Part shown: positions 1 through 39,471 of the stretch, in pieces
How the letters are laid out: every line of letters begins with the position of its first letter
Position numbering within the stretch: the stretch's first letter is position 1
Source: Escherichia phage vB_EcoM_SHAK9454
Sequence record: OR594184
Length of the DNA stretch: 39,471 nucleotides
Direction: 5' to 3' (one strand)
Translations under genes and position numbers: made by a program
The notes under the pieces: generated by a model
Seen by the model: only the letters and a program-made list of their open reading frames with translations
Databases searched by the model: none
What the model was told of the DNA's origin: nothing

Positions 1-1731
1 ATGACTGCACGTATGAAGGAAGACTTCGTGTTCTTCATCTTCGTTCTCTGGAAAGCTCTTAGCCTTCCGGTTCCAACCCGCTGCCAGATAGATATGTGTA
101 AGAAGCTGGCTGCTGGGGATAATCGCCGCTTCATCCTTCAGGCGTTCCGTGGTATTGGCAAGTCGTTTCTGACCTGTGGTTTCGTGGTCTGGAAACTATG
201 GAACAACCCAGACTTGAAGTTCATGATTGTGTCGGCCTCAAAGGAACGAGCCGATGCTAACTCCATATTCATCAAGCGAATCATCGACCTCATGCCTCAG
301 CTTCAGGAACTCAAACCTAAGCAGGGACAGCGAGATGCGGTTATCAGCTTCGACGTTGGGCCAGCCAAGCCAGACCACTCACCTTCGGTTAAGTCCGTTG
401 GTATCACTGGTCAGTTGACTGGTAGTCGTGCTGACATCCTGATTGCCGATGACGTGGAGGTTCCAAACAACTCTGCTACTCAGGCTGCGAGAGACCGTCT
501 GTCAGAGCTTGTAAAAGAGTTCGACGCTATCCTGAAGCCGGGAGGTACAATCATCTATCTGGGCACTCCTCAGAACGAGATGACCCTGTACCGTGAGCTG
601 GAAGGTCGTGGGTACACCACTACTATCTGGCCCGCTCGTTATCCACGCGACAGGAAGGACTGGCAGTCTTACGGTGACCGTCTGGCTCCTATGCTTCAGG
701 CAGAGCTGGAAGAGGACCCTGAGTCCTTCTACTGGCGTCCTACCGATGAAGTACGATTCGATGATACAGACCTGAAGGAACGTGAGTTGTCCTATGGTAA
801 AGCTGGCTTCGCTCTACAGTTCATGCTTAACCCTAACCTGAGTGATGCCGAGAAGTATCCTCTGAAGCTCCGTGACCTTATCGTAGCAGACTTGGACCCA
901 GAGTCAAGCCCAATGGTCTACCAATGGTTGCCGAACCCTCAGAACAAGCGTGAGGACGTTCCTAACGTTGGACTCATGGGTGATTCCTACCATACGTATC
1001 AGACTGTAGGCTCTGCCTTCAGCGCGTACACTCAGAAGATTCTGGTCATTGACCCTAGTGGTCGTGGTAAGGATGAGACTGGCTACGCTGTTCTGTACCA
1101 GCTCAACGGCTACATCTTCGTGATGGAAGCTGGTGGTATGCGCGGTGGGTATGAGGACTCAACGCTGGAAGCACTGGCTAAGATTGGTCGTAAGTGGAAG
1201 GTCAACGAATACGTCATTGAGGGTAACTTCGGCGATGGTATGTACCTTGAGCTATTCAAGCCTGTAGCGGCCCGTATCCATCCTGCTGCTGTAACTGAAG
1301 TGAAGAGTAAGGGCCAGAAAGAACTCCGCATCTGTGACGTTCTGGAGCCTATCATGGGGTCTCACCGACTTATCGTTAACGCTGCTGCTATCGTCCAAGA
1401 CTACCAGTCGGCCTCTGATAAGGATGGTGTTCGTAACCCTATCTACTCTCTCTTCTACCAGATGACACGTATATCTCGCGAACGTGGAGCCTTGGCACAC
1501 GATGACCGACTTGATGCGCTGGCTATCGGTGTACAGTTCTTCGTTGAGTCTATGGCTAAGGATGCCAACAAAGGCGAACGTGAAGTAACTGAGGAGTGGC
1601 TGGAGGAACAGATGGAGAACCCACGGAAAGGCTTCGAGTCCATCCACACTGAGTTCTGGGACAATGGGGTCCGGGTAACTCACGATACGGACGACGAGCT
1701 GGGACTAGGGTCATACGTTACGTTCCACTAG
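1..1731 (+). CDS. Terminase large subunit (T7 gene 19-like), 3' portion; its 5' end is at 39439..39471 because the window is a rotated genome
   Basis: 576-aa ORF from window start; recalled T7 gp19 blocks ([57 protein letters not shown]); reading frame is continuous with the last 33 nt of the window. Confidence 0.95.
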
Positions 1732-1825
1732 CTGAATGAATAACTATAGGCGAAAGCTGCATCAATACGCAGTTAGTAACCTATGGTTACTACCAGTCTA
1801 ACCTACTGTTTTACAAGGAGTTTGG

Positions 1826-1848
1826 ACTTAACTATCACTATAGGGAAG
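1826..1848 (+). promoter_or_regulatory. Phage RNAP promoter (phiOR-like, near right genome end)
   Basis: ACTTAACTATCACTATAGGGAAGA; matches the 11-member consensus TAAACTATCACTATAGG, +1 G at 1843. Confidence 0.8.
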
Positions 1849-2028
1849 ACCCCCGGTTACTTATAGTATTACTGTAGTGAATATACATATGCAGACTTTA
1901 TGCAAGACCTTAGGAGGAAGACTTCGAGTTCTTACCTAAGGCTTGCACCGATGGAAGGAGGGTGATATTAATCATAATCCCTCCAATACAGATAGTCACC
2001 GACCATAGATACAGGAGGTATGTAGCAT

Positions 2029-2187
2029 ATGGCAAAGACCAAAGCTGTACTTAAAGCTCTGGCGACCAATCGAGCTACATACAGGTTTCTTGCTGCTGTT
2101 CTACTTGCTGCTGGCGCTACTGCTGGAAGTCAGTGGGTCGGGTGGGTCGAGACTCTCGTATGTTCTCTGGTCTCTCAGTGTAATTAA
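2029..2187 (+). CDS. Small hypothetical protein (52 aa), positionally like T7 gene 19.5
   Basis: ATG 2029 with AGGAGG 2013-2018 upstream; MAKTKAVLKALATNRATYRFLAAVLLAAGATAGSQWVGWVETLVCSLVSQCN, hydrophobic core; below the 60-aa cutoff of the ORF track. Confidence 0.4.
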   Translation: MAKTKAVLKALATNRATYRFLAAVLLAAGATAGSQWVGWVETLVCSLVSQCN

Positions 2188-2220
2188 CGCCGTAATGGTA
2201 ACAATCAACGAAAGCAAGAC

Positions 2221-2261
2221 CTAAGGTCAGTTAATAGCTGACGCTACTCTACTGACCTTAG
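2221..2261. repeat. Perfect 10-bp inverted repeat (CTAAGGTCAG / CTGACCTTAG) forming a hairpin near the right genome end
   Basis: Inverted repeat read directly: 2221-2230 and 2252-2261 with a 21-nt spacer. Confidence 0.6.
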
Positions 2262-2339
2262 CTACTGTAGTCAAGGACTTTAGGTAACACCTTAATAGAA
2301 GCTCACTTAGGGTCATCCTACTTATTGGTCTATCCTAGT

Positions 2340-2395
2340 GTCGCCTGACCTACGGTCCTTGACCTACAGTGGCTGTGGCCTACAGTAGTGACGAT
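2340..2395. repeat. Short CCTACAG-type repeats flanking the right terminal repeat
   Basis: gacctacgg / gacctacagtgg / gcctacagtagtg in close succession. Confidence 0.5.
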
Positions 2396-2423
2396 GAGTT
2401 TTGGACCAAAAGTTTGAGACCAC

Positions 2424-2616
2424 ATCTCACACTTCAAGAACCTCAAGTCTCCCCATAGGCCCTCTTTCAGTCCAGACCAAAGGCCCTACCCCTACCCGTG
2501 CCAGTCTATCATAAGGTTGGACAGATGGTCAAGACTTAAGGTCAACGATAGGCTGAGGCTATGGCTTAGGGAAGGACGATAGGTTGGGACTATGGGTCTT
2601 CTTTGAGTCTCTATCT
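2424..2616. repeat. Direct terminal repeat, right-end copy (193 bp)
   Basis: Identical to 2617..2809 by direct comparison; begins ATCTCACAC, similar to the T7 genome end TCTCACAG. Confidence 0.9.
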
Positions 2617-2809
2617 ATCTCACACTTCAAGAACCTCAAGTCTCCCCATAGGCCCTCTTTCAGTCCAGACCAAAGGCCCTACCCCTACCCGTGCCAGTCT
2701 ATCATAAGGTTGGACAGATGGTCAAGACTTAAGGTCAACGATAGGCTGAGGCTATGGCTTAGGGAAGGACGATAGGTTGGGACTATGGGTCTTCTTTGAG
2801 TCTCTATCT
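2617..2809. repeat. Direct terminal repeat, left-end copy (193 bp); genome left end
   Basis: Second tandem copy, offset exactly 193 bp from the first. Confidence 0.9.
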
Positions 2810-2960
2810 GTATAACCATAAGTCACAACCATAGGTCACAGCCTACCTCTCACAACCATAAGCCATAACCTACAGTCTCACTAACCTACAGTCTCACTAA
2901 CCTACAGTCTCAACCATAAGACACCAACACCTAAAGTCATAGACCTACAGTTAATAGACA
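2810..2960. repeat. Array of short direct repeats after the left terminal repeat
   Basis: AACCTACAGTCTCACT repeated about 3 times at 2867-2912; AACCATAAG at 2813, 2853, 2911; analogous to the T7 short repeats flanking its terminal repeat. Confidence 0.7.
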
Positions 2961-3062
2961 CAAGGCTATAGACTTAAGGTCTAAGACATGTTAGTCAAAG
3001 ACTATATCCTCTTACACCATGGGGCCGACGATAGCTTAATCAATATTATTTCAAATTACCTA

Positions 3063-3092
3063 TTGACTATAGGTCCAGACTATGGCCTAATA
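3063..3092 (+). promoter_or_regulatory. Possible host sigma70 early promoter (weak -10)
   Basis: TTGACT at 3063-3068 preceded by an AT-rich stretch; only poor -10 candidates (CCTAAT/CTAATA) 17-18 bp downstream. Confidence 0.25.
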
Positions 3093-3202
3093 GCTTCCGT
3101 CAACACGACACGGCAACAACCGGATAGTGAAGACGCCGGTCCGGTCCGGTTAAGTAGTCAGCCTGTAAGACATACGAACAACAGGCAACCGACAGAAAGT
3201 AG

Positions 3203-3232
3203 TTGACAGGCAGTAACGACTTAAAGTAATAT
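3203..3232 (+). promoter_or_regulatory. Candidate host sigma70 early promoter (A-promoter-like)
   Basis: TTGACA (3203-3208), 18-bp spacer, TAATAT (3227-3232); lies between the left terminal repeat and the first early gene. Confidence 0.45.
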
Positions 3233-3343
3233 GTACCACATCGAAACAACGGTGATGACCAACACTGAATGGTCTACCTGAAGTCCTCTGACTGAAGGGA
3301 ATGCTCTTTAACAATCTGGATAAACTCTTAATGTGCGCCGATA

Positions 3344-3400
3344 GCGACTAACTACAGGGCCTTTGAGTCTACATCTGAAGGCCCTGACTGATAGTCACTA
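3344..3400 (+). promoter_or_regulatory. RNase III-like processing hairpin (early family, copy 1)
   Basis: Imperfect hairpin GACTAACTACAGGGCC ... GGCCCTGACTGATAGTC; conserved CCTGACTGATAGTCACTAAC motif about 20 nt before the start codon. Confidence 0.45.
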
Positions 3401-3418
3401 ACTTAAAGGATGGACACT

Positions 3419-3664
3419 ATGAAACACTTAAGCACAATCACTAATCGCAATGAAGTATTCGTGAACACTAAAGGTTATGCGTGGATTCAGCTTAAAGAGA
3501 TGACAGGAGCGCGTCACCGTGTGGTAGTGCGCAAGGTATCAAGCAAGCAGTTCAGCAACTACAGCGTCGATACTGTGCGTATAGACAACGAGACATACCT
3601 GATAGACTCGCAGATAACCGTGAGTCCTACAGTGGGCGTCTCAGCTCCTTATTTCACTAACTGA
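3419..3664 (+). CDS. Hypothetical early protein (81 aa)
   Basis: ORF with AAGGA 3406-3410 eight nt before ATG 3419; the ATG at 3410 overlaps the RBS and is less likely. Confidence 0.6.
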   Translation: MKHLSTITNRNEVFVNTKGYAWIQLKEMTGARHRVVVRKVSSKQFSNYSVDTVRIDNETYLIDSQITVSPTVGVSAPYFTN

Positions 3665-3666
3665 GA

Positions 3667-3719
3667 GTGATTAACTACAGGTCGTTAGACTGATAGCGGC
3701 CTGACTGATAGTCACTAAC
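3667..3719 (+). promoter_or_regulatory. RNase III-like processing hairpin (early family, copy 2)
   Basis: AACTACAGG ... CCTGACTGATAGTCACTAAC motif upstream of the Ocr-like gene. Confidence 0.45.
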
Positions 3720-3747
3720 ACATAATTAACTTTGAGAGGATATAACT

Positions 3748-4251
3748 ATGGAACGTAATGCTAACGCATACTATGAGCTGCTGGCTACAACCGTTGAGGC
3801 ATTTATCGAGCGTATTCAGTACGACCACCTGACTCAAGATGACGACTACAGCGCTGCGCTGCATGAGGTCGTAGACGGTCAGGTTCCACACTATTACCAC
3901 GAGATTTTTACGGTGATGGCTGCTGATGGTATAGACAACGAGTTCGAAGACTCTGGGATGATACCTGAAACCAAGGACGTAACGCGTATCCTACAAGCTC
4001 GCATCTATGAGGCACTTTATAACGACGTGTCTAATAGCTTGGATGTAGTCTGGTTTGAGGATGAAGAGGCAGACGAAGAGGATGAATATTGGGTAGTTGA
4101 CGCTAAAACAGGCGCAATAATTGTGCAAGCTGTAGCTCTTGAGGTCGCTACTGCATGTGCCAATGTTAACTATGCGGCAGGTCGCCACCTGAAGGTGGAA
4201 GACATCAATGATAACGTAGTGTTCGACCCTGCGGCTGAGGACTGCGAGTGA
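3748..4251 (+). CDS. ocr: Ocr-like DNA-mimic anti-restriction protein (T7 gene 0.3-like) with a ~50-aa C-terminal extension
   Basis: VPHYYHEIFTVMAADGIDNEFEDSGMIPETKDVTRILQARIYE matches the recalled T7 Ocr core; acidic tail EDEEADEEDEYW; ORF continues ~50 codons beyond; strong RBS GAGAGGA. Confidence 0.8.
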   Translation: MERNANAYYELLATTVEAFIERIQYDHLTQDDDYSAALHEVVDGQVPHYYHEIFTVMAADGIDNEFEDSGMIPETKDVTRILQARIYEALYNDVSNSLDVVWFEDEEADEEDEYWVVDAKTGAIIVQAVALEVATACANVNYAAGRHLKVEDINDNVVFDPAAEDCE

Positions 4252-4396
4252 TGGTAACTTATGGCCTCTGCCAGCACCACGTCACTAACGCCCGGCTTAT
4301 GGTCAAGACCGGGCAGTTAGACCACGATTGGGCTATGCGTCTCTTGAAAGTGGTCTACAGGAGACGCAAGCGTATACACGACAGTTTACACGCTAA

Positions 4397-4447
4397 GTGA
4401 CAGACTACAGGTCATCAATGCTGGTGGCCTGACTGATAGTCATTAAC
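4397..4447 (+). promoter_or_regulatory. RNase III-like processing hairpin (early family, copy 3)
   Basis: AGACTACAGG ... CCTGACTGATAGTCATTAAC motif upstream of the ORF at 4464. Confidence 0.4.
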
Positions 4448-4463
4448 AACTGAGAGGGAAGAT

Positions 4464-4691
4464 ATGAACACAATCACTGGTGCCATAACCAAAGGTTTTC
4501 GAGCAATTTTCGGTGAAACGCAAGAAGTATGCACCAATCATAAATTCGTACTTTCTTGCGTAGCAGGTGACGAGTTTGACGGGTTCGATAAACTGGTGGT
4601 TTGCGACCATTGCGGACAAGAGGCTATCCAACACTCAAACGGTAAATTTGAATTAATAGACGATAGCCTTACAGAAGGAGACGGCGAGTAA
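4464..4691 (+). CDS. Hypothetical early protein (75 aa) with Cys pairs, possible zinc ribbon
   Basis: RBS GAGAGGGAAG then ATG; C-x-N-H ... C-x-x-x-x-x-x-x-x-x-x-x-x-x-x-CDHC arrangement; acidic C-terminus. Confidence 0.6.
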   Translation: MNTITGAITKGFRAIFGETQEVCTNHKFVLSCVAGDEFDGFDKLVVCDHCGQEAIQHSNGKFELIDDSLTEGDGE

Positions 4692-4823
4692 CCTAAATAA
4701 ACAGGAGAGAACCAAATCATAGCTTGACCATAACACTGACGTGATGGTACTGAGTGGTAGACGAGAGGTCATCGACTGATAGGTGGCCTCAAAGATTACC
4801 ACTTACATTGATAGGAGTTAACT

Positions 4824-4928
4824 ATGAGCACCGCAATCATCTGGACTATCTCAGGCTTCGTAGCGTGGGGAATGTTTACTCTAGTCTGCAAACTACCGGT
4901 CCTTACTCAACTGTTATGGGGCTTATGA
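4824..4928 (+). CDS. Small hydrophobic peptide (34 aa)
   Basis: AGGAG 4813-4817 six nt before ATG 4824; MSTAIIWTISGFVAWGMFTLVCKLPVLTQLLWGL; stop overlaps the next start (ATGA). Confidence 0.4.
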   Translation: MSTAIIWTISGFVAWGMFTLVCKLPVLTQLLWGL

Positions 4929-5128
4929 CTATGAGTATCGCACTATTGATAGCCATAGGCTATGGAATTATCGCCTACGTGCTGGTGAGAGACATCAACA
5001 AAGCGCGTAAAGTCTACAAATTCAAATATGTACGTCTGGGTAGCTGGACTGTACGTCAACCTAACGGACGATTCATGCGCAACTTAGCGAACGTCTGGGA
5101 TATAGCAACTCTTGGGAGCAAACTGTAA
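4925..5128 (+). CDS. Hypothetical small membrane protein (67 aa)
   Basis: ATG 4925 in frame with track ORF 4754..5128; N-terminal hydrophobic segment MTMSIALLIAIGYGIIAYVLV then basic tail; translationally coupled to neighbours. Confidence 0.5.
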   Translation: MTMSIALLIAIGYGIIAYVLVRDINKARKVYKFKYVRLGSWTVRQPNGRFMRNLANVWDIATLGSKL

Positions 5129-5454
5129 TGAACAAGTCATACGGGATTAATCTGGTACACTCTATGGACGCAGAAATGAACATGTTAAGCCTACTGGCTA
5201 CCGGGTATCGTCACGGAACGTCAAGTCACACCGCACGTCAACAGCAGGAGCGGGACCGTGTACTTCAGGCACGACTTCGGGCCGAGGGCCATAAGTACGA
5301 GCTGATGGGTCTGATATGTGGTGGACGACCAATAACCGACGATGGTAAACTTCTGGTATCAGGCTGGAAGGCGATAGACCAACGGTCATCCATCAAGCAC
5401 ACGACACATGGTGACTTCAGCCATCTTCACGCTAACCCACTGATATGCAAGTAA
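5128..5454 (+). CDS. Hypothetical early protein (108 aa) at the position where T7 has gene 0.7
   Basis: ORF whose ATG overlaps the upstream stop (TAATG); no kinase motifs seen. Confidence 0.6.
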   Translation: MNKSYGINLVHSMDAEMNMLSLLATGYRHGTSSHTARQQQERDRVLQARLRAEGHKYELMGLICGGRPITDDGKLLVSGWKAIDQRSSIKHTTHGDFSHLHANPLICK

Positions 5455-5459
5455 TTATG

Positions 5460-5482
5460 ACTTAACTATCACTATAGGACTC
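5460..5482 (+). promoter_or_regulatory. Phage RNAP promoter immediately upstream of the RNA polymerase gene
   Basis: ACTTAACTATCACTATAGGACTC, +1 G at 5477; leader 5477-5551 contains direct repeats AAGTGAAAGAC x2 and GACTTTAAGT x2. Confidence 0.75.
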
Positions 5483-5551
5483 AAGGTCTAAGACTCAAAG
5501 TGAAAGACCAAAGAGACTTTAAGTGAAAGACTAATAACAAGGACTTTAAGT

Positions 5552-8233
5552 ATGAGCGTCATCTCTATTGACAAACACGACTTCTCTGATGTGTCGAACG
5601 CCATTGAGCCGTTTAACCTGCTGGCTGACCACTACGGGCAAGACCTTGCAGTCAAACAGCTTCAGCTTGAGCATGAGGCATACACTGAAGGCGAGCGACG
5701 TTTCATCAAGAACCTTGAGCGGCAGACTGAGCGCGGGGAACTGGCAGACAATCAGGTCGCCAAGCCTTTGATGCAGACTCTGGTCCCTAAGATTGCGCAA
5801 GCCGTCAGGGAGTGGCACGAAGGCCAAGACGGGAAGCTGTCAACCTCTCGTCCGAGTGTAGCGTTCACCATGTTGAGCACTGAAGAGAAGGCCGTAAAGG
5901 AACGATCTCTGCGCATCTCCTGTGAGTCTGCTGCGGTTATCGTACTGAAGGTCATACTCTCCAAGCTGGTCAAGCCTGAAGGGATCCCGATTACACCTAT
6001 GGCCTCAGCGATAGGTCGCACACTTGAGGACGAAATCCGCTTCGGTCGCATCCGTGACAAAGAGAAAGAGCACTTCAAGAAGGCGATAGCTGATAACCTG
6101 AATAAGCGGGCCGGGGCGTCATATAAGAAAGCCTACATGCAAGCGGTCGAGGCGTCCATGCTGGAGCAAGGCCAACTGGAAGATGCGTGGGGGACTTGGA
6201 GTCCTACAGAGGCCGTCCACGTTGGCATCAAGATGCTCGAGATTGTCATCCAGTCAACACAACTGGTCGAGCTTAAGCGGTACGGTGCTGGTAATGCAGC
6301 GGCTGACGTAGAGATGGTCCACCTGTCAGACTTCTGGGTCAAGAAGATGGCACAACGAGGATTCAGCCTTGCGGGTATCGCCCCAGTCTACCAGCCTTGC
6401 GTCGTCCCACCTAAGCCGTGGACTGGTGTCGTAGGTGGTGGGTACTGGGCCAAAGGTCGCAGACCGTTACCATTGATTCGCTTAGGGTCTAAGTCTGCGG
6501 TAGCACGTTATGAAGACGTATACATGCCTGAAGTCTATGACGCTGTGAATATCATCCAGAATACACCTTGGAAAGTGAACAAGAAGGTATTGGACGTGGT
6601 GAACATGGTCGAGAAGCTGAACAACACGCCTATTGATGACATCCCTCAGATGGAACCGCTGAAGCCTGAGGACTATGCTGGTGAAACCGAGGAGGAACTC
6701 AAGGCATGGAAGAAGGCTGCTGCTGGTATCTATCGCCGCGAGAAGGCCAGACAGTCACGCAGATTATCGCTGAACTTTATCGTTAACCAAGCAAACAAGT
6801 TCTCTCAGTTCAAGGCCATCTGGTTCCCGTACAACATGGATTGGCGAGGTCGTGTCTACGCTGTGCCGATGTTCAACCCTCAGGGTAACGACATGCAAAA
6901 GGGTCTTCTGACTCTGGCAGTCGGTAAGCCTATTGGTGCTGATGGTTTCAAATGGCTGAAGGTTCACGGTGCAAACTGCGCGGGTGTCGATAAAGTCACC
7001 TTCGAGGAGCGTATCAAGTGGGTGGAAGATAACCACGACAACATCATGGCTGCTGCCAAGGCACCGATGGATAGCATTGAGTGGTGGGGCAAGTTAGACT
7101 CTCCGTTCTGCTTCCTAGCGTTCTGCTTCGAGTATGCTGGCGTAATGCACCACGGCTTGTCTTACTCCTGCTCGCTGCCGATAGCGTTCGATGGGTCCTG
7201 CTCTGGGATTCAGCACTTCAGCGCTATGCTTCGTGACCACATCGGTGGACATGCAGTAAACCTGACGCCATCCGGTAAGGTCCAAGACATCTACCGCATT
7301 GTGTCTGACCGCATTGAGGAGCAGCTTAAAGTACTGCTGATTAACGGCACTGACAACGAGATGGTCACTCACGAGGATAAGAAAACTGGTGAGATTACCG
7401 AACGTATCAAGCTGGGGACACGAGAGCTGGCCCGTCAGTGGCTGACATACGGTATGTCACGCAAGGTCACTAAGCGTTCAGTCATGACTCTGGCATACGG
7501 GTCGAAAGAGTACGGCTTCGCAGACCAAGTTTACGAGGACATCGTGATGCCAGCGATTGACTCAGGGTCTGGCGCTATGTTCACTGAACCAAGCCAAGCG
7601 TCTCGCTTCATGGCAAAGATGATTTGGGAAGCTGTGAGTGTGACAGTAGTTGCTGCGGTTGACGCGATGAAGTGGCTTCAAGGTGCTGCCAAGCTGCTGG
7701 CTGCTGAAGTGAAGGACAAGAAGACTGGAGAAATCCTGAAGCCTTGCCTTCCGGTACACTGGGTCACACCTGATGGTTTCCCTGTCTGGCAGGAATACCG
7801 CAAGAAGGACACCACTCGTCTGAACCTGATGTTCTTAGGGTCATTCAACCTTCAGCCTACCGTCAACAAAGGCACGAAGAAAGAGCTGGACAAGCACAAG
7901 CAGGAGTCAGGCATTAGCCCGAACTTCGTCCACTCACAAGATGGTAGCCACCTCCGCAAGACTGTAGTCCACACTCACCGAAAGTATGGCGTGATGTCAT
8001 TCGCAGTGATTCACGATAGCTTCGGGACCATCCCGGCTGACGCTGAGTATCTGTTCCGTGGAGTCCGTGAGACGATGGTAGAGACTTACCGCGATAACGA
8101 TGTGCTGCTTGACTTCTACGAGCAGTTTGAATACCAGCTTCACGAGAGCCAGCGCGACAAGTTGCCTGAGCTTCCGAAGAAAGGTAAACTGAATATCGAA
8201 GACATCTTGTCTTCAGACTTTGCATTCGCTTAA
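5552..8233 (+). CDS. Single-subunit DNA-dependent RNA polymerase (T7 gene 1-like)
   Basis: 893 aa; DGSCSGIQHFSAMLRD (motif A), HDSFGT (motif C), C-terminal DFAFA, specificity-loop region TRLNLMFLGSFNLQP. Confidence 0.98.
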   Translation: MSVISIDKHDFSDVSNAIEPFNLLADHYGQDLAVKQLQLEHEAYTEGERRFIKNLERQTERGELADNQVAKPLMQTLVPKIAQAVREWHEGQDGKLSTSRPSVAFTMLSTEEKAVKERSLRISCESAAVIVLKVILSKLVKPEGIPITPMASAIGRTLEDEIRFGRIRDKEKEHFKKAIADNLNKRAGASYKKAYMQAVEASMLEQGQLEDAWGTWSPTEAVHVGIKMLEIVIQSTQLVELKRYGAGNAAADVEMVHLSDFWVKKMAQRGFSLAGIAPVYQPCVVPPKPWTGVVGGGYWAKGRRPLPLIRLGSKSAVARYEDVYMPEVYDAVNIIQNTPWKVNKKVLDVVNMVEKLNNTPIDDIPQMEPLKPEDYAGETEEELKAWKKAAAGIYRREKARQSRRLSLNFIVNQANKFSQFKAIWFPYNMDWRGRVYAVPMFNPQGNDMQKGLLTLAVGKPIGADGFKWLKVHGANCAGVDKVTFEERIKWVEDNHDNIMAAAKAPMDSIEWWGKLDSPFCFLAFCFEYAGVMHHGLSYSCSLPIAFDGSCSGIQHFSAMLRDHIGGHAVNLTPSGKVQDIYRIVSDRIEEQLKVLLINGTDNEMVTHEDKKTGEITERIKLGTRELARQWLTYGMSRKVTKRSVMTLAYGSKEYGFADQVYEDIVMPAIDSGSGAMFTEPSQASRFMAKMIWEAVSVTVVAAVDAMKWLQGAAKLLAAEVKDKKTGEILKPCLPVHWVTPDGFPVWQEYRKKDTTRLNLMFLGSFNLQPTVNKGTKKELDKHKQESGISPNFVHSQDGSHLRKTVVHTHRKYGVMSFAVIHDSFGTIPADAEYLFRGVRETMVETYRDNDVLLDFYEQFEYQLHESQRDKLPELPKKGKLNIEDILSSDFAFA

Positions 8234-8248
8234 CAGGAGAAGAAGTAT

Positions 8249-8479
8249 ATGTCAATGAAACTTGTAGTACACAACAGAGTATACAACGATGGGTCGGGAC
8301 GTTGCCATGTAGAGCTTACTTATAAGGATTTAGTCATTCTCCGAGACAGATTACAAGCAGGTGTGACTGGGTGGATTCAACCTAACGAGTACAGCCTTAT
8401 AGCTTCGATTGATGAAGTGCTTAACGCGTGGATGGAAGACGAGCGCACTCAGTATCCGTCATTCCCTATAATTAGATAA
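8249..8479 (+). CDS. Hypothetical protein (76 aa) immediately downstream of the RNAP gene
   Basis: AGGAG 8235-8239 then ATG 8249; no recognised motif. Confidence 0.55.
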   Translation: MSMKLVVHNRVYNDGSGRCHVELTYKDLVILRDRLQAGVTGWIQPNEYSLIASIDEVLNAWMEDERTQYPSFPIIR

Positions 8480-8489
8480 GGAGAGAGTT

Positions 8490-8705
8490 ATGAAATTTGC
8501 ACACAAGCATGCTGGAGTTAAGGGTGGGACTCAAATCGTGACCGTAACAGAACACAACGGCAATGGTCTGGTGAAGACCACGGTCATTCCTACCGAAATG
8601 TCAAAGCAGCTTAACGTCCCATTCAAGACCCTCGTCTATCTTGTGGAATCCAGCCACGAGAAATACCTGAAAGACGCAGTGACCAAGCTGGAGCAGACCA
8701 AATGA
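8490..8705 (+). CDS. Hypothetical protein (71 aa)
   Basis: TAAGGAGAGAG then ATG 8490; no recognised motif. Confidence 0.55.
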   Translation: MKFAHKHAGVKGGTQIVTVTEHNGNGLVKTTVIPTEMSKQLNVPFKTLVYLVESSHEKYLKDAVTKLEQTK

Positions 8706-8780
8706 CAGACCTACAGTTACTGGCCTTGTGGCTGGGAGCACTCGCAGTATTCACTTTAATCCCACGCAGAAGAGGTTAAC

Positions 8781-8803
8781 CCTAAACTATCACTATAGGA
8801 TTA
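8781..8803 (+). promoter_or_regulatory. Phage RNAP promoter (phi1.1-like)
   Basis: CCTAAACTATCACTATAGGATTAG, +1 G at 8798. Confidence 0.8.
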
Positions 8804-8846
8804 GACTCAAGGTCATGACTCAAAGTCGTGGCCTTCATGATTAACC
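8801..8846 (+). promoter_or_regulatory. RNase III-like hairpin (late family, R1.1-like position)
   Basis: TAGACTCAAGGTCAT ... GTGGCCTTCATGATTAAC; 8-bp stem AAGGTCAT/GTGGCCTT with G-U pairs; same motif at 16014 and 38895. Confidence 0.5.
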
Positions 8847-8873
8847 CTAACTCATTCAATCAGGAGCTACACC

Positions 8874-9053
8874 ATGTATCAGAACACTATCAACTTCGAG
8901 CGAATCCGTGAACGTCAGCAGACTGAAGATTATATTCCGAAGGGACGCAAGCTGAACAAGACCAAGCGTGGTGGAGGTGTCAAGGGTGCTTTCCGTAACG
9001 CTGAAGGTAAAGACTCTCTGGTCAACCAAGAGAAATACTTCGTAGGAGCATAA
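8874..9053 (+). CDS. T7 gene 1.1-like small basic protein (59 aa)
   Basis: CAGGAG then ATG 8874; KGRKLNKTKR matches the recalled T7 gp1.1 motif; below the track cutoff. Confidence 0.6.
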   Translation: MYQNTINFERIRERQQTEDYIPKGRKLNKTKRGGGVKGAFRNAEGKDSLVNQEKYFVGA

Positions 9054-9057
9054 CGCT

Positions 9058-9315
9058 ATGGGCCGACTTTATAGTGGCAACCTAAACGCTTTCAAAGCAG
9101 CGTGTAACAGACTCTATCAGTTAGACTTCTGCGTGATACAGCAGGACTGGTACGATGCGCATTTTCGTAAAGAGTGTATGAGACTTCAAGTCGAGGACCG
9201 AGCTGGTAACATCTTCGCTCTTAAGACCTTCGCACATCACGATGAAGACGTACTGTACAACACTGCAACAGGCTTCCTTAACTGTCTCGCTAACCAACTA
9301 GACACATGGAGATAA
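9058..9315 (+). CDS. T7 gene 1.2-like protein (dGTPase inhibitor family)
   Basis: MGRLYSGNLNAFKAA...HHDEDVLYN closely matches the recalled T7 gp1.2. Confidence 0.85.
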   Translation: MGRLYSGNLNAFKAACNRLYQLDFCVIQQDWYDAHFRKECMRLQVEDRAGNIFALKTFAHHDEDVLYNTATGFLNCLANQLDTWR

Positions 9316-9319
9316 CACA

Positions 9320-10363
9320 ATGACAACTATTAAAACCAACCCGCACCGCGCTGTAGATTACTCTGAGTCAGGCGTTAAGAAAGCACTGGAAGCAGCCGGG
9401 TCGCTGGAAGCTGAAGTGAAATATGACGGTGTGCGGTTGAATATTCCGGTCTTCCCTGATGGGCGAACTGAATGGTTAAGCCGTGAGTCAAAGACGCTTC
9501 CGGCCTTAGACCATTTGTCAACAGTTGGTCAGGACATCGGAGCGTGCCGTGCGTCCGACTGGCGATGGTTCCTGAAGCAAGCAGGACATGAGGTATCTGG
9601 CCTGATGATTGATGGCGAGGTAATGGTCAAGGGTGCAGACTTCAACACGTCCTCAGGTCTTATCCGAACGAAGTGGACCAAGAAGACCAACGTTGATTGG
9701 CACACAGACCCGATGGCCCCAGCTAAAGTACCATTCTGTCTGGACCAGAAGTTCATCCAAGTGGTCGTCTACGGGGTCATCGACCTCAACGTCATCCTTG
9801 ACCCGAAAGCCGAAGGTCCTATCCATAGCGTCACTCGCCTGAAGGCCGAAGCTATCGTACCTCTCCTCCAGAAATACTTCCCGGAAATCGACTGGGTTCT
9901 GTCTGAGTCACACACGGTCTATGACCTTGAGTCGCTCAACTCCCTGTACGAACAGAAGCGTCTGGAAGGACATGAGGGTCTGGTAGTAAAGGACCCACTG
10001 GGTAAATATAAGCGCGGCAAGAAGTCAGGCATGTGGAAGATGAAGCCTGAGGAGACCATCGACGGGACCGTGTGTGGCCTCGTGTGGGGGACTCCGGGTA
10101 AGGCCAACGAAGGTAAGGTGATTGGCTTCGAGGTGCTGCTTGAGGATGGCATGGTGGTTAACGCCTGTGGTCTGTCTGAAGAACAGAAGGACGAGTTTAC
10201 GGAAGCCTGTAACACTGATACATATATTCTCGGTGGAATCAATCCGTACGAAGGATGGCAGTGTGAAGTACTCTTCATGGAGCGGTTCCCAGATGGATCC
10301 CTTCGTCACCCTAGCTTCAAGTGCTGGCGTGGAACGGAAGATAACCCAACCGTTAAGAGTTAA
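9320..10363 (+). CDS. ATP-dependent DNA ligase (T7 gene 1.3-like)
   Basis: 347 aa; adenylation motif KYDGVR; position after gene 1.2. Confidence 0.92.
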   Translation: MTTIKTNPHRAVDYSESGVKKALEAAGSLEAEVKYDGVRLNIPVFPDGRTEWLSRESKTLPALDHLSTVGQDIGACRASDWRWFLKQAGHEVSGLMIDGEVMVKGADFNTSSGLIRTKWTKKTNVDWHTDPMAPAKVPFCLDQKFIQVVVYGVIDLNVILDPKAEGPIHSVTRLKAEAIVPLLQKYFPEIDWVLSESHTVYDLESLNSLYEQKRLEGHEGLVVKDPLGKYKRGKKSGMWKMKPEETIDGTVCGLVWGTPGKANEGKVIGFEVLLEDGMVVNACGLSEEQKDEFTEACNTDTYILGGINPYEGWQCEVLFMERFPDGSLRHPSFKCWRGTEDNPTVKS

Positions 10364-10373
10364 CTAAACGTCA

Positions 10374-10411
10374 ACCCAGTGGTCTTCGGACTGCTGGGTT
10401 TCTTTGCTTTG
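10374..10411 (+). terminator. Early transcription terminator (TE-like), intrinsic
   Basis: Hairpin ACCCAGTGG-tcttcgga-CTGCTGGGTT followed by TTTCTTTGCTTTG, directly after the ligase gene as in T7. Confidence 0.6.
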
Positions 10412-10446
10412 TGCTAGCAAGCTATCGTCTGGGCCACCAGTTAGAC

Positions 10447-10469
10447 CCTAAGCTATCACTATAGGACAA
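10447..10469 (+). promoter_or_regulatory. Phage RNAP promoter
   Basis: CCTAAGCTATCACTATAGGACAAC, +1 G at 10464. Confidence 0.75.
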
Positions 10470-10495
10470 CCATAACTCGACATAAGGAGGCCGAC

Positions 10496-10750
10496 ATGTT
10501 TAAGAACTTAATGTTCAATCGTTATACCAGTACATTCCACCTGTCTCACAACCCATTAGCTTGCATTAAGCGCAACGAGAAGATGGGATACTTCGGGAAG
10601 GCCGTTAAGCTGTCACCTACAGTCTATGCTCTGATTACTCCGGGAAAAGCTGAAGAGGCTCGAAAGAAGCAGGAAACAAGTGTGCCCGTGGTCTACACTA
10701 AGTGGCCTCGCTTTCGTCTGTTCGTTGAGTTCGTGAAGGAGGTGTTCTGA
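10496..10750 (+). CDS. Hypothetical protein (84 aa), class II region
   Basis: TAAGGAGG then ATG 10496; no recognised motif. Confidence 0.6.
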   Translation: MFKNLMFNRYTSTFHLSHNPLACIKRNEKMGYFGKAVKLSPTVYALITPGKAEEARKKQETSVPVVYTKWPRFRLFVEFVKEVF

Positions 10751-10820
10751 TGGGATGTATAGCTTGCTTAGAGAAGGATGACCGTTATCCACACACGCCT
10801 GTAATAAAGGAGTTAACAAT

Positions 10821-11294
10821 ATGAACGCACTTGAACAAGAGATTATCATTAAGTTGGTAGATAATAACGAAGGTCGCCCAGATGATTTGAATGGCTGCAG
10901 TATTTTCTGCCATACTGTCCCTTGCTTCCTCTGCCCTGTAAATATCAATGAAAAGATAACCTTAGGTGAAATCCGAGCGATGGACATACGTAAGCCTAAA
11001 CTGGAGAAACCAGAGGTAACTCCTACAGATGACCAACCTTCAACTGAGTCAATCGACGCTGTCCGCAAGCCGTCCCACTATCAGGTATTTGACGGAGTGG
11101 AGTCCATTGAGATTATCGCTCGGTCCATGACTGTCAGCGAGTTCCGTGGGTTCTGCATGGGTAACGTCCTGAAGTATCGACTCCGAGCTGGTAAGAAGTC
11201 AGAGCTGGCGACTATGGAGAAGGACCTGAACAAAGCAGCCTTCTATCAGGAGCTGTTCGACCTACATAAAGGTAAGTGCTATGCTTCCGAGTGA
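10821..11294 (+). CDS. T7 gene 1.7-like protein (nucleotide kinase family), apparently lacking the usual N-terminal segment
   Basis: EIIIKLVDNNEGRPDDLNGC...RAGKKSELA resembles recalled T7 gp1.7; AAGGAG RBS; frame is closed 5 codons upstream of the ATG. Confidence 0.6.
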   Translation: MNALEQEIIIKLVDNNEGRPDDLNGCSIFCHTVPCFLCPVNINEKITLGEIRAMDIRKPKLEKPEVTPTDDQPSTESIDAVRKPSHYQVFDGVESIEIIARSMTVSEFRGFCMGNVLKYRLRAGKKSELATMEKDLNKAAFYQELFDLHKGKCYASE

Positions 11295-11372
11295 GTGGTG
11301 CGAGCGTAAATTTGAGGAGACAGGTAACGTCGATTACCTTCAGCTCTACAACTTATGGAAGGAGCGTGGTCT

Positions 11373-11531
11373 ATGACTGACGTAGAGAAGAAATACATCG
11401 TGGAACTTGAGGGACGTACCCAGTCCTTCGAGGTTCCGTTGTACGCAAAGTCTCTTGAAGAGGCTACCCTGAAGTCCCAAGAGTATGAGGACGCTGGGTT
11501 TGTGGTCGGACGGATTCGCCCTGAGACCTAA
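11373..11531 (+). CDS. Host RNA polymerase inhibitor (T7 gene 2-like), 52 aa
   Basis: GGAAGGAG then ATG 11373; [14 protein letters not shown]...[10 protein letters not shown] matches recalled T7 Gp2 SFEVPIYAETLDEA...AGFEVTRVRP; below the track cutoff. Confidence 0.75.
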
Positions 11532-11549
11532 ACTATCACTGTAGGACAG
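11527..11549 (+). promoter_or_regulatory. Phage RNAP promoter variant (phi2.5-like), A to G at -3
   Basis: CCTAAACTATCACTGTAGGACAGA. Confidence 0.6.
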
Positions 11550-11589
11550 ACGTCCAGTTAGTAACTTTTAAATTAGGAGATTTACACCG

Positions 11590-12288
11590 ATGGCTAAAGA
11601 GCAACTGAAGACTTTCACCACTCCGGTAGCTGGTATCGTTGAGCCTTACGCATGGCTGAACAAAGCAGACACCAAGTTTAACGAGCGTGGTGAGCATAAG
11701 GTTAACCTGACATTCGACCTGAGCAACCATAAGGTCCGTAAGATGATTGATGTCTTACAGAAGATTCACGACGATGCGTATGCAAAAGCACTCGCAGACC
11801 ACGAGAAGAACCCACCTCAGGTTCAGCGTGGCAAGAAGCCTATTGAACCACGAGAAGGCGACATGCCGTGGATTGAGAATGGTGACGGTACTGTTACCCT
11901 TAAGTTTAAATGCTTTGCGTCTTACCTGAAAGACGGCAAGTCCGAGCCTATCGTATTACGGTTCTACGACACCGATGCTAAACTCATCCGTGACGTCCCG
12001 AATATCTGCGCTGGGTCTAAGCTGAAGGTCAAGTTTAAAGTCCTGCCGTTCAAGTGGAACGCTGCGACTGGTGCAAGCGTTAAGCTTCAGCTTGAGTCCT
12101 GCCTTCTGGTAGAACTGAAGGAGTGGAAAGGCGATGGTGCTGGTGGCGATGGTGGCTGGGGTGATGATGAAGACCTTGGTACTGGCTACAAAGCGTCAAC
12201 CGTTGGTGACTTCGGTGACGATGACTTCGGTGACGATGGTTCCGAAGGTGGTGACGACTCCAACTCTGGTGGCGATTACGACTTCTAA
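11590..12288 (+). CDS. Single-stranded DNA-binding protein (T7 gene 2.5-like)
   Basis: 232 aa, same length as T7 gp2.5; acidic C-terminal tail ending DYDF; GKKP..EGDMP and VKLQLES blocks. Confidence 0.92.
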   Translation: MAKEQLKTFTTPVAGIVEPYAWLNKADTKFNERGEHKVNLTFDLSNHKVRKMIDVLQKIHDDAYAKALADHEKNPPQVQRGKKPIEPREGDMPWIENGDGTVTLKFKCFASYLKDGKSEPIVLRFYDTDAKLIRDVPNICAGSKLKVKFKVLPFKWNAATGASVKLQLESCLLVELKEWKGDGAGGDGGWGDDEDLGTGYKASTVGDFGDDDFGDDGSEGGDDSNSGGDYDF

Positions 12289-12734
12289 TGAAACTTAAAG
12301 AGAAACTGGAGGCTTACTCTGAGGTTTCTCCTAGTGGATGCTGGGAGTGGCAACTCTCCCGGTTTCCTGCTGGATATGGTCGAATATCAATAGGACGTCA
12401 GAAACAGGACTACGCTCACCGAGTTTCATACAGGGAGTACAAAGGTCCAATACCTGATGGATTGGTTGTTAGACATAAATGTGATAATCCCTGCTGCTGT
12501 AACCCTGAGCACCTTGAACTAGGTACGCAGAAGGACAACATGAGGGACTGCATGGAGCGAGGACGAAAGTCTAATCCTCCCGTATTCAAAGGAGAAGCTA
12601 ATCACAAGACTAAGCTGACCAAGGAAAACGTAGAGTTCATCTTAGAGTCTATGCTACCAGCTATAGAACTAGCCAAGATGTTTGGAGTCACACCAGCGGC
12701 TATAAACTGGAGGAGACAACATGGCTGGACGTAG
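12288..12734 (+). CDS. HNH homing endonuclease
   Basis: CWEW...GYGR...HRVSY...HKCDNPCCCNPEHLELGTQKDN motif; codon usage richer in ATA/AGA/AGG than neighbours. Confidence 0.8.
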   Translation: MKLKEKLEAYSEVSPSGCWEWQLSRFPAGYGRISIGRQKQDYAHRVSYREYKGPIPDGLVVRHKCDNPCCCNPEHLELGTQKDNMRDCMERGRKSNPPVFKGEANHKTKLTKENVEFILESMLPAIELAKMFGVTPAAINWRRQHGWT

Positions 12735-13173
12735 CATAAGCAGAGGGCATCAAGTAGGAGCCTACCGCTCTGGACTTGAAGCAAAGAACCAGGAGTGGCT
12801 TGAGAAGAATGGAGTTAAGGCTGATTACGAGGCTTATAAGATAGGCTACGTAGTCCCATCTAGCGATCATTTTTACACGCCGGACTTCGTTTTACCTAAC
12901 GGTATCATCGTGGAGACCAAAGGTATCTTCGATAGTGATGACCGCAAGAAGCACCTTCTGGTACGAGAACAGCACCCAGAGTTAGACATCCGGTTCGTGT
13001 TCTCAAGTTCCCGCTCCAAGTTATACAAAGGGTCTCCGACCACGTATGGCGCATGGTGCGAAAAGAACGGCTATAAGTATGCCGATAAGTTCATCCCGGT
13101 TGAGTGGCTGAGAGAGGCGACTGTACGTCTGCCCTCAGGTATACTCATCCCCAAGAAGAAAGGAGTTAAGTGA
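12721..13173 (+). CDS. Endonuclease I, Holliday junction resolvase (T7 gene 3-like)
   Basis: YTPDF.LPNGI.VETKG...DDRKKHLL.REQHPELDIR.VFSSSR.KLYKGSPT.YG matches recalled T7 gp3. Confidence 0.92.
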   Translation: MAGRSISRGHQVGAYRSGLEAKNQEWLEKNGVKADYEAYKIGYVVPSSDHFYTPDFVLPNGIIVETKGIFDSDDRKKHLLVREQHPELDIRFVFSSSRSKLYKGSPTTYGAWCEKNGYKYADKFIPVEWLREATVRLPSGILIPKKKGVK

Positions 13174-13625
13174 TGACTCGTAAAGCAATCATCGTTGACC
13201 TGATGGATGGTGATGCACATTCAGACAACTACAAGGCAGGACAGGAGGTCTTCGTTAAGTTCTACCATAAGTCACTCAACCCTAGTGATGGAGACCTGTG
13301 GCAGGTGTCGCATGATGGTGTCAAGTGGCTGGCCTCAATGTATGGTCGCCGCCTGAAGTTTATAGATGCTGGTGATAAACCTCAAGTCCTGCCAGCCTCA
13401 AGCGTCCCTCCTGTCACCGTTAAACGTGAAGTCCTGACCATCAACAAGATTGGTGTAGGCCAGACGTTCATCGTCCATGGAAAGCCTGAAGAAGTTTACG
13501 TGAAGATTAGCAACTCACACGTCTTCAACCATAAGCATCTCCAGATGCACACCACGGACGCACAACGCTTCACCCAGCACCTGAATCTGGTGGTCGTAGA
13601 ATTGGTGGTGTACAATGGTAAGTAA
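13173..13625 (+). CDS. Hypothetical protein (150 aa) inserted between endonuclease I and lysozyme
   Basis: AGGAG 13161-13165 then ATG 13173 overlapping the endonuclease I stop (TGATG); no recognised motif. Confidence 0.65.
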   Translation: MTRKAIIVDLMDGDAHSDNYKAGQEVFVKFYHKSLNPSDGDLWQVSHDGVKWLASMYGRRLKFIDAGDKPQVLPASSVPPVTVKREVLTINKIGVGQTFIVHGKPEEVYVKISNSHVFNHKHLQMHTTDAQRFTQHLNLVVVELVVYNGK

Positions 13626-14073
13626 GGTACAGTTCAATCCACGGTCCCGGACCGACGCTATCTTCGTTCACTGTTCGGCTACCAAGCCAGAGATGGACAT
13701 CGGGGTAGAGACCATCCGTATGTGGCACAAGCAGCAAGGCTGGCTGGACGTAGGCTACCACTTTATCATCAAGCGCGATGGTACTGTGGAAGAGGGACGC
13801 CCGGTCAATGTCGTAGGGTCACACGTTAAGGACTGGAACTCACGGTCTGTAGGCGTCTGCCTTGTAGGTGGAATTGACGCTAAGGGCAAGTTTGAAGCTA
13901 ACTTCACTCCGGCCCAGATGAACTCCCTGCGCAACAAGCTGGCTGACCTGAAGGTCATGTATCCTCAGGCAGAAATCAAAGCACATCATGACGTAGCACC
14001 AAAGGCGTGTCCAAGTTTCGACTTGCAACGCTGGCTGTCTACCAATGAACTGGTCACTTCCGACCGAGGCTAA
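13615..14073 (+). CDS. Lysozyme, N-acetylmuramoyl-L-alanine amidase (T7 gene 3.5-like)
   Basis: TDAIFVHCSATKP...GWLDVGYHFIIKRDGTVE...HH.VAPKACPSFDL.RW...ELVTSDRG, near-identical blocks to recalled T7 lysozyme. Confidence 0.95.
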   Translation: MVSKVQFNPRSRTDAIFVHCSATKPEMDIGVETIRMWHKQQGWLDVGYHFIIKRDGTVEEGRPVNVVGSHVKDWNSRSVGVCLVGGIDAKGKFEANFTPAQMNSLRNKLADLKVMYPQAEIKAHHDVAPKACPSFDLQRWLSTNELVTSDRG

Positions 14074-14091
14074 ACTATCACCTTAGAGATG
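14069..14091 (+). promoter_or_regulatory. Divergent phage-promoter-like element followed by a small hairpin
   Basis: TAAACTATCACCTTAGAG shares -17 to -5 with the consensus but differs at -4 to +1; GGGACC-ttag-GGTCCC hairpin at 14091-14106. Confidence 0.35.
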
Positions 14092-14134
14092 GGACCTTAG
14101 GGTCCCTTTGTGCGCATTATTGATTAAGGAGTGA

Positions 14135-15838
<1,704 letters not shown>

Positions 15839-15849
15839 GGAGGGGTACA

Positions 15850-16014
15850 TTGCTAAGAAAACTTAAAGCTCGCTACCATCGGTTCATGTACAAATGGTGG
15901 AGCGATGAAGCAACCTTCCTGTCCAACATTCTGGGAGACCAGAGGTTCAACTCTAAGGCATGGAAGAAAGCTAACCGGAAGTTTATGTACCACTTCTTGC
16001 GTACAGACTTCTAG
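15850..16014 (+). CDS. Small basic hypothetical protein (54 aa, TTG start)
   Basis: AGGAGG 15838-15843 six nt before TTG 15850; the track's longer ORF from 15817 overlaps the helicase 3' end. Confidence 0.35.
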   Translation: MLRKLKARYHRFMYKWWSDEATFLSNILGDQRFNSKAWKKANRKFMYHFLRTDF

Positions 16015-16060
16015 GTCTAGACTCAAGGTCATTCACAGCGAGTGGCCTTTATGATTAGAC
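16014..16060 (+). promoter_or_regulatory. RNase III-like hairpin (late family, R4.7-like position)
   Basis: TAGACTCAAGGTCAT ... GTGGCCTTTATGATTAGAC. Confidence 0.5.
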
Positions 16061-16082
16061 TTATAACTAAAGGAGAAGCAAT

Positions 16083-16514
16083 ATGAGGACTTGCAGTAGA
16101 TGTGGCTCTACAAAGGAGTCCACTGAGTTCAGGAAGACAAATGGGTGGTGCATATCCTGTGTTCGTGAGGATAATAGGTCGCGATATCATCGAAACAAAG
16201 GTACAGAGGCCGGTGAGGCGCATCGCTTATCTGCCCGTAAGTCTTGGCTTAAGAAAGCCTATGGTCTCACACTTGAGGAATATGACACTATGTTCGATAG
16301 TCAAAAGGGCAGATGCGCTATATGCTCAGACATTATCTTCAAGCATGGGTCTATTGAGAGTAAGAATAATGTAGCCCACGTTGACCATTGCCATGACTCG
16401 GGTATTGTTAGGGGATTGCTATGTGGTACATGTAATAGCGCACTTGGTAAGTTCGGTGACAAGGTAGCCGTGCTTAGGGCTGCTATAACGTACTTGGAGA
16501 AATATAATGTTTAA
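16083..16514 (+). CDS. Endonuclease VII-family (T4 gp49-like) nuclease with N-terminal zinc ribbon; homing-endonuclease-like insert
   Basis: CAIC...HVDHCHDSGIVRGLLCGTCNSALG matches the recalled T4 endonuclease VII motif HLDHDH..G.VRGLLC..CN; N-terminal CSRCGS...CISC; AT-rich codon usage. Confidence 0.8.
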   Translation: MRTCSRCGSTKESTEFRKTNGWCISCVREDNRSRYHRNKGTEAGEAHRLSARKSWLKKAYGLTLEEYDTMFDSQKGRCAICSDIIFKHGSIESKNNVAHVDHCHDSGIVRGLLCGTCNSALGKFGDKVAVLRAAITYLEKYNV

Positions 16515-18678
16515 TCTCAACTCATTCTATGGCACAGATATAGAGACTGACGGTCTACTAGACACTGTGTCACAGTTCCATTGTGGTGTTATCATTAACG
16601 CTGGAACTCAGGCTACTGAGAAATATGGTGTTGCCCCTATGACTGGGCTGACAGGTGGATTCAAAGAGTACATAGACCGCATAGAATCTATTATGGCATC
16701 CACTTACGGTATGCTTGTTCTGCACAATGGTGTGAACTATGATATACCAGCCTTGAAAATACTGAAGAAGAAATACTTTGGTAAGAACCTAAATGTGAAT
16801 AAGGGTCGAATTATTGATACCTTGGTACTTGGTCGCTTGATGTATCCAAACATTAAGTTCTCAGACATGGGCGCAGTGAAAGCTGGTCGTCTGCCACCTA
16901 AGATGATGGGACGCCAGTCTCTTGAGGCTTGGGGCTATCGTCTCGGTGAGATGAAAGGTGAGTACAAACACGATTACGTTGCCAAGTGCAAGGCTGAAGG
17001 TATCGAATATAAGGCTGGGGACGAATGGTTGTTCCCATCTCAGGAGATGCTGGACTATAACGTTCAGGACGTTGTGGTCACACTGGCGTTGTTCAAGAAG
17101 TTCCTGACTGACAAGTATTACTTCCAGTCTGAACAGTTCGCTTTCGACCAGATTTATGCGTTGCGTCTGGAACATGATGCTGCGTGGACCTGTGCGAAGA
17201 TGGAACGTAACGGCTATCCGATGAACACCGAGATGGTCGAAGGCTTATATCGTGAACTAACCGTCAAACGTGCAGAGCTGCTGGACAAGCTGCGTTCGAC
17301 TTTCGGTAGCTGGTACGCACCAAAGGGAGGCAAGGAGTTCTTCAAGCACCCACGGACTGGCAAGGACCTTCCGAAGTATCCGCGAGTCGTGTATCCTAAG
17401 GTCGGTGGCATCTTTAAGAAGCCGAAGAACAAAGCTCAACGCTTAGGTCTTGAACCTTGTGAGCGTGATACGCGAGACACGATGGAAGGAGCGCCTTTCA
17501 CGCCAATCACTTACGTTGAGTTTAATCCGGGAAGCGGAGACCACTTAGCGAAAGTCCTGATGGAGCGTGGCTGGGAGCCTGTAGACTTCACTGACACAGG
17601 GAAACCTGTAGTCGATGACGAGACGTTAGAACACGTTAAGTTACCAGACGCAGAGGCTCAGGCTTGCGTAGAGCTGGTCCGTGAGTACCTGGTAGTCCAG
17701 AAGCGCATCGGTCAGGCTGCTGAAGGTAAGAACGCATGGTTGAAACTTGTAGGTCCAGACGGACGTATGCACGGCTCAATAAACCCATGCGGGGCAGTAA
17801 CCGGACGTGCGACCCATAGTTCACCAAACATGGCTCAGGTCCCGGCTAACGGTGCTCCATATGGTGAGACTTGCCGTGGTGCTTTCGGTGCAGCGTGGAA
17901 CAAGAAGGACGGTAAGCCAGACCCTTGGATTCAAGTTGGTGTGGATGCCTCAGGTCTTGAGCTTCGTTGTCTTGGGAACCGAGCAGCTCCGTTTGATGGT
18001 GGTGCCTATGCGAAGACTGTGGTAGAAGGTGACATCCACTGGGCCAACGCAGTCAACGCTGGGTTAGCACCTAACGTCAAACGCGATAAGTCGAACCACG
18101 ACCATGATGCTTTCCGTAACAACGCTAAGACGTTCATCTATGCGTTCCTGTATGGTGCAGGGGCCGCTAAGATTGGACTGATAGTCGGAGGTGGTAAGAA
18201 GGAAGGTTCGGCTCTCATGAAGAAATTCATTGAGGGTACACCAGCCATCAAGGACCTCAGGGAAGCTGTGAGTAATACGTTAATCTCAGACTCTAAGTGG
18301 GTAGATGGTGAGAACATCGTTAAGTGGAAACGCCGTTGGTTGCGTGGACTTGATGGTCGCCGTATCCACATCCGGTCTCCACACTCAGCACTGAACGCAC
18401 TACTTCAAGGCGATGGTGCGGTAGTCTGTAAGCACTGGATTGTCGAGACTGAACGTATGCTCGAAGAGGCCGGGTATGTCCACGGCTGGGAAGGAGACTT
18501 TGCGTACATGGCATGGGTCCATGATGAATTGCAGATTGCGTGTCGTACTCAGGAGATTGCCGAAGAAGTCGTCAAGATTGCTCAACTTGCTATGCGTAAG
18601 GTGGGTGAGTTCTATAATTTTAAATGTGTCCTTGATACCGAAGGTAAGATTGGACCAACGTGGAAGGAGTGTCACTAA
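16507..18678 (+). CDS. DNA polymerase (T7 gene 5-like) with thioredoxin-binding loop
   Basis: 723 aa; exonuclease motif DIETDGLL; FKKPKNKAQR and PKYPRVVYPKVGGIF loop region; C-terminal DTEGKIGPTWKECH. Confidence 0.97.
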   Translation: MFNLNSFYGTDIETDGLLDTVSQFHCGVIINAGTQATEKYGVAPMTGLTGGFKEYIDRIESIMASTYGMLVLHNGVNYDIPALKILKKKYFGKNLNVNKGRIIDTLVLGRLMYPNIKFSDMGAVKAGRLPPKMMGRQSLEAWGYRLGEMKGEYKHDYVAKCKAEGIEYKAGDEWLFPSQEMLDYNVQDVVVTLALFKKFLTDKYYFQSEQFAFDQIYALRLEHDAAWTCAKMERNGYPMNTEMVEGLYRELTVKRAELLDKLRSTFGSWYAPKGGKEFFKHPRTGKDLPKYPRVVYPKVGGIFKKPKNKAQRLGLEPCERDTRDTMEGAPFTPITYVEFNPGSGDHLAKVLMERGWEPVDFTDTGKPVVDDETLEHVKLPDAEAQACVELVREYLVVQKRIGQAAEGKNAWLKLVGPDGRMHGSINPCGAVTGRATHSSPNMAQVPANGAPYGETCRGAFGAAWNKKDGKPDPWIQVGVDASGLELRCLGNRAAPFDGGAYAKTVVEGDIHWANAVNAGLAPNVKRDKSNHDHDAFRNNAKTFIYAFLYGAGAAKIGLIVGGGKKEGSALMKKFIEGTPAIKDLREAVSNTLISDSKWVDGENIVKWKRRWLRGLDGRRIHIRSPHSALNALLQGDGAVVCKHWIVETERMLEEAGYVHGWEGDFAYMAWVHDELQIACRTQEIAEEVVKIAQLAMRKVGEFYNFKCVLDTEGKIGPTWKECH

Positions 18679-18962
18679 TGGCTATTACTAAACGTATTCG
18701 TGTGAGTTTTGACCTGAAGATGGTTGTTAACTCAAAGGAAGAAGATACCATGTGTCGCCAACTGGCTGAGATGACTAAAGCCTACGCTGAGGGTGAGAAG
18801 CTGGATGGTCTTCAGTTGGCTCTGGTCAAAACCGCAATCGAGTCAGGCCCTGAGTCTGCCCTTGAAATTGCCCTCAAGAAGACCATCAAGGAGGAGCTGG
18901 TAGACGACTTTGGTTATGACCAGTTCGGAGTATCTAACCTGCGATTCGAGGTCAAGCAATGA
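18678..18962 (+). CDS. T7 gene 5.5-like protein
   Basis: MAITKRIRVSFDL resembles recalled T7 gp5.5 MAMTKKFKVSFDV; AAGGAG RBS; ATG overlaps the DNAP stop (TAATG). Confidence 0.7.
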   Translation: MAITKRIRVSFDLKMVVNSKEEDTMCRQLAEMTKAYAEGEKLDGLQLALVKTAIESGPESALEIALKKTIKEELVDDFGYDQFGVSNLRFEVKQ

Positions 18963-19168
18963 GTGAATACTTACGGGTCCTAGCGGCCCTTAAGTCCTGC
19001 CCGAAGACCTTCCAGTCCAACTACGTGCGCAACAATGCAGCACTGGTGGCTGAGGCTGCGAGTCGTGGACATCTGAGCTGTCTGTCTATGGACGGGCGTA
19101 ACAACGGTGCGTGGGAGATTACCGCTGCTGGCACCAAGTTCCTGAACCAACATGGAGGATGCCTGTGA
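18959..19168 (+). CDS. T7 gene 5.7-like protein
   Basis: 69 aa; LKSCPKTFQSNYVRNNA.LVAEAASRGH.SCL...GAWEITA.GT.FL...GGC matches recalled T7 gp5.7. Confidence 0.85.
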   Translation: MSEYLRVLAALKSCPKTFQSNYVRNNAALVAEAASRGHLSCLSMDGRNNGAWEITAAGTKFLNQHGGCL

Positions 19169-20031
19169 GCGAAAAGAAAATAGCTCTTGTGTTAGATGGT
19201 GACTACTTAGTGTTTTCATCTATGGCTGCTGCCGAGGACGAGACTGACTGGGGCGATGACATCTGGACCCTTATCTGCGACCATGAGAAGGCTCGTCGCA
19301 TCCTTGAGAACACCATCGCTGAAATCGTTAAGAAGCGCAAGGCGTGGAAAGACGCTAAGATTGTGATGTGCTTCACTGACGATTACAACTGGCGTAAGGA
19401 CGTCCTGCCTACCTATAAGGCCAACCGTAAAGGTTCTCGCAAGCCTGTAGGTTACAAGAAGTTCGTAGCCGAAGTGATGGCTGACCCACGGTTCAACAGC
19501 TTCCTGCGTCCTACGCTTGAAGGCGATGATTGTATGGGTATCATCGGGACCAGACCTCAGATTGTAGGCTGTGACCATGCTGTTCTGGTGTCCTGTGATA
19601 AGGACTTCAAGACCATCCCGAACTGTGAGTTCTTCTGGTTAACCACTGGTGAAATCCTGAGTCATACGACTGCTGAGGCAGACTACTGGCACATGGAGCA
19701 AACCATCAAGGGTGACACCACAGATGGCTACGGTGGCATTCAGGGGATGGGTGAGGATACCACACGCGCGTTCCTTGACGAGCCGTACTACTTCGTACAG
19801 GAGAGCCGTGAGCTTAAGACTGGTAAGAACAAAGGCCAGATTAAGACTGAGTGGAAGAAGTATCCAAAGCGTGACGACATGACGCTGTGGGACTGCATGG
19901 TGACTCTGGCTGCTAAAGCTGGGATGACCGAGGAGGAACTTCTGGTCCAAGCTCAGGTCGCTCGTATTTGCCGAGCCTCCGACTACGACCCTAAGTCCAA
20001 GGAGGTCATCCTATGGACACCATCCATGTAA
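19165..20031 (+). CDS. 5'-3' exonuclease (T7 gene 6-like)
   Basis: LDGDYLVF, KANRK, PVGY, LEGDD.MG.I, SCDKDFKTIPNC, TIKGD.TDGY blocks; GTG 19165 with GGAGG six nt upstream (alternative ATG 19159 has no spacer). Confidence 0.92.
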   Translation: MSEKKIALVLDGDYLVFSSMAAAEDETDWGDDIWTLICDHEKARRILENTIAEIVKKRKAWKDAKIVMCFTDDYNWRKDVLPTYKANRKGSRKPVGYKKFVAEVMADPRFNSFLRPTLEGDDCMGIIGTRPQIVGCDHAVLVSCDKDFKTIPNCEFFWLTTGEILSHTTAEADYWHMEQTIKGDTTDGYGGIQGMGEDTTRAFLDEPYYFVQESRELKTGKNKGQIKTEWKKYPKRDDMTLWDCMVTLAAKAGMTEEELLVQAQVARICRASDYDPKSKEVILWTPSM

Positions 20032-20105
20032 TTTACTGGGTCGGACTTCTGGCCCTTTACTGCATGTACAAGTGGTTCGGGTCGAACAACCGTCCTAAAC
20101 ACTGA
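20013..20105 (+). CDS. Small hydrophobic peptide (30 aa)
   Basis: AGGAGG 20000-20005 then ATG 20013; MDTIHVIYWVGLLALYCMYKWFGSNNRPKH; overlaps the exonuclease 3' end. Confidence 0.3.
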   Translation: MDTIHVIYWVGLLALYCMYKWFGSNNRPKH

Positions 20106-20157
20106 GTCTAGCCGATAGTCATATCCTATCAATCCAACAGTCATCCATAGGTGAAAC

Positions 20158-20180
20158 ACTAAACTATCACTATAGGGACT
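20158..20180 (+). promoter_or_regulatory. Phage RNAP promoter (phi6.5-like)
   Basis: ACTAAACTATCACTATAGGGACTT, +1 G at 20175. Confidence 0.85.
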
Positions 20181-20241
20181 TTAGGACCTAAGATATGACT
20201 ATAAGATAGACTTTAGTCTTAACTTAAAGAGGAGATTCAAG

Positions 20242-20514
20242 ATGGCGCTTAATGCTATTGAAAACGTTGTTAAGCAATTACAGGAAGAAAGACTTGATGT
20301 ACCGAACATCTCACAGTCTGCCATCCAGTTCCTGCACGTATTGTTCAACGCAAGCTACGCTGAGAAGATGGGAGCTATCAGTCTCCTCAAGCAGCAAGGC
20401 TACAGCGATGCGTTCATTGCCGGGTTCATCAAGGGTCTCCAGTATTGTTCTGACACTCTCGACTCTGCGATTGCTATGCGTCGTGAGCTGAAAGATACCG
20501 TTCAGTTCGATTAA
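20242..20514 (+). CDS. T7 gene 6.5-like hypothetical protein
   Basis: 90-aa ORF with strong RBS AGAGGAG, after the phi6.5-like promoter. Confidence 0.7.
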   Translation: MALNAIENVVKQLQEERLDVPNISQSAIQFLHVLFNASYAEKMGAISLLKQQGYSDAFIAGFIKGLQYCSDTLDSAIAMRRELKDTVQFD

Positions 20515-20528
20515 CTGTAGGAGGGACT

Positions 20529-20753
20529 ATGTGTTTCAGTCCAAAGATTAGCACTCCGAAGCCTTCGGTCCAAGCACCTGAACCAGCACCTCTGAGTGAG
20601 GAAGTTGCGTCAGTTGACATCGGGGCTGAATCGGATGTGGACACCAACGAGACCAAAGGTATCAAAGACCTTAAGGTTAAGAAGGAGTCTGCACCTAAAG
20701 ATAAATCGTCAGTGAGCCGCGCTATGCGAGCCTCTGGCGTAAACATGGGGTAA
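20529..20753 (+). CDS. T7 gene 6.7-like virion protein
   Basis: MCFSPKISTPK...APEPAPLSEEV resembles recalled T7 gp6.7. Confidence 0.75.
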   Translation: MCFSPKISTPKPSVQAPEPAPLSEEVASVDIGAESDVDTNETKGIKDLKVKKESAPKDKSSVSRAMRASGVNMG

Positions 20754-20757
20754 GACA

Positions 20758-21180
20758 ATGCTACCATATCTCAACTCACGCGAAGGTCGCCACATGTGCG
20801 CCTGTCGCCTCTGGGAAGACGGGCAGTCTAACTTCAAGTCATTCGAGGACTTCAAGGCTCATACTTACCGTATTGCTGACGAGTTCGACGGTGAAGAGTA
20901 CACAATCTACGATGTCTCAGGTCAACCAGTAGCGTATCTCTACATGCTGGCTACCACATCTTGGCACCGACCGACTCCCGGTCTTGACCTTTCAATCGTC
21001 GCTATTCGTCGTGACTCGCAGTCCTCCCGCAAGGTTCTTGAGACTGTCAGGTACATCATAGACGAAGAGTGCAAGCGTTGGGGTCTTGGCTGGTATTCTC
21101 GTGTCAAGCATGTTTCCGGGTCGGTAGACATCGTAACAACCAAGTGCGTTAGCACGAACAAGGAGATTAACCGTGGGTAA
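20758..21180 (+). CDS. Hypothetical protein at the T7 gene 7 position
   Basis: 140-aa ORF; assignment is positional only. Confidence 0.6.
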   Translation: MLPYLNSREGRHMCACRLWEDGQSNFKSFEDFKAHTYRIADEFDGEEYTIYDVSGQPVAYLYMLATTSWHRPTPGLDLSIVAIRRDSQSSRKVLETVRYIIDEECKRWGLGWYSRVKHVSGSVDIVTTKCVSTNKEINRG

Positions 21181-21421
21181 ATCAATCAGTAAGGCCTTCA
21201 GTAAAGTAGTAAAAGGTGCTTTAGGGACCGTTGGTCTTGGTTCTAACGATGCACCTAAGGTTGTTGAGGCTCAGACCCCAGCAGCACCAGTGGAAGTACC
21301 GAACGATAAAGTGGAAGATGTGGATACCGAAGCAACCGCATCTGACGAGAAGAAAGTGAAGCGTTCAGGTAAGCGTAGCCTTCAGGTCTCTCGCACCTCT
21401 GGTGGTGGTATTTCTATTTAA
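21173..21421 (+). CDS. T7 gene 7.3-like tail-assembly/virion protein (GTG start)
   Basis: C-terminal SGKRSLQVSRTSGGGISI matches recalled T7 gp7.3 end GKKSLSVARSSGGGINI. Confidence 0.8.
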   Translation: MGKSISKAFSKVVKGALGTVGLGSNDAPKVVEAQTPAAPVEVPNDKVEDVDTEATASDEKKVKRSGKRSLQVSRTSGGGISI

Positions 21422-21432
21422 GGAGGTGACGA

Positions 21433-23001
21433 ATGGCTGAACGTGAAGGGTTCGCTGCTGAAGGAGCCAAAGCGGTCTATGACCGCCTGAAGAACGGTAG
21501 ACAGCCATATGAGACACGCGCTCAGAATTGTGCTGCTGTCACTATCCCGTCACTGTTTCCTAAGGAGTCCGACAACTCGTCTACTGAGTACACCACTCCG
21601 TGGCAAGCTGTAGGTGCTCGATGTTTGAACAACTTGGCTGCAAAGCTGATGTTGGCATTATTCCCCCAGTCACCGTGGATGCGACTTACAGTCTCCGAAT
21701 ATGAGGCTAAGACCTTGAGTCAGGACTCAGAGGCTGCTGCTCGTGTTGACGAGGGGCTTGCTATGGTCGAGCGTGTGTTGATGGCCTACATGGAGACAAA
21801 CAGTTTCCGTGTGCCATTGTTCGAAGCTCTGAAGCAGCTTATAGTCTCCGGTAACTGTCTGCTCTACATTCCAGAGCCTGAACAGGGAACCTACAGTCCC
21901 ATGCGAATGTACCGCTTAGTGTCTTACGTTGTTCAACGTGATGCGTTCGGTAACATCTTGCAGATTGTGACTCTCGACAAGGTAGCGTTTAGTGCTCTAC
22001 CGGAAGACGTGAAGTCTCAACTCAACGCAGACGACTATGAGCCTGACACCGAGCTGGAAGTGTATACGCACATTTACCGTCAGGACGACGAATATCTACG
22101 CTACGAGGAAGTGGAAGGCATTGAGGTAGCAGGGACCGATGGTTCTTACCCACTGACTGCCTGTCCATACATCCCGGTACGAATGGTTCGACTGGACGGT
22201 GAAGACTATGGTCGCTCTTATTGCGAGGAGTATCTGGGAGACCTGAACTCGCTGGAGACGATTACAGAAGCTATTACCAAAATGGCTAAGGTAGCCTCCA
22301 AGGTGGTGGGCCTCGTTAACCCGAACGGTATCACGCAACCTCGTCGTCTGAACAAGGCGGCTACAGGTGAGTTCGTGGCGGGTCGAGTTGAGGACATCAA
22401 CTTCCTGCAACTGACGAAAGGTCAGGACTTTACGATTGCCAAGTCGGTGGCTGATGCTATCGAGCAACGTTTAGGCTGGGCCTTCCTTCTTAATAGTGCT
22501 GTTCAGCGTAATGCCGAGCGAGTCACTGCTGAAGAGATTCGTTACGTTGCTGGTGAACTGGAGGCGACCTTAGGTGGCGTGTACTCTGTACAGTCACAAG
22601 AGCTTCAGTTACCTATCGTCCGTGTGCTGATGAACCAACTTCAGTCTGCTGGCATGATTCCTGACCTTCCGAAAGAAGCGGTTGAGCCTACGGTATCCAC
22701 TGGTCTGGAAGCGTTAGGTCGGGGTCAGGACTTGGAGAAGCTGACTCAGGCTGTTAACATGATGACAGGTCTTCAGCCGCTATCTCAGGACCCGGACATC
22801 AACTTGCCGACCCTTAAGCTGCGACTGCTGAATGCCTTAGGCATTGATACTGCTGGTCTTCTGCTGACTCAGGACGAGAAGATGCAACGTATTGCTGAAC
22901 AATCCGCTCAAGGAGCTGTGGTCAACGGTGCGTCTGCTGCTGGTGCTAATATGGGCGCTGCTGTAGGTCAGGGAGCTGGTGAGGACATGGCTCAAGCCTA
23001 A
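21433..23001 (+). CDS. Head-tail connector / portal protein (T7 gene 8-like)
   Basis: 522 aa; YETRAQNCA..TIPSLFPK, YRLVSYVVQRDAFGN, RMVRLDGEDYGRSY, AEEIRYVAGELE blocks. Confidence 0.97.
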   Translation: MAEREGFAAEGAKAVYDRLKNGRQPYETRAQNCAAVTIPSLFPKESDNSSTEYTTPWQAVGARCLNNLAAKLMLALFPQSPWMRLTVSEYEAKTLSQDSEAAARVDEGLAMVERVLMAYMETNSFRVPLFEALKQLIVSGNCLLYIPEPEQGTYSPMRMYRLVSYVVQRDAFGNILQIVTLDKVAFSALPEDVKSQLNADDYEPDTELEVYTHIYRQDDEYLRYEEVEGIEVAGTDGSYPLTACPYIPVRMVRLDGEDYGRSYCEEYLGDLNSLETITEAITKMAKVASKVVGLVNPNGITQPRRLNKAATGEFVAGRVEDINFLQLTKGQDFTIAKSVADAIEQRLGWAFLLNSAVQRNAERVTAEEIRYVAGELEATLGGVYSVQSQELQLPIVRVLMNQLQSAGMIPDLPKEAVEPTVSTGLEALGRGQDLEKLTQAVNMMTGLQPLSQDPDINLPTLKLRLLNALGIDTAGLLLTQDEKMQRIAEQSAQGAVVNGASAAGANMGAAVGQGAGEDMAQA

Positions 23002-23019
23002 ACTATCACTATAGGAACT
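22997..23019 (+). promoter_or_regulatory. Phage RNAP promoter (phi9-like)
   Basis: CCTAAACTATCACTATAGGAACTT. Confidence 0.85.
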
Positions 23020-23097
23020 TAGACAAGATTCACAAAGCATTAGGCCGGGTGAGACTCCCGGTCGGTTCCTATCATCAACTTAAAGGAGAATGACTCA

Positions 23098-23982
23098 ATG
23101 TCTCAATCAGTTTATGCCGAGTTCGGCGTTAGCTCTAATGCAATCACTGGTTCCGTTGAGGACCTGAACGAACACCAGAAGTCTATGCTTGAACAGGACG
23201 TAGCTGTTCGTGATGGCGATGACGCTATTACCTTCAAGCAACTGGAAGCTGAAAATGAAGAGGCGACCGAAGAAGACGAGAACGTCGAAGAGACTGAAGG
23301 TGAAGAAGACCACGAGTCAGATGACGAAGAGTCTGAGACAGATGGTGAGCAACCTGAGTTCGTAGAACTGGGTGATGCACCGAAAGAGCTGACCGAAAGT
23401 GTCACCGCTCTGGATGAAAACGAAGCTGCATTTGACGACATGGTGTCTTCTGCTGTAGAAGCTGGCAAGGTCACTGCTGATGAAATTACCGCTATCAAGG
23501 CTGAATACGCCAAGGACGGTAAGCTGTCTGACGCATCCTACGCTAAGTTGCAGGAAGCAGGTTACACCAAGCGCTTCGTAGATTCGTTTGTCCGTGGTCA
23601 GGAAGCTCTGGCTGAACAGTATGCTGCTGGTGTGGTTCGCTACGCTGGTGGAGCTGAACAGTTTAACCGCATCCTGTCACACCTTGAGTCCAACGACCCG
23701 TCAACTCGTGAAGCACTGGAAGCTGCCATCGTTCGTAAGGACATTGCGACTACCAAAGCTCTGCTGAATCTGGCTGGCAAGACTCTTGGTAAAGCTGTGG
23801 GTGTTAAACCTCAGCGTACCATCACCACTCAGGCTAAACCTGTGGTCGCACCTAAGGCTCCTCAGACCGAAGCATTCAGCTCCAAGGCTGACATGATTAA
23901 GGCTATGAGTGACCCGCGATACCTGCGTGACGCTAAGTACACGATGGAAGTCCGCGCTAAGGTAGCTGCCTCAAGCCTGTAG
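23098..23982 (+). CDS. Capsid assembly scaffold protein (T7 gene 9-like)
   Basis: 294 aa, highly acidic with E/D-rich N-terminal half; between portal and capsid genes. Confidence 0.9.
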   Translation: MSQSVYAEFGVSSNAITGSVEDLNEHQKSMLEQDVAVRDGDDAITFKQLEAENEEATEEDENVEETEGEEDHESDDEESETDGEQPEFVELGDAPKELTESVTALDENEAAFDDMVSSAVEAGKVTADEITAIKAEYAKDGKLSDASYAKLQEAGYTKRFVDSFVRGQEALAEQYAAGVVRYAGGAEQFNRILSHLESNDPSTREALEAAIVRKDIATTKALLNLAGKTLGKAVGVKPQRTITTQAKPVVAPKAPQTEAFSSKADMIKAMSDPRYLRDAKYTMEVRAKVAASSL

Positions 23983-23983
23983 G

Positions 23984-24006
23984 ACTAAACTATCACTATA
24001 GGGAGA
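23984..24006 (+). promoter_or_regulatory. Phage RNAP promoter (phi10-like), strongest consensus match
   Basis: ACTAAACTATCACTATAGGGAGACC; initiating GGGAGA as in T7 class III promoters. Confidence 0.9.
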
Positions 24007-24108
24007 CCAAGAGATAGACTAAAGGTTTCCCTATTACTTCAGTCCATACGGATTGGGCATACAGTAAGTAATAAACTTTATCTTTCAATTGAATAGGAGA
24101 ATTATCAT

Positions 24109-25158
24109 ATGGCAAACGTTCCGGGTCAGAAAATTGGTACAGACCAAGGTAAAGGCAAATCCAGTTCCGACGCTCTGGCGTTGTTCCTTAAGGTATTTGC
24201 TGGTGAAGTCCTGACCGCATTCACTCGCCGCTCTGTAACTGCTGACAAGCATATTGTCCGTACCATTCAGAACGGTAAGTCTGCTCAGTTCCCGGTCATG
24301 GGTCGCACCTCTGGTGTGTATCTGGCTCCGGGTGAGCGACTGTCCGATAAGCGTAAAGGTATTAAACATACCGAGAAAACTATTACCATTGATGGTCTGC
24401 TGACTGCCGATGTGATGATTTTCGACATTGAAGACGCGATGAACCACTATGACGTGGCTGGTGAGTATTCCAACCAGTTGGGTGAAGCTCTGGCTATCGC
24501 TGCTGATGGTGCGGTTCTGGCTGAAATGGCTATCCTGTGTAACCTCCCAGCTGCATCCAACGAGAACATCGCTGGTCTGGGTACTGCGTCCGTACTGGAA
24601 GTTGGTAAGAAAGCTGACCTCAACACCCCGGCTAAACTGGGCGAAGCAATCATCGGTCAGCTGACCATTGCTCGTGCGAAGCTGACCTCCAACTACGTTC
24701 CTGCTGGCGACCGTTACTTCTACACCACGCCTGACAACTACTCTGCAATCCTCGCGGCTCTGATGCCTAACGCTGCTAACTATGCTGCGCTGATTGACCC
24801 AGAGACTGGTAACATCCGTAACGTGATGGGCTTCGTTGTTGTTGAAGTTCCGCATCTGGTACAGGGTGGTGCTGGTGAGACCCGTGGTGCTGATGGTATC
24901 ACTATCGCTTCCGGCCAGAAACACGCATTCCCAGCAACTGCTACTGGAGACGTTAAAGTCGCTAGGGACAACGTTGTAGGTCTGTTCTCTCACCGTTCTG
25001 CTGTGGGTACTGTGAAGCTGCGTGACTTGGCGCTGGAACGTGACCGTGACGTCGATGCTCAGGCCGACCTGATTGTAGGTAAATACGCTATGGGTCACGG
25101 TGGTCTGCGTCCAGAAGCAGCAGGCGCACTGGTTTTCACAGCGGCGTCAGCGGGTTAA
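24109..25158 (+). CDS. Major capsid protein 10A
   Basis: 349 aa; strong RBS; T7 gp10A-like size and position; C-terminus AAGALVFTAASAG. Confidence 0.97.
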   Translation: MANVPGQKIGTDQGKGKSSSDALALFLKVFAGEVLTAFTRRSVTADKHIVRTIQNGKSAQFPVMGRTSGVYLAPGERLSDKRKGIKHTEKTITIDGLLTADVMIFDIEDAMNHYDVAGEYSNQLGEALAIAADGAVLAEMAILCNLPAASNENIAGLGTASVLEVGKKADLNTPAKLGEAIIGQLTIARAKLTSNYVPAGDRYFYTTPDNYSAILAALMPNAANYAALIDPETGNIRNVMGFVVVEVPHLVQGGAGETRGADGITIASGQKHAFPATATGDVKVARDNVVGLFSHRSAVGTVKLRDLALERDRDVDAQADLIVGKYAMGHGGLRPEAAGALVFTAASAG

Positions 25159-25421
25159 CGACCTTTAAGGCCCTCTCTACAGAGGGTCCTACCTTAGAGA
25201 CGTATAGTTCTACGGCGGGAACCAGCCTGAAGGTTGACTTCCCTGAGCTTTCAGATGTGACCGATTGGTCGCTGCTTGAGGTGACTACGCCTGATGGTGT
25301 TAGCTACTCCCGTAGAACCAACAGTCTCTACTTCAAGGCCACCTCTGGCGTGGAAGGTCTGGTGATTGTTGGGTATGACGGCACGCCTGTGCGTTCCTTC
25401 AACGTATCTTTCACAAACTAA
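24109..25421 (+). CDS. Minor capsid protein 10B, made by -1 ribosomal frameshift at G_GTT_TTC (25131-25137)
   Basis: Slippery heptamer in correct register 7 codons before the 10A stop; -1 frame stays open for 94 codons to TAA 25419-25421. Confidence 0.6.
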
Positions 25422-25427
25422 TTGAAA

Positions 25428-25465
25428 CCCCTTGGGTGCCTTCGGGTGCTTGAGGGGTTTTTTTT
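25428..25465 (+). terminator. T-phi-like intrinsic terminator
   Basis: CCCCTTGGGTGCC-TTCG-GGTGCTTGAGGGG followed by 8 T; close to recalled T7 T-phi AACCCCTTGGGGCCTCTAAACGGGTCTTGAGGGGTTTTTTG. Confidence 0.85.
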
Positions 25466-25480
25466 GCTTAAGGAGGGACT

Positions 25481-25570
25481 ATGGTCCTTATTTACACAGG
25501 GTTAGCACTATTCGTCTTATTCTGGGCGTACCTGCTGTCCAGCTCACCGTCTAGCGCCTATGACCGTTAA
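25481..25570 (+). CDS. Small hydrophobic peptide (29 aa) between T-phi and gene 11
   Basis: AGGAGGG then ATG 25481 (short spacer); MVLIYTGLALFVLFWAYLLSSSPSSAYDR. Confidence 0.3.
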   Translation: MVLIYTGLALFVLFWAYLLSSSPSSAYDR

Positions 25571-25581
25571 GGAGTAAACCT

Positions 25582-26148
25582 ATGGCTCAATACATTCCAC
25601 TGAATGCTAACGATGACTTAGATGCCATCAACGATATGTTAGCAGCTATCGGTGAACCAGCAGTCCTACAGCTTGACGAAGGTAACGCTGACGTCTCGAA
25701 CGCTCAACGTATCCTGCATCGTGTCAATCGTCAGGTCCAAGCTAAAGGCTGGAACTTTAACATCAACGAAGCTGCTGTCCTGACACCTGATGTCCAAGAC
25801 AATAGGATTCGATTCCTGCCGTCTTACCTTCGGGTCATGACTGCTGGTGCTACCAGTTACTACAGCAACATGGGGGGCTATCTCTATGACCTGTCCACTC
25901 AGTCCACGACCTTCACTGGACCAATTACAGTCGAACTGGTGGAGATGAAACCGTTCGCTGAGATGCCTGTAGTATTCCGTGACTACATCGTTACCAAGGC
26001 TAGCCGTGAGTTCAACGCTAAGTTCTTCGGTAGCCCAGAGTCTGAACTGTACCTTCGTGAGCAGGAAGCAGAACTCTACCAGCAGGTGATGGAGTACGAG
26101 ATGGACACTGGTCGCTACAACATGATGTCCGACATCGGGAGGGACTAA
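25582..26148 (+). CDS. Tail tubular protein A (T7 gene 11-like)
   Basis: 188-aa ORF with TAAGGAG RBS immediately upstream of the tail tube B gene; T7 gp11-like size and position. Confidence 0.9.
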   Translation: MAQYIPLNANDDLDAINDMLAAIGEPAVLQLDEGNADVSNAQRILHRVNRQVQAKGWNFNINEAAVLTPDVQDNRIRFLPSYLRVMTAGATSYYSNMGGYLYDLSTQSTTFTGPITVELVEMKPFAEMPVVFRDYIVTKASREFNAKFFGSPESELYLREQEAELYQQVMEYEMDTGRYNMMSDIGRD

Positions 26149-26375
26149 TGGCTAGTCACAACCTGAAGATTCACCGCCAGCACTTTGGTCCGGTACAACT
26201 GGGTCTAAAGACAGCAGAGCTGAGACTTAACGACCGGGACTTTAAGGTTGGCGACTGGCTTATCCTGAATGAGTGGGACAACGGGTATACTGGACAACAG
26301 GTAGCACGTAAGGTTGTCCACATTGCTGACGTTGGTGACATCGCTGAGGGATACGTCCTAATGAGTATGATTTAA
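26148..26375 (+). CDS. ASCH-like / DUF3850-family small protein inserted between tail tube genes
   Basis: HNLKI..QHF..V..G.KT.ELR.NDRDF.VGDWLILNEWD.GYTG pattern matches the recalled DUF3850 consensus; ATG overlaps the gene 11 stop. Confidence 0.65.
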   Translation: MASHNLKIHRQHFGPVQLGLKTAELRLNDRDFKVGDWLILNEWDNGYTGQQVARKVVHIADVGDIAEGYVLMSMI

Positions 26376-26384
26376 GGAGGGCCT

Positions 26385-28742
26385 ATGCCACTAATTACTC
26401 AATCAATCAAGAACCTTAAAGGTGGCATTAGCCAGCAGCCAGACATCCTGAGGTTCTCGGACCAAGGCGAGGAACAGGTAAACTGCTGGTCATCAGAGAG
26501 TGATGGCCTACAGAAGCGTCCACCTACAGTCTTCAAGAGACGTCTTAACATCGACGTTGGGAGCAACCCTAAGTTCCACCTGATTAACCGTGACGAGCAT
26601 GAGCAGTATTACATCGTGTTCAACGGGTCAAACATTCAGGTAGTTGACTTGAGTGGTAATCAATACTCAGTTTCCGGTGCGGTAGATTACGTTAAGTCGT
26701 CCAACCCGCGAGATGACATCCGTGTCGTTACTGTTGCAGACTATACGTTCATCGTGAACCGTAAGGGTGTCGTTAAAGGTGGAAGCGAGAAGTCACACTC
26801 TGGTTATAACCGCAAAGCACGAGCTTTAATTAACCTGCGTGGCGGACAGTATGGTCGAACCCTTAAGGTGGGAATCAACGGTGGCGTTAAGGTCTCGCAT
26901 AAGCTACCAGCAGGTAATGATGCCGAGAATGACCCACATAAGGTGGACGCTCAAACCATCGGTGCAGCTCTGAGAGACCTTCTTGTTGCTGCTTACCCTA
27001 CCTTCACGTTCGACCTTGGGTCTGGATTCCTGTTAATCACTGCCCCTTCAGGGACTGACATTAACTCAGTGGAGACGGAGGATGGCTATGCTAACCAGCT
27101 AATCAGCCCAGTACTCGACACGGTGCAAACAATCTCTAAGTTGCCTCTTGCAGCTCCAAATGGGTACATCATTAAGATTCAAGGTGAGACCAACAGTAGC
27201 GCCGATGAATATTACGTGATGTATGACTCCAACACTAAGACGTGGAAGGAGACAGTAGAGCCGGGAGTGGTCACTGGGTTCGATAACACCACAATGCCTC
27301 ATGCTCTGGTGAGACAATCTGACGGCTCCTTTGAGTTCAAGACTCTGGACTGGTCTAATCGTGGTGCTGGTAATGATGACACAAACCCTATGCCTAGCTT
27401 CGTGGATGCTACGATTAACGATGTGTTCTTCTACAGGAATAGGCTGGGGTTCTTGTCAGGCGAGAACGTAATCATGAGCCGTTCAGCCAGCTACTTTGCG
27501 TTCTTCCCTAAGAGTGTGGCTACACTGAGTGATGATGATCCTATTGACGTAGCTGTAAGTCATCCTAGAATCTCAATCCTTAAGTATGCCGTTCCGTTTA
27601 GCGAGCAGCTACTACTTTGGTCGGATGAGGTGCAGTTCGTGATGACAAGCTCTGGGGTCCTTACCTCGAAGTCTATCCAGCTTGATGTAGGCTCAGAGTT
27701 TGCTTTAGGAGATAATGCCAGACCGTTCGCTGTAGGACGCTCAGTCTTCTTCTCAGCTCCTCGTGGGTCATTCACCAGCATTAAGCGATACTTCGCTGTA
27801 GCTGATGTGTCTGATGTGAAGGATGCTGATGATACAACCGGTCACGTATTGTCCTACATCCCTAACGGGGTGTTTGACATTCAGGGGACAGGGACTGAGA
27901 ACTACATCTGCGTCAACTCTACAGGTGCATACAACCGAATCTACCTCTACAAGTTCTTGTTTAAGGACGGCGTACAGCTTCAAGCCTCTTGGTCGCACTG
28001 GGAGTTCCCTAAAGCTGATAAGATTCTGGCGTCTGCGTCGATTGGCTCTACCATGTTCATTGTTCGTCAGCACCAAGGCGGCGTGGACCTTGAGCACCTT
28101 AAGTTCATCAAGGAGGCAACTGACTTTCCGTTAGAGCCATATAGACTCCACGTTGACTCCAAGGTGTCTATGGTAATACCAATTGGCTCATACAACGCTG
28201 ACACCTATAAGACTACGGTTGACATTGGTTCTGCTTATGGTGGAAACGCTCCGTCTCCAGGTAGGTACTATCTGATTGACAGTCAGGGTGCCTACGTGGA
28301 CCTTGGTGAATTGACCGACATCTCAACTGTGGCTGTACTCAATGGTGATTGGTCAGGACGTACAGTGTTCATCGGACGGTCTTATCTGATGTCCTACAAG
28401 TTCTCACGGTTCCTGATTAAGATTGAAGACGAGAGTGGCACTCAGTCTGAAGACACTGGTCGTCTACAGCTTCGTCGTGCTTGGGTAAACTACAAGGACA
28501 CTGGCGCTCTTAGACTCATTGTCAGAAACGGTGAGCGGGAGTTCGTGAACACCTTTAATGGGTACACCCTTGGTCAGCAAACCATAGGGACTACCAACAT
28601 TGGGGATGGTCAGTATCGATTCGCTATGAATGGCAACGCATTAACCACGAGTCTAACCTTAGAGTCCGACTATCCTACCCCGGTGTCCATCGTTGGGTGT
28701 GGCTGGGAGGCGTCATACGCTAAGAAAGCTCGTTCCGTCTAA
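26385..28742 (+). CDS. Tail tubular protein B (T7 gene 12-like)
   Basis: 785-aa ORF (T7 gp12 is of similar size) following gene 11. Confidence 0.93.
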   Translation: MPLITQSIKNLKGGISQQPDILRFSDQGEEQVNCWSSESDGLQKRPPTVFKRRLNIDVGSNPKFHLINRDEHEQYYIVFNGSNIQVVDLSGNQYSVSGAVDYVKSSNPRDDIRVVTVADYTFIVNRKGVVKGGSEKSHSGYNRKARALINLRGGQYGRTLKVGINGGVKVSHKLPAGNDAENDPHKVDAQTIGAALRDLLVAAYPTFTFDLGSGFLLITAPSGTDINSVETEDGYANQLISPVLDTVQTISKLPLAAPNGYIIKIQGETNSSADEYYVMYDSNTKTWKETVEPGVVTGFDNTTMPHALVRQSDGSFEFKTLDWSNRGAGNDDTNPMPSFVDATINDVFFYRNRLGFLSGENVIMSRSASYFAFFPKSVATLSDDDPIDVAVSHPRISILKYAVPFSEQLLLWSDEVQFVMTSSGVLTSKSIQLDVGSEFALGDNARPFAVGRSVFFSAPRGSFTSIKRYFAVADVSDVKDADDTTGHVLSYIPNGVFDIQGTGTENYICVNSTGAYNRIYLYKFLFKDGVQLQASWSHWEFPKADKILASASIGSTMFIVRQHQGGVDLEHLKFIKEATDFPLEPYRLHVDSKVSMVIPIGSYNADTYKTTVDIGSAYGGNAPSPGRYYLIDSQGAYVDLGELTDISTVAVLNGDWSGRTVFIGRSYLMSYKFSRFLIKIEDESGTQSEDTGRLQLRRAWVNYKDTGALRLIVRNGEREFVNTFNGYTLGQQTIGTTNIGDGQYRFAMNGNALTTSLTLESDYPTPVSIVGCGWEASYAKKARSV

Positions 28743-28766
28743 CTTATTGAAGGGCCTATAGATTTA

Positions 28767-28789
28767 CCTTAACTATCACTATAGGGACT
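28767..28789 (+). promoter_or_regulatory. Phage RNAP promoter (phi13-like) embedded in a palindrome
   Basis: CCTTAACTATCACTATAGGGACTA flanked by GGGCCTATAG ... CTATAGGCCC. Confidence 0.85.
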
Positions 28790-28818
28790 ATAGGCCCTTA
28801 AGGTTATAAGGAGACTTT

Positions 28819-29295
28819 ATGTATATTCGCAAGGCTACGGAACAGGATGTCCACTACTTTCTGTGGCATCTTTCAGCAGATGATGTTAATGAGTGCAAAG
28901 CAAACTATGGGTCAACCGTTGGTCTCTCTGAAAGACTGCTTAAGCATCTATCTCCGTCATCTGTGGTTTTAACGAATGGTGTAGGCGAAGTGTTTGCCTA
29001 TGGTGGAAACCAAGGGGATAACGTATGGTTCTTGACTTCCGGTCTTGTCAATAAGCTGAGACCTAAAGAGAAGCGGGAGTTCATAAAGCGTATCTCTGAG
29101 TACAGGGACTTAATGTTAGACCAATACGGGACCATCTGGAACTACGTGTGGTCAGGCAATAAGTCTCACATTAAATTCTTGAAGTTGCTTGGCGCTAAAT
29201 TCCATGATGATTGGGCTGTAAGCCCGGTAACTGGTGAGCGTTTTCAATTATTCACTATCTCTAAGGAGGACGTATGTGCGAGCCAATTAGCATAG
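28819..29295 (+). CDS. Internal virion protein A (T7 gene 13-like)
   Basis: 158-aa ORF after the phi13-like promoter; positional. Confidence 0.75.
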   Translation: MYIRKATEQDVHYFLWHLSADDVNECKANYGSTVGLSERLLKHLSPSSVVLTNGVGEVFAYGGNQGDNVWFLTSGLVNKLRPKEKREFIKRISEYRDLMLDQYGTIWNYVWSGNKSHIKFLKLLGAKFHDDWAVSPVTGERFQLFTISKEDVCASQLA

Positions 29296-29861
29296 GCATG
29301 GGTGTACTGTCTGTAGCCGGGGCCACTATGTCCGCATCCCAACAGGCCAAGGCCGAAGGTGCAGCAATTGACGCTCAGAACCGACAGGCTCAGGAAATGG
29401 TTAAGCAGATGAACTACTCTGACGCCAACCTGAGGATGCAGGAGCGAGACCTGAAGGAGCAGCAGATGGCTGAACTGACAGAGACCACGCTCAACGGTAT
29501 CCGCAATCAGGGTATGGTCCGAGCTGCGGTGGCTGAGTCCGGTCTGGAAGGTAACTCTATGGACAGGATTGAACGTCAGGTCGCAGGAGATACAGTCAAG
29601 GAGCGAGCAGGGATTACCGAAAGTTACAACCGCGACTATGCGGCTATCTTCGGGAACCGTATCGCCAACATTGAGAACACAAAGTCTGCTATCCGTGGTC
29701 AAGGTAAAATCATCAAGACCAGCCCACTGGCTCATGCACTTAATGTTGCTACAGCAGGGATGCAAGGTTACGCCGCTGGTAAGTCAATCTCTGGAGCGTC
29801 AAGCTCTGGTGGTGCTGCACCAATTAGTGCTGCTAAAGGCACACCTACAGGTCATAGCTAA
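29274..29861 (+). CDS. Internal virion protein B (T7 gene 14-like)
   Basis: 195 aa (T7 gp14 is of similar size); starts MC...; SMDRI.R block. Confidence 0.88.
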   Translation: MCEPISIGMGVLSVAGATMSASQQAKAEGAAIDAQNRQAQEMVKQMNYSDANLRMQERDLKEQQMAELTETTLNGIRNQGMVRAAVAESGLEGNSMDRIERQVAGDTVKERAGITESYNRDYAAIFGNRIANIENTKSAIRGQGKIIKTSPLAHALNVATAGMQGYAAGKSISGASSSGGAAPISAAKGTPTGHS

Positions 29862-29872
29862 GAGGAGGACTA

Positions 29873-32155
29873 ATGGCTAGTAATATTGAATCAGCTCTGG
29901 CTAATCGGACTATGGGTCGCGGCAGAGCGCCGGGTAAAACTATCGCCGTCAACTATCAAGCAGCCAGCGTTCAGGCTCCGACTGGTGACTCCGGTCTGGC
30001 TCGTGCGTTAACCAACTTCGTTGAGTCTGGGACAGGATTGTACAAGCAGTTCAAGGACGATGAAAAGACACGGGCCGACGAGAGGTCTAACGAGATTATC
30101 CGTAAGCTGACACCTCAGCAAAGACGTGAGGCTATCCAGAACGGTACATTGCTGTATCAGGATGACCCTTACGCTATGGAAGCACTTCGAGTCAAGACTG
30201 GTCGTAATGCTGCCTTTGCTGTAGACGACGAGATTAACGTTAAGATTCAGAACGGTGAGTTCCGTACACGTCAGGACATGGAAGAGTATCGCCACCAGCG
30301 ACTTCAGGATGCCGCTAAGTCCTATGCTGAAGAGGCAGGTATTAACCCTACCGACGAGTTCTTCCAGCGTGGCTTCAACGATAACATCACGGACAGAAAC
30401 ATCGCTATCTATGGGTCTTTCAATAAGTATTTCAGCAAGCAGTCTGAAGAGACAGCAATGTTGAACACTCGTATTGAGATGAACTCATTCCTGAACGATG
30501 GCGACCTGATGCGTTCACCTGAGTCTGGCAAGACATTCATGGCCTACCTTCGGGATGGATTGACGACTGCTGCTATACCTTCGGACCAGAGAGCACGGGA
30601 GGTCATTACCCAGACGGTCCGTGACGCAATCCAGAAGTCCGGCGGCTCAAACTTCCTACAGCAAGTGCGAGGCGAGAGAATCACCCTTAACGGTGTGGAT
30701 GCTACCATCGAAGAGATTGTAGGCCCTGACGTCTTCAATGCTGCTGTGGTTGAGGCTCAAGGTACCGAGTACAAGTTGGTGGCTAAGTATCAGGAAGACT
30801 TATCGTTAGGCGTTCAGTCTGCGATTCTTCAGGACGACCCAACCATCGGTCTGGCCCAGATTCAGAAACTCAAGGAGCAGAACAACCTGCTTCAGCCGGG
30901 GGAAGAACTCACGCCCCAGCGTCAGATGCTTATTAATGCCGAAGCCAGCTTACTGGAAGCGGTCAAGCGTAAGTCTGCTGAACAGGCGAAGGAGAACACT
31001 AAGTTAATCCAGACTCAGAACAAGCAACTGGTCATCGACCAAGTGTATCAGCGACGTCTGGCTGGGGACAACGTGTCCACCAACTATGAGGACCTTCCGG
31101 TCTCTGAAGCTACAGGAGAGTTCAAGCGTTCAGACATGAACAACTATGCGTCTGCAAAGCTACAGCAGATTGACCAGATGGACATCCCTGAGGCTGCTAA
31201 GGACGCTCAGAAGGTGGCAATGTTAAGAGCTGACACTAACAACGGTCCGTTCCGTAATGCATTCCAGACGCTTACTCAGGACGCTGCTGGTGAGTGGCAA
31301 GCTGCGGTCATCCGTGGACAGTACGACCCAGACAAGATGCAACGCTTCGAGTCTCTTCGTCGTGCCTACACTCAGGACCCTTCAAGTTTTGCTGCTCTGT
31401 ATCCTGACCAAGCTCAGTTGTTCTCTACGTTCGACCAGATGGACAAGATGGGTCTGGACCCTCAGACGATGATTGAAGCTGATAAGCAAGCTGCAAGTCA
31501 AAGCCGTGAGATGCGCATGGAGTCAGACAAGGCGTGGCAGGAGCTGAAGAACGACTCCAAGAACACCCAGTTGTCTCGCCTCCCAACGTCTCTGGACTCA
31601 AGTGCTCGTAAGGTATGGGACTCATGGTACTACCGTACAGGTAACGCTGATGCTGCAACTCAGCAGACTCAACGATGGCTGAATGAAAATACCGTAACGT
31701 TCCAGTCTGAAGGTTCTGACGGTAAGTCCATCGGCATGGTGTCAAAGCACCAGCTTATGGTCGGGGATAACCCAGAGTCGTGGCAGGTTGGTCGAGACAT
31801 TATCGACACCGCTCGTAAGCAGCTCATTAAGGCCAACCCTTGGGTAGTGAACTCTCAGTTGTCCGTTGTTGAACAGAACGGCTCTATCTTCCTCCAAGAC
31901 GCTACAGGGACTATTCGTATTCGCTACGATAAAGAACTTGTAGGTAAACTCTACCGCGAACAACAGCAGAAGGCACAAGATGCTGCATACGCTCAGGCAG
32001 AACGTGACGCTAACAAGCGAGCGCGTATCGTCGGGACTAAAGCTGCTGGTGACAAACGTCGAGCTGACCGAGAGGCCAACATCGAGAAGCGCGGAGGGAT
32101 GTACAATGACGTCTCATTGGAGGGTATCGCAAACGTACTAATCGGTAAGGAGTAA
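29873..32155 (+). CDS. Internal virion protein C (T7 gene 15-like)
   Basis: 760 aa; size and position. Confidence 0.9.
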   Translation: MASNIESALANRTMGRGRAPGKTIAVNYQAASVQAPTGDSGLARALTNFVESGTGLYKQFKDDEKTRADERSNEIIRKLTPQQRREAIQNGTLLYQDDPYAMEALRVKTGRNAAFAVDDEINVKIQNGEFRTRQDMEEYRHQRLQDAAKSYAEEAGINPTDEFFQRGFNDNITDRNIAIYGSFNKYFSKQSEETAMLNTRIEMNSFLNDGDLMRSPESGKTFMAYLRDGLTTAAIPSDQRAREVITQTVRDAIQKSGGSNFLQQVRGERITLNGVDATIEEIVGPDVFNAAVVEAQGTEYKLVAKYQEDLSLGVQSAILQDDPTIGLAQIQKLKEQNNLLQPGEELTPQRQMLINAEASLLEAVKRKSAEQAKENTKLIQTQNKQLVIDQVYQRRLAGDNVSTNYEDLPVSEATGEFKRSDMNNYASAKLQQIDQMDIPEAAKDAQKVAMLRADTNNGPFRNAFQTLTQDAAGEWQAAVIRGQYDPDKMQRFESLRRAYTQDPSSFAALYPDQAQLFSTFDQMDKMGLDPQTMIEADKQAASQSREMRMESDKAWQELKNDSKNTQLSRLPTSLDSSARKVWDSWYYRTGNADAATQQTQRWLNENTVTFQSEGSDGKSIGMVSKHQLMVGDNPESWQVGRDIIDTARKQLIKANPWVVNSQLSVVEQNGSIFLQDATGTIRIRYDKELVGKLYREQQQKAQDAAYAQAERDANKRARIVGTKAAGDKRRADREANIEKRGGMYNDVSLEGIANVLIGKE

Positions 32156-32159
32156 CATA

Positions 32160-35100
32160 ATGGCGACTCGTGGTATTCGCAATAACAATCCGGGTAACAT
32201 CCGGGTAAGTAAGGACCAATGGGAAGGAATGACTGGAGATGATGGCGCATTCGTCACCTTCGATAGTCCAGAGTCTGGCGTCCGAGCTTTAGGTAAAAAC
32301 CTGCTGTCCTACGGTCGCCAAGGTTATGATTCCATCGAGAAGATTATCAACAGATGGGCACCTCCTAACGAGAACGACACTAAGGCTTATATTGACTCAG
32401 TGGTGGCTGCAACTGGTATTCCAGCTACACAGAGTCTCGACCTATCGGACCCTGACACCCTGTCTTCTCTGGCACAAGCTATCAGCTTCCATGAGACAGG
32501 CTCACGGTACGACCCTGAAGTCTATCAGAAGGGAGTCGCACGGGCACTCAACGGCATTAGCCCAAAGACTCCACCAGTAAGCGCTAACGTATTTGACGCA
32601 CTCACGGAAGGACTCAAGGCTAAACCTAAAGTAGCTCTGGGTGAGAACCTTCCGACCGCTGCTGGTCTGAACATTGAGGGTCAAGCACCTGAAGCTCCCA
32701 ACGAATCGTTCGGTGAGATGTTCTATAAGGCTACTGGAGAGACCATGCAGGAGCAAGAGGACCGCTCTACGTGGTTCGGTTTCGGTGCGGCTACAGAAGC
32801 TGAAGTGAAGAACTCTATGGTCGGCGTGGCTATACGAGCTGGTCAGACTGAGGACTCACTGGATGTCATTGGCGATGTGTTCAACCCAACCAGATGGAAC
32901 AACCATAAGTGGTCTCGTGAGGAGCTAGACCAGATTCGTAACGCTGGGGTTTTGCCTCAGTATTACGGAGTCATTACTGGTGGCTCTCCTCAGAACCTGA
33001 CCGAGCTTATTAACTTGGCGCTTGAGAACCAGAAGTTGGACCAAGAGAAGGCCAAGGCTGGGACTGGTGCTCAACTGGCGGCTGGTGTGATTGGTGCTGG
33101 CGTGGACCCTCTGACCTACGTTCCTATTGCTGGGCAGGTAGGTAAAGGTGGTAAGCTAGTCAACAAGATGTTCACTGTGGCTGCTCAGTCTGGTGCTCTG
33201 GCTGGGGCATCCGAGATTGCTCGAACCTCAGTTGCTGGTGGGGACGCTCATGTTGCTGAAGCTATCCTTGGTGGTGCTCTTTTCGGTGGTGGCATGACTG
33301 CTATCGCTGATGGACTAGGTAGAGCCTTAGGTCGCAACACTAATGAGTTTGCTGGTCCAGCTACACGTTTGGAAGCTCGTGAGACCGCTCGTAACGTTGA
33401 TGGTCAGGACCTGTCCCGTCTCCCTATTCAGGAAGGTGAGCAGACCTTTAGTCATCAAGGCGTTAAGTTCGCTGACGTTCCGAATGAGCCGGGAAGTGTA
33501 CGATTAGAAGACGGTTCAATCCTGATTGGTGAGAACCCTCTGAACCCTAAGACACGTAAAGTCTTTGACGAAGTGATTGAGCCTGAACGTGCCGCTGCTG
33601 GTGTGAACCTTGGTGGGCTGACTGAGATTGGCCTGAAGCTGCTTCGGTCCGAGAACCCTGAGATTCGTGGAGTAGCTGCTGACTTAGTACGTTCACCGAC
33701 TGGTATGCAGTCTGGGGCCTCAGGTAAAATAGGGACAACTGCGTCAGACGTATTCGAGAGACTTCGTGCTGTGGACCATCGGTTCTACAATGACATCGAC
33801 GATGCGGTTACTGAGGCACTAAAGGACCCGTACTTCCAGACAGCATTCTGGCGAGACTCTGGCGCATTCCGTCAAGACATCTATCAGCGCGTGTCTATGG
33901 CTATCGAAGATGGTAGCGGAAACCTGAAGGCTGAATTGACTCCGGGAGAACTGAAAGTCTATGACCTGCTGAAGAACCAGTTCGACGCCAAGCGTGAGAT
34001 GATGGAGAACCCAGCGATGTTTGGTCGTCCAGACGCTCAGTCTATCTTTCCGGGTAGCCGCTTCAAGGGAACCTACGTCCCTCATGTGTATAGCAAACAG
34101 ATGAAGGAGCTGTACATCAAGGAGCTTGGGAGTCCAGAGGCGTTGCAGGAGGCCATCAAGAAGTCATGGTTGACCAGCTATGCGTCTCGACCTGAAGTCA
34201 AGAAACGTGTGGACGAGGCACTCTTAGAGGCTGACCCTACGTTGACTCCAGAAGGACTTGCGGCTGCGGTCGATAAGTACGCCAACGATAAGGCTTATGG
34301 TATCTCTCACACCGAGCAGTTCGAGCGTTCATCCGTAATGGAAGAGAACATCAATGGTCTGGTGGGTCTGGAGAACAACAGCTTCCTTGAGGCTCGTAAC
34401 CTGTTCGATAGCGATATGTCAATCGTCCTACCTAACGGTCAGACCTTCAGTGTCAACAACCTGCGTGAGTGGGACATGGACAAGATTGTCCCGGCCTACA
34501 ACCGTCGAGTTAATGGCGATATTGCTATCATGGCTGGTACAGGCAAGACCACGAAGGACATGAAGGACTTGGTTGAGACCCTGATGAACAAGGCTGGGGA
34601 TGACGGTAAGTTGAAAGGTGAAGTATCTACCTTACGTGACACTTTGAAGATTCTAACTGGTCGTGCTCGACGTGATGGTGCTGATGATGCGGCCTTCGCT
34701 ACCGTGATGCGCACAATGACAGACCTATCGTTCTTCGCTAAGAATGCCTACATGGGTGTTCAGAACTTAACGGAGATTGGTGGTATGCTGGCTCGTGGCA
34801 ACGTTCGTGCAATGCTGCATGGAGTCCCGATTTTCCGTGACCTAGCCTTCCGTAACAAGAAGGTTGGGGCCTCAGAGATTAAGGACCTGCACAATGTTAT
34901 CTTCGGTAAGGAACTGGATTACTCAATCCGTCCGTCTAAACAGGATGTCATTGACCGTCTGCGATCTTACAGTGACCTCGGTCGTGGTACAGCTACAGCT
35001 CTGGGGACTGCCACGTATTACACTGGCGAACTTGCAGTACGCTCTCCGTTCACTAAAGTCCTCAACGGTACGACCAACTACCTGTTAGATGCTGGACGTC

Positions 35101-36047
35101 AGGGCTTCCTGTCTGACATCGTGGAGCATAGCCTGACTGGTAGTAAGCGTAAGTTCGATGACCGCTGGCTGAAGACCGCTGGTATCTCTGACGAGCAGTG
35201 GAAGGGCATTAAGTCCCTAATCCGTGAGTCAGTGACTCGTGGTCCAGACGGGAAGTACACCATCAAGGATAAGAAGGCGTTCAGTCAGGACCCAAGGGCT
35301 ATGGACCTGTGGCGTATGGGTGACACCATCGCTGACGAGACGTTACTCCGGCCTCATAAGCTGTCAAACATGGACGCCAAGGCTTATGGTCCTCTCGCTA
35401 AGACTGTCCTTCAGTTTAAGAACTTCGTCATCAAGTCTATCAATGGGAGAACCATGCGAACCTTCTATAACGCCACGAAGAACAACAGAGCGATTGACGC
35501 TGCACTGTCGACCGTGATGTCTATGGGTCTGGCTGGAATGTACTACATGGCTCAGGCGCACATAAAGGCTTACGCTATGCAGGACGGTCGTGACCGAGAG
35601 TATCTGAAGCAAGCCCTTAACCCAACAATGATTGGCTATGCGGCGCTGTCCCGTAGCTCCCACTTAGGTGGTCCTCTTGGGGTCGCCAACATTCTGGGAG
35701 GCATCGCTGGATATGAGGACACTAAGATGCTCCGCTCGTCAATCCTTCCGCGATCACCTACCGAGAAGACGGAGAAGCCAATCGCCTTTGGTGCTGCTTC
35801 CAGTGGTCCGGTAATGAATGTTGTCGGCAACTTCCTTGAGCAGGTCCCGGCTTTCGGCTATGCTGCTAACGTTGGTGCTACGGCTTACAACTTGGCGGGA
35901 TACCTCAAGGCTGATACCCGTGTCAACGAGCGAGACTACATGACCGGGATGTATAACACGTTCCGTGAACTTGTACCGAATGACCCGATTACCCAGAAGT
36001 TGCTGCTTGGAACGTTTGAGGAGCAGGGCATCCACATCAAGGACTAA
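32160..36047 (+). CDS. Internal virion protein D (T7 gene 16-like) with a non-canonical N-terminal domain
   Basis: 1295 aa; from about residue 200 matches recalled T7 gp16 (STWFGFGAATEAEVKNSM, GDIAIMAGTGKTTKD, RPHKLSNMDAKAYG); first ~150 aa lack the SLT motif. Confidence 0.93.
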   Translation: MATRGIRNNNPGNIRVSKDQWEGMTGDDGAFVTFDSPESGVRALGKNLLSYGRQGYDSIEKIINRWAPPNENDTKAYIDSVVAATGIPATQSLDLSDPDTLSSLAQAISFHETGSRYDPEVYQKGVARALNGISPKTPPVSANVFDALTEGLKAKPKVALGENLPTAAGLNIEGQAPEAPNESFGEMFYKATGETMQEQEDRSTWFGFGAATEAEVKNSMVGVAIRAGQTEDSLDVIGDVFNPTRWNNHKWSREELDQIRNAGVLPQYYGVITGGSPQNLTELINLALENQKLDQEKAKAGTGAQLAAGVIGAGVDPLTYVPIAGQVGKGGKLVNKMFTVAAQSGALAGASEIARTSVAGGDAHVAEAILGGALFGGGMTAIADGLGRALGRNTNEFAGPATRLEARETARNVDGQDLSRLPIQEGEQTFSHQGVKFADVPNEPGSVRLEDGSILIGENPLNPKTRKVFDEVIEPERAAAGVNLGGLTEIGLKLLRSENPEIRGVAADLVRSPTGMQSGASGKIGTTASDVFERLRAVDHRFYNDIDDAVTEALKDPYFQTAFWRDSGAFRQDIYQRVSMAIEDGSGNLKAELTPGELKVYDLLKNQFDAKREMMENPAMFGRPDAQSIFPGSRFKGTYVPHVYSKQMKELYIKELGSPEALQEAIKKSWLTSYASRPEVKKRVDEALLEADPTLTPEGLAAAVDKYANDKAYGISHTEQFERSSVMEENINGLVGLENNSFLEARNLFDSDMSIVLPNGQTFSVNNLREWDMDKIVPAYNRRVNGDIAIMAGTGKTTKDMKDLVETLMNKAGDDGKLKGEVSTLRDTLKILTGRARRDGADDAAFATVMRTMTDLSFFAKNAYMGVQNLTEIGGMLARGNVRAMLHGVPIFRDLAFRNKKVGASEIKDLHNVIFGKELDYSIRPSKQDVIDRLRSYSDLGRGTATALGTATYYTGELAVRSPFTKVLNGTTNYLLDAGRQGFLSDIVEHSLTGSKRKFDDRWLKTAGISDEQWKGIKSLIRESVTRGPDGKYTIKDKKAFSQDPRAMDLWRMGDTIADETLLRPHKLSNMDAKAYGPLAKTVLQFKNFVIKSINGRTMRTFYNATKNNRAIDAALSTVMSMGLAGMYYMAQAHIKAYAMQDGRDREYLKQALNPTMIGYAALSRSSHLGGPLGVANILGGIAGYEDTKMLRSSILPRSPTEKTEKPIAFGAASSGPVMNVVGNFLEQVPAFGYAANVGATAYNLAGYLKADTRVNERDYMTGMYNTFRELVPNDPITQKLLLGTFEEQGIHIKD

Positions 36048-36065
36048 ACTATCACTATAGGAAAC
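36043..36065 (+). promoter_or_regulatory. Phage RNAP promoter (phi17-like)
   Basis: ACTAAACTATCACTATAGGAAACT overlapping the gene 16 stop. Confidence 0.85.
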
Positions 36066-36111
36066 TGGAGGCGCTACCATAGGTCTCCGTTTAAATCACA
36101 AAGGAGGCATA

Positions 36112-38292
36112 ATGTCCACGATTACACAATTCCCTTCAGGAAACACTCAGTACAGGATAGAGTTCGACTACCTAGCCAGAACGTTTGTTGTTGTTACGCT
36201 GGTGAATAGCTCTAACCCTACCCTGAACCGTGTACTGGAAGTTGGTCGAGATTACCGATTCCTTAATCCAACGATGATTGAGATGTTGGCTGACCAATCA
36301 GGTTTCGACATCGTTCGTATTCACCGTCAGACTGGAACTGACTTAGTGGTAGACTTCAGGAATGGCTCAGTGTTGACAGCTAGTGACCTTACCAATTCAG
36401 AGCTTCAGGCTATCCATATTGCAGAAGAAGGTCGAGACCAAACGGTTGACTTAGCGAAGGAATATGCCGATGCTGCTGGTAGCTCTGCTGGCAACGCTAA
36501 GGATAGCGAGGACGAAGCACGCCGAATCGCTGCGAGTATCAAGGCAGCTGGTAAAATTGGCTATATTACCCGTAGCTCCTTCGAGAAAGGCTTCAACGTT
36601 ACAACATGGAACGAGGTCCTGCTATGGGAAGAGGATGGTGATTATTACCGCTGGGATGGTATGCTTCCAAAGAACGTTCCCGCTGGTTCAACTCCTGAAT
36701 CATCTGGTGGTATTGGGATGAGTGCGTGGGTTAGTGTTGGTGATGCGTCACTTAGAGCAAACCTGTCTGATAGCGATGGCGCTAAATACATAGGCAGTGG
36801 AGAAAGGACATTACTTGAGCACAACAATGATGTTTTGCACTCAAAAGACTTTCCAACACTGCAGGCAGCTATAGATGCATCTTTGCAAAAAAATGATCTA
36901 CTGGTGTCTCCTGGCAATTATACTGAAAAAGTTACTATTGGAAACGCGCAGTTAAAAGGTGTTGGCGGGGCCACGGTACTAAAAACTCCGGCAGACTTTA
37001 CAAACACTGTTCAGGTTAATTTAGCTACACCTCATTGGCAATTCCGCCATAGTGGTGGTTTTGCTATAGATGGTTCCGGGACAACCGGGGCCGTAGGTAT
37101 TAGTTTTGACCCGTCAGACCAATATTCCGGGCGTCATAATTTTAGTGATTTATACATCCACAACATCAACAAGGCCATTCAGAAGCCTTCCGGGAACATC
37201 GGCAATACGTGGAGAAGTATTGGGGTATCTACGTGTGATTGGGGGTATTACGCGATTAGTGGCTCGGAGATGCATTGCGGGGCCGATACCCTCTACAATA
37301 TCCACTTCGACGGCATCTCCACCTATGCCGTCTACCTAAACGGTACTGTCGATAACGGTGGGATAGGCGGATGGTGGCTTAAAGACTCCATTATTGAGGC
37401 TTCCGGAGGCGGCGGGATATACTTAAAAAGCAAATCGGGTGACTGTCCTACATCTCCATGCGGGGTATCCAATGTATGGATGGAAGCTATTGCAACATCA
37501 TCGGCTGTTCAGGTAGATGGCGTGGCGCAAAAACCGCGAGTTCTCAAGTTGGTAGACACCGCGATATTCTTTGCTGAGTATTCTTATCTCAACAACATCG
37601 AGCTATCCAACTCCAACTTAGTAACTTATGGTTGCCGTTTTGACAACGCTGATGGTAATCAGGATATTGTAGTGGATGCACAAAGCACCATTGTAGCCCA
37701 CGATGTGTATTTAAACGGCAGTTCTGGAAAGGACGTTATTGTAGAGTCTGTCGCGTCGCAATCCGCAACGATAGCCACTACAAACTTGTCTCTACGAGGA
37801 AATTTAACAAGGGGACGAGTGTTTAATACGCCGACGGGGAATAAGTTAAAAGCTATCACATTTGACTCAGGTAGCCATAATTTTTCTGGTAGCGGTACCG
37901 TTAACGGTTCGACTGTATCTGACGGACTTCACGCCGCTACATGTACCGAATTTTCATTCCCTGGGTCCGGTTTATATGAAATGGTAGCGTCAAGAACGAC
38001 ACTTACATCCGGTAGATGGTACGTGTGGGGCGTCAACTCTCGCCTCCAATCAGGAACAGCAGATGTGAGTATAACGTTAGGTATTACTATGGGTAGCGTT
38101 TATACTAAGTCTGGTGAGTGGATTAGCACTTTCGGTGTAGGAAAGGCATCTACCACTGGCACTGTAGCGCTATACGTTTCCACAGGAGGAGGTTCGGGAG
38201 CTACGGTCAGATTCAGTGACTTTTTCATCGCTGAGTTTACGACGCAAGCTCAGGCTTTATCTTTCGCCAATTCAAGGATGTCGTTATCATAA
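36112..38292 (+). CDS. Tail fiber / tailspike: T7 gp17-like N-terminal adaptor fused to a beta-helix (depolymerase-like) domain
   Basis: N-terminus YRIEFDYLARTFVVVTL...RDYRF...VDFRNGSVLTASDL...IHIAEEGRD is T7 gp17-like; remainder is G/N/S/T-rich with repetitive rungs; GC and codon usage drop from about 36780. Confidence 0.85.
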   Translation: MSTITQFPSGNTQYRIEFDYLARTFVVVTLVNSSNPTLNRVLEVGRDYRFLNPTMIEMLADQSGFDIVRIHRQTGTDLVVDFRNGSVLTASDLTNSELQAIHIAEEGRDQTVDLAKEYADAAGSSAGNAKDSEDEARRIAASIKAAGKIGYITRSSFEKGFNVTTWNEVLLWEEDGDYYRWDGMLPKNVPAGSTPESSGGIGMSAWVSVGDASLRANLSDSDGAKYIGSGERTLLEHNNDVLHSKDFPTLQAAIDASLQKNDLLVSPGNYTEKVTIGNAQLKGVGGATVLKTPADFTNTVQVNLATPHWQFRHSGGFAIDGSGTTGAVGISFDPSDQYSGRHNFSDLYIHNINKAIQKPSGNIGNTWRSIGVSTCDWGYYAISGSEMHCGADTLYNIHFDGISTYAVYLNGTVDNGGIGGWWLKDSIIEASGGGGIYLKSKSGDCPTSPCGVSNVWMEAIATSSAVQVDGVAQKPRVLKLVDTAIFFAEYSYLNNIELSNSNLVTYGCRFDNADGNQDIVVDAQSTIVAHDVYLNGSSGKDVIVESVASQSATIATTNLSLRGNLTRGRVFNTPTGNKLKAITFDSGSHNFSGSGTVNGSTVSDGLHAATCTEFSFPGSGLYEMVASRTTLTSGRWYVWGVNSRLQSGTADVSITLGITMGSVYTKSGEWISTFGVGKASTTGTVALYVSTGGGSGATVRFSDFFIAEFTTQAQALSFANSRMSLS

Positions 38293-38436
38293 AAACAACC
38301 TCAGCCGAAGCGGGTTATTTATCATCAGAACGGTATTGAATCATCGAAGGTTGTGGAGGTAGAGGCTAACTACACGTTGACCAACGTATGATAACAACTT
38401 TGGGTCACGGACGACCCGCTTTAAACTGGAGGTTTT

Positions 38437-38631
38437 ATGATTGAGTTAGACTTCAAGAATGAGGTCCTTAAAGCCTCTCCTATCGTCGGGACCGCTGCGG
38501 CTGATGGTGCCAGTCGGTTCTTCTTCGGACTTACACTGAACGAATGGTTCTACGTTGCAGCTATCGCGTACACCGTTGTCCAGATTGGTGTGCTAGTCTA
38601 TAAAACGATTAAAGGAGGTGGTAAAACATGA
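38437..38631 (+). CDS. Holin (T7 gene 17.5-like)
   Basis: ASPIVGTAAADGASRFFFGLTLNEWFYVAAIAYTVVQIG near-identical to recalled T7 gp17.5. Confidence 0.92.
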   Translation: MIELDFKNEVLKASPIVGTAAADGASRFFFGLTLNEWFYVAAIAYTVVQIGVLVYKTIKGGGKT

Positions 38632-38891
38632 CGCAGATGGACTTAGAGAAGTTCCTCTTGATGCTTGATACTGAGCGTGCTCGACTTATGCTGCAAGACT
38701 TGCGGGATGACACTAAGCGTTCACCTCAGCTCTACAACGCCATTGAGAAGCTGCTTGCTCGTCACAACTTTGTGATAAGCAAGGTGTCTGTTGACGAGAA
38801 GACGCTGGCTGATATGGAGGCCCTGAACGCAGAGTACGATAAGGTGCTTTCAGCGACTGAGGATAATGACACCGGGTATGGCGTTCAATAA
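38628..38891 (+). CDS. Terminase small subunit (T7 gene 18-like)
   Basis: 87 aa; ATG overlaps the holin stop; position before Rz and the terminase large subunit. Confidence 0.88.
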   Translation: MTQMDLEKFLLMLDTERARLMLQDLRDDTKRSPQLYNAIEKLLARHNFVISKVSVDEKTLADMEALNAEYDKVLSATEDNDTGYGVQ

Positions 38892-38894
38892 GTG

Positions 38895-38940
38895 TTAGAC
38901 TCAAGGTCATTACTGTATGTAGTGGCCTTTATGGTTAACA
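38895..38940 (+). promoter_or_regulatory. RNase III-like hairpin (late family, R18.5-like position)
   Basis: TAGACTCAAGGTCAT ... GTGGCCTTTATGGTTAAC. Confidence 0.5.
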
Positions 38941-38992
38941 CTAACTAGTGGAGGAGACTCTACGTGCAATCTGATAAACCGGGAGGGCAACT

Positions 38993-39442
38993 ATGCTCGA
39001 ATTTTTAAAGAGAGCGGCTCCGTGGTTACTTGCAGCAGTGATGTTTGCTGGTGGCTACCACACCGCTAACAATAAGTGGGAGGCTAAGGTAAATGAAGAA
39101 TACACCTCGAATCTTAAGGCATCGGAAGATACAAGGCTTGCTGTCCAAGCTGAAGTCAACAAAGTGTCCAAACGGTTTCAGGACGAAATGTCCTCGCTGG
39201 AAGGCAGCACTGATAGGATTATTGCTGATCTTCAGTCTGACAATAAGCGGCTGCGCATCCGAGTCAAGCCCACGAGTGGAACCACGCAAAGTGACGGTCG
39301 ATGCGTCATTGATGACTACGCCGAACTTGATGAACGAGATGCTAAACGTCTTATCGCCATCGGAGTGAAAGGAGACAAGTGGATTAAGGCCCTTCAGGAC
39401 ACTGTGAGAGCCTTACAGCAAGATAAGGAGGTGACGCATTGA
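38993..39442 (+). CDS. Rz-like i-spanin (T7 gene 18.5-like)
   Basis: 149 aa; N-terminal transmembrane segment APWLLAAVMFAGGY then charged coiled-coil-like region. Confidence 0.85.
   Translation: MLEFLKRAAPWLLAAVMFAGGYHTANNKWEAKVNEEYTSNLKASEDTRLAVQAEVNKVSKRFQDEMSSLEGSTDRIIADLQSDNKRLRIRVKPTSGTTQSDGRCVIDDYAELDERDAKRLIAIGVKGDKWIKALQDTVRALQQDKEVTH
39093..39368 (+). CDS. Rz1-like o-spanin lipoprotein nested in the +1 frame of Rz (T7 gene 18.7-like)
   Basis: Signal and lipobox ALIGLLLIFSLTISGC; the true start may be an internal codon of this frame. Confidence 0.6.
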   Translation: MKNTPRILRHRKIQGLLSKLKSTKCPNGFRTKCPRWKAALIGLLLIFSLTISGCASESSPRVEPRKVTVDASLMTTPNLMNEMLNVLSPSE

Positions 39443-39471
39443 GTAAAGACTTAGTGGCGCGTCAGGCGCTA
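39439..39471 (+). CDS. Terminase large subunit, 5' end (continues at 1..1731)
   Basis: AAGGAGG 39425-39431, then TTG 39439 (or GTG 39454) in a frame that runs off the window end in register with position 1. Confidence 0.7.
   Translation, partial: MSKDLVARQAL

Follow-up and report, generated by a model that had tools for sequence, protein, structure and literature searches.

The question raised by this locus is whether gene 1.7 of Escherichia phage vB_EcoM_SHAK9454 is a broken gene, a gene misread in sequencing, or a natural short form of a gene that is longer in its relatives. The DNA analyzed was a stretch of 39,471 nt from sequence record OR594184, referred to here as the window. A preliminary description of the window had reported a 24-codon ORF whose stop codon overlaps the ATG of a 157-aa gene 1.7-like ORF. 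It had suggested, with some uncertainty, that both pieces belong to one protein in T7 gp1.7 and that the gene may be split or truncated. The analysis indicates that the window likely carries a genuine +2 frameshift in a CA tract, which removes only the long isoform of gp1.7 while a short gp1.7 of 157 aa should still be made.

The window was classed as Kayfunavirus, which are T7-like podoviruses of the K1F group. Its first 25 kb were approximately 94% identical to several Kayfunavirus genomes. In the kilobase around gene 1.7 the identity was 98.6% to LNA5, 98.3% to SHAK7854, 95.4% to EcoIv41_Bia, 93.2% to ST1749, and 92.8% to R1. The local gene order is that of T7, with ligase, terminator, promoter, gene 1.6, gene 1.7, a gene 1.8-like ORF, and gene 2 (Table 1). 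The position of gene 1.7 between gene 1.6 and genes 1.8 and 2 is conserved, with a phrog_1777 protein encoded upstream and phrog_1312 and phrog_1307 proteins downstream. Nine copies of the promoter core CACTATAGG were present in the window, all on the plus strand, compared to 0.34 expected by chance. Directly 3' of gene 2.5 an ORF of 148 aa (12288-12734, plus strand) has a Cys/His-rich sequence of the type seen in HNH homing endonucleases and may encode one. In the SHAK7854 record (L005, OR594182) the misc_feature labels over the present region read "similar to amidase" and "endonuclease", and the DNA beneath them is genes 1.6 and 1.7. The deposited annotation of SHAK7854 looks offset or mis-assigned over these two genes.

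Table 1. Features in and around gene 1.7 of the window.
Feature	Position	Strand	Remarks
TE-like terminator hairpin	10373-10400		After ligase gene; 12-bp stem followed by T run
Phage RNA polymerase promoter core CACTATAGG	10457..10465	+	Upstream of genes 1.6, 1.7, and 2; 3' of terminator hairpin
Gene 1.6 homolog, 84 aa	10496..10750	+	phrog_1777, E = 1.3e-32; position as T7 gene 1.6
Shine-Dalgarno AAGGAGGT	10736..10743	+	Serves ATG at 10750, the ancestral long-form start
Remnant of long-form N-terminus, 24-codon ORF, MGCIACLEKDDRYPHTPVIKELTI	10750..10824	+	Codons 1-16 ancestral; codons 17-24 (PVIKELTI) out of frame
CA tract with frameshift	10789..10799	+	CCACACACGCC in window, CCACACACC in intact relatives; extra dinucleotide placed at 10796-10797
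Internal Shine-Dalgarno AAAGGAG	10806..10812	+	8 nt 5' of ATG at 10821; encodes N-K-G in long-form genes
Gene 1.7, short form, 157 aa	10821..11294	+	Cys cluster 2 domain aa 1-59, disordered linker aa 60-95, helical DUF3310
DUF3310 (PF11753) domain	11061..11249	+	aa 81-143 of 157; profile positions 1-59 of 60
Small ORF at gene 1.8 position, 31 aa	11281..11376	+	phrog_1312, E = 8.6e-13; overlaps end of gene 1.7
Gene 2 homolog (host RNA polymerase inhibitor)	11355..11531	+	phrog_1307, E = 4.7e-24

The coordinates of the two ORFs and their overlap were as the preliminary description had given them, with the TGA of the 24-codon ORF at 10822-24 and the ATG of the 157-aa ORF at 10821-23 sharing the sequence ATGA. 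The TGA stop of gene 1.6 likewise overlaps the ATG at 10750 (TGATG). The region from 10750 to 11294 is 545 nt long and 545 mod 3 is 2, so the two ORFs lie in different frames. The frame of the 157-codon ORF is -1 relative to that of the 24-codon ORF. The ribosome binding site that had been ascribed to the 157-aa ORF was also found, as the AAAGGAG located 8 nt before its ATG. Both start signals are conserved. An element of the AAGGAGGT type precedes the long-form start in 20 of 20 loci compared, and AA[AG]GGAG lies 7-9 nt before the internal ATG in 20 of 20, in long-form and disrupted loci alike.

The 24-codon ORF is not a chance ORF because its N-terminus matches the N-terminus of gp1.7 across many phages. 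The peptide was searched by tblastn against 50,697 phage records (2.3 Gb) and its first 16 residues were 100% identical to the gp1.7 N-terminus in many of them. The N-terminal segment was found in 218 records, 137 of which were at least 99% identical over the aligned part. Only LNA5 and R1 extended through the frameshifted tail, and the full 24 aa were matched in LNA5 with an E value of 4e-9. Residues 2-16 of the ORF are residues 20-34 of T7 gp1.7. The ancestral codons 1-16 carry the CxxC...H part of Cys cluster 1. No Pfam match was obtained for the 24-aa peptide.

T7 gp1.7 (NP_041967) is a dTMP/dGMP nucleotide kinase with a DUF3310 domain (phrog_2585), and its gene occupies the same position, between gene 1.6 and genes 1.8 and 2. 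It is a single ORF of 196 aa which reads ...TGCIACLEKDDRYPHTCNKGANDM(42)TEREQE..., or over a longer stretch ...QATGCIACLEKDDRYPHTCNKGANDM(42)TEREQEMIIKL.... When it was aligned to the window by tblastn, two matches in different frames were returned. Residues 20-34 matched the 24-aa ORF with 100% identity and residues 33-196 matched the 157-aa ORF with approximately 73% identity. The two ORFs of the window are collinear with residues 20-34 and 42-196 of T7 gp1.7, and the suggestion that both pieces form one protein in T7 was correct. The 19 extra residues at the N-terminus of T7 gp1.7 are absent from the window and from all 180-aa Kayfunavirus forms. The internal Shine-Dalgarno sequence and Met42 of T7 are conserved in the window, but there the cluster 1 segment is out of frame and only the product equivalent to that from Met42 can be made.

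The nearest intact relatives encode a single ORF of 180 aa, which begins MGCIACLEKDDRYPHTCNKGANNMNA... and in ST1749 MGCIACLEKDDRYTHTCNKGANNMNAREQE..., and the 180-codon gene is uninterrupted in SHAK7854, Bia, and ST1749. Between the gene 1.6 stop and the internal ATG there are 69 nt in SHAK7854, Bia, LI10P1, ST1749, and Esher7 compared to 71 nt in the window. At the nucleotide level SHAK7854, Bia, LI10P1, Esher7, and T7, all intact, carry TATCCACACACCTGT where the window carries TATCCACACACGCCTGT. The window has two more nucleotides than its intact relatives and the gene is therefore split by a frameshift after codon 16. In silico removal of the CG at 10796-10797 restored the 180-aa ORF, which bears out the suspicion of a split or truncated gene. 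The repaired ORF matched phrog_2585 ("nucleotide kinase") over positions 1-173 with 272.9 bits. The 157-aa ORF matched positions 24-173 of 175 with 236 bits (E = 6.8e-70), and it is the out-of-frame remnant that encodes the missing positions, 1-23. As a result of the frameshift Cys cluster 1 (CxxC-x10-HxC) is out of frame with the rest of the protein of the window, and its fourth ligand, a cysteine, is lost, the reading ending at the stop at 10822. The long form is ancestral in the sublineage of the window.

The 157-aa ORF matched PF11753 with 76.3 bits against a cut-off of 24. All family-invariant residues are retained in the protein, with the RLRAGKK motif and all four cluster 2 cysteines among them; in the 48-row alignment used the protein of the window is row 1 and hence shares all 47 invariant columns by definition. 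AlphaFold2 (AF2) models were moderately confident only, with a mean pLDDT of 60-65. In the model of a 180-aa long form (P0001), which is 92% identical to the protein of the window, residues 1-23 had a pLDDT below 50 and no predicted contact to the rest of the protein. The confident modules of P0001 were residues 24-80 and 118-175, with a disordered linker between them. The same two modules were predicted in the 157-aa protein with a pLDDT of 70-88, the first helix starting at residue 3. According to these models the short form begins at a domain boundary and nothing modeled depends on the lost segment. A sequence search of the PDB gave no meaningful match, nor did a Foldseek search of the AF2 model against the PDB (best E = 2.5).

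Two forms of T7 gp1.7, of approximately 22.2 and 17.8 kDa, reportedly co-purify and have equal kinase activity. The masses computed for T7 gp1.7 were 22,184 Da for the full-length protein and 17,711 Da for the product from Met42, which fits that account. If the account is correct, the larger isoform is simply missing from the phage of the window. Two reports describe gp1.7 as phosphorylating dTMP and dGMP independently of metal (PMC7693777, PMC11897194). Expression of the 157-aa protein and retention of its dTMP/dGMP kinase activity would be expected from the conservation of the ORF.

A Met equivalent to that at 10821 was present in 48 of 48 aligned homologs, whether internal (M24 in the long form) or N-terminal. 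In K1F, the type phage of the genus, gp1.7 is 155 aa long and has this Met as its first residue, and its start is ATGA-coupled to the ORF before it. Like the protein of the window it comprises Cys cluster 2, the linker, and DUF3310. The ORF preceding it is gene 1.6 itself with no remnant of cluster 1, whereas the window keeps a remnant of 71 nt, and the N-terminal domain of K1F gp1.7 is of a diverged type (MTTYDNMIIKLIDMN...) whereas that of the window is T7-like. The gp1.7 proteins of L014, L015, and L024 likewise start at the equivalent Met, and a length of 152-162 aa was found for approximately 40 of the 120 best homologs. As many homologs start at the position equivalent to 10821, the gp1.7 family has natural long and short forms. 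The preliminary description had noted that a normal start of the family at this position would speak against a split gene. Such a start was the case for many homologs including K1F, but not for the sublineage of the window, which is ancestrally long and has a recognizable 5' remnant.

The family is modular 5' of a constant DUF3310 and many N-terminal architectures were seen when L013, L016, L019, L022, L027, L028, and L038-L043 (NC-A, PHB20, IME390, PVN09, PZJ0206, and AH67C600_Q5) were compared. Cys cluster 1 is fused straight to DUF3310 in NC-A, IME390, and PHB20, giving proteins of 102-104 aa. Other N-termini included an SH3/KOW-like module (IKDGDTVKYVG...), short alternative Cys-rich leaders, and an in-frame deletion. 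The stretch GCIACLEKDDRYPHT, which corresponds to T7 gp1.7 residues 20-34, is 15 residues long and much more conserved than the rest of the protein (approximately 72% identity), with 100% identity in 137 of the 218 records, which range from T7 to Kayfunavirus. This implies that the motif may be under strong constraint wherever it is retained, or may have spread recently. Since the N-terminal segment is unusually conserved and intact in most genomes that have it, it probably serves some purpose where present, and losing it may be costly. The lost CxxC-x10-HxC segment would thus probably have some accessory role.

The region from 10496 to 11294 was mosaic when compared to T7 (L001) and ZH4 (L009). 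The nucleotide identity of gene 1.6 to that of T7 was only approximately 37-57%. Over 10739-11042, the 5' half of gene 1.7, identity to T7 was 70-100% in 30-nt windows, most of them at 90% or above, and over the DUF3310 part it was 60-77%. The reverse pattern of identity was seen against ZH4 for 10893-11012. The comparison suggests that N-terminal modules of gp1.7 may have been exchanged between Teseptimavirus and Kayfunavirus by recombination.

The +2 change was not confined to the window. It was found in vB_EcoP_LNA5 (MZ311861) from wastewater in Brisbane, Australia, in vB_EcoP-R1 (OQ703102) from Chinese sewage, and in three SRA-derived assemblies of a T7-like lineage (L033-35). In all of these the tract is CCACACACACC, an uninterrupted (CA)4, whereas that of the window is CACACACG. 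LNA5 and R1 are altered in the same CA tract as the window and likewise have a 24-codon remnant whose stop lies in the ATGA overlap, and in the R1 record a "nucleotide kinase" is called from the internal ATG. The 24-aa peptide of LNA5 is identical to that of the window, the R1 version has one substitution, and the tail differs in L033 (PVTKELKV). In a further record, Logan assembly L030, the +2 allele has decayed further, the start codon having changed from ATG to ATT and an additional +1 indel being present. Neighbor-joining trees of the short ORF and of gene 1.6 placed the +2 alleles in at least three clades adjoining intact sisters, with the window and LNA5 beside SHAK7854, R1 beside Esher7, and L033 beside T7. 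A single origin of the allele was considered, but is not what these trees suggest by themselves. The recurrence would be explained by a small hotspot at which slippage has happened repeatedly, or by transfer of the allele through recombination. As the gene 1.6/1.7 region is mosaic, such transfer may have taken the place of repeated slippage.

The N-terminal segment was also lost in other ways. A -2 deletion, GAGAAAGATG to GAGAGATG, was found in Milel, Emlis, and Midid. In L031/32 the segment has an additional G (+1) together with Cys-to-Arg and Cys-to-Tyr changes. In IME177 (L046, MZ398247) the long-form ATG is changed to ACG. The body of the IME177 gene has a further frameshift, its short ORF is only 102 aa, and it is annotated as two CDSs; it is either a true pseudogene or the product of sequencing error. 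Every disrupted allele but that of IME177 retains a full-length ORF of 155-158 aa starting at the internal ATG.

An obvious concern is that the two additional bases arose by mistake in sequencing or assembly and that the phage truly has an intact 180-codon gene. Indels in short repeats are a common class of error and the remainder of the 71-nt segment is identical to that of intact SHAK7854. The junction was absent from the metagenome_contigs and viral_contigs collections in exact-pattern scans allowing 0-8 variable bases, and an exact-protein look-up of the 157-aa product returned no record. Against this, the same +2 change at the same tract was obtained by different laboratories in different countries (LNA5, R1, L030, and L033-35), and its occurrence in at least three clades makes a sequencing error unlikely. 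The tract of the window departs from a plain repeat expansion by a substitution, and the further decay of the +2 allele in L030 would be expected of a real inherited lesion. An artefact confined to the window is unlikely whether the recurrence is due to repeated slippage or to recombination. A real lesion could also mean that gene 1.7 in its entirety is inactive and decaying, a pseudogene whose 157-codon ORF has stayed open only for lack of time since the lesion. Gene 1.7 is non-essential, as T7 can do without it in the laboratory (PMC9712115), and it is absent altogether from some relatives (PMC7693777). In Citrobacter phage CR44b, also a Kayfunavirus, it is annotated as a pseudogene without its N-terminal region (PMC4038870), and the second frameshift of IME177 indicates that the whole gene can decay. 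Only the DUF3310 part (T7 residues 120-196) is recognizable in CR44b, whereas the window has no more than its first 23 codons detached. None of the invariant or nearly invariant residues of the family is missing from the 157-aa ORF, its profile scores are high (76 bits to PF11753 and 236 bits to phrog_2585), and its Shine-Dalgarno sequence and ATG are intact. A full-length short ORF was present in 9 of 10 independently sampled disrupted alleles, even where the remnant has decayed further (L030 and L031), and natural short forms are common. A dying gene is distinctly improbable on these grounds, and the split gene 1.7, complete in its 157-aa ORF, does not look dead as judged from its residues.

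Joining of the two ORFs by programmed -1 ribosomal frameshifting, or by polymerase slippage at the CA tract, would allow some long form to be made. Relative to the upstream ORF the downstream frame is -1, and it stays open from 10782 onward; one shift-prone A_AAG tetramer is in frame at 10806-10809. This tetramer is the conserved Shine-Dalgarno sequence, which is found in all alleles, intact or not, and a fusion at it would read ...HTPVIKGVNNM..., still without the cluster 1 cysteine. With only 3-4 repeat units the CA tract is short, and that of the window has an interruption. No canonical slippery heptamer (X_XXY_YYZ) was found in the zero frame of 10750-10824, and no stable stimulatory RNA structure was predicted 5-9 nt downstream (MFE -10.3 kcal/mol, z = +1.14; 174 of 200 shuffled sequences had folds as stable or more so). 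Programmed frameshifting was rejected for want of a heptamer and a downstream structure. There is no evidence for recoding of gene 1.7, which is very improbable. That the 24-residue peptide is itself a selected micro-protein or regulatory leader is scarcely credible. It has a strong Shine-Dalgarno sequence, is translationally coupled on both sides, and is the same in LNA5 with one substitution in R1. Its last eight residues, however, are an out-of-frame reading of conserved DNA, the tail is not kept in L033, the start codon is lost and a second indel gained in L030, and the peptide is without a Pfam match. A functional micro-protein was rejected since the remnant is further decayed in L030 and L031. 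A wider reading, quite unlikely, is that the (CA)3 tract within the Pro-His-Thr-Cys codons acts as a recurrent, partly reversible switch of the long isoform and its Cys/His knuckle, the short kinase staying on and the loss being selected in some hosts. Besides the +2 change at least four other kinds of lesion fall within the same 23-41 codons. Phase-variable simple-sequence loci have a long uninterrupted repeat, typically of six or more units. The CA tract has only three or four and is interrupted in the window, but it occurs in both lengths among close relatives and in at least three clades. T7 gp1.7 activates EfAvs5 (PMC11897194) and a missense change in gene 1.7 was found in escape mutants of retron Ec48 (bioRxiv 10.1101/2020.06.21.156273). 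Host immune sensors responding to gp1.7 are a candidate, although speculative, pressure for the loss.

The preferred explanation is a genuine +2 frameshift with continued production of the short gp1.7. Replication slippage would have converted CCACACACC to CCACACACACC, and a further A-to-G change would have given the CCACACACGCC of the window. Ribosomes coupled from the gene 1.6 stop would start at 10750, make the 24-residue peptide, and terminate at the TGA within ATGA. The 157-aa protein would be produced by direct initiation at AAAGGAG-N8-ATG, around which the RNA is without stable structure, and termination-reinitiation at ATGA may contribute. The product would hold the Cys cluster 2 domain, the linker, and DUF3310, and would equal the natural K1F-type gp1.7. 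What would be lost is the long isoform, that is, the 23-residue N-terminal CxxC-x10-HxC motif. Since the 157-codon gene keeps its ribosome binding site and start and matches a natural short form, the allele is an ordinary and probably harmless variant.

The gene family, its short forms, and truncated alleles are already public, given that R1 is annotated from the internal ATG and CR44b as a pseudogene. Slightly new are the small hotspot at the CA tract and how many times the N-terminal motif has been lost independently. For annotation, 10821 should be taken as the start of the gene, under the name gp1.7 nucleotide kinase (short form), and 10750-10824 flagged as a frameshifted remnant. Neither a pseudogene nor two unrelated hypothetical proteins should be recorded. 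In terms of natural variation, the N-terminal Cys/His segment is an add-on that has been lost repeatedly, and the product from the invariant internal Met is the conserved core of the family. Should selection, exerted for example by host sensors of gp1.7, prove to lie behind the recurrent losses, they would be of moderate interest for the biology of phage defense.

Follow-up and report, generated by a model that had tools for sequence, protein, structure and literature searches.

Described relatives of the locus

T7-like phages commonly carry HNH homing endonuclease genes as passengers. Among these, gene 2.8 of T7 (Teseptimavirus; 139 aa) occupies the slot between gene 2.5, which encodes the single-stranded DNA-binding protein (SSB), and gene 3, which encodes endonuclease I. 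Numbered along the T7 locus, gene 2.5 ends at 900, gene 2.8 starts at the 2.5 stop and runs from 901 to 1320, and gene 3 starts at 1301. A preprint (bioRxiv 10.1101/2025.09.07.674715) regards gene 2.8 as a homing endonuclease gene that the phage can do without, and a literature search on gp2.8 and its relatives turned up neither a mapped cleavage site nor a demonstration of homing.

Two further systems bear on the locus described here. I-HmuI (PDB 1U3E) is an HNH nicking endonuclease from Bacillus phage SPO1 and is encoded within an intron. Free-standing phage endonucleases cut at sites outside the gene that encodes them, and markers in the flanks are co-converted (PMC2988022); in T4, the enzymes SegF, SegG and MobE, associated with 'intronless homing' and localized marker exclusion, are likewise encoded between conserved genes and are sporadic in distribution.

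The window analysed here is the whole 39,471-nt sequence of Escherichia phage vB_EcoM_SHAK9454 (OR594184), a complete, circularly permuted Kayfunavirus genome (K1F-like, Autographiviridae/Studiervirinae) with all of its genes on the + strand; its nearest GenBank genomes are ~95% identical. The ORF at 12288–12734 is most likely a free-standing gene for an HNH homing endonuclease, a member of the T7 gene 2.8 family, and is carried in a mobile cassette of ~610 nt. The slot is the same as in T7, and the overlap with gene 3 is 14 nt in SHAK9454 vs 20 nt in T7. A tblastn search against T7 aligned 94% of the protein's length at 39% identity (E 5e-21) to 9858–10232, annotated as gene 2.8. Both proteins have the motifs HxCDN...CCNPEHL...N and a C-terminal helix-turn-helix (HTH), whereas gp2.8 lacks about 10 linker residues present in the SHAK9454 protein. 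Identity to T7 gp2.8 is only 39–43%, and the SHAK9454 gene therefore belongs to a different lineage of the family. The initial annotation, which had described an HNH homing endonuclease at this site, missed its membership in the T7 gene 2.8 family.

The likeness to I-HmuI consists of the same domain order and the same H...N...N variant of the motif, at 17% identity; I-HmuI lacks the Cys/His cluster, and the SHAK9454 enzyme is free-standing rather than intron-encoded. That the latter might nick rather than cut both strands is only an analogy. The T4 enzymes belong to a different phage family with different recombination machinery, the Seg enzymes being of the GIY-YIG type, and their cleavage and marker exclusion have been demonstrated, whereas both are putative for the SHAK9454 protein.

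The element is thus already of a known kind. A ~98% identical copy, annotated as 'HNH homing endonuclease', is present in phage TM1 (QNH91728.1; 98% aa identity, 3 substitutions) in matching position and with matching overlaps, and public assemblies include a 100% identical protein (P0001). Phages PE3-1, JSS1, pO91, Penshu1 and TH20 are 77–83% identical in nucleotides across the HNH gene and its gp3 junction. For the proteins of these five phages and TM1, no experimental characterisation was found in the literature. Added here are the extent of the cassette, a linked allele of gp3, a deletion remnant in phage ZG49 and a narrower candidate target region.

Junctions, expression signals and codon usage

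The HNH ORF (12288..12734, + strand; T7 gene 2.8 type, activity putative) is intact, encodes 148 aa and runs from an ATG at 12288 to a TAG at 12732–12734. On its left is gp2.5, the SSB (11590..12288, +; Pfam SBB_T7, E 1.1e-71), which also provides the left homology arm. On its right is gp3, endonuclease I, a Holliday junction resolvase (12721..13173, +; Pfam Phage_endo_I, E 6.8e-76), whose start at ATG 12721 was confirmed via homology to T7 gp3. Downstream of gp3 follow an ORF at 13173-13625 (+), then the gp3.5 amidase and the gp4 primase-helicase. The overlaps with the SSB stop and the endonuclease I start claimed in the initial annotation proved exact. On the left, the stop and start share a TAATG (12286..12290, +) in which the HNH ATG takes its A from the SSB stop, so that this motif marks the exact left boundary of the insertion; on the right, the ORF overlaps the gp3 start by 14 nt.

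In relatives with an empty site (LM33_P1, 22664BS1 and phiYIO1-1) the gp2.5 stop and the gp3 start overlap in a single TAATG that couples them, which implies that the HNH ORF took over the translational coupling signal of gp3. The 33 nt upstream of this motif are identical between SHAK9454 and 22664BS1, and gp2.5 is 96–100% identical to HNH-less relatives as far as the stop codon. Inside the 3' end of the HNH gene lies a Shine-Dalgarno sequence for gp3, GGAGGAGA (12709..12716, +), 4 nt upstream of the ATG at 12721, and this 3' end gives gp3 a new strong ribosome-binding site. The HNH-B cassette of phage HC13, which belongs to a second lineage in the same slot, has an equivalent: AAGGAGAG. Because the insert reuses the coupling signal and supplies gp3 with a ribosome-binding site, neither essential neighbour is disrupted.

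A phage RNA polymerase promoter of a 10-copy family (core CTAAACTATCACTATAGG) lies upstream of gp2.5 at 11525..11547 (+), and the next copy is at 14067. A search with the promoter family found no copy within 12288–12900, and the HNH gene therefore lacks a promoter of its own; the idea of one inside the cassette was rejected, since the phage promoters on either side of the unit are those at 11525 and 14067. The HNH gene belongs to the transcription unit of the gp2.5 promoter. An intron-encoded homing endonuclease of the group I type was also considered and rejected, given that the flanking genes gp2.5 and gp3 are both complete ORFs and there is no intron RNA: in a search of the whole genome with Rfam families, including group I introns, nothing scored above threshold.

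The codon usage of the ORF is atypical, as had been claimed for ATA, AGA and AGG. These three codons make up 10/148 (6.8%) of the HNH ORF, 2 of the 10 (AGG AGA, 12711–12716) belonging to the gp3 Shine-Dalgarno, vs 161/11652 (1.4%) across the remaining 46 ORFs (Fisher p 5.7e-5). Five of the six isoleucine codons are ATA. In a control of 626 length-matched windows of 148 codons, drawn from the 13 ORFs that are 250 aa or longer, the maximum count in any core-gene window was 6 vs 10 in the HNH ORF, so that none came close. Third-position GC (GC3) is 0.45 in the ORF vs about 0.55 elsewhere, and a CAI-like score places it third lowest among 47 ORFs. Several small early or accessory ORFs show comparable codon bias, and for that reason the bias is by itself no proof of mobility. 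The rare codons would reflect a foreign origin of the gene, and they probably hold its expression low.

Occupancy of the slot and the linked gp3 tract

The case for mobility, which the initial annotation drew from codon usage, is supported by the distribution and structure of the site as well. A contiguous empty junction is present in 184 GenBank phage records, the HNH-containing region is covered in 7 of 223 related records, and only about 7–10 GenBank relatives carry this HNH lineage (A). The gene is thus neither core-like in its codons nor universally present at the site, and the exact insertion at TAATG, the linked gp3 tract, the remnant in ZG49, the discordant distribution and the use of the same slot elsewhere all point to a mobile insert.

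Other occupants of the slot are known. The second lineage, HNH-B, is present in four records (HC13, UFJF_EcSW4, Emlis and Midid) and is about 40% identical, and a third lineage is found in KM02; in one alignment the HC13 and KM02 proteins were 37–42% identical to the SHAK9454 protein, which makes them roughly as distant from it as T7 gp2.8 is. Over 24.8 kb the closest genomes to SHAK9454 are empty-site phages (6925, HC12 and LM33_P1) or HNH-B phages, and TM1, which carries HNH-A at 98%, falls outside the best 25 genome-wide relatives. The distribution of the gene is therefore discordant with genome-wide relatedness.

Beyond Kayfunavirus, insertions at the gp2.5 stop/gp3 start occur in Teseptimavirus, Teetrevirus, Berlinvirus and Klebsiella phages, and homologs of 62–83% identity sit in the same slot in Berlinvirus PP74, where the overlap architecture is also the same, in Teetrevirus SH1 and in Klebsiella, Serratia, Pantoea and Shigella phages. 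In a survey of IMG/VR by gp3, 14 of 80 loci were Kayfunavirus-like and the remainder, from other genera, were all empty at the slot; these other-genus loci served as empty-site partners for SH1 and for Klebsiella phage K74. Across genera the HNH protein is conserved at 62–75% (aa), the SSB at 42–49% and lysozyme at 72–75%. The excess of HNH over SSB conservation hints at transfer but no more, since conservation is just as high for gp3 and lysozyme.

The cassette extends beyond the gene. Immediately downstream of the HNH stop lies a foreign tract in the 5' part of gp3 (12735..12900, +), recognized by its reduced identity to empty-site genomes and a candidate for either a co-conversion tract or a cleavage-resistant allele. 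Overall the tract covers about 170 nt at about 60% identity vs 97–100% in the flanks. By interval, identity is 0.50 (12721–12760), 0.95 (12761–12800) and 0.60 (12801–12900); it is 96–100% up to TAATG on the left and 0.97–1.00 beyond 12900. At the protein level, 13 of the first 58 residues of gp3 differ from the HNH-less allele and residues 61–150 are identical. The GC3 of the tract is 0.47 vs 0.62 in the rest of gp3, a low value that matches the composition of the HNH gene. From these alignments the mobile cassette is best drawn as ~610 nt (12289–~12900), larger than the annotated ORF. The extension of ~170 nt past 12734 had been missed in the initial annotation. On its own the HNH gene of SHAK9454 matters little and its value is chiefly practical: an annotated ORF boundary that understates the mobile unit is relevant to gp3-based phylogeny and to phage engineering at this junction. 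A search for the donor of the tract returned nothing above ~73% nucleotide identity outside Kayfunavirus (Pectobacterium phages PP74 and PcCB251).

The N-terminal allele of gp3 was linked to the state of the site in 23/23 Kayfunavirus-like genomes, a sample that is phylogenetically non-independent and includes duplicates (e.g. L005 = L009). All 13 empty sites have the allele ...NQQWLEQ...ESHYINYVIPASDHKY..., and all 10 occupied or remnant sites have ...EAYKIGYVVPSSDHFY... or ...EMYKIAYTIPQSLHSY.... Twenty alignment columns separate the two groups, and all fall within 12732–12873; over the other 300 nt of gp3 no fully diagnostic column was found among the 23 genomes. The right-hand endpoint of the tract varies among occupied genomes (about 12876, about 12900 and further). 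The one-sided pattern recurs independently in two further genera. Against the empty-site locus L024, Teetrevirus SH1 shows a 100% identical SSB, about 500 nt of foreign gp3 and then 100% identity again, and against empty-site L030, Klebsiella phage K74_evo1 shows about 170 nt of foreign sequence followed by 100% identity. In both, the left boundary falls exactly at the gp2.5 stop and the flanks are 95–100% identical.

This pattern is consistent with co-conversion, and the one-sidedness of the tract fits the model developed for the Seg and Mob enzymes of T4. The allele linkage could nevertheless have arisen when a mosaic block was exchanged by ordinary homologous recombination, with no conversion driven by an endonuclease. 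On this view the gene has long occupied the 2.5/3 slot of Studiervirinae, no longer drives its own transfer or never did, and is shuffled among phages at conserved islands and repeatedly lost. Such passive exchange would agree with the finding that at least five genera, that of T7 among them, have homologs in this slot, with tract boundaries that coincide with highly conserved sequence (the acidic tail of gp2.5 on the left and a PNGI(I/F)VETKG motif on the right), with a second, unrelated mosaic segment directly downstream (13170–13400), and with the reassortment of HNH lineages and gp3 alleles, all four combinations of which were seen. It sits poorly with the intact catalytic residues and purifying selection described below, with a foreign tract that in three genera is strictly one-sided and begins at the insertion point, and with the lack of any empty site bearing an 'occupied' gp3 allele save the deletion remnant. 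One-sided tracts together with perfect allele linkage are the pattern predicted by endonuclease-initiated conversion, and we consider passive shuffling improbable as the full account.

The remnant is found in ZG49, which has lost 391 nt from the HNH gene through an in-frame internal deletion lying between the imperfect repeats GTGGATG (12334–12340) and CTGGACG (12725–12731). Its 169-aa 'endonuclease' starts with MKLKEKLEAYSEVSPGGC, which corresponds to HNH codons 1–18, fused in frame to gp3, and it retains a gp3 allele of the occupied type. With this deletion alongside occupied and empty sites, gain, maintenance and decay of the element are all represented.

Protein fold, selection and the proposed route of spread

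The identification of the protein as HNH held up, with a match to Pfam PF13392 (HNH_3; E 2.5e-17, 62.7 bits vs a cutoff of 24.8) that spans the full 46-position model at aa 42–86. The description of its motif as 'classic' did not, as the catalytic motif is the I-HmuI-type H-N-N variant (H63, N72 and N84) with a Cys/His cluster and not the colicin type. The protein also matches 11 PHROG HNH/endonuclease families (best E 5e-36). Across 43 homologs C18, Y30, G31, H44, R45, H63, C65, D66, C70, P73, H75 and D87 never vary, and N84 almost never does. In alignment with I-HmuI (1U3E), H63 corresponds to the general base H75 and N84 to the metal ligand N96.

An AlphaFold2 model (pLDDT 86.5 overall, 93–97 over aa 1–80) together with Pfam delimits an N-terminal beta-rich region plus HNH (beta-beta-alpha-metal) nuclease domain at aa 1–93 (12288..12566, +), whose predicted core consists of strands 59–63 and 76–80 and helix 81–90. 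A flexible linker follows at aa 94–110 (12567..12617, +; pLDDT 52–59, and <50 at aa 99–105), its length varying among homologs, and then, in the model and by Foldseek, a putative DNA-binding domain of three helices with an HTH at aa 111–148 (12618..12731, +; helices at aa 112–120, 125–132 and 136–145). The top PDB match in Foldseek was I-HmuI (1u3e; prob 0.99, 143 columns including the C-terminal HTH), and the remaining matches were HTH or homeodomain proteins. The TM-score of this match is low (0.36) because the two domains are joined by a flexible linker and differ in inter-domain orientation. A sequence search of the PDB gave I-HmuI as its sole, marginal match (E 0.73), so the evidence for the relationship comes from the Pfam profile and the predicted fold. 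The model thus describes an I-HmuI-like protein of HNH domain, linker and C-terminal HTH.

HNH folds are also known in non-homing roles, and the C-terminal HTH would suit a catalytically dead DNA-binding protein or a terminase-associated packaging cofactor like gp74 of HK97. Conservation of His63 (general base) and Asn84 (metal ligand), with an invariant Cys/His cluster, argues against a dead enzyme. The terminase genes (1-1731 and 38628-38891, +) are both ~10 kb from the HNH gene, and a gene absent from most relatives cannot be an essential packaging factor. We regard this pair of readings as very unlikely, and the HK97 gp74-type assignment was rejected on the grounds that the gene is not adjacent to the terminase genes and is missing in most relatives.

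The gene is conserved in sequence, with dN/dS of 0.06 against TM1, 0.21 against L013 and 0.13 against PP74. Values of 0.06–0.21 place the protein under purifying selection and indicate, at the level of sequence comparison, that it is functional. There is some reason to think that selection acts through a benefit to the phage, namely interference competition, in which competing co-infecting phages are cut, or the blunting of a break-sensing host defence, an effect reported for other HNH homing endonucleases of phages, selfish spread being secondary; such a benefit would be compatible with homing. The strength of purifying selection points in this direction, as does the fact that this one slot maintains three HNH lineages or more. 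A preprint (bioRxiv 10.1101/2025.09.07.674715) adds that T7 deleted for genes 2.8, 3.8 and 7.7 loses in competition with wild type, but only when the GAPS4 defence is present, and that HNH proteins without catalytic activity continue to attenuate GAPS4. Interference competition mediated by an intron endonuclease is documented for phage PhiPA3 (PMC11620839). However, the gene is absent from about 94% of related phages, ZG49 has deleted its copy, and T7 is viable with gene 2.8 deleted; moreover, the GAPS4 tests used T7_3.8 and the triple deletion, and nothing in them is assigned to gp2.8 alone. Maintenance chiefly for phage benefit is accordingly a minority possibility.

For the preferred reading, a homing endonuclease gene in a mobile cassette, we infer cleavage, a target site and homing by the HNH protein as follows. 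During co-infection, the enzyme would nick or cut genomes that lack the HNH gene, either at the empty junction itself or slightly downstream, which puts the break in the final part of gp2.5 or within the opening ~180 nt of gp3. Recombination enzymes of the T7 type (gp2.5, gp3 and gp6) would then repair the break from the HNH-containing genome and would copy the HNH gene together with the adjacent 5' segment of gp3. Because it is diverged, the copied gp3 segment is presumed to be uncleavable and would protect its carrier. Copies of the gene would later be lost through deletion, as in ZG49. The diagnostic differences at 12732–12873 narrow the likely target to the empty junction and the first ~150 nt of gp3, and the specificity of the gp2.8 family thereby becomes directly testable.

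A more speculative extension, which we hold only tentatively, is that the gp2.5/gp3 junction of Studiervirinae is a contested homing site at which at least three HNH lineages (A, B or HC13-type, and KM02-type) displace one another, the occupied gp3 alleles serving as immunity alleles and carriers gaining an advantage via exclusion or GAPS4-type attenuation. If so, HNH genes and gp3 alleles would reassort because each enzyme targets the allele of the other as well as the naive allele, and the immunity alleles would sit in gp3, an essential resolvase gene. As for the third lineage, the KM02 gene is annotated as a 90-aa fragment, and its frame is open over the full length upstream with no ATG.

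HNH homologs within and beyond the gp2.5/gp3 junction

A third HNH lineage occupies the junction between the gp2.5 (SSB) stop and the gp3 (endonuclease I) start in Escherichia phage KM02 (PQ179042.1; positions 1081-1518 of locus L006), its product being 37-38 per cent identical in amino acid sequence to the HNH protein of the window, and the adjacent gp3 5' allele is of the same diverged type as that in the window. Counted from the SSB stop, ∼145 codons of the KM02 frame are open, with no ATG upstream, although the annotation gives a 90-aa fragment; this copy may have a start codon other than ATG, or it may be in decay. In Escherichia phage ZG49 (KX669227.5) the junction carries a chimeric 'endonuclease' gene (L005:1200-1706) in which HNH codons 1-18 are joined to gp3, giving a 169-aa endonuclease I extended at its N-terminus. 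Another, downstream CDS in the same record also carries the label 'endonuclease I'.

Three Klebsiella-type IMG/VR loci (L033, L037 and L045) have an empty gp2.5/gp3 junction and encode a distant HNH_3 homolog (31-35 per cent amino acid identity) ∼1 kb upstream of it, at about 1262-1492 in the early region. Homologs of 39-46 per cent identity are found at still other sites in the Kayfunavirus phages LNA5 and Ro45lw, and these differing locations together indicate that the HNH family has colonised several positions in Studiervirinae.

Other mosaic and nuclease segments

Directly downstream of gp3 lies a second mosaic segment (13170-13400), comprising the 5' half of ORF 13173-13625 (phrog_16385, unknown function). 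Identity across this segment is 30-48 per cent to TM1, LM33_P1 and 22664BS1 and 96-100 per cent to phiYIO1-1. The HNH site of phiYIO1-1 is empty, so this segment and the HNH cassette assort independently of one another.

The window has a further small nuclease ORF, of 143 aa (16083-16514, plus strand; Pfam Endonuclease_7, E = 1.4e-24; PHROG endonuclease VII), which overlaps the start of the DNA polymerase gene directly downstream. ATA, AGA and AGG make up 7.0 per cent of its codons, a rare-codon bias like that of the HNH gene. Coverage of at least 80 per cent of this region is limited to 4 of the 129 related GenBank records. Given this sparse distribution, the ORF probably represents one more mobile nuclease cassette of sporadic occurrence. 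Homing endonucleases with an Endo VII motif have been documented, F-CphI being an example (PMC6083498).

Promoters and probable genome ends

The phage RNA polymerase promoter family, with core CTAAACTATCACTATAGG, is represented by ten copies between 1824 and 36063 of the window (at 1824, 5458, 8779, 11525, 14067, 20156, 22995, 23982, 28765 and 36041). A 193-nt sequence is present as two exact tandem copies at 2424-2809, most likely the direct terminal repeats of a T7-like genome joined head-to-tail, in which case the window would be an assembly of the whole genome that is circularly permuted or spans a concatemer junction.

Follow-up and report, generated by a model that had tools for sequence, protein, structure and literature searches.

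In phage T7 the genes 3 (10257-10706) and 3.5 (10706-11161), coding for endonuclease I and the lysozyme, abut. Endonuclease I is a Holliday-junction resolvase and a host-DNA-degrading nuclease, and it is toxic when cloned. In phage K1F the slot between these genes holds a further gene named gp3.2, as it is in Dev2 and EcoDS1; in CR8/CR44b it is called 3.01. K1F, LM33_P1 and their relatives in the genus Kayfunavirus are under development as therapeutics against E. coli K1, ST131 and Enterobacter, and little is understood of their host range once they have adsorbed. Phage tail-fibre and receptor-binding proteins can combine a constant anchor with an exchangeable tip.

The stretch of DNA analysed here, referred to as the window, has a length of 39,471 nt and is the complete, circularly permuted, K1F-like genome of Escherichia phage vB_EcoM_SHAK9454 (OR594184), genus Kayfunavirus. 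Its gene at 13173-13625 shares with the K1F gp3.2 family the position between genes 3 and 3.5, the overlaps at start and stop, the C-terminal domain and an invariant motif, but the first 66 amino acids belong to a rarer 'type A' that is unrelated to the 'type B' N-terminal module of K1F. Full-length homologues of type A are gp17 of phage phiYIO1-1 (XAI67773.1, with 93 % identity the closest protein) and proteins of Enterobacter cloacae Kayfunavirus phages (86 % identity, e.g., 03_vB_Eclo_IJM). The backbones of these phages differ from that of SHAK9454, and their genes are annotated just as 'hypothetical protein'.

The gp3.2 gene and its family

A first-pass annotation had described an uncharacterised, well-formed and translationally coupled ORF with genome-typical composition and no recognisable motif between endonuclease I and lysozyme, and had regarded it as an inserted accessory gene. 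The following features of the locus were identified, the Shine-Dalgarno sequence by direct reading:

11525-11547, forward strand: phage RNA polymerase promoter, equivalent of phi2.5, one of 11 copies of the CTAAACTATCACTATAGG family
12721-13173, forward strand: endonuclease I, gene 3 (PF05367, E 7e-76)
13160-13165, forward strand: strong Shine-Dalgarno sequence AAGGAG, 7 nt 5' of the gp3.2 ATG
13173-13625, forward strand: gp3.2-family ORF, 150 aa, TAA stop (PHROG 16385/15211)
13173-13370, forward strand: N-terminal module, aa 1-66, cassette type A, predicted five-strand SH3-like barrel
13371-13418, forward strand: Pro/Ser-rich linker, aa 67-82 (AGDKPQVLPASSVPPV), low pLDDT, conserved across the N-terminal types
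13419-13622, forward strand: constant C-terminal domain, aa 83-150, which defines the family
13497-13571, forward strand: invariant motif Y109-x3-S113 N114 S115 H116-x-F118 N119-x4-Q124 M125 H126-x-T128-x3-R132 F133
13615-13625, forward strand: overlap of 11 nt between the 3' end of gp3.2 and the start of gene 3.5
13615-14073, forward strand: N-acetylmuramoyl-L-alanine amidase, the T7 lysozyme homologue, gene 3.5 (PF01510, Amidase_2; PHROG 822), 3' neighbour

The ORF listing gave 13170-13625 from a GTG codon; the in-frame ATG at 13173 yields 150 amino acids, a protein of 17 kDa with no cysteine at any position. The ATG shares bases with the TGA of endonuclease I in the form TGATG, and the stop is the TAA at 13623-13625. 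The ATG of the amidase at 13615 lies within the ORF, and its Shine-Dalgarno-like GGTGGTG sits in the final gp3.2 codons. The GC content was 0.490 in comparison to 0.498 for the genome, corresponding to the 37th percentile of 453-nt windows. The well-formed ORF, the translational coupling, the typical composition, the position between the two enzymes and the abutting genes of T7 were thus all described correctly. No phage promoter of the CTAAACTATCACTATAGG family is present between 11548 and 14066; the copy at 11525 is the closest upstream of gp3.2 and therefore probably drives a unit of the genes 2.5, HNH, 3, 3.2 and 3.5. Judged from the promoter positions, gp3.2 is probably a class II product of the DNA-metabolism period, together with endonuclease I and the amidase. 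Matches to sigma-70 promoters and terminators in the ORF were at chance level, and an Rfam search of the ORF gave no signal above chance.

The suggestion of an inserted accessory gene stood only in part. T7 has no homologue: a six-frame hmmsearch of its genome with profiles of the C-terminal domain and the type A module had a best E of 1.2. However, the gene is no orphan insertion, as seen from the 93 % identical GenBank relative and the matches to phrog_16385 (E 3.3e-53 over aa 48-150) and phrog_15211 (E 1.6e-38 over aa 81-150), two families that carry no assigned function. K1F gp3.2 (YP_424930.1, NC_007636) was 82 % identical over aa 52-150 in tblastn. By these matches the ORF is a homologue of the already annotated K1F gp3.2 family and not a new kind of gene. 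Homologues were found by tblastn in 219 of 50,697 GenBank phage records, and 247 phage records matched the region around gp3.2 at the nucleotide level, so that the C-terminal domain nearly has the status of a core gene of the genus. The term accessory gene consequently suits the exchangeable N-terminal cassette of about 66 amino acids, but not the C-terminal domain.

A search of 5.8 billion proteins yielded 255 homologous clusters, for which many of the listed members were located on contigs of about 39-41 kb; none carried a Pfam domain. An exhaustive hmmsearch of 1.84 billion representatives retrieved 15 clusters only, all of the gp3.2 family and on T7-like contigs of about 39 kb. Remote-homology search, one of the checks proposed by the first-pass annotation, added with a second profile a divergent subfamily in T7-like phages of Providencia, and no annotated relative was gained. 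The homologue directly abutted endonuclease I in 33 of 33 loci, including the distant Providencia type; its start coincided with the stop codon of endonuclease I or lay no more than a few bases from it. Elsewhere in the SHAK9454 genome a six-frame profile search detected no relative of either half of gp3.2. Pfam and NCBIfam gave no match to gp3.2 at E<=1-10, in line with the earlier statement of no recognisable motif; Pfam gave no match of any kind to the C-terminal domains at E<=10, the PDB sequence search none with the single protein or the C-domain profile, and PADLOC none with the SHAK9454 protein at E<=1. The searches found no homologue of known function. All homologues are uncharacterised, which bears out the unknown function, and homology to a T7-group protein of trivial function, looked for as a possible refutation, did not appear among them. 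A published function of gp3.2 was not found in the searchable literature, either by PHROG ids or by accession; the name occurs there in one annotation table only, in which the same overlap of gp3.2 and amidase is tabulated for phage SH5 (PMC4925675). A search for the gp3.2 motif in the supplementary files of two accessory-gene screens gave no match, hence no counter-defence phenotype is recorded for it there.

Among 29 genomes the C-terminal domain had a pN/pS of 0.23 at a pS of 0.49, and the neighbours had pN/pS values of 0.14 (endonuclease I) and 0.15 (amidase). The 255 homologous clusters and a pN/pS similar to that of the flanking genes indicate more than a chance ORF: gp3.2 is a real gene under selection, and its C-terminal domain is under purifying selection. 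With a normal synonymous divergence this conservation acts at the protein level and not at the nucleotide level. A hidden nucleic-acid element was rejected as cause of the conservation, since synonymous sites diverge normally and promoter, terminator and Rfam searches gave no signal.

Constant C-terminal domain and exchangeable N-terminal cassettes

The C-terminal domain is basic (pI 9.5) and rich in histidine, and 118 proteins had a mean pairwise identity of 94 %. In alignment A3, which covers both subfamilies, 14 columns were invariant, and all of these residues are present in the SHAK9454 protein, where the motif reads Y-x3-SNSH-x-FN-x4-QMHTT-x3-RF. The Providencia-type subfamily is only 27-38 % identical overall and has kept the motif residues. 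In roughly half of the family (about 120 records, e.g., Dev2, SH5 and the loci L013-L025) the C-terminal domain alone forms a protein of 74 amino acids, which suggests that it has a function of its own. The full-length structural model did not resolve this domain; a more diverse alignment brought the pLDDT to 78, with about 90 in the core, and gave a small barrel, tentatively SH3-like, with a short helix and then a terminal strand behind it. Foldseek against BFVD returned family members and many uncharacterised phage proteins of 70-90 amino acids, among them a protein of phage 172-1 with a TM score of 0.70-0.76. Two enzyme classes were considered for the domain and rejected: 2H phosphoesterases, for which only one HxT element is present and the predicted fold is wrong, and NlpC/P60 papain-like peptidases, whose Cys-His-His/Asn/Gln triad is lacking in a protein without cysteine.

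In structure prediction, likewise among the checks proposed earlier, the type A module was confidently predicted as an SH3-like barrel of five strands with a structural match to SH3/KOW domains. To the small beta-barrels of this group (eukaryotic SH3, domain I of EF-P, the SH3-like domains of ribosomal L2/eS4, FeoA) gp3.2 has no sequence relationship, and the structural scores are at the level generic for small barrels, from which no ligand can be inferred. As a candidate relative, the anti-Thoeris sponge Tad2 (PDB 9eib) was dismissed, with neither a sequence match nor a specific structural match. The Pro/Ser-rich linker (PQVLPASSVPPV) is located directly N-terminal to the C-terminal domain.

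At least six types of N-terminal module were distinguished, with no detectable profile-profile similarity to one another or to the C-terminal domain (hhalign probability <13 %). On this basis the idea that the cassettes descend from one another or from the C-terminal domain by divergence had no support; they may still share a fold, as a structure was modelled for type A alone. The SHAK9454 module clustered with 42 other type A proteins, and the type A pattern RKAIIVDL..GQEVFVKF..DGDLW.VSHDG..RLKFI can be aligned in its aa 1-66. In tblastn, type A turned up in 10 phage records, eight from Enterobacter phages and two from E. coli phages; 56 records, mostly of E. coli phages, had type B, and the types C, D and E were present in 2, 27 and 4 records, respectively. 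The association of cassette types with hosts is loose. All matches to N-terminal modules in the 50,697 phage genomes adjoined the endonuclease gene, thus the modules are private to the gp3.2 locus. Some metagenomic relatives carry two modules in tandem before the constant domain, B+A in P0107, A+D-like in P0034 and B+D-like in P0123. Two further proteins, P0125 and P0133, resemble in-frame deletion derivatives. For the type C cassette (P0121 aa 15-65) PADLOC proposed Cas6 (E 0.002, 15.6 bits), a match that was judged to be probably chance, because it occurred in just 2 of 16 near-identical members.

The genome comparison revealed how the cassettes are exchanged. Over 14100-39000 the identity of SHAK9454 with HC13, 6925 and LM33_P1, all of them phages of E. 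coli, is about 95 %; LM33_P1 and HC12 carry a type B cassette. LM33_P1 and SHAK9454 share 98-100 % identity over 12900-13150 and 13450-14050, but only about 30 % over 13200-13350 within the N-terminal module, which indicates a clean replacement of the module between conserved arms. The linker holds the 3' recombination junction of the cassette, and from about 13400 on the nucleotide identity rises again even to relatives that carry another cassette. Unrelated N-terminal cassettes are exchanged by recombination between conserved flanks. Judged from these alignments, SHAK9454 has a rare type A cassette on an LM33_P1-like backbone of E. coli phages, and its closest backbone relatives carry other cassettes. 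In comparison to phiYIO1-1 the N-terminal module had a pS of 0.00 with five non-synonymous changes, whereas the C-terminal domain had a pS of 0.32; recombination therefore separates the two halves within type A too.

The N-terminal modules evolve faster than the C-terminal domain. For type B, pN was 0.25 in the module and 0.04 in the C-terminal domain, with a pN/pS of 0.42 and 0.12, respectively; for type A overall, pN/pS was 0.28 and 0.15. The closest type A pairs showed module values near or above 1, derived from very few substitutions, and the overall pN/pS of the modules (0.28-0.42) was below 1. Among the 43 type A proteins the variability was located in the predicted loops aa 8-24 and 33-41, with an entropy of 1.55 versus 0.95 in the strands (p=0.009). 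We take these as the counterparts of the loops on either side of the ligand groove in canonical SH3 domains.

Proposed function and alternatives

Our preferred reading is a tentative one: gp3.2 may be a non-enzymatic binder of two modules, a constant docking barrel and an exchangeable N-terminal module for a variable host factor. The C-terminal barrel (aa 83-150), in which polar and aromatic residues are invariant, would dock on a conserved partner, which could be nucleic acid or a part of the host or phage machinery that is likewise conserved. The N-terminal barrel (aa 1-66) would serve as specificity module and be replaced through homologous recombination, with the 3' end of gene 3 on one side and the linker or C-terminal domain on the other, and the loops would diversify within each cassette type. 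The swapping of unrelated cassettes together with the diversification of loops suggests that each cassette binds a different host factor that varies between strains or genera, most plausibly a factor of immunity or another factor of host takeover. In this way gp3.2 would tune the phage to particular hosts. We infer binding rather than catalysis, a host target and a role in counter-defence or host range from the architecture and the evolutionary pattern: a standalone selected C-terminal domain, unrelated, locus-private N-terminal modules that recombination exchanges, with occasional stacking and with diversified loops, a loose host bias, generic folds and no catalytic signature. A swappable N-terminal barrel on a near-invariant C-terminal barrel makes gp3.2 a plausible host-interaction factor. 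The overall pN/pS of the modules below 1 and the loose association of cassettes with hosts would speak against a binder; a small-molecule or catalytic site would also fit 14 invariant residues, many of them polar, within 68 amino acids, and the constant pairing with endonuclease I could instead reflect a role within the phage.

In a more specific version, which we regard as doubtful although arguable, gp3.2 would be an intracellular specificity factor armed with cassettes: its constant C-terminal barrel would be the effector or anchor, and its interchangeable and sometimes tandem N-terminal barrels, obtained through recombination at a single fixed locus, would each neutralise or recruit a different strain-specific host factor, e.g., an immune sensor. 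If true, gp3.2 would be an intracellular counterpart of the swapping of tail-fibre tips, and this one locus would be a determinant of the host range of Kayfunavirus after adsorption. The likeness to tail fibres is an analogy of design only: both combine a genus-conserved domain with unrelated modules recombined between conserved flanks. They share no homology, and unlike the fibre, gp3.2 is probably an intracellular class II product outside the virion and has its variable module at the N-terminus.

The main rival, a regulator internal to the phage, appears unlikely. Here the C-terminal domain would modulate a coupled neighbour, by tempering or targeting endonuclease I or by adjusting the circuit of amidase and RNA polymerase, and the N-terminal modules would be secondary. 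The constant position directly 3' of endonuclease I with overlapping start and stop in all 33 loci, the Providencia subfamily included, favours such a partner, as do the overlap with the amidase start, the common class II unit and a conservation comparable to that of the 3' two thirds of endonuclease I. Yet the same enzymes work without gp3.2 in T7 and in most of the other T7-like genera, and a conserved partner fails to explain N-terminal modules that are unrelated, rapidly exchanged or arranged in tandem. The coupling to gene 3.5 is moreover dispensable, since an HNH gene in phage STP-SP1 and two ORFs on a Providencia-type contig separate gp3.2 from the amidase. If gp3.2 did regulate endonuclease I, it would add a layer of control that is missing in T7.

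The invariant residues could also form a pocket (SNSH..FN..QMHTT..RF) of a small-molecule sponge or miniature enzyme that sequesters or modifies a signalling nucleotide, in the manner of Tad2, or binds a metal. We consider this improbable: structural matches to Tad2 and FeoA were no better than those to dozens of other SH3-like barrels, the C-terminal domains lacked any Pfam match at E<=10, and one HxT-like element in a chain without cysteine provides no site of the 2H phosphoesterase or NlpC/P60 type from one chain. The N-terminal cassettes would be left unexplained.

Very improbable is a helper of the adjacent amidase that binds the cell wall in the manner of SH3b domains. No Pfam family, SH3b included, matched at E<=1, the N-terminus on reading alone contains no obvious signal peptide or membrane segment, and gp3.2 is probably produced with the DNA-metabolism genes in class II. 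The T7-type amidase is not known to require a wall-binding domain when it acts in Gram-negative hosts. Hardly credible is a non-functional spacer ORF kept for the translational coupling of genes 3 and 3.5, or a conserved nucleic-acid element: gp3.2 overlaps both neighbours and contains the ribosome-binding site of the amidase, but the codon-level data contradict a spacer with a synonymous divergence as high as in the neighbours and suppressed non-synonymous change, no promoter, terminator or Rfam signal exceeded chance, and T7 couples the two genes directly.

An earlier description of the modular cassette architecture was not found in the searchable literature. As gp3.2 is already an annotated family of hypothetical proteins, the result counts as a lead, and neither as a discovery nor as a demonstrated mechanism. 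A near genus-wide gene with an exchanged N-terminal half and an almost invariant C-terminal half is a well-defined candidate for a post-adsorption determinant of host range, and cassettes of about 200 nt between conserved arms are easily swapped. Should they act in host-specific counter-defence, the six or more cassettes would be ready-made small binders against host targets.

Mobile genes and other features of the genome

An ORF for an HNH homing-type endonuclease (PF13392) is located at 12288-12734 between gene 2.5 and gene 3, in the slot of T7 gene 2.8, and overlaps the start of endonuclease I by 14 nt. The record of phage TM1 also annotates an HNH homing endonuclease here and matches SHAK9454 from the 3' end of the HNH gene onward. 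In the 5' third of endonuclease I (12750-12900) the identity to all 15 compared relatives was about 60 %, and in the 3' two thirds mostly 80-100 %. The neighbouring HNH gene may account for this 5' tract, as a trace of co-conversion or of homing immunity. In Salmonella phage STP-SP1 (locus L033, 2416-2865) a related HNH endonuclease gene has inserted between the gp3.2 homologue and the amidase, thus the interval between genes 3 and 3.5 is also a landing site for mobile endonucleases. On a Providencia-type Logan contig (ERR11042141_3778, locus L026) two ORFs of 117 and 79 amino acids occupy the same interval at 6466-7039; the ORF of 79 amino acids matches PHROG 1950/5965.

The 11 copies of the promoter-like sequence lie at 1824, 5458, 8779, 10440, 11525, 14067, 20156, 22995, 23982, 28765 and 36041, and have the consensus CTAAACTATCACTATAGG, with one degenerate copy at 14067 (ATCACCTTAGAGA). 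A direct repeat of 52 nt with 85 % identity (8801-8852 and 38895-38946, also 820-837) lies 3' of two promoter-like sites; its possible roles include those of a processing site and of an element associated with an origin. Between the large ORF at 1-1731 and the next ORFs an exact tandem duplication of 193 nt was observed (2424-2616 and 2617-2809). It is probably a direct terminal repeat of the T7 type that was kept twice in the circularly permuted assembly; in that case the physical ends of the genome would lie near 2616/2617.

Follow-up and report, generated by a model that had tools for sequence, protein, structure and literature searches.

Introduction

The founding homing endonuclease of the DHHRN (Endo VII-motif) type is F-CphI of cyanophage S-PM2 (Fang et al. 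2018, PMC6083498), and the EndoVII-motif proteins of podoviruses have been argued in the same work to be homing enzymes as well, because a T7 endonuclease I is present (Fang et al., PMC6083498). In phage T4, the free-standing homing endonuclease genes (HEGs) SegG, SegF and MobE are associated with marker exclusion and with co-conversion that extends from a cleavage site in the adjoining essential gene (Liu et al. 2003 and Belle et al. 2002, via PMC6083498 and PMC10448857; PMC2790892). In ICP1 and other phages, HEGs have also been described at the boundaries of genetic exchange and as “HEG islands” (Barth, Dunham & Seed 2023, PMC10448857).

The DNA analysed here, a stretch of 39,471 nucleotides from Escherichia phage vB_EcoM_SHAK9454 (record OR594184; hereafter the window), is the genome of a T7-like Kayfunavirus. 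On sequence evidence, its ORF at 16083–16514 is very probably a free-standing HEG with the EndoVII motif (DHHRN), which entered together with a co-converted polymerase start by homing. Like F-CphI, it is a free-standing phage gene encoding a protein with an extended N-terminus and the catalytic motif in its C-terminal half (PMC6083498), and all the DHHRN residues are kept in the window nuclease. The likeness noted is one of features, and whereas F-CphI targets the psbA intron insertion site and is found beside an intron-containing gene, the window HEG is intron-free and lies directly against the start of a family A DNA polymerase gene. With SegG, SegF and MobE it shares the intergenic position by an essential gene, the one-sided hybrid tract and the sporadic occurrence among close relatives. 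Those enzymes belong to the GIY-YIG or HNH family and to another phage group, whereas the window protein has the EndoVII motif; co-conversion in the window is deduced from natural genomes and not from crosses, and the tract is an inter-lineage import (50–64% identity) instead of a few flanking SNPs. As in the ICP1-type exchanges, the nuclease gene is located exactly at a recombination breakpoint by an essential replication gene, and different HEGs occupy one site in relatives (a CR44b-type, 7.7B-like gene versus the window HEG), but the ICP1-type nucleases are of the T5orf172 and IPA-HNH families and the arrangement at the window locus, one HEG and a short tract, is not that of an island flanked by an HEG on either side (PMC10448857). 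Finally, HEG targeting of the T7-like DNA polymerase is already known and concerns the same host gene. An HNH_3-containing insertion of that kind is found in L021 and L023, near the polymerase 3′ end, where it splits the polymerase at WVH|DE; compared with it, the window element has no intron and is placed on the 5′ side of the coding sequence, not within it.

Results

Organization of the locus

The first-pass annotation had placed the ORF between the helicase and the polymerase. This position was borne out, the primase/helicase gene (14138–15838) being upstream of the nuclease ORF, but a small gene 4.2x-like ORF (~15817–16014, + strand; phrog_13039, E 1.5e-37), which that account did not mention, also intervenes. 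It constitutes the native left flank, with 94.6–98.0% identity to insert-less relatives and no higher identity among HEG carriers, and it is outside the co-converted region. The identity with insert-less relatives ends at 16060 and is followed by a foreign leader of 22 nt (16061–16082, + strand), which contains the HEG's own ribosome-binding site (RBS), TATAACTAAAGGAGAAGCAAT, and by the nuclease ORF itself (16083–16514, + strand), which encodes 143 amino acids. At the HEG/polymerase junction (16496–16514, + strand), the polymerase RBS, GGAG (16496–16499), is embedded in the 3′ end of the HEG, whose stop overlaps the polymerase start by 8 nt (ATGTTTAA). An 8-nt overlap is also present in an 82% variant of the HEG (L015/L016) and in Aeromonas phage T7-Ah, and the overlap measures 4 nt in L017 and 20 nt in IL33. 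The polymerase gene (16507–18678, + strand) codes for a chimeric, intact family A DNA polymerase of 723 amino acids (Pfam DNA_pol_A, E 2e-36), and its foreign 5′ tract (16507–16833, + strand) encodes the Exo I (DIETDGL) and Exo II (HNGxxYD) motifs.

The polymerase ORF is continuous, and an Rfam search of the whole window at the gathering threshold found no group I intron or other RNA element. A TAACTAAAGGAGA-like stretch at 16064 was considered as a phage promoter preceding the HEG and discarded, as it is unlike the promoter repeat of this genome (approximately CTAAACTATCACTATAGG, 9 copies). Two mosaic patches were observed elsewhere in the window, one in the polymerase (17395–17495, 80–86%) without any nuclease gene, and the other at 13184–13400 without a nuclease gene nearby.

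Family and predicted fold of the nuclease

In a Pfam profile search, the ORF matches PF02945 (Endonuclease_7) with an E-value of 1.4e-24 and 86.3 bits, the curated gathering cutoff being 23.6 bits. The match comprises ORF residues 55–140 and profile positions 3–82 of 82, and PHROG “endonuclease VII” families are matched as well. The DHHRN residues, which in T4 EndoVII are D40, H41, H43, R54 and N62 (PMC6083498), correspond in the alignment to 1E7D to D101, H102, H104, R110 and N118, all of them invariant across 11 homologues. Residues C78/C81 and C114/C117 are the equivalents of the T4 EndoVII zinc cysteines (CLIC...CNLC in T4); they are also invariant among the homologues and form a putative zinc site. 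The T4 endonuclease VII signature recognized in the first-pass annotation is thereby confirmed, and the sequence places the ORF among the PF02945/DHHRN β-β-α-metal nucleases. In the protein, a helical linker separates the N-terminal CxxC-x15-CxxC motif from the C-terminal Endonuclease VII/DHHRN domain. The N-terminal motif (C4-x2-C7...C23-x2-C26), previously described as a zinc ribbon, is indeed present and conserved, C4 and C7 in at least 90% of the homologues and C23 and C26 in most of them, and would be a second putative zinc site. An AlphaFold model (AF2; pLDDT 88.8) displays short strands in the N-terminal Cys region and a predicted β-β-α-metal fold composed of strands 99–102 and 109–113 and helix 115–124, and the top Foldseek matches to this model are T4 EndoVII (E 6.5e-4, probability 1.00) and then Hpy99I. 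Between the window gene and the 82% variant, pN is 0.137 versus a saturated pS of 0.855, and differences inside the carrier group are mostly synonymous, the pattern of purifying selection on the HEG protein.

The Pfam match, the likeness to T4 gp49 and the “recombination endonuclease VII” labels of the homologues in GenBank would also suit a true Holliday junction resolvase of the EndoVII type, acting in phage DNA maturation and unrelated to the adjacent divergence. T4 EndoVII (gp49, PDB 1EN7/2QNC) and the window protein share the β-β-α-metal core, the zinc cysteines and PF02945, but the latter has an N-terminal Cys4 extension and ends ~25 amino acids past the motif. Only residues 9–71 of T4 EndoVII, the catalytic core, can be aligned, whereas its C-terminal part, the dimerisation region, gave no match. 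Moreover, the window gene is dispensable in most relatives, as it is missing from ~455 close ones, and the same genome encodes a T7-type endonuclease I (gene 3; 12721–13173, + strand; Pfam Phage_endo_I, E 6.8e-76), itself a junction resolvase, so that the role of an EndoVII-type resolvase is already filled. On the same ground, the EndoVII-motif proteins of podoviruses were placed by Fang et al. in an endonuclease and not a resolvase clade (PMC6083498). A resolvase function is thus considered very unlikely.

Empty site and junctions of the insert

The window was compared with the insert-less relatives pO2, IME177, 22664BS1 and U8. Their empty site reads ...TTAGACT-AAACGGAGGATTAACC-ATG, with the polymerase RBS and ATG directly following TTAGACT. 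The window is ~97% identical to these relatives to the left of the insert, up to 16060, and the left junction falls after ...TTAGACT at that position. On the other side, alignment of the polymerase 5′ region with insert-less relatives, the check proposed at the outset, reveals an abrupt and one-sided divergence, with identity rising from 50–64% to 94–100%. With respect to pO2, nucleotides 1–230 of the polymerase gene are 64% identical and nucleotides 231–306 are 50% identical, and from 16813–16836 onwards the identity to native alleles is 94–100%. The tract is foreign up to 16812 in all carriers, with foreign SNPs reaching 16833 in the window and in R1, and it is colinear in frame with the native alleles, with zero indels. 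The resulting polymerase is a chimera in which the N-terminal ~102–109 amino acids are foreign and the body is native to Kayfunavirus.

At the left junction the carriers are of two types, and at the right one they show at least three SNP patterns. The 22-nt leader is common to R1, Zappy, EcSW4 and L021–L023, and HC13 represents the second left-junction type, in which the native polymerase RBS (AAAGCGGAGGATTAAC) is fused straight to the HEG ATG. A search for transposition signatures around the insert yielded no significant target-site duplications and no significant terminal or flanking repeats. Genomic features of the homing class that are seen at this locus comprise presence or absence at a fixed site, a clean empty site, a one-sided tract and an occurrence independent of the relatedness of the flanks.

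Composition and origin of the tract

The AT-richness of the ORF and the polymerase start, noted by eye in the first-pass annotation, holds in windowed GC, where it is extreme for the tract and mild for the HEG ORF itself. The GC content of the window is 0.498. That of the HEG ORF is 0.451, a value equalled or undercut by 9% of equal-length windows, and that of the polymerase between 16507 and 16835 drops to 0.407 (z −2.8; 0.24% of equal-length windows as low), the minimum of the whole genome for a length of 329 nt starting at 16491. For the entire block (16061–16835) GC is 0.431, with 0.1% of windows as low, and the genome-wide 775-nt minimum starts at 16048. The discontinuity is therefore quantitative in both GC and GC3, since the polymerase beyond the tract has a GC content of 0.514 and GC3 changes from 0.40 in the tract to 0.53 in the remainder; the native Kayfunavirus allele of the polymerase start has values of 0.48 and 0.61, respectively, versus 0.41 and 0.40 for the tract. 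The AT-rich polymerase stretch is shorter than the ~400 nt initially estimated, the homology breakpoints delimiting 306–327 nt.

Compared with the native allele, the tract has a saturated pS of 0.84 and a pN of 0.27 (the dN/dS of the remaining polymerase against pO2 was excluded owing to a 15-nt indel). Saturation at synonymous sites indicates that the tract was imported from another lineage and not mutated in place. The closest polymerase N-terminus is that of Citrobacter phage CR8, with 75% amino-acid identity, compared with 68% for the native Kayfunavirus allele. Searches of the phage collection with DNA and protein did not find the donor genome, the best matches (71% nt, 75% aa) being Citrobacter phage CR8 and a T7-like fragment from bat guano, and a search of IMG/VR with the HEG protein returned a single relative, at 41%. 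The 82% variant, retrieved from a search of 5.8 billion proteins, was rejected as the donor, because it resides in Kayfunavirus genomes, beside a foreign tract that differs again from that of the window.

Divergence in place after insertion, selected as an escape from self-cleavage, would agree with the cleavage resistance expected of HEG-carrying alleles, and a different HEG found at this same site in relatives, the CR44b type (7.7B-like), comes with polymerase changes confined to the initial ~22 nt. The window tract, however, differs from the native allele at 36–50% of its nucleotides, with saturated synonymous sites, 27% non-synonymous divergence and a shift in GC3 from 0.61 to 0.40. It resembles the CR8 polymerase more than the native allele, it gives way abruptly to ~100% identity and it varies by just 1–4% between carriers, all of which makes an origin in place highly improbable.

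Distribution and linkage

The HEG was found in 4 of ~459 related phage records, ~455 close relatives being without it, and the divergent polymerase allele occurs in the identical 4 records; both are likewise present in each of 3 additional metagenomic genomes. Across these related records and metagenomic genomes, the divergent tract was seen in HEG carriers only. The four carriers are phages isolated independently in China, Thailand, Brazil and the USA, and the block is also found in many metagenomic contigs of ~40 kb, on which 43 cluster variants occur, and this leaves an assembly or chimera artefact in a single sequence hardly credible. In the flanks (gp4 and the remaining polymerase) the identity among carriers is 92–97.6% and does not exceed that with non-carriers (for instance, 95.9% between the window and pO2 and 93.4% between the window and R1), so by pairwise identity the carriers do not group as a clade there. 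The block itself is 95–99.4% identical among carriers, above the flanks. The same gene at the same site in all relatives with uniform flanks, the pattern that would have spoken against homing in the first-pass annotation, is thus not what is observed. Linkage alone is no proof of immunity of the tract to cleavage, because suppressed recombination in a segment with 50–64% identity would also link the two passively.

Parallel cases

The HEG variant with 82% amino-acid identity occupies the same site in the Kayfunavirus contigs L015/L016 and is accompanied by its own, different foreign tract of ~230 nt. Klebsiella phage IL33 (Przondovirus) carries a 49% homologue, and the first ~220 nt of its polymerase are 66–84% identical to KP32 before identity rises to 96%. 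IL33 and KP32 were considered as a clean insert/no-insert pair, which was rejected; the pair is a cassette swap with a divergent polymerase start, since KP32 has an unrelated gene 20 at the HEG position and not an empty site. Within the window, a second nuclease gene (HNH_3, 12288–12734) is located upstream of gene 3, which contains a divergent tract of ~170 nt. The 82% variant, IL33 and the HNH_3 gene are three independent replicates of the one-sided tract. The closest homologues of the window nuclease, with 48–53% amino-acid identity, belong to Aeromonas and Klebsiella phages and a metagenomic T7-like genome, and they also abut the polymerase start.

These cases bear on whether ordinary mosaic recombination replaced the polymerase 5′ end along with the ORF, the nuclease gene being a passive passenger or now inactive. 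T7-like phages recombine freely, Kayfunavirus is mosaic elsewhere without nearby nuclease genes (the 17395–17495 and 13184–13400 patches), the missing homology inside the tract could account for its linkage to the HEG, and the argument for homing comes from comparison, from which cleavage is deduced. Nevertheless, there are four independent pairs of nuclease gene and tract, each tract starting exactly at the nuclease gene and extending from it in a single direction, into the essential gene downstream. Furthermore, the HEG protein has been under purifying selection across saturating synonymous divergence, its catalytic residues are invariant, and the block is more conserved than the flanks of carriers that are no clade in gp4 or the remaining polymerase. 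Mosaic recombination with a passive nuclease gene is therefore regarded as unlikely, if less so than the other alternatives. Homing with co-conversion from another phage, as proposed in the first-pass annotation, is the explanation favored by the comparison of genomes, through the empty site, the foreign tract, the linkage and the replicates.

Discussion

The proposed homing event would have its source in a distantly related, more AT-rich T7-like lineage, in which the HEG likewise abutted the polymerase. Arrival would have been as a single block of ~750–775 bp, composed of the 22-nt leader, the HEG and the first 306–327 nt of the donor polymerase. During co-infection, the encoded nuclease would make the break that drives the exchange by cutting a polymerase allele that lacks the HEG, close to the 5′ end of that allele, an activity and a place of cutting that we infer; after resection, the break would be repaired with the HEG-carrying genome as the template. 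Because the donor polymerase start is just 50–64% identical to the native one, strand exchange would be resolved only past it. Resolution beyond the tract would lead to co-inheritance of the HEG and a presumably resistant polymerase start, with crossovers scattered to the right of 16812. The positions at which the native allele is distinct from both imported ones, considered as a guide to the cut site, are spread over nucleotides 1–231 and do not point to any one place.

A wider reading, which we hold tentatively and at somewhat less than even chances, is that the family A polymerase start has become the special target of one lineage of EndoVII-motif HEGs across Kayfunavirus, Przondovirus and Aeromonas T7-like phages (Autographiviridae). 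Cutting within the Exo I–Exo II region, this lineage would repeatedly ferry the N-terminal ~75–110 codons between genera, giving functional chimeric polymerases and localized marker exclusion in co-infections.

The case described here is a clear but ordinary one of homing with co-conversion, and the way in which homing is understood is unchanged by it. It provides a clean natural record of homing in T7-like phages, with an empty site, two HEG variants with two tracts, and variable junctions, all in public genomes. It also adds a tractable candidate, in the background of an easily manipulated coliphage, to the DHHRN homing family, of which F-CphI is the sole biochemically characterised member found in the literature. 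For the phages themselves, the finding means that an essential replicative polymerase can take on an exonuclease N-terminus with only 68% amino-acid identity to its own. It also calls for caution with phylogenies and PCR markers based on T7-like polymerases, because the first ~330 nt of the gene can differ in history.

An endonuclease VII-type gene at the start of the polymerase gene

The window (39.5 kb) is a complete phage genome in circularly permuted form, from a T7-like coliphage belonging to Kayfunavirus, and keeps the T7 gene order. The primase/helicase gene (14138–15838) and a small gene 4.2x-like ORF (phrog_13039, ending at 16014) are followed by an ORF of 143 codons (16083–16514), which is best explained as a free-standing DHHRN-type homing endonuclease gene (HEG), and by the family A DNA polymerase gene (16507–18678). 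A promoter-like phage repeat, the 12-mer CTATCACTATAG (about CTAAACTATCACTATAGG(G/A)A), occurs at nine sites in the window, none of them between gene 4 and the polymerase gene, and a search of the window found no Rfam family. A small ASCH/DUF3850-domain ORF of 75 residues lies amid the tail genes (26148–26375, plus strand).

The HEG is labelled hypothetical or “endonuclease VII” in GenBank records. Its product matches Pfam Endonuclease_7 (PF02945) at residues 55–140 (E 1.4e-24, far over the curated cutoff), and in phmmer comparisons with PDB sequences residues 64–127 align to residues 9–71 of T4 endonuclease VII and residues 75–142 to the restriction enzyme Hpy99I. The DHHRN family is defined by D40, H41, H43, R54 and N62 of T4 endonuclease VII (Fang et al., PMC6083498); their equivalents here are D101, H102, H104, R110 and N118, and those of the zinc cysteines are C78, C81, C114 and C117. 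None of these positions varies across an alignment that includes ten database homologues (41–81% identity). The N-terminus contains C4-x2-C7, kept in 90% or more of the homologues, and C23-x2-C26, kept in most. The AlphaFold2 model (pLDDT 88.8) comprises short N-terminal strands, three helices and a ββα core, with T4 endonuclease VII and Hpy99I as top Foldseek matches. The first-pass annotation, which had read an endonuclease VII signature and an N-terminal zinc ribbon, was thus correct by Pfam match, aligned residues and predicted fold. With T4 endonuclease VII the protein shares only the catalytic core, and no similarity to that enzyme's C-terminal portion was detected. A resolvase role is unlikely, because the genome encodes T7 endonuclease I and most relatives lack the ORF; Fang et al. 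argued likewise for podovirus EndoVII-motif proteins (PMC6083498).

The 90% cluster of this protein comprises 43 members, many from ~40-kb contigs. Since pN is 0.137 against a saturated pS of 0.855 between the two EndoVII-type HEG variants (the window's and the 82% variant described below), and most differences within the carrier group are synonymous, substitution patterns indicate that the protein is maintained functional. Two NCBI entries labelled Pantoea ananatis contain the identical 143-residue protein (WP_455939285.1, ~40.7-kb contig); they probably come from a phage contig that was assembled along with the bacterium, not from its chromosome.

A foreign polymerase start

Alignments with relatives lacking the insert (pO2, IME177, 22664BS1 and U8) show ~97% identity up to position 16060, with the insert thereafter. 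The empty site reads ...TTAGACT-AAACGGAGGATTAACC-ATGTTTGACCTT, and the native polymerase ribosome-binding site (RBS) and start codon come immediately after the window's divergence point. Ahead of the HEG lie 22 foreign nt, a leader that includes an RBS of its own; the HEG stop overlaps the polymerase start by 8 nt (ATGTTTAA), the polymerase RBS being within the HEG 3′ end. No target-site duplication or terminal repeat was found at the insert. Compared with pO2, the polymerase gene is 64% identical over nt 1–230 and 50% over nt 231–306, then rises suddenly to 94–100%.

This polymerase start is also distinct in composition. Polymerase nt 1–329 (16507–16835) have a GC content of 0.407 (GC3 0.40), compared with 0.498 for the whole window and 0.514 (GC3 0.53) for the remainder of the gene. 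Only 0.24% of equal-length windows have a GC content as low as this tract, and across the genome the minimum at this length begins at 16491. For the 775-nt block of leader, HEG and foreign tract (16061–16835; GC 0.431), the corresponding minimum starts at 16048. The equivalent 330 nt in pO2 and IME177 have a GC of 0.48–0.49 (GC3 0.61–0.62), so the AT-richness belongs to the window's allele and not to the gene region. The original observation is confirmed; the HEG itself is only mildly low in GC (0.451).

Between imported and native starts pS is 0.84 (saturated) and pN 0.27, and the closest proteins to the imported start are those of Citrobacter phage CR8 (75%) and a bat-associated T7-like sequence (73%), compared with 68% for native Kayfunavirus. 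Synonymous saturation and the greater proximity of CR8 indicate that the tract is imported from another lineage. Searches of phage-collection DNA, IMG/VR and large protein collections did not find a donor genome.

Evidence of movement between phage backbones

A 2.3-kb query around the HEG had 459 phage records as matches (80–99% identity), most of them from Kayfunavirus and its relatives. Among the matches listed, only vB_EcoP-R1, Zappy, UFJF_EcSW4 and HC13 cover the whole query, the remaining records (H5–H40) covering 67%. Exactly four phage records contain HEG DNA, and these four, with no others, contain the imported polymerase allele; three more ~40-kb metagenomic genomes (L021–L023), with an identical HEG protein, also contain that allele (98.4–98.7%).

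Across gp4 and the remainder of the polymerase, carriers are 92–97.6% identical to one another, and they resemble non-carriers at least as closely; the window's polymerase body, for example, shares 95.9% identity with that of pO2, which has no insert, but only 92.3–94.9% with those of other carriers. HEG and tract, in contrast, are 95–99.4% identical among carriers. Junctions vary: in HC13 the HEG ATG is fused straight to the native polymerase RBS, while other carriers have the foreign leader, and on the right all are foreign to 16812. At the three diagnostic SNPs beyond it (16827, 16830 and 16833) the window and R1 carry foreign bases, EcSW4, HC13 and L022 carry native ones, and Zappy and L021 carry a mixture. 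These comparisons are evidence that the block moves between backbones. Carriers show no added mutual similarity in the left flank, and the tract is therefore one-sided.

A mosaic patch in the polymerase body (17395–17495) is 80–86% identical to R1, EcSW4, pO2 and 101118UKE1 and 96% to CR44b; it has no nuclease gene nearby, so recombination happens without HEGs too.

Independent replicates: other nuclease genes at the polymerase start and near gene 3

Two ENA metagenome contigs with Kayfunavirus flanks (~96–100% identity over most) contain, at the same site, a variant EndoVII-type HEG (L015, 147–800; L016, 539–1200; 82% amino-acid and ~70% nucleotide identity), likewise with an 8-nt overlap; no isolate carrying it was found within the phage collection. 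Their foreign polymerase tract differs from the window's, with which it shares 61% identity, and ends at ~nt 231; its identity is 73% to the native sequence and ~80% to Ro45lw-group polymerase. The closest HEG homologues outside Kayfunavirus (48–53% amino-acid identity), in Aeromonas phages T7-Ah and PZL-Ah8, Klebsiella Przondovirus IL33/BIS33 and a metagenomic T7-like genome, also abut the polymerase start, and IL33 and KP32 polymerases are 66–84% identical over the first ~220 nt and ~96% over the remainder. In CR44b (1079–1480 of L004) and 101118UKE1 (1112–1513 of L005) the same site, equivalent to 16061–16530 of the window, is occupied by another HEG, 7.7B-like with a predicted HTH, which took the native polymerase RBS and first 8 nt (ATGTTTGA) and altered the polymerase start over ~22 nt only. 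The site is therefore a hotspot for at least two unrelated HEG types.

In the metagenomic carriers L021 (5440–6057) and L023 the polymerase is split after ...AYMAWVH by ~617 nt with an HNH_3 gene and resumes at DEIQVACRTQ.... This interruption, which the window lacks, resembles the group I intron with a HEG that is known from T7-like DNA polymerase genes.

A second free-standing HEG in the window (12288–12734, plus strand; Pfam HNH_3, E 2.5e-17) follows gene 2.5 (SSB) and overlaps the start of gene 3 (endonuclease I) by 14 nt. R1, Zappy, pO2, IME177, 22664BS1 and U8 lack it, and in EcSW4 and HC13 another HNH_3 gene occupies that site. Compared with relatives without the HEG, gene 3 is only 56–83% identical over its first ~170 nt (12740–12890) and 94–98% beyond them, a one-sided divergence that in these alignments is the same pattern as at the polymerase. 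Downstream of gene 3, ORF 13170–13625, with no Pfam match, contains a variable cassette (13184–13400), which is missing from Zappy, EcSW4, HC13 and U8 or cannot be aligned with them, and which is only 28–43% identical in R1, pO2, IME177 and 22664BS1.

Probable homing with co-conversion

The first-pass proposal of homing with co-conversion of flanking polymerase sequence is supported by genome comparison. HEG acquisition would have carried the donor's polymerase start along, and this start would be co-inherited in each later homing or recombination event, because it is too divergent for strand exchange. The imported start plausibly also holds the target in a cleavage-resistant form. Each of the three polymerase tracts reaches at least ~nt 220–230, the position of the codons for the conserved Exo II motif (HNGxxYD), and a hypothetical cut site in or before this region would be compatible with the tract extents.

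The literature searched contained no description of the HEG element or of a chimeric polymerase start in Kayfunavirus. By sequence, the HEG falls in the EndoVII-motif family that F-CphI defines. It resembles T4 SegG, SegF and MobE in being free-standing, beside an essential gene and apparently associated with co-conversion, and it agrees with what has been described for ICP1 and other phages, in which nuclease genes lie at the boundaries of recombination (PMC10448857).

Follow-up and report, generated by a model that had tools for sequence, protein, structure and literature searches.

The window, a 39,471-nt stretch of DNA from Escherichia phage vB_EcoM_SHAK9454 (OR594184), is the genome of a K1F-like relative of T7 in Kayfunavirus. 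Its capsid gene is 94-97% identical at the nucleotide level to those of many Kayfunavirus phages. The product is Gp10A-like (Pfam PF21703, E = 1e-104), and the neighbours (scaffold, gene 11 and gene 12) are syntenic. The features of the locus, in order, are:

23993-24006, + strand: phage-RNA-polymerase promoter-like site TCACTATAGGGAGA, 5' of gene 10, an exact match
24109-25158, + strand: gene 10A, major capsid protein of 349 aa, from the list of open reading frames; stop codon TAA at 25156-25158
25131-25137, + strand: shift-prone heptamer G_GTT_TTC, read from the sequence; GTT is Val342 and TTC is Phe343 of 10A
25134-25421, + strand: -1-frame part of 10B, from translation; TTT, 94 codons and TAA
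25137-25193, + strand: linker-coding part, extension residues 1-19, HSGVSGLTTFKALSTEGPT, predicted to be disordered
25163-25199, + strand: candidate 3' RNA hairpin, from folding, with a putative role
25194-25418, + strand: Ig-like beta-sandwich domain, extension residues 20-94, phrog_7473, from a structure model
25424-25469, + strand: Tphi-like intrinsic terminator, from a terminator scan; 17-pair hairpin at 25424-25461, then a T run

Promoter-like sites with no more than two mismatches number four in the window against 0.16 expected, and T7 has its promoter phi10 at the position equivalent to 23993-24006; this site is context and lies outside the shift signal. At the 3' end, the terminator hairpin reads AACCCCTTGGG...GAGGGGTTTTTTTT, resembling Tphi of T7, and is invariant among the relatives compared, apart from L013/L047, which has lost most of the terminator.

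The preliminary description placed G_GTT_TTC in shift register seven codons before the 10A stop, and we find it there, at 25131-25137 over codons 342-343, with six zero-frame sense codons between it and the TAA. The further claim of an X_XXY_YYZ site is right as to the zero-frame register but not as to the heptamer, which is not a strict one (X_XX is G_GU). The same exception is found in the T7 gene 10 site (PMC5009743), where the heptamer is identical, G_GUU_UUC (PMC5009743; PMC1635266), and the two sites align on a homologous Val-Phe pair. By itself the heptamer is not rare: the window has two copies against 3.95 expected, the second being at position 4494 in the register GGT_TTT_C. The significance of the site rests on comparison with relatives and not on the rarity of its letters. 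Across 23 loci from five genera (T7, K1F, KP32, JA10, PP74 and Kayfunavirus relatives), GTTTTC(A) is invariant and nearby synonymous sites vary. All 57 unique domain-bearing loci with a recognisable capsid C-terminus carry the domain in the -1 frame behind [G/C/A]GTTTTC. The heptamer register, beyond the T run alone, is kept in 53 of 57 unique sequences; because the first heptamer position is C or A, not G, in 3 of 57, the comparison suggests that the A-site U_UUC slip is the sole essential part of the site.

The -1 frame is open as had been described, for 94 codons (25137-25418) after the re-read TTT (25134-25136), and its TAA at 25419-25421 indeed lies just before the Tphi-like hairpin, with a gap of 3 nt. 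The +1 frame of the window closes after 3 codons. Likewise, in the 23 loci the -1 frame stays open for 43-99 codons beyond the 10A stop and the +1 frame closes in 3-10. Of the codon positions in long ORFs on the + strand of the window, just 0.5% have at least 96 open -1 codons after them. The ratio pN/pS is 0.18 in the -1 frame, whereas the other two frames have 1.23 and 1.74, and 34 of the 52 variable sites 3' of the 10A stop fall at position 3 of -1-frame codons. The encoded protein is conserved to ~40% identity in at least five genera, at a constant place and in a constant frame. By these measures the -1 frame is under purifying selection, whereas the other frames are not, and it codes for protein.

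The choice of Val-Phe codons follows the extension. We scanned IMG/VR with the MGHGGLRPE motif as key, the slip site not being a condition, and counted a -1 ORF as long from 35 codons upward. With Val-Phe written GTTTTC (43 unique sequences), 42 have a long -1 ORF; with GTCTTC or GTATTC (8 sequences), seven have short ones, and the eighth has one that is merely the next gene. This association gives a Fisher p of 1.4e-5, kinship ignored. Three sequences have GTGTTY, and there a Big_2 extension lies behind ACAAAGG. Among the relatives compared, the extension is strictly tied to the U-run. Database homologues of the domain are all 54-87-aa ORF fragments; where a long contig is recorded for them, it measures ~40 kb. 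Occurrences of the domain outside the capsid -1 context were also sought in IMG/VR and rejected: the 12 motif-less matches were locus-edge truncations, a variant motif and chance matches. The variant capsid motif, MGHGALRPE, still has the domain in the -1 frame.

We conclude that the major capsid gene of the window very probably carries a T7-type programmed -1 ribosomal frameshift making 10B, which would be expressed and incorporated into virions. Most ribosomes would read GTT TTC ACA and onward to the TAA at 25156-25158, giving 10A of 349 aa; a minority would slip by -1 on G_GUU_UUC and continue to the TAA at 25419-25421, giving 10B. If the event proceeds as in T7, the A-site tRNA-Phe would re-pair from UUC to UUU (25134-25136) and the P-site tRNA-Val, imperfectly, from GUU to GGU. 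The predicted 10B (24109-25134 joined to 25134-25421) has 437 aa and 45.9 kDa, 9.5 kDa more than the predicted 36.4 kDa of 10A. Its trans-frame tryptic peptide would be YAMGHGGLRPEAAGALVFHSGVSGLTTFK, with the junction ...ALVF-HSGV..., and a predicted peptide 3' of the junction is ALSTEGPTLETYSSTAGTSLK. The protein would consist of the capsid fold through Phe343, a flexible linker of ~19 residues and an Ig-like domain of ~75 residues. It would co-assemble with 10A, so that a fraction of subunits would display the domain outside the head; such surface exposure, and any adhesive role of the domain, is presumptive.

A programmed -1 frameshift in T7 gene 10A/10B was reportedly described by Condron, Atkins and Gesteland in 1991. 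That frameshift is reviewed in PMC5009743. It takes place in about 10% of translations (PMC1635266), and by analogy the shift efficiency in the window may also be about 10%. The T7 arrangement invoked in the preliminary description is matched by the heptamer and its register, by the open -1 frame and by the adjoining Tphi-like terminator; both phages have a Gp10A-like gene, the heptamer on a homologous Val-Phe pair, a -1 ORF ending before Tphi and a phi10-type promoter. In contrast, the extensions differ: that of T7 is a low-complexity ...EETLTPAQEAARTRAANKA... tail, that of the window is a folded Ig-like domain, and the two have no sequence similarity past the first few residues. A longer extension than in T7 had been noted, which is correct in length (94 versus 56 codons), but it is a different domain and not an elongated T7 tail. 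By one counting scheme, the extensions are 56 codons in T7, 48 in K1F and 94 in the window. The distance from site to terminator is 286 nt in the window versus roughly 200 nt in T7.

Closer relatives carry the same arrangement. Escherichia phage Peacock (MK903279) shares the heptamer and has an extension of 94 codons, annotated as a joined CDS, "minor capsid protein". Citrobacter phage CR8 (NC_023548) has the same heptamer and domain family, with an extension 51% identical to that of the window (E = 2e-27), and differs in its genus, Caroctavirus, and in the length of the extension, 91 codons; its 10B record marks "tttt" as the place of a -1 frameshift and cites "matches in mass spectrometry analysis". 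The record of Escherichia phage PE3-1 (NC_024379) mentions a slippery sequence; there an ATG overlaps the 10A stop, whereas the window has no such ATG. For Kvp1 10B, MS/MS showed the shift at TTTTCA (PMC2579914). In T3 and phiYeO3-12, as in the window, a -1 frameshift adds an Ig-like domain of similar size, with 85-87 codons past the stop, that ends before Tphi (PMC5009743). However, the T3 shift is at C_CCA_AAG on Pro-Lys (PMC2579914), and the domain is a classical Big_2. The T3-type CCCAAAG is absent from the final 75 nt of 10A in the window, and the 10A tails read ...ALVFTAASAG in the window versus ...AIVLPKVSE in T3. In literature on Kayfunavirus or Przondovirus frameshifting, we found nothing specific.

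K1F, the type phage of Kayfunavirus, shares genus, heptamer and 10A C-terminus with the window, but it is extended by a short tail of T7 type, 48 codons long past the slip (44 triplets by the count of PMC6277420), and has no Ig-like domain, which indicates that the domain has been exchanged within Kayfunavirus. A K1F g10b::gfp fusion gave stable fluorescent phage (PMC6277420), which speaks for synthesis of the -1 product, and for its assembly into virions, in this genus.

The folded C-terminal domain anticipated in the preliminary description is borne out at the level of prediction: a disordered linker of ~19 residues leads into a confidently modelled Ig-like sandwich. In the model, linker residues 1-9 and 11-16 have pLDDT <50, and an S..TF motif in the linker is common to the KP32, CR8 and K1F types. 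The domain is modelled as a seven-strand, two-sheet Ig-like sandwich with pLDDT ~90 that superposes on known Ig-like domains. The window's extension gave no Pfam match, Big_2 (PF02368) and Big_3 (PF07523) included; among 49 family members the matches were weak throughout, to Big_3 in five (best E = 0.0025) and to Big_2 in one (E = 0.042). A search for the domain in solved structures gave no match. Homology to the T3-type Big_2 extension was considered and rejected, with an hhalign probability of 2% and no BLASTP match. As far as these sequence comparisons reach, a single conserved slip site is used by at least three C-terminal modules that are unrelated to one another. In the relative L013/L047, half of the domain is gone together with most of the terminator, so the domain may be dispensable.

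What stimulates the shift is less plain from the RNA. Local folding found no stable structure 5-9 nt 3' of the heptamer (z = -1.0 to -1.5): the fold of 25138-25240 has z = -1.03 and the segment from +5 to +64 has z = -1.5 versus shuffles, and a larger fold owes its significance solely to the terminator within it. Nor did RNAalifold yield a structure common to all genera (-2 kcal/mol across genera). An SD-like stimulator ~10 nt 5' of the site is not present in the window, where the upstream sequence is GCAGGCGCACT; AGGAG, which a synonymous GGA codon creates in Peacock, occurs upstream of the site there alone and is not conserved. Thus, unlike the canonical bacterial -1 PRF cassette, as in dnaX, the window has no strict heptamer, no structure spaced by 5-9 nt and no upstream SD. 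The bare T7 heptamer out of context gives <1% shifting (PMC1635266), so shift efficiency would depend on 3' context.

A 3' RNA element may raise the efficiency, and the hairpin at 25163-25199 is a candidate. Its core stem pairs 25169-25176 with 25181-25188 around the loop CTAC, 31 nt past the heptamer; an optional lower stem (25163-25170 with 25192-25199) would bring it to 25 nt past, and the fold of 25157-25202 has -16.8 kcal/mol. Seven pairs of the core are kept in 13/13 Kayfunavirus-type sequences through one-sided, pair-preserving changes, but 209 of 500 shuffles score equally well, which makes this hairpin indistinguishable from shuffles. Its positional counterpart in the KP32 lineage has covariation support: an 18-pair hairpin 19 nt past the site, 98.9% paired in 30 distinct sequences, with compensatory substitutions at two pairs, some of which change linker amino acids. 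The hairpins at this position in the CR8-like group and in the window lineage are different ones. Frameshifting in T7 is influenced by the CCCC in Tphi, which lies >200 nt 3' of the site (PMC5009743), and an AACCCC arm is present in the Tphi-like hairpin of the window, 286 nt 3' of the site. Two long-range pairings were rejected. Pairing of a G-run 3' of the site with the terminator CCCC is unsupported, the G-run being absent in the KP32 and CR8 lineages. Pairing of ACCTTTAAG with CTTAAGGT was dropped, since both arms encode conserved residues (TF, LKV) and RNA constraint is inseparable there from protein constraint.

Taken as one proposal, which we regard as possible yet rather doubtful, a lineage-specific hairpin ~19-31 nt past the heptamer would be the stimulator, and phrog_7473, which lacks a Pfam model, would be a capsid decoration delivered solely by frameshifting in these searches and module-exchanged with Big_2 and T7-type tails. 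If true, a long-distance hairpin stimulator would fit the long-unexplained 3'-context dependence of T7 gene 10 frameshifting.

Alternatively, the -1 ORF could be a small gene in its own right ("gp10.1" or "hypothetical protein"), in which a start codon of its own, or termination-reinitiation where 10A ends, would give a free Ig-like protein. Indeed, most GenBank records show a separate 54-87-aa ORF, and LS2, LS3, HC12, PE3-1 and ESh23 have TAATG at the 10A stop, where coupling is possible. In the window, however, the codon at that place is ACG (25158-25160), which is no start, and the first in-frame start, a GTG that lacks an SD, is extension codon 41; it lies inside the domain and would halve it. 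No conserved start codon or Shine-Dalgarno site was found in the -1 frame across the lineages compared; start positions vary by lineage, and the K1F -1 frame has no start codon whatever. Moreover, the stretch between heptamer and start is still conserved, with mostly synonymous changes, the extension accompanies GTTTTC but no other spelling of Val-Phe, and a free domain would have no evident means of capsid attachment. A separate gene is accordingly improbable.

We give still less credence to transcriptional slippage, in which the polymerase would drop a U in the T run and a share of the mRNAs would carry an in-frame fusion. The site does hold a homopolymeric T4 run, and the -1 fusion would be identical, an outcome for which sequence analysis is compatible with both readings. 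For polymerases to slip productively in bacteria and phages, runs of ~8-9 or more A/T are needed, and four T are far below this. In addition, the T7 event is treated as ribosomal frameshifting at G_GUU_UUC (PMC5009743), and the MS/MS-confirmed 10B of Kvp1 was read as programmed -1 frameshifting (PMC2579914). The 53 of 57 sequences noted above conserve the heptamer register and not the T run alone.

Least probable of all is a -1 frame that is open by accident, or is a relic in decay, without a functional 10B: chance alone would readily give the heptamer, a deletion in one relative destroys the domain and T7 10B is dispensable in the laboratory, but against this stand the scarcity of equally long open -1 frames (0.5% of codon positions), the pN/pS of 0.18, a protein conserved to ~40% identity in at least five genera in the same place and frame, a model with a confident fold, and the mass-spectrometry matches for 10B in the CR8 record.

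The T7-type frameshift in this capsid gene is real but ordinary and has already been annotated in close relatives, and the current understanding of frameshifting is unchanged by these results. Their main value is for annotation: most records split 10B into a capsid gene and a "hypothetical protein". As a rule, GTTTTC on the conserved Val-Phe pair together with an open -1 frame denotes a joined minor capsid protein, by which hundreds of entries could be fixed; public genomes with this extension number ~450. The relatives also offer a natural experiment, in which synonymous GTC or GTA before TTC occurs exactly where the extension is absent. K1F g10b has already been used for display (PMC6277420), and Ig-like capsid decorations are convenient display sites. 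They are also candidates for weak binding of carbohydrate or mucus.

The window is a T7-like phage genome. Its 24000-25480 region shares 94-97% identity with numerous Kayfunavirus (K1F-like) phages from hosts that include Escherichia, Salmonella and Klebsiella, with Escherichia phage SR04 as the top match (97.2%). The features that bear on gene 10 are the following:

23993-24006, plus strand: phage-promoter-like site TCACTATAGGGAGA, upstream of the 24109-25158 ORF
24109-25158, plus strand: gene 10A, 349 aa; Pfam Gp10A-like (major capsid protein), E = 1e-104
25131-25137, plus strand: heptamer GGTTTTC, with GTT as codon 342 and TTC as codon 343, giving the register G_GTT_TTC
25134-25421, plus strand: -1 frame, from the re-read TTT at 25134 to TAA at 25419-25421, 94 more open codons
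25424-25461, plus strand: terminator hairpin of 17 pairs with a T run, beginning three bases past that TAA

After the heptamer, 10A runs for six sense codons to a TAA at 25156-25158, and the +1 frame reaches a stop after 3 codons. The preliminary description had placed G_GTT_TTC in register near this stop, with a -1 frame open for 94 codons up to a TAA just ahead of a Tphi-like hairpin, and all of this holds; the hairpin arms are similar to those of Tphi, the terminator after T7 gene 10. The predicted frameshift product 10B has 437 aa (45.9 kDa) and exceeds 10A by 9.5 kDa.

Other ORFs lie around the locus. A 29-aa hydrophobic ORF (25481-25570, plus strand; MVLIYTGLALFVLFWAYLLSSSPSSAYDR), preceded by AAGGAGG, follows the Tphi-like terminator and comes before gene 11; phage phi1_146013 has its counterpart as a hypothetical, and the stretch of T7 annotation examined shows no gene between 10 and 11. 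Tail tubular genes 11 and 12 flank a 75-aa ORF (26148-26375, plus strand) that is not in the T7 gene order and that the annotation of one relative names 'RNA-binding protein'. The 337-aa antisense ORF across nearly the entire capsid gene (24085-25098, minus strand) most likely arises from the codon pattern of the capsid gene and is not a gene.

The heptamer alone is no more than chance would supply, with two copies of GGTTTTC observed in the window against 3.95 expected. The second copy (4494-4500, plus strand), inside ORF 4464-4691, reads GGT_TTT_C, which is not a shift register. Among the codon positions of the window's long ORFs, just 0.5% are followed by a -1 frame open this long. The decisive evidence comes from comparison with related sequences. 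Across 23 loci (Kayfunavirus, Przondovirus [KP32], Ningirsuvirus [JA10], Berlinvirus [PP74], K1F and T7), GTTTTC and the following A are invariant while adjacent synonymous positions vary, and the -1 frame is always open for 43-99 codons past the 10A stop. We also scanned IMG/VR by the upstream MGHGGLRPE motif; the slip site was not a criterion, so the scan can serve as a natural experiment. Where Val-Phe is written GTT TTC, the -1 ORF reaches 35 codons or more in 42 of 43 unique sequences. Where it is GTC TTC or GTA TTC, seven of eight have short -1 ORFs only, and the long -1 ORF of the eighth is the next gene. In three sequences with GTG TTY, an extension of the Pfam Ig-like type Big_2 comes after another shifty site, ACAAAGG. 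Without correction for shared ancestry, Fisher p = 1.4e-5. The sole GTTTTC sequence with a short -1 frame (10 open codons) is L087 (IMGVR_UViG_2974615076_000001), whose +1 frame runs on for 43 codons after the 10A stop, the same as the K1F-type tail by length alone; an indel or sequencing error right after the slip site probably explains this.

Downstream of the 10A stop, pN/pS among 13 close relatives is 0.18 in the -1 frame and 1.23 and 1.74 in the others, and third codon positions of the -1 frame hold 34 of the 52 variable sites. Nucleotides 25205-25262 (roughly CTACTCCCGTAGAACCAACAGTCTCTACTTCAAGGCCAC, encoding YSRRTNSLYFKAT) are invariant, third codon positions included, as far as L012, the most divergent Kayfunavirus-type sequence compared, whose third positions differ widely elsewhere.

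The extension is indeed longer than that of T7, 94 versus 56 codons, but the idea of an elongated T7 tail was rejected: it is a different module, PHROG 7473 (E = 6e-37, function unknown). No Pfam match was obtained for it and no relative was found among solved structures. Homologues of 40-57% identity follow the capsid gene of KP32-like Klebsiella phages, Citrobacter phage CR8, and Pectobacterium, Dickeya, Enterobacter and Cronobacter phages; protein databases list homologues solely as 54-87-aa ORF fragments, some called 'minor capsid protein', and those with a long contig recorded come from one of about 40 kb. AlphaFold2 modelling from 49 members of the family gives a disordered linker (extension residues 1-19) and a seven-strand sandwich (residues 20-94; block-mean pLDDT 89-92).

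Most records annotate the extension as a separately initiated small gene, and in five relatives (LS2, LS3, HC12, PE3-1 and ESh23; TAATG loci L192, L193, L194, L196 and L199, around position 430) a T at the base equivalent to window 25159 creates TAATG, an ATG in the -1 frame overlapping the 10A stop. Termination-reinitiation could give such phages a free 87-aa Ig-like protein as well. For the window this origin is very unlikely: it has TAACG at 25156-25160, that is, ACG and no ATG, and its earliest in-frame start is a GTG at extension codon 41, within the domain. No conserved start codon or Shine-Dalgarno site was found for the extension, and the K1F extension has no in-frame start codon. Rather than any start codon, the extension follows the slip site. 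A further IMG/VR scan, this time searching for the domain, placed it in the -1 frame after [G/C/A]GTTTTC in 57/57 unique loci where a capsid C-terminus could be recognised upstream; the other matches were loci cut short, a single variant of the capsid motif, or chance. Transcriptional slippage as the source of the -1 product is less probable still, polymerase slippage on a run of four T being implausible. Least credible is a fortuitous or decaying frame, contradicted by selection, cross-genus conservation and the confident fold.

The most likely mechanism, by homology with T7, is a ribosomal -1 slip on G_GUU_UUC. In T7 gene 10, X_XX is G_GU (reviewed in PMC5009743) and about 10% of translations shift (PMC1635266); the MS/MS-confirmed 10B of Kvp1 was interpreted as a shift at TTTTCA. 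The A-site tRNA-Phe could re-pair perfectly, UUC to UUU, and the P-site tRNA-Val would re-pair only partially. The first heptamer position is C or A in 3/57 sequences, which suggests that the A-site slip is the essential part. From T7 and the K1F g10b::gfp phage (PMC6277420), 10B would be incorporated into heads with its domain displayed outward.

The T7 heptamer gives <1% shifting when its native downstream sequence is replaced (PMC1635266), and CCCC in Tphi, >200 nt off, affects T7 frameshifting for a reason left unexplained (PMC5009743); context therefore matters. We found no structure in the window at the canonical 5-9 nt spacing after the heptamer, and no conserved upstream Shine-Dalgarno site. 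The candidate stimulators are farther off:

25169-25176 / 25181-25188, plus strand: core stem of a candidate hairpin, beginning 31 nt past the heptamer
25163-25170 / 25192-25199, plus strand: its optional lower stem, beginning 25 nt past the heptamer
L017:1495-1580 and 29 other KP32-like loci: 18-pair KP32-type hairpin in capsid genes of Przondovirus, Berlinvirus and Ningirsuvirus

The seven core pairs of the window-lineage hairpin are kept in 13/13 Kayfunavirus-type sequences examined, divergent ones included; changes are one-sided and pair-preserving only, and a covariation test does not set them apart from shuffles. Its KP32-lineage counterpart, 19 nt past the heptamer, is better supported: it is 98.9% paired over 30 distinct sequences, two pairs change by way of G-U intermediates (A-U to G-C, C-G to U-A), and 0/500 shuffles reach the observed covariation or pairing. 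Some of its substitutions alter linker residues (Thr to Val, Ser to Pro). No description of it was found in searchable papers. CR8-like phages have a different hairpin at the same place. We infer that the downstream hairpin may be a stimulator with an atypical spacer.

At least three unrelated C-terminal modules stand behind a frameshift in T7-like capsid genes. One is the short low-complexity tail common to T7 and K1F (...EETLTPxQxAARTRAAN..., 56 and 48 codons). The frameshift-added extension of T3 is a classical Big_2, unlike the phrog_7473 domain of the window, to which it shows no detectable sequence relationship (hhalign probability 2%; no BLASTP match). Big_2 extensions occur behind C_CCA_AAG, ACAAAGG or GTTTTC, so module and slip site assort independently; the loci are L063 and L123 (GTTTTC), L065, L074, L096 and L134 (ACAAAGG), and L042 and L110 (CCCAAAG), and their ACA_AAG site differs from the C_CCA_AAG of T3. 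Both the T7-type tail (K1F) and the phrog_7473 domain occur within Kayfunavirus; the module has therefore been exchanged and the slip site retained. In L013 (2124-2330; contig shared with L047, IMGVR_UViG_2974604219_000001), a deletion of ~159 bp (window-equivalent ~25289-25447) sets extension codon ~53 directly against what is left of the Tphi-like terminator, its 3' arm and T run. Most of the terminator is lost, as is the C-terminal half of the Ig-like domain, and the frame continues into the small membrane ORF downstream. Either the relative is a natural mutant lacking these parts of the 10B domain and Tphi, or the deletion is an artefact of assembly.

The window's frameshift is the textbook T7 10A/10B arrangement, as had been proposed, and the preliminary description was a correct reading of an ordinary feature. 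Peacock, 94% identical and with the same 94-codon extension, is already annotated with a joined CDS ('minor capsid protein') citing CR8; the CR8 record, whose extension is 51% identical to the window's, gives 10B by -1 frameshift at 'tttt' with mass-spectrometry matches noted; the PE3-1 record notes the slippery sequence; and frameshift-added Ig-like domains on phage structural proteins, including the T3 capsid protein, have been reviewed (PMC5009743). The finding is therefore already known. Its remaining value lies in annotation hygiene, the codon-level natural experiment, the modular exchange of extensions and a possible long-spacer hairpin.

Follow-up and report, generated by a model that had tools for sequence, protein, structure and literature searches.

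The ASCH superfamily has as its signature the octapeptide motif GxKxxExR, which in human EOLA1 lines the cavity of the protein with the same residue numbering as in the phage protein described below (PMC6803910). Escherichia coli YqfB is an N4-acetylcytidine amidohydrolase (PDB 1TE7, 9KYF, 9KYH) that operates with a catalytic triad of Thr24, Lys21 and Glu74 (PMC9599836). A second group, the GKER proteins exemplified by TthASCH, EOLA1 and the ASCH domain of TRIP4, depends on the lysine and glutamate of the motif as a catalytic dyad, and 19 of 19 ASCH proteins assayed in the same study stripped ac4C from E. coli tRNA in vitro (bioRxiv 10.64898/2026.02.27.708502). Among these 19 no member of DUF3850 can be identified, and the preprint nowhere uses the terms phage, DUF3850 or 3IUW. 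DUF3850 is itself a large family, found almost exclusively on mobile elements, phages included, with 5,324 clusters at 50% identity (E up to 1e-3); with clustering at 90% identity, a profile search gives at least 1,784. A literature search found no functional study of the DUF3850 gene considered here and no experiment on any DUF3850 protein.

The genomic setting of this gene is the junction between genes 11 and 12 of T7-like phages. The sequence-only reading of the locus had taken direct adjacency of these two genes as the T7-type arrangement, and this agrees with the published gene tables of phages SH1, SH3 and SH4, where genes 11 and 12 are neighbours with no intervening ORF (PMC4925675), and with the annotation of phage K1F, where the gene is absent and the stop codon of gene 11 overlaps the start codon of gene 12. 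The window analysed here, a stretch of 39,471 nucleotides from Escherichia phage vB_EcoM_SHAK9454 (record OR594184), has its best region match in Escherichia phage vB_EcoP-U8 (99.9% identity); 223 phage records matched, nearly all of them Kayfunavirus, and by these matches the window belongs to Kayfunavirus, the K1F-like genus of the T7 group. Here gene 11 (25582..26148, plus strand; tail tubular protein A or gatekeeper; PF17212 Tube, E 6e-46) and gene 12 (26385..28742, plus strand; tail tubular protein B or nozzle; PF25675 Phage_nozzle, 1094 bits, E 0), the latter followed by gene 13, are separated by an ORF of 75 codons (26148..26375, plus strand, stop codon included) with a predicted product of 8.5 kDa, a stand-alone, minimal ASCH-fold protein.

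An ORF with an ASCH/PUA-like pattern, translationally coupled between genes 11 and 12, had been proposed at this position from the letters of the sequence, and the arrangement of the junction together with the Pfam matches of its flanks bears this out. Positions 26130-26156 read GAC ATC GGG AGG GAC TAATG GCT AGT, and base 26148 is common to the TAA stop codon of gene 11 (26146-26148) and the ATG of the ORF (26148-26150), gene 11 being the upstream partner in this start-stop overlap. The Shine-Dalgarno sequence of the ORF, GGGAGGGA (26137..26144, plus strand), lies 4 nt upstream of its ATG and is written into the final Gly-Arg-Asp codons of gene 11 by synonymous choice (GGG AGG GAC). At the other end, the TAA of the ORF (26373-26375) overlaps the Shine-Dalgarno sequence AAGGAGG (26374-26380) of gene 12, whose ATG follows at 26385, leaving a gap of 9 nt between the end of the ORF and the start of gene 12; the element made up of this Shine-Dalgarno sequence and start codon is AAGGAGGGCCTATG (26374..26387, plus strand).

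The length of the ORF carries no significance by itself, as the window holds 141 ORFs of at least 60 amino acids. The supposed kinship with DUF3850 and ASCH is nonetheless upheld by matches above the Pfam cutoffs for both families: DUF3850 (PF12961) scores 70.1 bits against a cutoff of 22.9 (E 1.9e-19) over model positions 2-76 of 77, and ASCH (PF04266, of the PUA-like clan) scores 26.2 bits against a cutoff of 21.2, in a match that covers only positions 2-61 of 103. PHROG 986 also matches the protein (E 3e-35). Estimates of dN/dS against 14 relatives lie between 0 and 0.28, pooled pN/pS among 15 distinct sequences is 0.23 in frame versus 1.68 and 1.39 in the shifted frames, and the same ORF occupies the same 11/12 junction in relatives whose copies have diverged to 45-69% identity. 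Because of the Pfam scores, the in-frame pN/pS and the conserved site in distant relatives, the ORF is counted as a genuine gene under purifying selection (dN/dS of about 0.1-0.2). An antisense ORF of 56 amino acids (26171..26341) was rejected since the substitutions fit the plus-strand frame only, and a search against Rfam returned no RNA family anywhere in the window.

The gene had been presented as unusual, a view that does not survive comparison with public records, where it is already deposited and annotated under the DUF3850 name. With tblastn, recognisable homologs turn up in 560 records; about 140 phage records reach at least 95% identity, and some phages, ST31, Pkp-1 and EPr2 among them, encode the protein at 100% identity. 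When 60 of the 214 matching records were taken as a spread sample, about 42 had the 237-bp insert discussed below and about 10 had no insert, and the gene is present in roughly three quarters of the sampled Kayfunavirus records. The labels that it carries vary from hypothetical protein and DUF3850 domain-containing protein to gene 11.05 (in CR44b) and 'RNA-binding protein'; the last of these is the PHROG label used in RefSeq, for example for LM33_P1 gp38, and is an inherited database label only.

Alignment with K1F bears on the history of the junction. The window has an additional segment of 237 bp (26151..26387, plus strand), and the same length difference is seen in many relatives. The extra bases begin after the shared GGGAGGGACTAATG and finish in the new element at the 3' end that provides a replacement Shine-Dalgarno sequence and ATG for gene 12, and it follows from this alignment that the ORF takes over the ribosome-binding site and start codon that serve gene 12 in K1F. 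Typing of the junction in 29 loci distinguishes three states. In 17 loci the insert is present, gene 11 ends GGG AGG (or AGA) GAC TAATG, and the Shine-Dalgarno sequence of gene 12 comes from the cassette. In two loci, K1F and ZG49, the insert is missing, gene 11 has the same ending, and the ATG of gene 12 overlaps the gene 11 stop codon. The remaining 10 loci (a group like Dev2, the SH phages and GW1, together with a second group) have no insert, a gene 11 that ends GGT CGA GAC TAA, and a spacer of 11-13 nt in which gene 12 has its own Shine-Dalgarno sequence. All three endings encode Gly-Arg-Asp, and it is the carrier codons that spell a Shine-Dalgarno sequence. Taken as raw counts the association is perfect; the loci being related, however, these counts do not amount to a formal probability.

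The two exceptional loci are informative. The gp12 N-termini of K1F and ZG49 are 96-97.5% identical to that of the window, and these phages thus nest among the carriers; since they have kept the carrier signature without the gene, the inference is that they have lost it. The recoded gene 11 ending is absent from the ten other relatives that lack the insert. The simplest reading of these sequences is that there was one ancient insertion into a spacer-type junction, followed by selection for a Shine-Dalgarno sequence within gene 11 and, later, by precise loss in the K1F lineage. The overlapping 11/12 junction of K1F would then be the scar of a gene loss.

A single, old acquisition is likewise supported by the sequences of the copies themselves. 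In a rough neighbour-joining tree of the domain the junction-site copies all cluster together, and a 40.6-kb metagenomic T7-like contig carries a DUF3850 copy with 69% identity alongside gp12 and gp13 at 69% and 65%. A recent import from E. coli prophages was considered and rejected, as a DNA-level search of 5,426 E. coli genomes finds nothing similar to the cassette, whose GC and GC3 are equal to those of the neighbouring genes; for the same two reasons the cassette appears to be old and to have converged in composition on the genome around it. Separate acquisition of the 45%-identical copy of Citrobacter phage CR44b was also rejected, because its best matches are Kayfunavirus copies and the junction signature is held in common. 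The insert of Hafnia phage yong1 is longer, at 655 bp, and consists of the DUF3850 gene and a downstream Endonuclease VII-type ORF, an arrangement that recurs in Enterobacter phage B1 and suggests that the junction is a tolerated insertion point. The window copy does not have the make-up of a homing endonuclease or mobile intron cassette, as DUF3850 and ASCH were the only domains matched and the Endonuclease_7 ORF of yong1 is absent from the window.

The predicted structure of the product is well defined. An AlphaFold model built from a 60-sequence alignment (pLDDT 94.7) has strands at residues 3-9, 23-27, 37-43, 47-61 and 69-74 and a helix at 10-17. The best fold match of the model is the crystal structure of the only solved DUF3850 member (3IUW, TM 0.92), the nearest folds outside DUF3850 are ASCH proteins such as YqfB, and YTH, EVE and SRA-like domains are among the other fold neighbours. 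Residues 19-26, G-L-K-T-A-E-L-R, constitute the ASCH signature at the junction of helix 1 and strand 2, and are continued by a DUF3850-specific N-D-R, so that codons 19-30 (26202..26237, plus strand) read G-L-K-T-A-E-L-R-L-N-D-R. By each of the sequence and fold comparisons examined, the protein as modelled belongs fully to both Pfam DUF3850 and the ASCH superfamily. Across 60 homologs with 43-87% identity, K21, E24, R26, D29, L40 and E42 (the last at the end of strand 3) are invariant, while H4, K7, G19, N28, R30, G35, D36, Y47, G49, H58 and S73 are nearly so; such a dense set of conserved polar positions in 75 residues looks like a ligand or active site. With a pI of 6.4 the protein is near-neutral and is on that account not typical of basic nucleic-acid binders. 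In a profile alignment K21 and R26 fall on K21 and R26 of YqfB, and E24 falls on the nucleophile T24, which places the protein in the Glu-containing GKER subgroup and not with YqfB. In line with this the YqfB-type (GKTR) triad is not found: position 24 is Glu, nothing aligns past YqfB residue 53, and the segment bearing Glu74 has no equivalent. The CR44b copy departs from the pattern, with N-D-R replaced by S-I-P and E24 by Asp.

Expression of the gene can be predicted from the position of the signals around it. The phage promoter consensus CTAAACTATCACTATAGGGA occurs ten times in the window; the nearest upstream match precedes the capsid gene (23982-24004), the next precedes gene 13 (28765-28787), and a consensus scan finds no phage promoter between them. 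A strong T-phi-like terminator, with a 17-bp stem followed by a T run, lies after the capsid gene (25424..25461, plus strand). By position, genes 11, DUF3850 and 12 would be transcribed only by read-through of this terminator from the promoter at 23982, and expression of the DUF3850 gene would be late. Genes 11 and 12 of T7 are likewise transcribed by terminator read-through.

The explanation that best accommodates these observations as a whole, to which we give a probability of roughly 45%, is that of a non-structural accessory gene whose product has an ASCH cavity for a modified nucleobase. A single acquisition, from the pool of DUF3850 genes in enterobacterial phages, would have placed the gene precisely at the 11/12 junction. 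On completing gp11, ribosomes would initiate DUF3850 at the TAATG, aided by the Shine-Dalgarno sequence in the last three gene 11 codons, and the fresh Shine-Dalgarno sequence and ATG at the 3' end of the cassette would allow gp12 still to be made. The product would be a near-neutral, five-stranded ASCH-type barrel. Besides the GKER octapeptide (G19, K21, E24, R26), its cavity would present further invariant residues, D29 and E42, and near-invariant ones, N28, R30, Y47 and H58. If the characterised ASCH proteins are a guide, such a cavity would most likely accommodate a single nucleobase with a modified exocyclic amine, either an N4-acetylcytosine-like base (in tRNA or as free nucleoside) or a methylated base in DNA, and the K21/E24 pair would hydrolyse this base or merely read it. 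The sequences establish a real and conserved gene, rightly placed to be translated, with a product of the ASCH fold that virion formation can do without; which ligand the cavity takes, whether it catalyses a reaction and how the phage gains from it are points of inference, and our best guess is of a non-structural protein, expressed late, for which a modified base is ligand or substrate.

Whether the pocket acts as an enzyme is a separate matter, and amidohydrolase chemistry on an ac4C-like substrate, suggested by the resemblance to characterised ASCH enzymes, is put forward only tentatively. The protein is without the C-terminal elements that bear Glu74 in YqfB and Tyr81 in TthASCH, and the pocket may be incomplete for catalysis; the partial extent of the ASCH match also counts against it. 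E. coli has ac4C at essentially one site, position 34 of tRNA-Met, with no obvious benefit to a lytic phage from its removal, and the fusions and neighbours of the domain in other phages indicate DNA transactions rather than a tRNA substrate. Moreover, CR44b retains the gene with N28-D29-R30 replaced and Asp in place of E24, which implies that the conserved pocket is not indispensable everywhere. The more specific proposal of an active late eraser of an exocyclic-amine modification, acting on ac4C34 of host elongator tRNA-Met or on an N-acyl or N-alkyl base installed by a toxin or defence enzyme of the host, is improbable. If true, this would be the first demonstration that an ASCH enzyme of a phage edits nucleic acid of the host or nucleic acid modified by a defence, and about 5,000 DUF3850 clusters in mobile elements would gain a function.

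The genes that accompany DUF3850 elsewhere bear on a different proposal, that the protein reads methylated DNA bases (6mA or 4mC) without catalysis and binds phage or host DNA late in infection, for instance shielding or marking sites in replication or packaging. A survey of genes within two positions of DUF3850 in 68 viral contigs outside Kayfunavirus found P2 replication protein A, NinB, NinG, RusA, SSB, Gam and helicases, as well as N6/N4 and D12 DNA methylases, primase-type proteins and late sigma-like regulators. The closest homolog outside the podophages (65% identity) is ORF68 of Erwinia phage Midgardsormr38, in a lambdoid nin region between the replicative helicase and NinB. Common long forms have an N-terminal DUF3850 domain followed by 100-300 amino acids in which no Pfam domain was matched; by eye these extensions are mosaics of low-complexity modules with shared motifs such as NACRAAMLQ and APPAPVV and are uninformative on function. 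The methylases among the neighbours, a Dam-DUF3850 fusion on one contig (L030), and the ParB-CTPase-DUF3850 fusions that a published survey found to be enriched in prophages and linked to parA all speak for a reader of this kind, as does the fact that the YTH, EVE and SRA-like fold neighbours are base-flipping readers. The ASCH domain has indeed been predicted to read N6-methyladenine, from its repeated fusion and operon linkage with adenine methylases (PMC4738411, from the Aravind group), but that prediction is still experimentally unconfirmed (PMC11037411). Nor is a pI of 6.4 usual among DNA-binding proteins; the invariant Lys and Glu form the pair that carries out catalysis in characterised ASCH enzymes, and no DNA methylase adjoins the gene in the window phage. 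A methylated-base reader is, on balance, unlikely, though it is the alternative that fares best.

It is doubtful, too, that the gene encodes a counter-defence protein, a late anti-defence role having also been raised by the sequence-only reading. Such a protein would neutralise a pathway of host immunity, for instance by using the ASCH pocket to sequester or degrade a nucleotide-derived signal or to reverse the modification of nucleic acid by a toxin; as a biological role this would be compatible both with chemistry in the pocket and with reading of methylated bases. Like a moron, the gene is patchily distributed and has been both gained and lost in a single genus; the junction also accepts a homing-endonuclease ORF, homologs are found in nin-type accessory regions, and the survey that described the ParB fusions itself offers anti-defence roles for them as a speculation. 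Against this, there is no similarity to a characterised system: the best match in PADLOC-DB is PDC-M07B at E 0.0073 and 14 bits, and the protein has no meaningful match in NCBIfam. The high conservation of the gene (at least 95% identity over about 140 records, with dN/dS of 0.04-0.28) shows no arms-race diversification, and late expression is a poor fit to countering early-acting defences.

The sequence-only reading had favoured a virion-associated product, which would make it a virion component or a tail-assembly factor working with gp11 and gp12. This is now very improbable, and was rejected mainly on the strength of natural deletions and of the context of homologs. The gene is not found in all phages with the same tail, being absent from K1F, ZG49 and 10 further loci whose gp11 is 68-99% identical to that of the window; as K1F and ZG49 have lost it, and the ten relatives never show the carrier signature, the virion can be formed without it. 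In siphophages, P2-like and lambdoid phages the homologs sit in replication, recombination, methylase and nin regions, outside structural modules, which argues against a virion role and makes the position in the tail operon look like an accident of where the cassette was tolerated. Published proteomics is uninformative: gel-band MS/MS of the carrier phage B1 did not report the DUF3850 protein, but missed gp11 and gp12 likewise, and SH3 and SH4, whose virions were analysed in solution, are both phages without the gene. Taken together, a real, dispensable, non-virion protein of the ASCH fold is a conclusion in which we have high confidence. A functionless passenger, such as a leftover of homing-endonuclease cargo tolerated at a permissive junction, is scarcely credible. 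In its favour, an Endonuclease VII-type ORF lies directly downstream in some relatives, the gene has been cleanly lost at least once and its motif is degraded in CR44b. Against it, there is strong purifying selection with off-frame controls above 1, the Shine-Dalgarno sequence is kept by synonymous recoding in 17/17 carriers, the gene was kept while gp12 and gp13 diverged to 65-69%, and most carriers are without the endonuclease.

The significance of the locus is modest, as the gene is a routine hypothetical or DUF3850 entry in well over a hundred T7-like genomes and a crystal structure of the family has been available since 2009. What is new is descriptive, namely the synonymous recoding of a Shine-Dalgarno sequence, the loss of the gene in K1F and the intact catalytic-type motif. 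The junction offers a clean natural example of a cassette accommodated in a tightly packed late operon with its neighbours undisturbed, a fit achieved upstream by a Shine-Dalgarno sequence spelled in synonymous codons and by the start-stop overlap, and downstream by a new ribosome-binding site for the next gene. The intact motif turns a domain of unknown function into an enzyme hypothesis, for which ac4C deacetylation by GKER-type ASCH proteins supplies a direct biochemical form, and natural pairs of carrier and non-carrier phages (LM33_P1 versus K1F or ZG49) represent a ready genetic system.

Close known systems include the CDSs of LM33_P1, EcoDS1, Vec13, vB_EcoP_FFK3 and further phages labelled 'RNA-binding protein' or DUF3850, which are the same gene at the same site and for the most part show no difference, several records encoding a 100% identical protein. 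Gene 11.05 of CR44b is again the same gene at the same site, though with an identity of only 45% and with N28-D29-R30 lost. The protein of Enterococcus faecalis V583 whose structure is 3IUW, a structural-genomics entry of 2009 named 'activating signal cointegrator', shows no structural difference from the window protein, although it comes from a Gram-positive genome and the window copy lies in a T7-type late operon. GKER-type ASCH proteins (TthASCH, 2DP9; EOLA1, 5Y7D; the ASCH domain of TRIP4) have in common with the window protein a beta-barrel in which helix alpha-1 falls between the first two strands, and GxKxxExR at the alpha1-beta2 cavity, the G19, K21, E24 and R26 numbering being that of EOLA1. 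They are, however, proteins of 120-160 amino acids that have additional helices and a C-terminal aromatic residue such as Tyr81 of TthASCH, whereas the window protein ends at residue 75, and the similarity is at clan level only, the ASCH HMM giving 26 bits with partial coverage. Finally, the DUF3850 proteins of other phages (lambdoid nin genes, those of Kagunavirus, T1-like and P2-like phages, and the ParB-CTPase and Dam fusions) have the same domain at up to 65% identity and, like the window copy, are encoded by small accessory genes of mobile elements. Those copies, where they are not fused to other domains, lie among the replication, recombination and methylase genes of early or middle regions, whereas a copy within the structural operon is seen only in the Kayfunavirus lineage.

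Between the T-phi-like terminator that follows the capsid gene and gene 11, which encodes tail tubular protein A, lies an unannotated 29-codon ORF (MVLIYTGLALFVLFWAYLLSSSPSSAYDR; window 25481..25570, plus strand), preceded by a strong Shine-Dalgarno sequence (AAGGAGG at window 25470); its product appears to be a single transmembrane helix. LM33_P1 (a carrier of the DUF3850 gene), ZG49 (a non-carrier), vB_EcoP_F and a single IMG/VR contig have diverged versions whose relatedness is clear, for example MIMFYLLTALGLFVSFWAIILLTGPCSPYDR; most other Kayfunavirus loci lack the ORF. This makes it a second accessory ORF of variable presence, neighbouring the DUF3850 gene that separates genes 11 and 12.

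The gene 11/12 junction itself has been extended in some relatives. Hafnia phage vB_HpaA_yong1 (MK610268; locus-internal 1340..1780) and Enterobacter phage B1 (ORF41) have an ORF of the Endonuclease VII family, 146-158 aa long (PF02945, E 2.6e-20), which separates the DUF3850 gene from gene 12 and overlaps the gene 12 start. This ORF is probably a homing endonuclease, and its insertion after the DUF3850 gene shows that the same junction takes further mobile genes. In Citrobacter phage CR44b the DUF3850 gene copy, gene 11.05 (locus-internal 4067..4288), is strongly diverged (45% identity) and matches DUF3850 at only 26.6 bits. Its product has S-I-P in place of the family-invariant N-D-R and aspartate in place of the motif glutamate. 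Together, the motif changes and the divergence indicate either decay or changed function in that lineage.

In the -1 frame with respect to the capsid gene, gene 10 (24109..25158), an open stretch (window 25083..25421, plus strand) overlaps the end of that gene and continues for 113 codons without a stop, past a GGTTTTC run near window 25130. It looks like a counterpart of the frameshift extension that yields the minor capsid protein gp10B in T7, and its downstream part is annotated in the LM33_P1 record as a separate 68-aa hypothetical protein. The genome's transcription units are delimited by a phage-RNA-polymerase promoter consensus of 20-23 nt, CTAAACTATCACTATAGGGA, which occurs ten to eleven times on the plus strand (window 1824, 5458, 8779, 10440, 11525, 14067, 20156, 22995, 23982, 28765 and 36041). 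The left end of the window cuts into a 576-aa ORF, which runs off that end and is taken by position to encode a putative terminase large subunit. A 193-bp unit is present as two identical tandem copies (window 2424..2809; copies 2424-2616 and 2617-2809). Most likely the assembly is circularly permuted and the pair is the direct terminal repeat, brought together head-to-tail, rather than a biological tandem repeat.

Downstream of a DUF3850 gene in a metagenomic T7-like contig (ENA ERZ27280765), the gp12 nozzle protein (locus-internal 1089..4080) reaches ~1,000 aa and has a GDSL/SGNH lipase-esterase domain inserted inside its Phage_nozzle domain. For a tail tube protein of the T7 type, such an enzymatic addition is unusual. 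Many DUF3850 proteins, among them P0138, P0144, P0151, P0163, P0174 and P0200, are themselves 200-400 aa long, the N-terminal domain being followed by mosaic extensions that lack a Pfam match. The short motifs NACRAAMLQ, APPAPVV and PVIPDGW are common to these extensions and shuffled among the proteins, and the extensions presumably resemble the ead/Ea22-type modules of lambdoid prophages.

Follow-up and report, generated by a model that had tools for sequence, protein, structure and literature searches.

The internal virion protein D (gp16) of Escherichia phage vB_EcoM_SHAK9454 is very likely a T7-type ejection protein in which a peptidoglycan glycosidase head of the Enc34 type replaces the GH23 SLT head. 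Residues 1 to approximately 130 of this protein belong to the Enc34-endolysin/PHA02564 family. An earlier sequence-only reading of the same DNA had suggested a swap to a different, possibly muralytic, module at this end of gp16; the similarity of the domain to Enc34/PHA02564 in sequence, fold and conserved signature supports that suggestion; catalysis by the gp16 domain itself is inferred. The window, by which we mean the whole 39,471-nt stretch of DNA analysed, is the genome of a Kayfunavirus, a K1F-like relative of T7. The features discussed below are listed in Table 1.

Table 1. Coordinates of gp16, its parts and the neighbouring and lysis genes in the window
Feature	Position	Strand	Remarks
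Amidase_2 (T7-type amidase, lysis)	13615..14073
Tail tubular B	26385..28742
gp13	28819..29295
gp14 (internal virion protein B)	29274..29861	+	phrog_805
gp15 (internal virion protein C)	29873..32155	+	phrog_1339; PDB 9vvp 'Gp28'; T7 gp15; partner of gp16 in the core and ejectosome
Shine-Dalgarno AAGGAG	32147..32152	+	7 nt upstream of the gp16 ATG, within the end of gp15; read from the sequence
gp16 (internal virion protein D)	32160..36047	+	1295 aa plus stop (translation); phrog_342 match over aa 6-1293
Enc34-type (PHA02564) muralytic domain, aa 1-130	32160..32549	+
N-terminal family motif RGIRNNNPGNIR, aa 4-15	32169..32204	+	also in Enc34
Trp66 codon TGG	32355..32357	+	Enc34 Trp79 (HMMER alignment to 7q47); motif RWAPP
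Tyr77 codon TAT	32388..32390	+	Enc34 Tyr95 (HMMER alignment); invariant, 87/87
Glu112 codon GAG, in HETGS	32493..32495	+	proposed catalytic Glu131 of Enc34; HE(T/N)GS; invariant, 87/87
Linker, aa ~131-206	32550..32777	+	weak homology to the T7 'molecular tape' (T7 aa 157-228); ~30% identity
Conserved gp16 body, aa 207-1295	32778..36044	+	48-84% identity to T7 in most bins
Tail fibre	36112..38292
Holin	38437..38631
Small terminase	38628..38891
Spanin	38993..39442

The body of gp16 is that of the T7 ejection protein

The translated protein starts with MATRGIRNNNPGNIRVSKDQWEGMTGDDGAFVTF, as quoted in the sequence-only reading, and its gene lies directly after gp15, which ends in a TAA stop codon at 32153-32155. 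The order gp14-gp15-gp16-gp17 is that of T7, with the tail fibre gene following gp16. The first 600 bases of gp16 are 100% identical in Kayfunavirus AN24P4 and 97–99.8% identical in many K1F-like coliphages and Salmonella phages; a more distant relative, STP-SP4 (classified as Autographiviridae; Studiervirinae; Kayfunavirus), is 78–79% identical. Three open reading frames nested in this region (32326..32580 on the plus strand, 32502..32756 and 31993..32250 on the minus strand) were rejected as spurious because none of them matches a PHROG and the gene that contains them is under strong purifying selection.

Residues 125–1295 of gp16 align with residues 152–1315 of T7 gp16 (from NC_001604) at 54% identity in BLASTP, and residues 1–124 gave no BLASTP alignment to the T7 protein. 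In a global alignment scored in 25-residue bins, identity to T7 was approximately 20% over residues 1–125, which is noise level, and approximately 30% over residues 126–200, whereas most bins past residue 201 were 48–84% identical. The sequence-only reading had placed the start of the alignment to T7 gp16 at about residue 200. This holds for strong similarity, but detectable homology starts earlier, at approximately residue 125. The weakly conserved stretch in between is a linker: BLASTP pairs residues 125–206 with residues 152–228 of T7 gp16, which comprise the 'molecular tape' as defined for T7 (PMC8954989), and residues 134–139 have a pLDDT below 50 in the AlphaFold2 model described below.

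A near-identical protein is already present in the Protein Data Bank. 'Gp29' (chain L) of PDB 9VVP is approximately 99% identical to gp16 over all 1,295 residues, and this entry, a solved Kayfunavirus internal core from a near-identical phage, contains eight gp15-like ('Gp28') and four gp16-like chains, the numbers also seen in the T7 core. Our literature search found no paper on 9VVP. Together, the homology of the body, the phrog_342 match, the gene order and the near-identical protein in the 9VVP core identify the protein as a T7-type gp16. The likeness to T7 gp16 (PDB 7EYB, 7K5C and 6YT5) extends to an orthologous body, the gene order and an N-terminal muralytic head followed by a tape-homologous linker. 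The heads themselves differ. That of T7 is a GH23 SLT lytic transglycosylase (PF01464, with E37), whereas the Kayfunavirus head is of the Enc34 type, probably hydrolytic and without detectable homology to SLT.

The N-terminal domain belongs to the Enc34-endolysin family

When all PDB sequences were searched, gp16 had two matches of relevance, 9vvp 'Gp29' and 7q47, which is the Enc34 endolysin's catalytic domain; the latter aligned with residues 3–122 of gp16 (7q47_A; phmmer E=5e-15). A homologue search with residues 1–134 of gp16 returned 946 proteins, which are mostly standalone, 130–220 residues long and without a Pfam domain. Eighty-seven of these N-domain homologues were aligned, and this alignment underlies all of the conservation counts given here. 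In the PDB, the resulting profile matched only 9vvp (1.8e-53) and 7q47 (2.8e-40). Consistent with this assignment, the PHROG endolysin families 873 and 1044 match residues 2–176 and 2–115 of gp16, respectively; the PHROG families that match within residues 2–176 carry the annotations endolysin, head protein, tape measure and tail injection transglycosylase.

AlphaFold2, run on the alignment of 87 homologues, gave a confident model of the domain (mean pLDDT 90.5), which has five helices and a short beta-hairpin at residues 24–34. Among PDB structures, Foldseek matched this model only to 7q47 (TM 0.80, probability 1.00), with the runner-up at E=0.57. The model resembles the Enc34 structure: the fold is all-helical, a permuted lysozyme alpha-lobe as in 7Q47. 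The homologues stop at approximately residue 129 and the final helix of the model spans residues 119–131, giving a globular domain of approximately 125–130 residues.

The gp16 domain differs from the Enc34 enzyme in some respects. The Enc34 ORF39 endolysin, from a Hafnia phage (PDB 7Q47; CDD PHA02564, 'V virion protein'), has several insertions compared with the compact version of approximately 130 residues in gp16, and its crystal structure was described with a loop where the gp16 model has the beta-hairpin. Both Enc34 and M4Lys of Salmonella phage BSPM4 are endolysins, whereas the Kayfunavirus domain sits at the N terminus of a 1,295-residue virion ejection protein. The Enc34 family as a whole has been described as an all-helical, circularly permuted and very distant relative of the lysozyme alpha-lobe that GH73 and GH23 share (PMC8943055). 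Given this kinship, the N-terminal domain of gp16 is 'non-SLT' at the level of the family, and not a member of an unrelated fold class.

The proposed catalytic residues are conserved and the domain is under purifying selection

Thirteen positions are invariant in the 87 homologues: N8, N10, N13, R15, W21, G23, G40, R42, A67, P68, N72, Y77 and E112. The first four lie in the N-terminal family motif, in which R4, G5, I6, R7, N9, P11, G12 and I14 are also at least 90% conserved. In the HMMER alignment to 7q47, in which the PDB chain index is offset by +1 from the numbering of the Enc34 paper, Glu112, Tyr77 and Trp66 of gp16 correspond to Glu131, Tyr95 and Trp79 of Enc34. Glu131 superposes on the catalytic glutamate of GH73 and GH23 enzymes, in which Trp79 and Tyr95 also have counterparts; its catalytic role was assigned through this superposition rather than by mutagenesis (PMC8943055). 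Degradation of peptidoglycan has been shown experimentally for two members of the family, Enc34 and M4Lys (PMC8943055, PMC7143992); lysis by the Enc34 catalytic domain was seen with E. coli, P. aeruginosa and H. alvei whose outer membrane had been permeabilised (PMC8943055). In the gp16 model, Glu112 lies in the fourth of the five helices (residues 98–113). Glu112, Tyr77 and Trp66 are all invariant over six protein architectures, including gp16, Sit, epsilon15-like and standalone proteins; position 66 is tryptophan in 78 and tyrosine in 9 of the 87 homologues. Comparison with STP-SP4 gave a dN/dS of 0.12 for the N-terminal domain, which indicates that it is under purifying selection.

These observations bear on whether the domain could be a structural head without catalytic function, which only decorates the gp15/gp16 tunnel or helps in assembly of the core. 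We consider this improbable. Glu112 and Tyr77 are strictly conserved, and gp16 lineages that are 79% and 44% identical keep both residues and the NNNPGNIR motif, with tryptophan or tyrosine always present at position 66, as do true endolysins. The low dN/dS also argues against an inert head, as does the recurrence of the module exactly at the place of SLT in other injection proteins, described below.

The domain is distinct from SLT, with a leaning towards GH73

The sequence-only reading had noted that the N-terminal region of gp16 lacks the SLT motif. This proved correct, although the region concerned is approximately 130 residues long rather than 150–180. A Pfam scan found nothing at E<=1 in the whole of gp16 or in its first 200 residues, whereas the first 200 residues of T7 gp16, the positive control, matched PF01464 SLT at 5e-31 in the same scan. 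An NCBIfam scan of the whole protein and of residues 1–200 was likewise empty. These empty scans reflect absent models and not an absent domain.

We also considered that the domain might be a highly divergent SLT/GH23 lytic transglycosylase, the outcome that a sensitive profile search had been expected to reveal if the idea of a domain swap was wrong. Near-identical genes in GenBank are named 'peptidoglycan transglycosylase' or 'peptidoglycan lytic exotransglycosylase', and the authors of the Enc34 study argue that the family shares a very distant ancestor with GH23 and GH73 and has a spatially equivalent glutamate (PMC8943055). However, the product names were probably carried over from T7, and the searches came out negative at each level: none of the 87 homologues has an SLT match in Pfam, and hhalign of the 87-homologue profile against the SLT domain of T7 gp16 (residues 1–156) returned a probability of 0.14%, that is, no relationship. 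The position of the proposed catalytic residue also differs. The conserved glutamate lies in a C-terminal helix, in keeping with the permuted order, and the Glu-Ser pair that ends an N-terminal helix in SLT enzymes is missing; the sole such pair in the domain, E38-S39, is unconserved, with glutamate in 45 of the 87 homologues and mostly tyrosine at position 39. Finally, GH23 is not the nearest structural neighbour, as GH23 chains are absent from the top 60 structural matches. We therefore regard a divergent SLT domain as very improbable.

The GH73 N-acetylglucosaminidases (the C. difficile Ecd09610 domain, 8YXK, and FlgJ, 5DN5) have no significant sequence match to gp16, and compared with GH73 the Enc34-type domain has a permuted order of helices and no canonical beta-lobe (PMC8943055). 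Two observations nevertheless lean towards GH73 and away from GH23: the absence of GH23 chains from the top 60 structural matches, and sub-threshold matches to Glucosaminidase PF01832 in 12 of the 87 homologues (best E 0.008) against none to SLT. gp16 itself has no Pfam match.

SLT and Enc34-type modules are exchanged on injection proteins

To place the gp16 domain among its relatives, we can draw on searches of phage genomes and of protein clusters. By tblastn, the N-terminal domain was found in 734 phage records. Most of the approximately 220 records with at least 60% identity are gp16 genes of the Kayfunavirus type; the remaining records include lysis endolysins (of Chivirus, Seuratvirus and BcepGomr), a 138-aa gene of Mu-like Pseudomonas phages and several virion proteins. 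The T7-type SLT head was found in 1,223 records, including Klebsiella, Yersinia and Pseudomonas T7-like phages, which suggests that Studiervirinae commonly have SLT and Kayfunavirus the Enc34-type head. In a profile search of 1.84 billion cluster representatives, 18,384 matched the Enc34-type family at E<=1e-3, of which 12,970 still did so at E<=1e-10. Some members consist of the domain by itself; in others, of up to approximately 1,400 residues, it lies at the N terminus, in the middle or at the C terminus, and one protein has four copies of it.

Several of these proteins are injection proteins in their own right. The structural injection transglycosylase Sit of phage P1 has an SLT domain at residues 748–867, whereas Sit of D6, a P1-like phage in which the gene is syntenic, has an Enc34-type domain at approximately residues 721–826; a Pfam scan of D6 Sit found no domain, and thus no SLT. 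The two Sit proteins are homologous elsewhere, with clear similarity over only part of their length. This exchange parallels the one in gp16, but Sit is a tape-measure-like protein of a myovirus tail and its domain is internal, whereas that of gp16 is N-terminal. In Burkholderia phage Bp-AMP1 (Autographiviridae, Okabevirinae), the counterpart of gp16 opens with an Enc34-type domain; its first residues are MADPIGIRQNNPGNIR. The internal virion protein D of a Providencia phage carries the module at 36% identity (found in BFVD), and in the Uetakevirus Tyrion the domain lies inside an 837-aa protein encoded next after two internal virion proteins. SLT and Enc34-type modules thus behave as interchangeable cassettes on injection proteins. 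Exchange of muralytic modules on ejection proteins is also well documented for SP6, K1-5 and phiKMV (PMC5380687, PMC8954989).

A proposed role in opening the cell wall at entry

Because gp16 has a muralytic head where T7 has SLT, and because the lysis functions (Amidase_2, holin and spanin) are encoded apart from gp16, the head is most simply read as a virion-associated lysin for opening the wall locally at entry. On ejection of T7 gp16 from the core, its N-terminal domain comes to lie in the periplasm, on the gp15 tunnel (PMC8954989). By analogy, the N-terminal domain studied here most likely opens peptidoglycan locally during ejection, as the SLT domain of T7 does. Standalone homologues do occur near lysis genes (the metagenomic P0013 is found immediately downstream of baseplate and tail genes, with an Rz-type Phage_lysis gene three genes further on), the Mu-like phage Zilla has a standalone Enc34-type homologue, and the Chivirus and Seuratvirus endolysins are of this type, but we rejected as extremely improbable that the gp16 domain is the lysis endolysin of this phage, or a second one, rather than an entry enzyme, because it is fused to a 1,165-aa ejection protein that is packaged within the capsid core, a T7-type amidase, a holin and a spanin are encoded elsewhere in the genome, and no signal, SAR or transmembrane element lies ahead of the domain.

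For a head that acts at entry, we propose the following sequence of events, with the role and timing of the domain in ejection inferred largely from T7. gp16 would be packaged together with gp14 and gp15 into the internal core and, at infection, leave the particle through the tail. Once in the periplasm, the N-terminal domain would cut glycan strands locally, with Glu112 acting as the acid catalyst and Tyr77 and Trp66 positioning the sugar. The linker and the conserved body would then build a trans-envelope conduit for DNA together with gp15. In T7, the transglycosylase activity of gp16 is required if the peptidoglycan is highly cross-linked (PMC8954989, citing Moak & Molineux 2000). T7 gp16 E37 mutants are reported to be delayed at low temperature (20 C) and in stationary-phase cells (Moak & Molineux 2000). 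Because T7 depends on its SLT activity only in certain circumstances, the contribution of the Kayfunavirus head may be conditional too.

The bond that is cut is probably GlcNAc-beta-1,4-MurNAc, which would make the domain a hydrolytic, GH73-like N-acetylglucosaminidase, and not the MurNAc-GlcNAc bond cut by SLT enzymes. For the Enc34-type family, bond specificity is based on one LC-MS study, in which M4Lys freed GlcNAc from muropeptides (PMC7143992). The same study also recorded an endopeptidase-like product that it left unexplained, and the activity is termed 'muramidase' in one legend (PMC7143992).

Discussion

Much of what is described here was already known in its parts: the domain family has been characterised, gp16 is present in hundreds of GenBank records and a near-identical protein is in the PDB. 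A mass spectrometry study of a Citrobacter phage lists gp16 and says nothing on its domain (PMC4925675). We found no literature linking Kayfunavirus gp16 to an Enc34-type instead of an SLT head; the K1F genome paper (Scholl & Merril 2005) lay outside the coverage of this search. The head swap is a real but ordinary module exchange, in which a known enzyme family is placed on a known ejection protein. It is new as a context for this family and not surprising in kind.

It is conceivable, although we think it unlikely, that the exchange of heads is adaptive and alters the chemistry by which the wall is breached, with a hydrolytic GlcNAc-MurNAc glucosaminidase taking the place of a non-hydrolytic lytic transglycosylase. 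A lytic transglycosylase needs a free C6-OH of MurNAc. If the adaptive reading is true, the exchange would, for example, make ejection insensitive to MurNAc O-acetylation, anhydro ends or inhibitors of lytic transglycosylases made by the host. Three unrelated injection proteins (T7-type gp16, P1-type Sit and the Okabevirinae gp16 equivalent) show the exchange at the same position, and the Enc34-type module is also found in gp16 of a Providencia phage; both observations are compatible with adaptation and far from proof of it.

The names given to gp16 in GenBank vary, and include 'internal virion protein with endolysin domain', 'peptidoglycan hydrolase', 'peptidoglycan transglycosylase' and 'endo-type membrane-bound chitopentaose'. 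The labels 'peptidoglycan transglycosylase' and 'lytic exotransglycosylase' were apparently transferred from T7, and they call for correction: the head of gp16 belongs to a family other than SLT and is probably a hydrolase. Neither Pfam nor NCBIfam has a model for the Enc34-type family, so standard domain scans miss it. The practical value of the finding lies in this corrected annotation and in drawing attention to a very large family that lacks a Pfam model. Kayfunaviruses include the K1F-like phages of phage-therapy work, and they offer a natural comparison with which to ask whether the type of wall-cutting enzyme carried on the ejectosome matters.

The Enc34-type family and the predicted fold of its gp16 member

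The Enc34-type domain that heads gp16 (internal virion protein D) belongs to a very large family. At E ≤ 1e-3 it numbers 18,384 representatives of 50% clusters, yet neither Pfam-A nor NCBIfam has a model for it. Its architectures are highly diverse; a 762-aa member, P0121, contains four copies of the domain. In the AlphaFold2 model of the gp16 N-domain, a short β-hairpin is predicted at residues 24–34 (strands 24–27 and 31–34), whereas the Enc34 crystal structure was described without β structure and with a large loop where GH73 has its β-lobe (PMC8943055). The names given in GenBank to near-identical genes (records H2, H4, H12, H33 and H34) disagree, reading 'peptidoglycan transglycosylase', 'peptidoglycan lytic exotransglycosylase' or 'endo-type membrane-bound chitopentaose'. 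These product names are probably wrong for a gp16 gene headed by an Enc34-type domain.

The gp16 body and other genes of the window

Residues 551–700 of gp16 are a mosaic segment within the gp16 body, with 52–68% identity to the Kayfunavirus relative STP-SP4 compared with 88–100% in most of the adjoining body; dN was 0.32 and dS was saturated. In the tail fibre/spike gene, similarity to the tail spike of the solved Kayfunavirus (9vvr) is confined to the N-terminal 225 residues, the T7-type adaptor; the C-terminal receptor-binding part is unlike that of 9vvr, as expected for host-range modules. The HNH_3 open reading frame is probably a homing endonuclease insertion, and a Pfam scan of the 151-aa open reading frame gave no match.

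Exchange of muralytic modules on ejection proteins

A parallel to the gp16 case is found in the Sit proteins of phage P1 and the P1-like phage D6, which are encoded by syntenic genes. P1 Sit carries an SLT domain recognized by Pfam, whereas D6 Sit, for which a Pfam scan found no match, carries an Enc34-type domain instead. The Enc34-type module is also present on the gp16 equivalents of other Autographiviridae, namely Burkholderia phage Bp-AMP1 (Okabevirinae) and Providencia phage PSTRCR_120, whose internal virion protein D (BFVD A0A7T6ZMU3) matched the N-domain model at 36% identity. In Enterobacter phage Tyrion (Uetakevirus), the domain lies in a 'head protein' whose gene immediately follows two 'internal virion proteins'; epsilon15-like phages thus probably have, in this protein, an ejection protein that bears a muralytic module.

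Locations of the features described
Feature	Location	Strand	Detail
gp16 Enc34-type domain	window 32160-32549
gp16 region in AlphaFold2 model	window 32160-32579
gp16 mosaic segment	window 33810-34259
Tail fibre/spike gene	window 36112-38292
HNH_3 endonuclease ORF	window 12288-12734		148 aa; between T7-type SSB gene (11590..12288) and endonuclease I (12721..13173)
151-aa ORF	window 13170-13625		between endonuclease I and Amidase_2 lysozyme gene
P1 sit	L011:15992-19411	(-)	SLT at aa 748-867
D6 sit	L010:1838-5617	(+)	Enc34-type domain ~aa 721-826
Bp-AMP1 module	L008:3941-4360		N-terminal start MADPIGIRQNNPGNIR
Tyrion 'head protein'	L007:4200-6710		837 aa; Enc34-type domain ~aa 268-382

Follow-up and report, generated by a model that had tools for sequence, protein, structure and literature searches.

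The window analyzed here comprises 39,471 nucleotides of one strand, read 5' to 3', from Escherichia phage vB_EcoM_SHAK9454 (sequence record OR594184). A tailspike gene is located in its T7-like late operon, after the gene of the gp16 internal virion protein and before those of the holin and terminase, and it has its own phage promoter. The order internal virion protein, tailspike, holin matches that of phage LM33_P1. The following features, all on the positive strand, make up the locus.

36041..36063, +: phage RNA-polymerase promoter GGACTAAACTATCACTATAGGAA, immediately 5' of the tailspike gene
36102..36107, +: ribosome-binding site AGGAGG, 4 nt ahead of the ATG (read from the sequence)
36112..38292, +: tailspike or tail fiber ORF (gene 17 equivalent), 726 aa (ORF listing)
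36112..36561, +: T7 gp17-type tail adaptor followed by long predicted helices at aa 95-148; aa 1-150 (Pfam, PDB, model)
36562..36750, +: Tail_spike_N (TSP1/Gp66-type), the last piece of the conserved anchor; aa 151-213 (PF18668)
36750..36775, +: 5' crossover zone with the motif ...AWVSVGDASL... that ends Tail_spike_N
36775..38292, +: exchangeable receptor-binding module, aa 222-726, ~505 residues; aa ~224-260 are predicted to form a helical cap, aa ~261-585 a right-handed beta-helix and aa ~590-726 a C-terminal beta-sandwich
37225..38115, +: recombinant tract with Kagunavirus alleles inside the module, aa ~372-668, ~0.9 kb
38293..38345, +: degenerate terminator-like hairpin (38297-38316) and conserved box ATTTATCATCAGAACGGTATTGAATCATCGAAG, the 5' third of the gap
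38343..38436, +: conserved Kayfunavirus holin leader with GGAGG at 38429-38433, the 3' two-thirds of the gap
38437..38631, +: holin gene, next downstream, 64 aa (ORF listing; holin is also the annotation of its syntenic counterparts in LM33_P1 and IMEP24)

The promoter belongs to a 23-nt family with the core CTAAACTATCACTATAGG, which occurs 10 times, scattered across the window.

The tailspike gene is of a kind already known. Along 100% of its length it is collinear with, and 96% identical in DNA to, the gene of LM33_P1 gp17 (YP_009324518.1; Kayfunavirus LM33P1), which likewise encodes 726 aa in three layers, occupies the same genomic position and is followed by a 144-nt gap. The entire gene is present in eleven published Kayfunaviruses, LM33_P1 among them, at 95.6-96.2% identity, and the phage backbone is ~94% identical to theirs. 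The ten sequenced relatives of LM33_P1 include HC12, HC13, 6925, 22664BS1, 101136BS1, 101118UKE1, LNA5 and Emlis. The protein is 97% identical over its full length to P0001, the representative of the LM33_P1 cluster, and falls in the same 90% cluster as the LM33_P1 gp17 type; PHROG 27367 ('tail fiber protein') covers aa 1-726 with its positions 1-736 (1323 bits). A search of about 15 billion collected sequences did not turn up the exact protein, and the copy described here adds a new allele to the LM33_P1 gp17 type. A preliminary description of this DNA had proposed a T7 adaptor fused to a beta-helix domain. That fusion is real, but with the whole gene found in eleven published phages it is not private to SHAK9454.

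The first ~150 residues are indeed T7 gp17-like. Pfam family PF03906 (Phage_T7_tail) matched aa 10-115 (E 2.6e-16; 60.2 bits, cut-off 25.2), and the T7 gp17 N-terminal structures 7boz, 8dsp and 8e4g matched aa 6-116 (E ~1e-16 to 1e-17), which correspond to T7 residues 12-122. The genes of both proteins follow gp16. This T7 gp17-type domain is what docks the tailspike to the tail. The PDB search returned no T7 gp17 match past aa 116, and similarity to that protein ends by about aa 150. The helices at aa 95-148 are taken from the AlphaFold model, in which confidence there is low.

A second part of the anchor, overlooked in the preliminary description, lies between the adaptor and the module. Tail_spike_N was recognized at aa 152-211 by PF18668 (E 7.9e-20; 71.2 bits, cut-off 25), the CBA120 TSP1/3/4 structures matched aa 145-229 (E 1e-16 to 1e-18), and the model of this region has a pLDDT of 78-88. 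The coiled-coil shaft and small fibrous tip of T7 gp17 are replaced here by Tail_spike_N and a module modeled as a beta-helix. All PDB sequence matches of the tailspike were confined to aa 1-233, and none of them was a solved structure for the receptor-binding module. The alignment of chain 9vvr_A to aa 1-225 is gapless and shows substitutions at about ten positions, each beyond aa 58. Another Kayfunavirus, IMEP24, is 97% identical in DNA to the anchor as far as 36750. Because T7 gp17 and all solved tailspikes are trimers, the protein is assumed to be one as well, and the virion probably carries six copies.

The fold of the module was predicted with an AlphaFold model of the monomer built on an alignment of 45 homologues; single-sequence AlphaFold had given a pLDDT of 32. 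The alignment-based model has a pLDDT of 79.7 overall and mostly 85-98 across aa 250-726, and in it the central domain is a right-handed parallel beta-helix, to which the 'repetitive' character noted earlier corresponds. The closest structural matches in Foldseek were the O-antigen tailspikes CBA120 TSP4 (E 6e-16), TSP3 and TSP1, Sf6 and P22. In addition, the family profile reached a 'right-handed parallel beta-helix repeat' protein at E 1.7e-6, and a second profile search enlarged the family from 59 to just 64 proteins. The helix is only 9-17% identical in sequence to those of CBA120 TSP1-4, P22, Sf6 and HK620, whose catalytic residues are not transferable to it, and the C-terminal domain of the present tailspike is CBM-like, unlike theirs. 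No catalytic family was detected in the module by Pfam or PDB sequence searches with either the single sequence or the family profile. Two acidic residues, E458 and D522, do not vary among the 45 homologues, and conservation is at least 90% at each of D392, D425, E429, D482, E489, D511 and D514. A full-length T7 gp17 fiber with a fibrous tip was rejected, the C-terminal part being modeled as a beta-helix and beta-sandwich instead.

The DNA past nt ~36780 had been described as AT-rich with different codon choices. GC content does fall, from 48.3% 5' of the breakpoint to 46.2% 3' of it, the latter being the 5th percentile among equal-sized windows. However, this drop is small against the 49.8% of the window, and sliding GC revealed no 200-nt stretch under 42%, so the shift had been partly overstated. 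Codon choice is the real signal. TTA accounts for 39% of leucine codons in the C-module versus 9% in the other large ORFs, CTG for 6% versus 40%, ATA for 28% of isoleucine codons versus 11%, and AAA for 59% of lysine codons versus 23%. In codon-usage likelihood the whole tailspike gene ranks lowest among 27 large ORFs, and the C-module alone is even lower. The enrichment in glycine, asparagine, serine and threonine also held up (39% of aa 226-726 versus 24% in the remaining proteome). Neither a uniform composition nor a T7-type fibrous tip, the outcome that would have spoken against the original proposal, was found; the codon shift and the beta-helix model were found instead. In the siphovirus Golestan, the copy of the module has 46.7% GC versus 51-52% in its flanks. 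The composition of the module is foreign in both podovirus and siphovirus carriers.

The 5' edge of the module is sharp. The IMEP24 match stops at 36750 and the Golestan match starts at 36775, which makes the originally proposed breakpoint at nt ~36780 accurate. From 36775 to 38294, two bases beyond the stop codon, the module DNA is 92% identical to the tailspikes of Kagunavirus siphophages. Those of Golestan, fEg-Eco06, SCS44, phiEc3/4 and 22664BS2 (Kagunavirus, Guernseyvirinae) share the module from aa ~222 to the stop at 90-92% DNA and 87% protein identity, with 95-100% in a central tract. They differ in having 661 aa, a wholly different anchor without the T7 adaptor, a siphovirus virion and a convergent downstream gene 28 nt away. 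The AWVSVGDASL peptide motif also closes the anchor of the Kagunavirus-type protein P0010, and the crossover zone corresponds to 'motif one' of a study that described modular exchange of receptor-binding domains with conserved flanking DNA motifs (PMC10408124). LM33, Golestan and O25 are all absent from that study, and the O25b-type module lies outside it.

The same module follows at least four other anchors: in Kagunavirus, in a 46-kb GpJ-type siphovirus, in P22-like prophages and in the 75-kb podovirus ES17. Among the 45 homologues, the anchor is Tail_spike_N in 19, P22 Head_binding in 8 and Phage_T7_tail in 2. The tail fiber of ES17 and myPSH1131/myPSH2311 carries a homologous module at 64% protein identity (P0061) and 74% DNA identity (gene nt 664-1526); the ES17 protein differs in its length of 1021 aa and in its anchor. 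Its similarity to LM33_P1 was pointed out in the ES17 paper (PMC7885116).

The gap between tailspike and holin is composite and 144 nt long (38293-38436). It had been given as 145 nt and as unlike the tight packing elsewhere, a contrast that does not stand: gaps of 64-126 nt occur at other late genes, and among the larger ones are gaps of 236 and 423 nt. Taken whole, the terminator-plus-box element at its 5' end is found, among Kayfunaviruses, only in those of the LM33_P1 type. In IMEP24 and in PhAPEC5 (Schitoviridae), where a terminator is annotated, the aligned sequence lies directly 3' of the tail-protein stop; in Segz_1 the distance from the tailspike stop is about 280 nt, again downstream. 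By these alignments, the element accompanies genes for tail fibers and tailspikes in phages of other families. Its place after the stop is that of the non-coding, terminator-like 'motif three' of coliphages, which is shared with Gamaleyavirus and other genera (PMC10408124); here the hairpin is degenerate and the adjacent box intact. The local hairpin at 38297-38316 is weak (-4.4 kcal/mol, z -0.5), and the 144 nt contain no convincing intrinsic terminator by terminator scan and no phage promoter of the 23-nt family. IMEP24 homology picks up again at 38343, and the holin leader is 95-98% identical in K1F and in Salmonella and Klebsiella Kayfunaviruses with different receptor-binding modules. Folding of the whole gap gave long-range pairing over the holin ribosome-binding site, with short arms and only z = -2.1, and we make no case for a regulatory structure.

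The cassette moves as a unit: its 5' boundary is the end of Tail_spike_N, and its 3' boundary falls within the terminator-plus-box after the stop. The proposal of an exchanged receptor-binding module is borne out, given the 92% identical Kagunavirus DNA and the multiple anchors. It is highly improbable that the gene was instead inherited vertically as a unit, with its composition set by unusual amino-acid content or by weak selection on codons in a late structural gene of low copy number. Such an origin would fit a GC difference of just 2-3.5 points, the shift in base composition that goes with G/N/S/T-rich proteins, and a complete gene common to eleven Kayfunaviruses. However, the shift is present inside synonymous codon families, the homology to siphovirus DNA has sharp edges at 36775 and the stop codon, and the module is just as GC-poor within the siphovirus locus. 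Moreover, in other Kayfunaviruses, such as IMEP24, homology is confined to gene nt 1-643 and the last ~90 nt of the gap; K1F has the latter stretch too. Near and distant searches of 5,426 complete E. coli genomes recovered no copy of the module, so prophages offered no serotype cross-check. The exact boundaries of the cassette could guide engineered host-range swaps.

The tailspike probably binds and cleaves the host O-antigen, in which case the phage would work its way through the LPS until it reaches the outer membrane. The target is probably the E. coli O25b O-antigen, given the hosts on which module-bearing phages grow. In a passage of PMC5434335, LM33_P1 is described as isolated on an ST131-O25b:H4 strain, and an entry in PMC8614997 lists DSM22664 as the host of 22664BS2 and as O25b-positive. 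Both the Kagunavirus 22664BS2 and the Kayfunavirus 22664BS1 carry the module and are named after DSM22664, the host of 22664BS1 being taken from its name alone. The gene also appears at 96% identity in the record of LNA5, which is marked UNVERIFIED and lists the rough K-12 strain MG1655 as host; if that entry is true, the O-antigen is not strictly required. The fold alone is no proof of cleavage, because hydrolases, lyases, epimerases, esterases and non-enzymatic adhesins all share it. The O25b O-antigen is without uronic acid, and for this reason a glycoside hydrolase with carboxylate catalysts is likelier than a lyase. The candidate catalysts would be two invariant residues, E458 and D522, together with D392, D425 and E429, which are nearly so.

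An encapsulated enterobacterial host had been proposed originally, and the module might accordingly be read as a capsule (K-antigen) depolymerase that recognizes the host through its capsule. ST131 strains are often encapsulated, and the fold is like that of many Klebsiella and Acinetobacter phage capsule depolymerases and of K5 lyase. The genus type phage K1F has a capsule-degrading spike (PMC10408124). A K1F-type endosialidase was rejected, with no sialidase match in Pfam or the PDB. We regard capsule depolymerization in general as quite improbable: module-bearing phages of two morphotypes were isolated on O25b-positive strains, the best Foldseek matches are O-antigen tailspikes, and LM33_P1 is reportedly O25b-restricted through its specificity for O25b LPS (findings said to be those of Dufour et al., 2016, J Antimicrob Chemother). 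The host clue favors the O25b LPS O-antigen of ST131-type E. coli over capsule.

The module could also bind glycan without cleaving its backbone, as a pure adhesin or as an O-acetyl esterase with a pectinesterase-like beta-helix acting on O25b rhamnose (similar in effect to G7C gp63.1), and perhaps as a binder of mammalian heparan sulfate. This is unlikely; an O-acetyl esterase or a dual bacterial and mammalian glycan binder like that of ES17 would be a bolder and less probable proposal than the retuning of host range by the siphovirus tract that is taken up below. The 64%-identical ES17-TFP reportedly carries a weak 'pectinesterase' signature and binds heparan sulfate proteoglycans; the emphasis of that report is on heparan sulfate of mammalian mucosa and not on O-antigen cleavage (PMC7885116). 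The family profile weakly matched a pectinesterase (8tne, E 0.3), and Foldseek matched the pectin methylesterase 2ntb (E 1e-3). The module sequence contains the motifs GNYTE, GADTLY and GTVD, which we take to recall those of CE8 enzymes. However, the resemblance to pectinesterases does not reach significance, the residue that would be the CE8 nucleophile (D414, in 'GTVD') sits in a variable, gapped region of the alignment, and Ala391 replaces the glutamine of the QDTL motif. A CE8 pectin methylesterase-like identity was rejected on these grounds. The invariant acidic E458 and D522 elsewhere in the helix suit a glycosidase better.

We consider it very likely that SHAK9454 has an LM33_P1-type single receptor-binding tailspike, with an anchor, a mobile cassette predicted to be a beta-helix and a patch of siphovirus alleles, that probably cleaves the O25b O-antigen. 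Such a tailspike determines which hosts are open to a type of phage that has already seen experimental use against the pandemic multidrug-resistant E. coli ST131-O25b. For phage cocktails, two 'different' phages may have one receptor and one resistance route in common. No new mechanism is revealed, and the architecture has been described already; what this copy adds is the siphovirus patch.

This internal patch distinguishes the gene from the LM33_P1 type. LM33_P1-type alleles flank it at 36780-37080 and 38130-38289, and over 148 diagnostic sites the alleles are LM33_P1-type at 39 of 39, then siphovirus-type at about 65 of 70, then LM33_P1-type at 36 of 36. The alleles form 13 runs over the module as opposed to at least 48 in 100,000 permutations. 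Identity to Golestan reaches 100% at 37875-38075, and none of the six full-length Kayfunavirus members compared has these Kagunavirus alleles. A later, second exchange put the siphovirus allele into ~0.9 kb of the cassette. Podovirus and siphovirus versions of one module thus still trade internal segments, which bears on the speed of specificity drift. More tentatively, the tract may record recent gene conversion at the sub-domain level, with a T7-like podovirus and a siphovirus of the genus Kagunavirus co-infecting one O25b host, and its ~15 amino-acid changes may retune the range within O25b/ST131 sub-lineages. Exchange across virus families would then also modify receptor-binding domains piece by piece, in addition to swapping them whole. 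The changes in the tract include V347L, D410N, GGGGAWW to GGIGGWW, M580K and P667S. The ~15 changes are spread along the modeled beta-helix and C-terminal sandwich.

Sequence identity assigns the window to the genus Kayfunavirus of T7-like phages: over the first 25 kb, it is ~94% identical to LM33_P1, 101136BS1, ST0223, and others. As in LM33_P1, the tailspike gene follows that of a gp16-type internal virion protein and precedes those of holin, small terminase, and Rz. PHROG 27367, the LM33_P1 gp17 type, matches the full-length tailspike.

36041-36063: phage-polymerase promoter immediately upstream of the tailspike gene, from a 23-nt family (core CTAAACTATCACTATAGG) that has 10 copies in the window
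Between 36041-36063 and the ORF: ribosome-binding site AGGAGG, read from the sequence
36112-38292, + strand: tailspike ORF, 726 aa, from the ORF listing

The promoter copies start at 1824, 5458, 8779, 11525, 14067, 20156, 22995, 23982, 28765, and 36041; none lies between the tailspike and holin genes.

The tailspike has a T7 gp17-like N-terminus, as the preliminary description had it: Pfam Phage_T7_tail matches residues 10-115 and T7 gp17 N-terminal structures match residues 6-116. A second anchor domain, Tail_spike_N (PF18668; residues 152-211; Pfam E value, 8e-20), had been overlooked. The remainder, the receptor-binding module, has a different distribution from this two-part anchor. The whole gene, at 95.6-96.2% identity, occurs in eleven Kayfunaviruses. 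In other Kayfunaviruses, the match is limited to nt 1-643 of the gene (97% in IMEP24), and Kagunavirus siphophages share nt 664-2183 at 90-92%. Because the IMEP24-type match ends and the Kagunavirus match begins there, the 5' junction was placed at 36750-36775, in the peptide ...AWVSVGDASL... at the end of Tail_spike_N. The 3' junction relative to the siphovirus sequences is the stop codon.

Database searches yielded ~62 related protein clusters. The module was found fused to the T7 adaptor, to Tail_spike_N alone, to a Pfam-less N-terminus (as in the siphophage Golestan), to the P22 head-binding domain, and to longer anchors (842, 1021, and 1167 aa). One copy resides in a P22-like prophage, adjoining its integrase, and another in a 46-kb siphovirus. 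The same module thus sits on different anchors in podovirus and siphovirus carriers, and the earlier interpretation of it as an exchanged receptor-binding module is supported. Such modularity is a textbook tailspike pattern. Two clusters of 661-aa Kagunavirus-type proteins, P0002 and P0010, carry this module on unrelated anchors, one a Tail_spike_N ending in GAWVSVGDASL and the other without a Pfam domain. These siphovirus proteins are equally long. Thus, anchors, and not modules alone, are swapped.

The gene had also been said to turn AT-rich from about nt 36780. GC content is indeed mildly lower, but the effect is modest: 46.2% after this point versus 48.3% before it and 49.8% in the whole window, with the C-terminal part ranking at the 5th percentile among stretches of its length. 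The altered codon choice is strong and is seen inside synonymous families. Compared with other large ORFs, the module uses more TTA (39% versus 9%) and less CTG (6% versus 40%) for leucine, more ATA for isoleucine (28% versus 11%), and more AAA for lysine (59% versus 23%). Of the 27 large ORFs, the tailspike gene scores lowest in codon-usage likelihood, and its module taken alone is even lower. The noted richness in G, N, S, and T amounts to 39% of residues 226-726 versus 24% elsewhere in the proteome. In Golestan, the module has 46.7% GC versus 51-52% in its flanks. The module is thus GC-poor in both phages, and its composition is foreign to both carriers.

Nested within the module is an internal recombinant tract, the sole new element of what is a new allele of the LM33_P1 gp17 type. 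The anchor and the module's first 300 nt are 98-100% identical to LM33_P1; this identity falls to 84-97% over ~37200-38100 and then returns to 99%. Identity to Golestan is the mirror image, reaching 100% over 37875-38075. We examined 148 diagnostic sites separating podovirus alleles (LM33_P1 and LNA5) from siphovirus alleles (Golestan, fEg-Eco06, and 22664BS2). Here, the podovirus allele is present at all 39 sites in 36780-37080, the siphovirus allele at ~65 of 70 in 37225-38115, and the podovirus allele again at all 36 in 38130-38289. These alleles form 13 runs, as opposed to at least 48 in 100,000 permutations. The tract substitutions were found in none of the six full-length Kayfunavirus cluster members compared, and the exact protein was absent from a collection of ~15 billion sequences. 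The allele therefore arose when, at a later stage, part of the module's interior was replaced in an exchange between phages of different morphotypes. It is of moderate relevance to phage-therapy host-range work. Patchy identity to LM33_P1 also extends well past the tailspike. Across 33112-39471, the tailspike anchor and most of gene 16 match at 98-100%, but values are 92-93% at 33112-33500 and 86% around 35512-35711 and 38512-38711, which suggests frequent short recombination tracts all through the late region.

Single-sequence structure prediction of the tailspike was unusable (pLDDT 32), and a model based on an alignment of 45 homologues was used (pLDDT 79.7 overall, mostly 85-98 over residues 250-726). 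It predicts a helical cap, ~320 residues of short strands forming a beta-helix, and a C-terminal sandwich of longer strands, bearing out the proposed beta-helix. Sequence searches of the PDB found no solved structure covering the module. By analogy with T7 gp17 and beta-helix tailspikes, the protein would form trimers, six per tail, docked by the N-terminal domain; the beta-helix would bind and cleave host O-antigen, and the virion would move down to the outer membrane.

The preliminary description pointed to an encapsulated host. Judging from the hosts of module-bearing relatives, the target is instead probably the O-antigen of E. coli O25b. Dufour and colleagues reportedly showed in 2016 that LM33_P1 depends on O25b-LPS. 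Its isolation host was an ST131-O25b:H4 strain (PMC5434335), and DSM22664, the host of 22664BS2, is O25b-positive (PMC8614997). Podovirus 22664BS1 and siphovirus 22664BS2 both carry the module and are both named after DSM22664, the host of 22664BS1 being read from its name only. The same tailspike (96% identity) is found in phage LNA5 (MZ311861.1, marked UNVERIFIED); its listed host is the rough strain E. coli K-12 MG1655, which is at odds with strict O-antigen dependence. Among the 45 aligned homologues, E458 and D522 are invariant and D392, D425, and E429 are at least 90% conserved; these five are candidate catalytic residues. O25b lacks uronic acid, making a hydrolase more likely than a lyase. 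For a homologue in ES17, heparan-sulfate binding and a weak pectinesterase-like signature have been reported; an esterase reading of the module found no significant support in sequence searches or the family alignment.

The non-coding gap between the tailspike stop and the holin gene, earlier described as 145 nt and unlike the tight packing elsewhere, is 144 nt (38293-38436), as in LM33_P1, and is ordinary: other late genes are bordered by gaps of 64-126 nt, and some gaps are longer still. Its last ~90 nt are a conserved holin-gene leader, kept at 95-98% identity in Kayfunaviruses whose spikes are unrelated (K1F, Salmonella, and Klebsiella phages). The first ~50 nt, taken whole, are present only in LM33_P1-type phages and align with sequence downstream of tail-protein genes. 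In IMEP24 and in PhAPEC5 (Schitoviridae; annotated terminator), the match begins right behind the stop codon; in Segz_1, it lies ~280 nt farther on. This element consists of a GC hairpin, whose stem sequence varies by phage, and a box, TTATCATCAGAA(C/G)GGTATTGAATCATCG. The window has an intact box and a degenerate hairpin (-4.4 kcal/mol; z = -0.5). The element and the 5' junction agree in position with motif three and motif one, respectively, both proposed as recombination hotspots for receptor-binding domains (PMC10408124). In IMEP24, which carries another module, the gap is 373 nt; thus, its length varies with the cassette. The gap start (38297-38316) could pair with 38413-38434, a stretch that includes the ribosome-binding site of holin (AAGCGGGT with ACCCGCTT, AACCTCA with TGGAGGTT). 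At z = -2.1, the fold of the entire gap does not suffice as evidence that holin translation is controlled in this way.

A 193-nt unit at 2424-2616 is repeated in tandem, without a mismatch, at 2617-2809. The pair resembles the two direct terminal repeats of a T7-like genome, left and right, fused head to tail, in which case the physical ends would lie at 2616/2617. The window is circularly permuted, with its ends inside the large terminase gene. With Rz ending at 39442, the terminase is predicted to start at 39439 and continue through 1-1731 (33 + 1731 = 1764 nt), based on LM33_P1, where it is 1764 nt long and overlaps Rz by 4 nt. The gap behind the small terminase gene contains a 52-nt element (38895-38946) that is 85% identical to 8801-8852, after promoter 8779, with further sites at 820-837 and 16012-32; this element may be a conserved site for processing or regulation.
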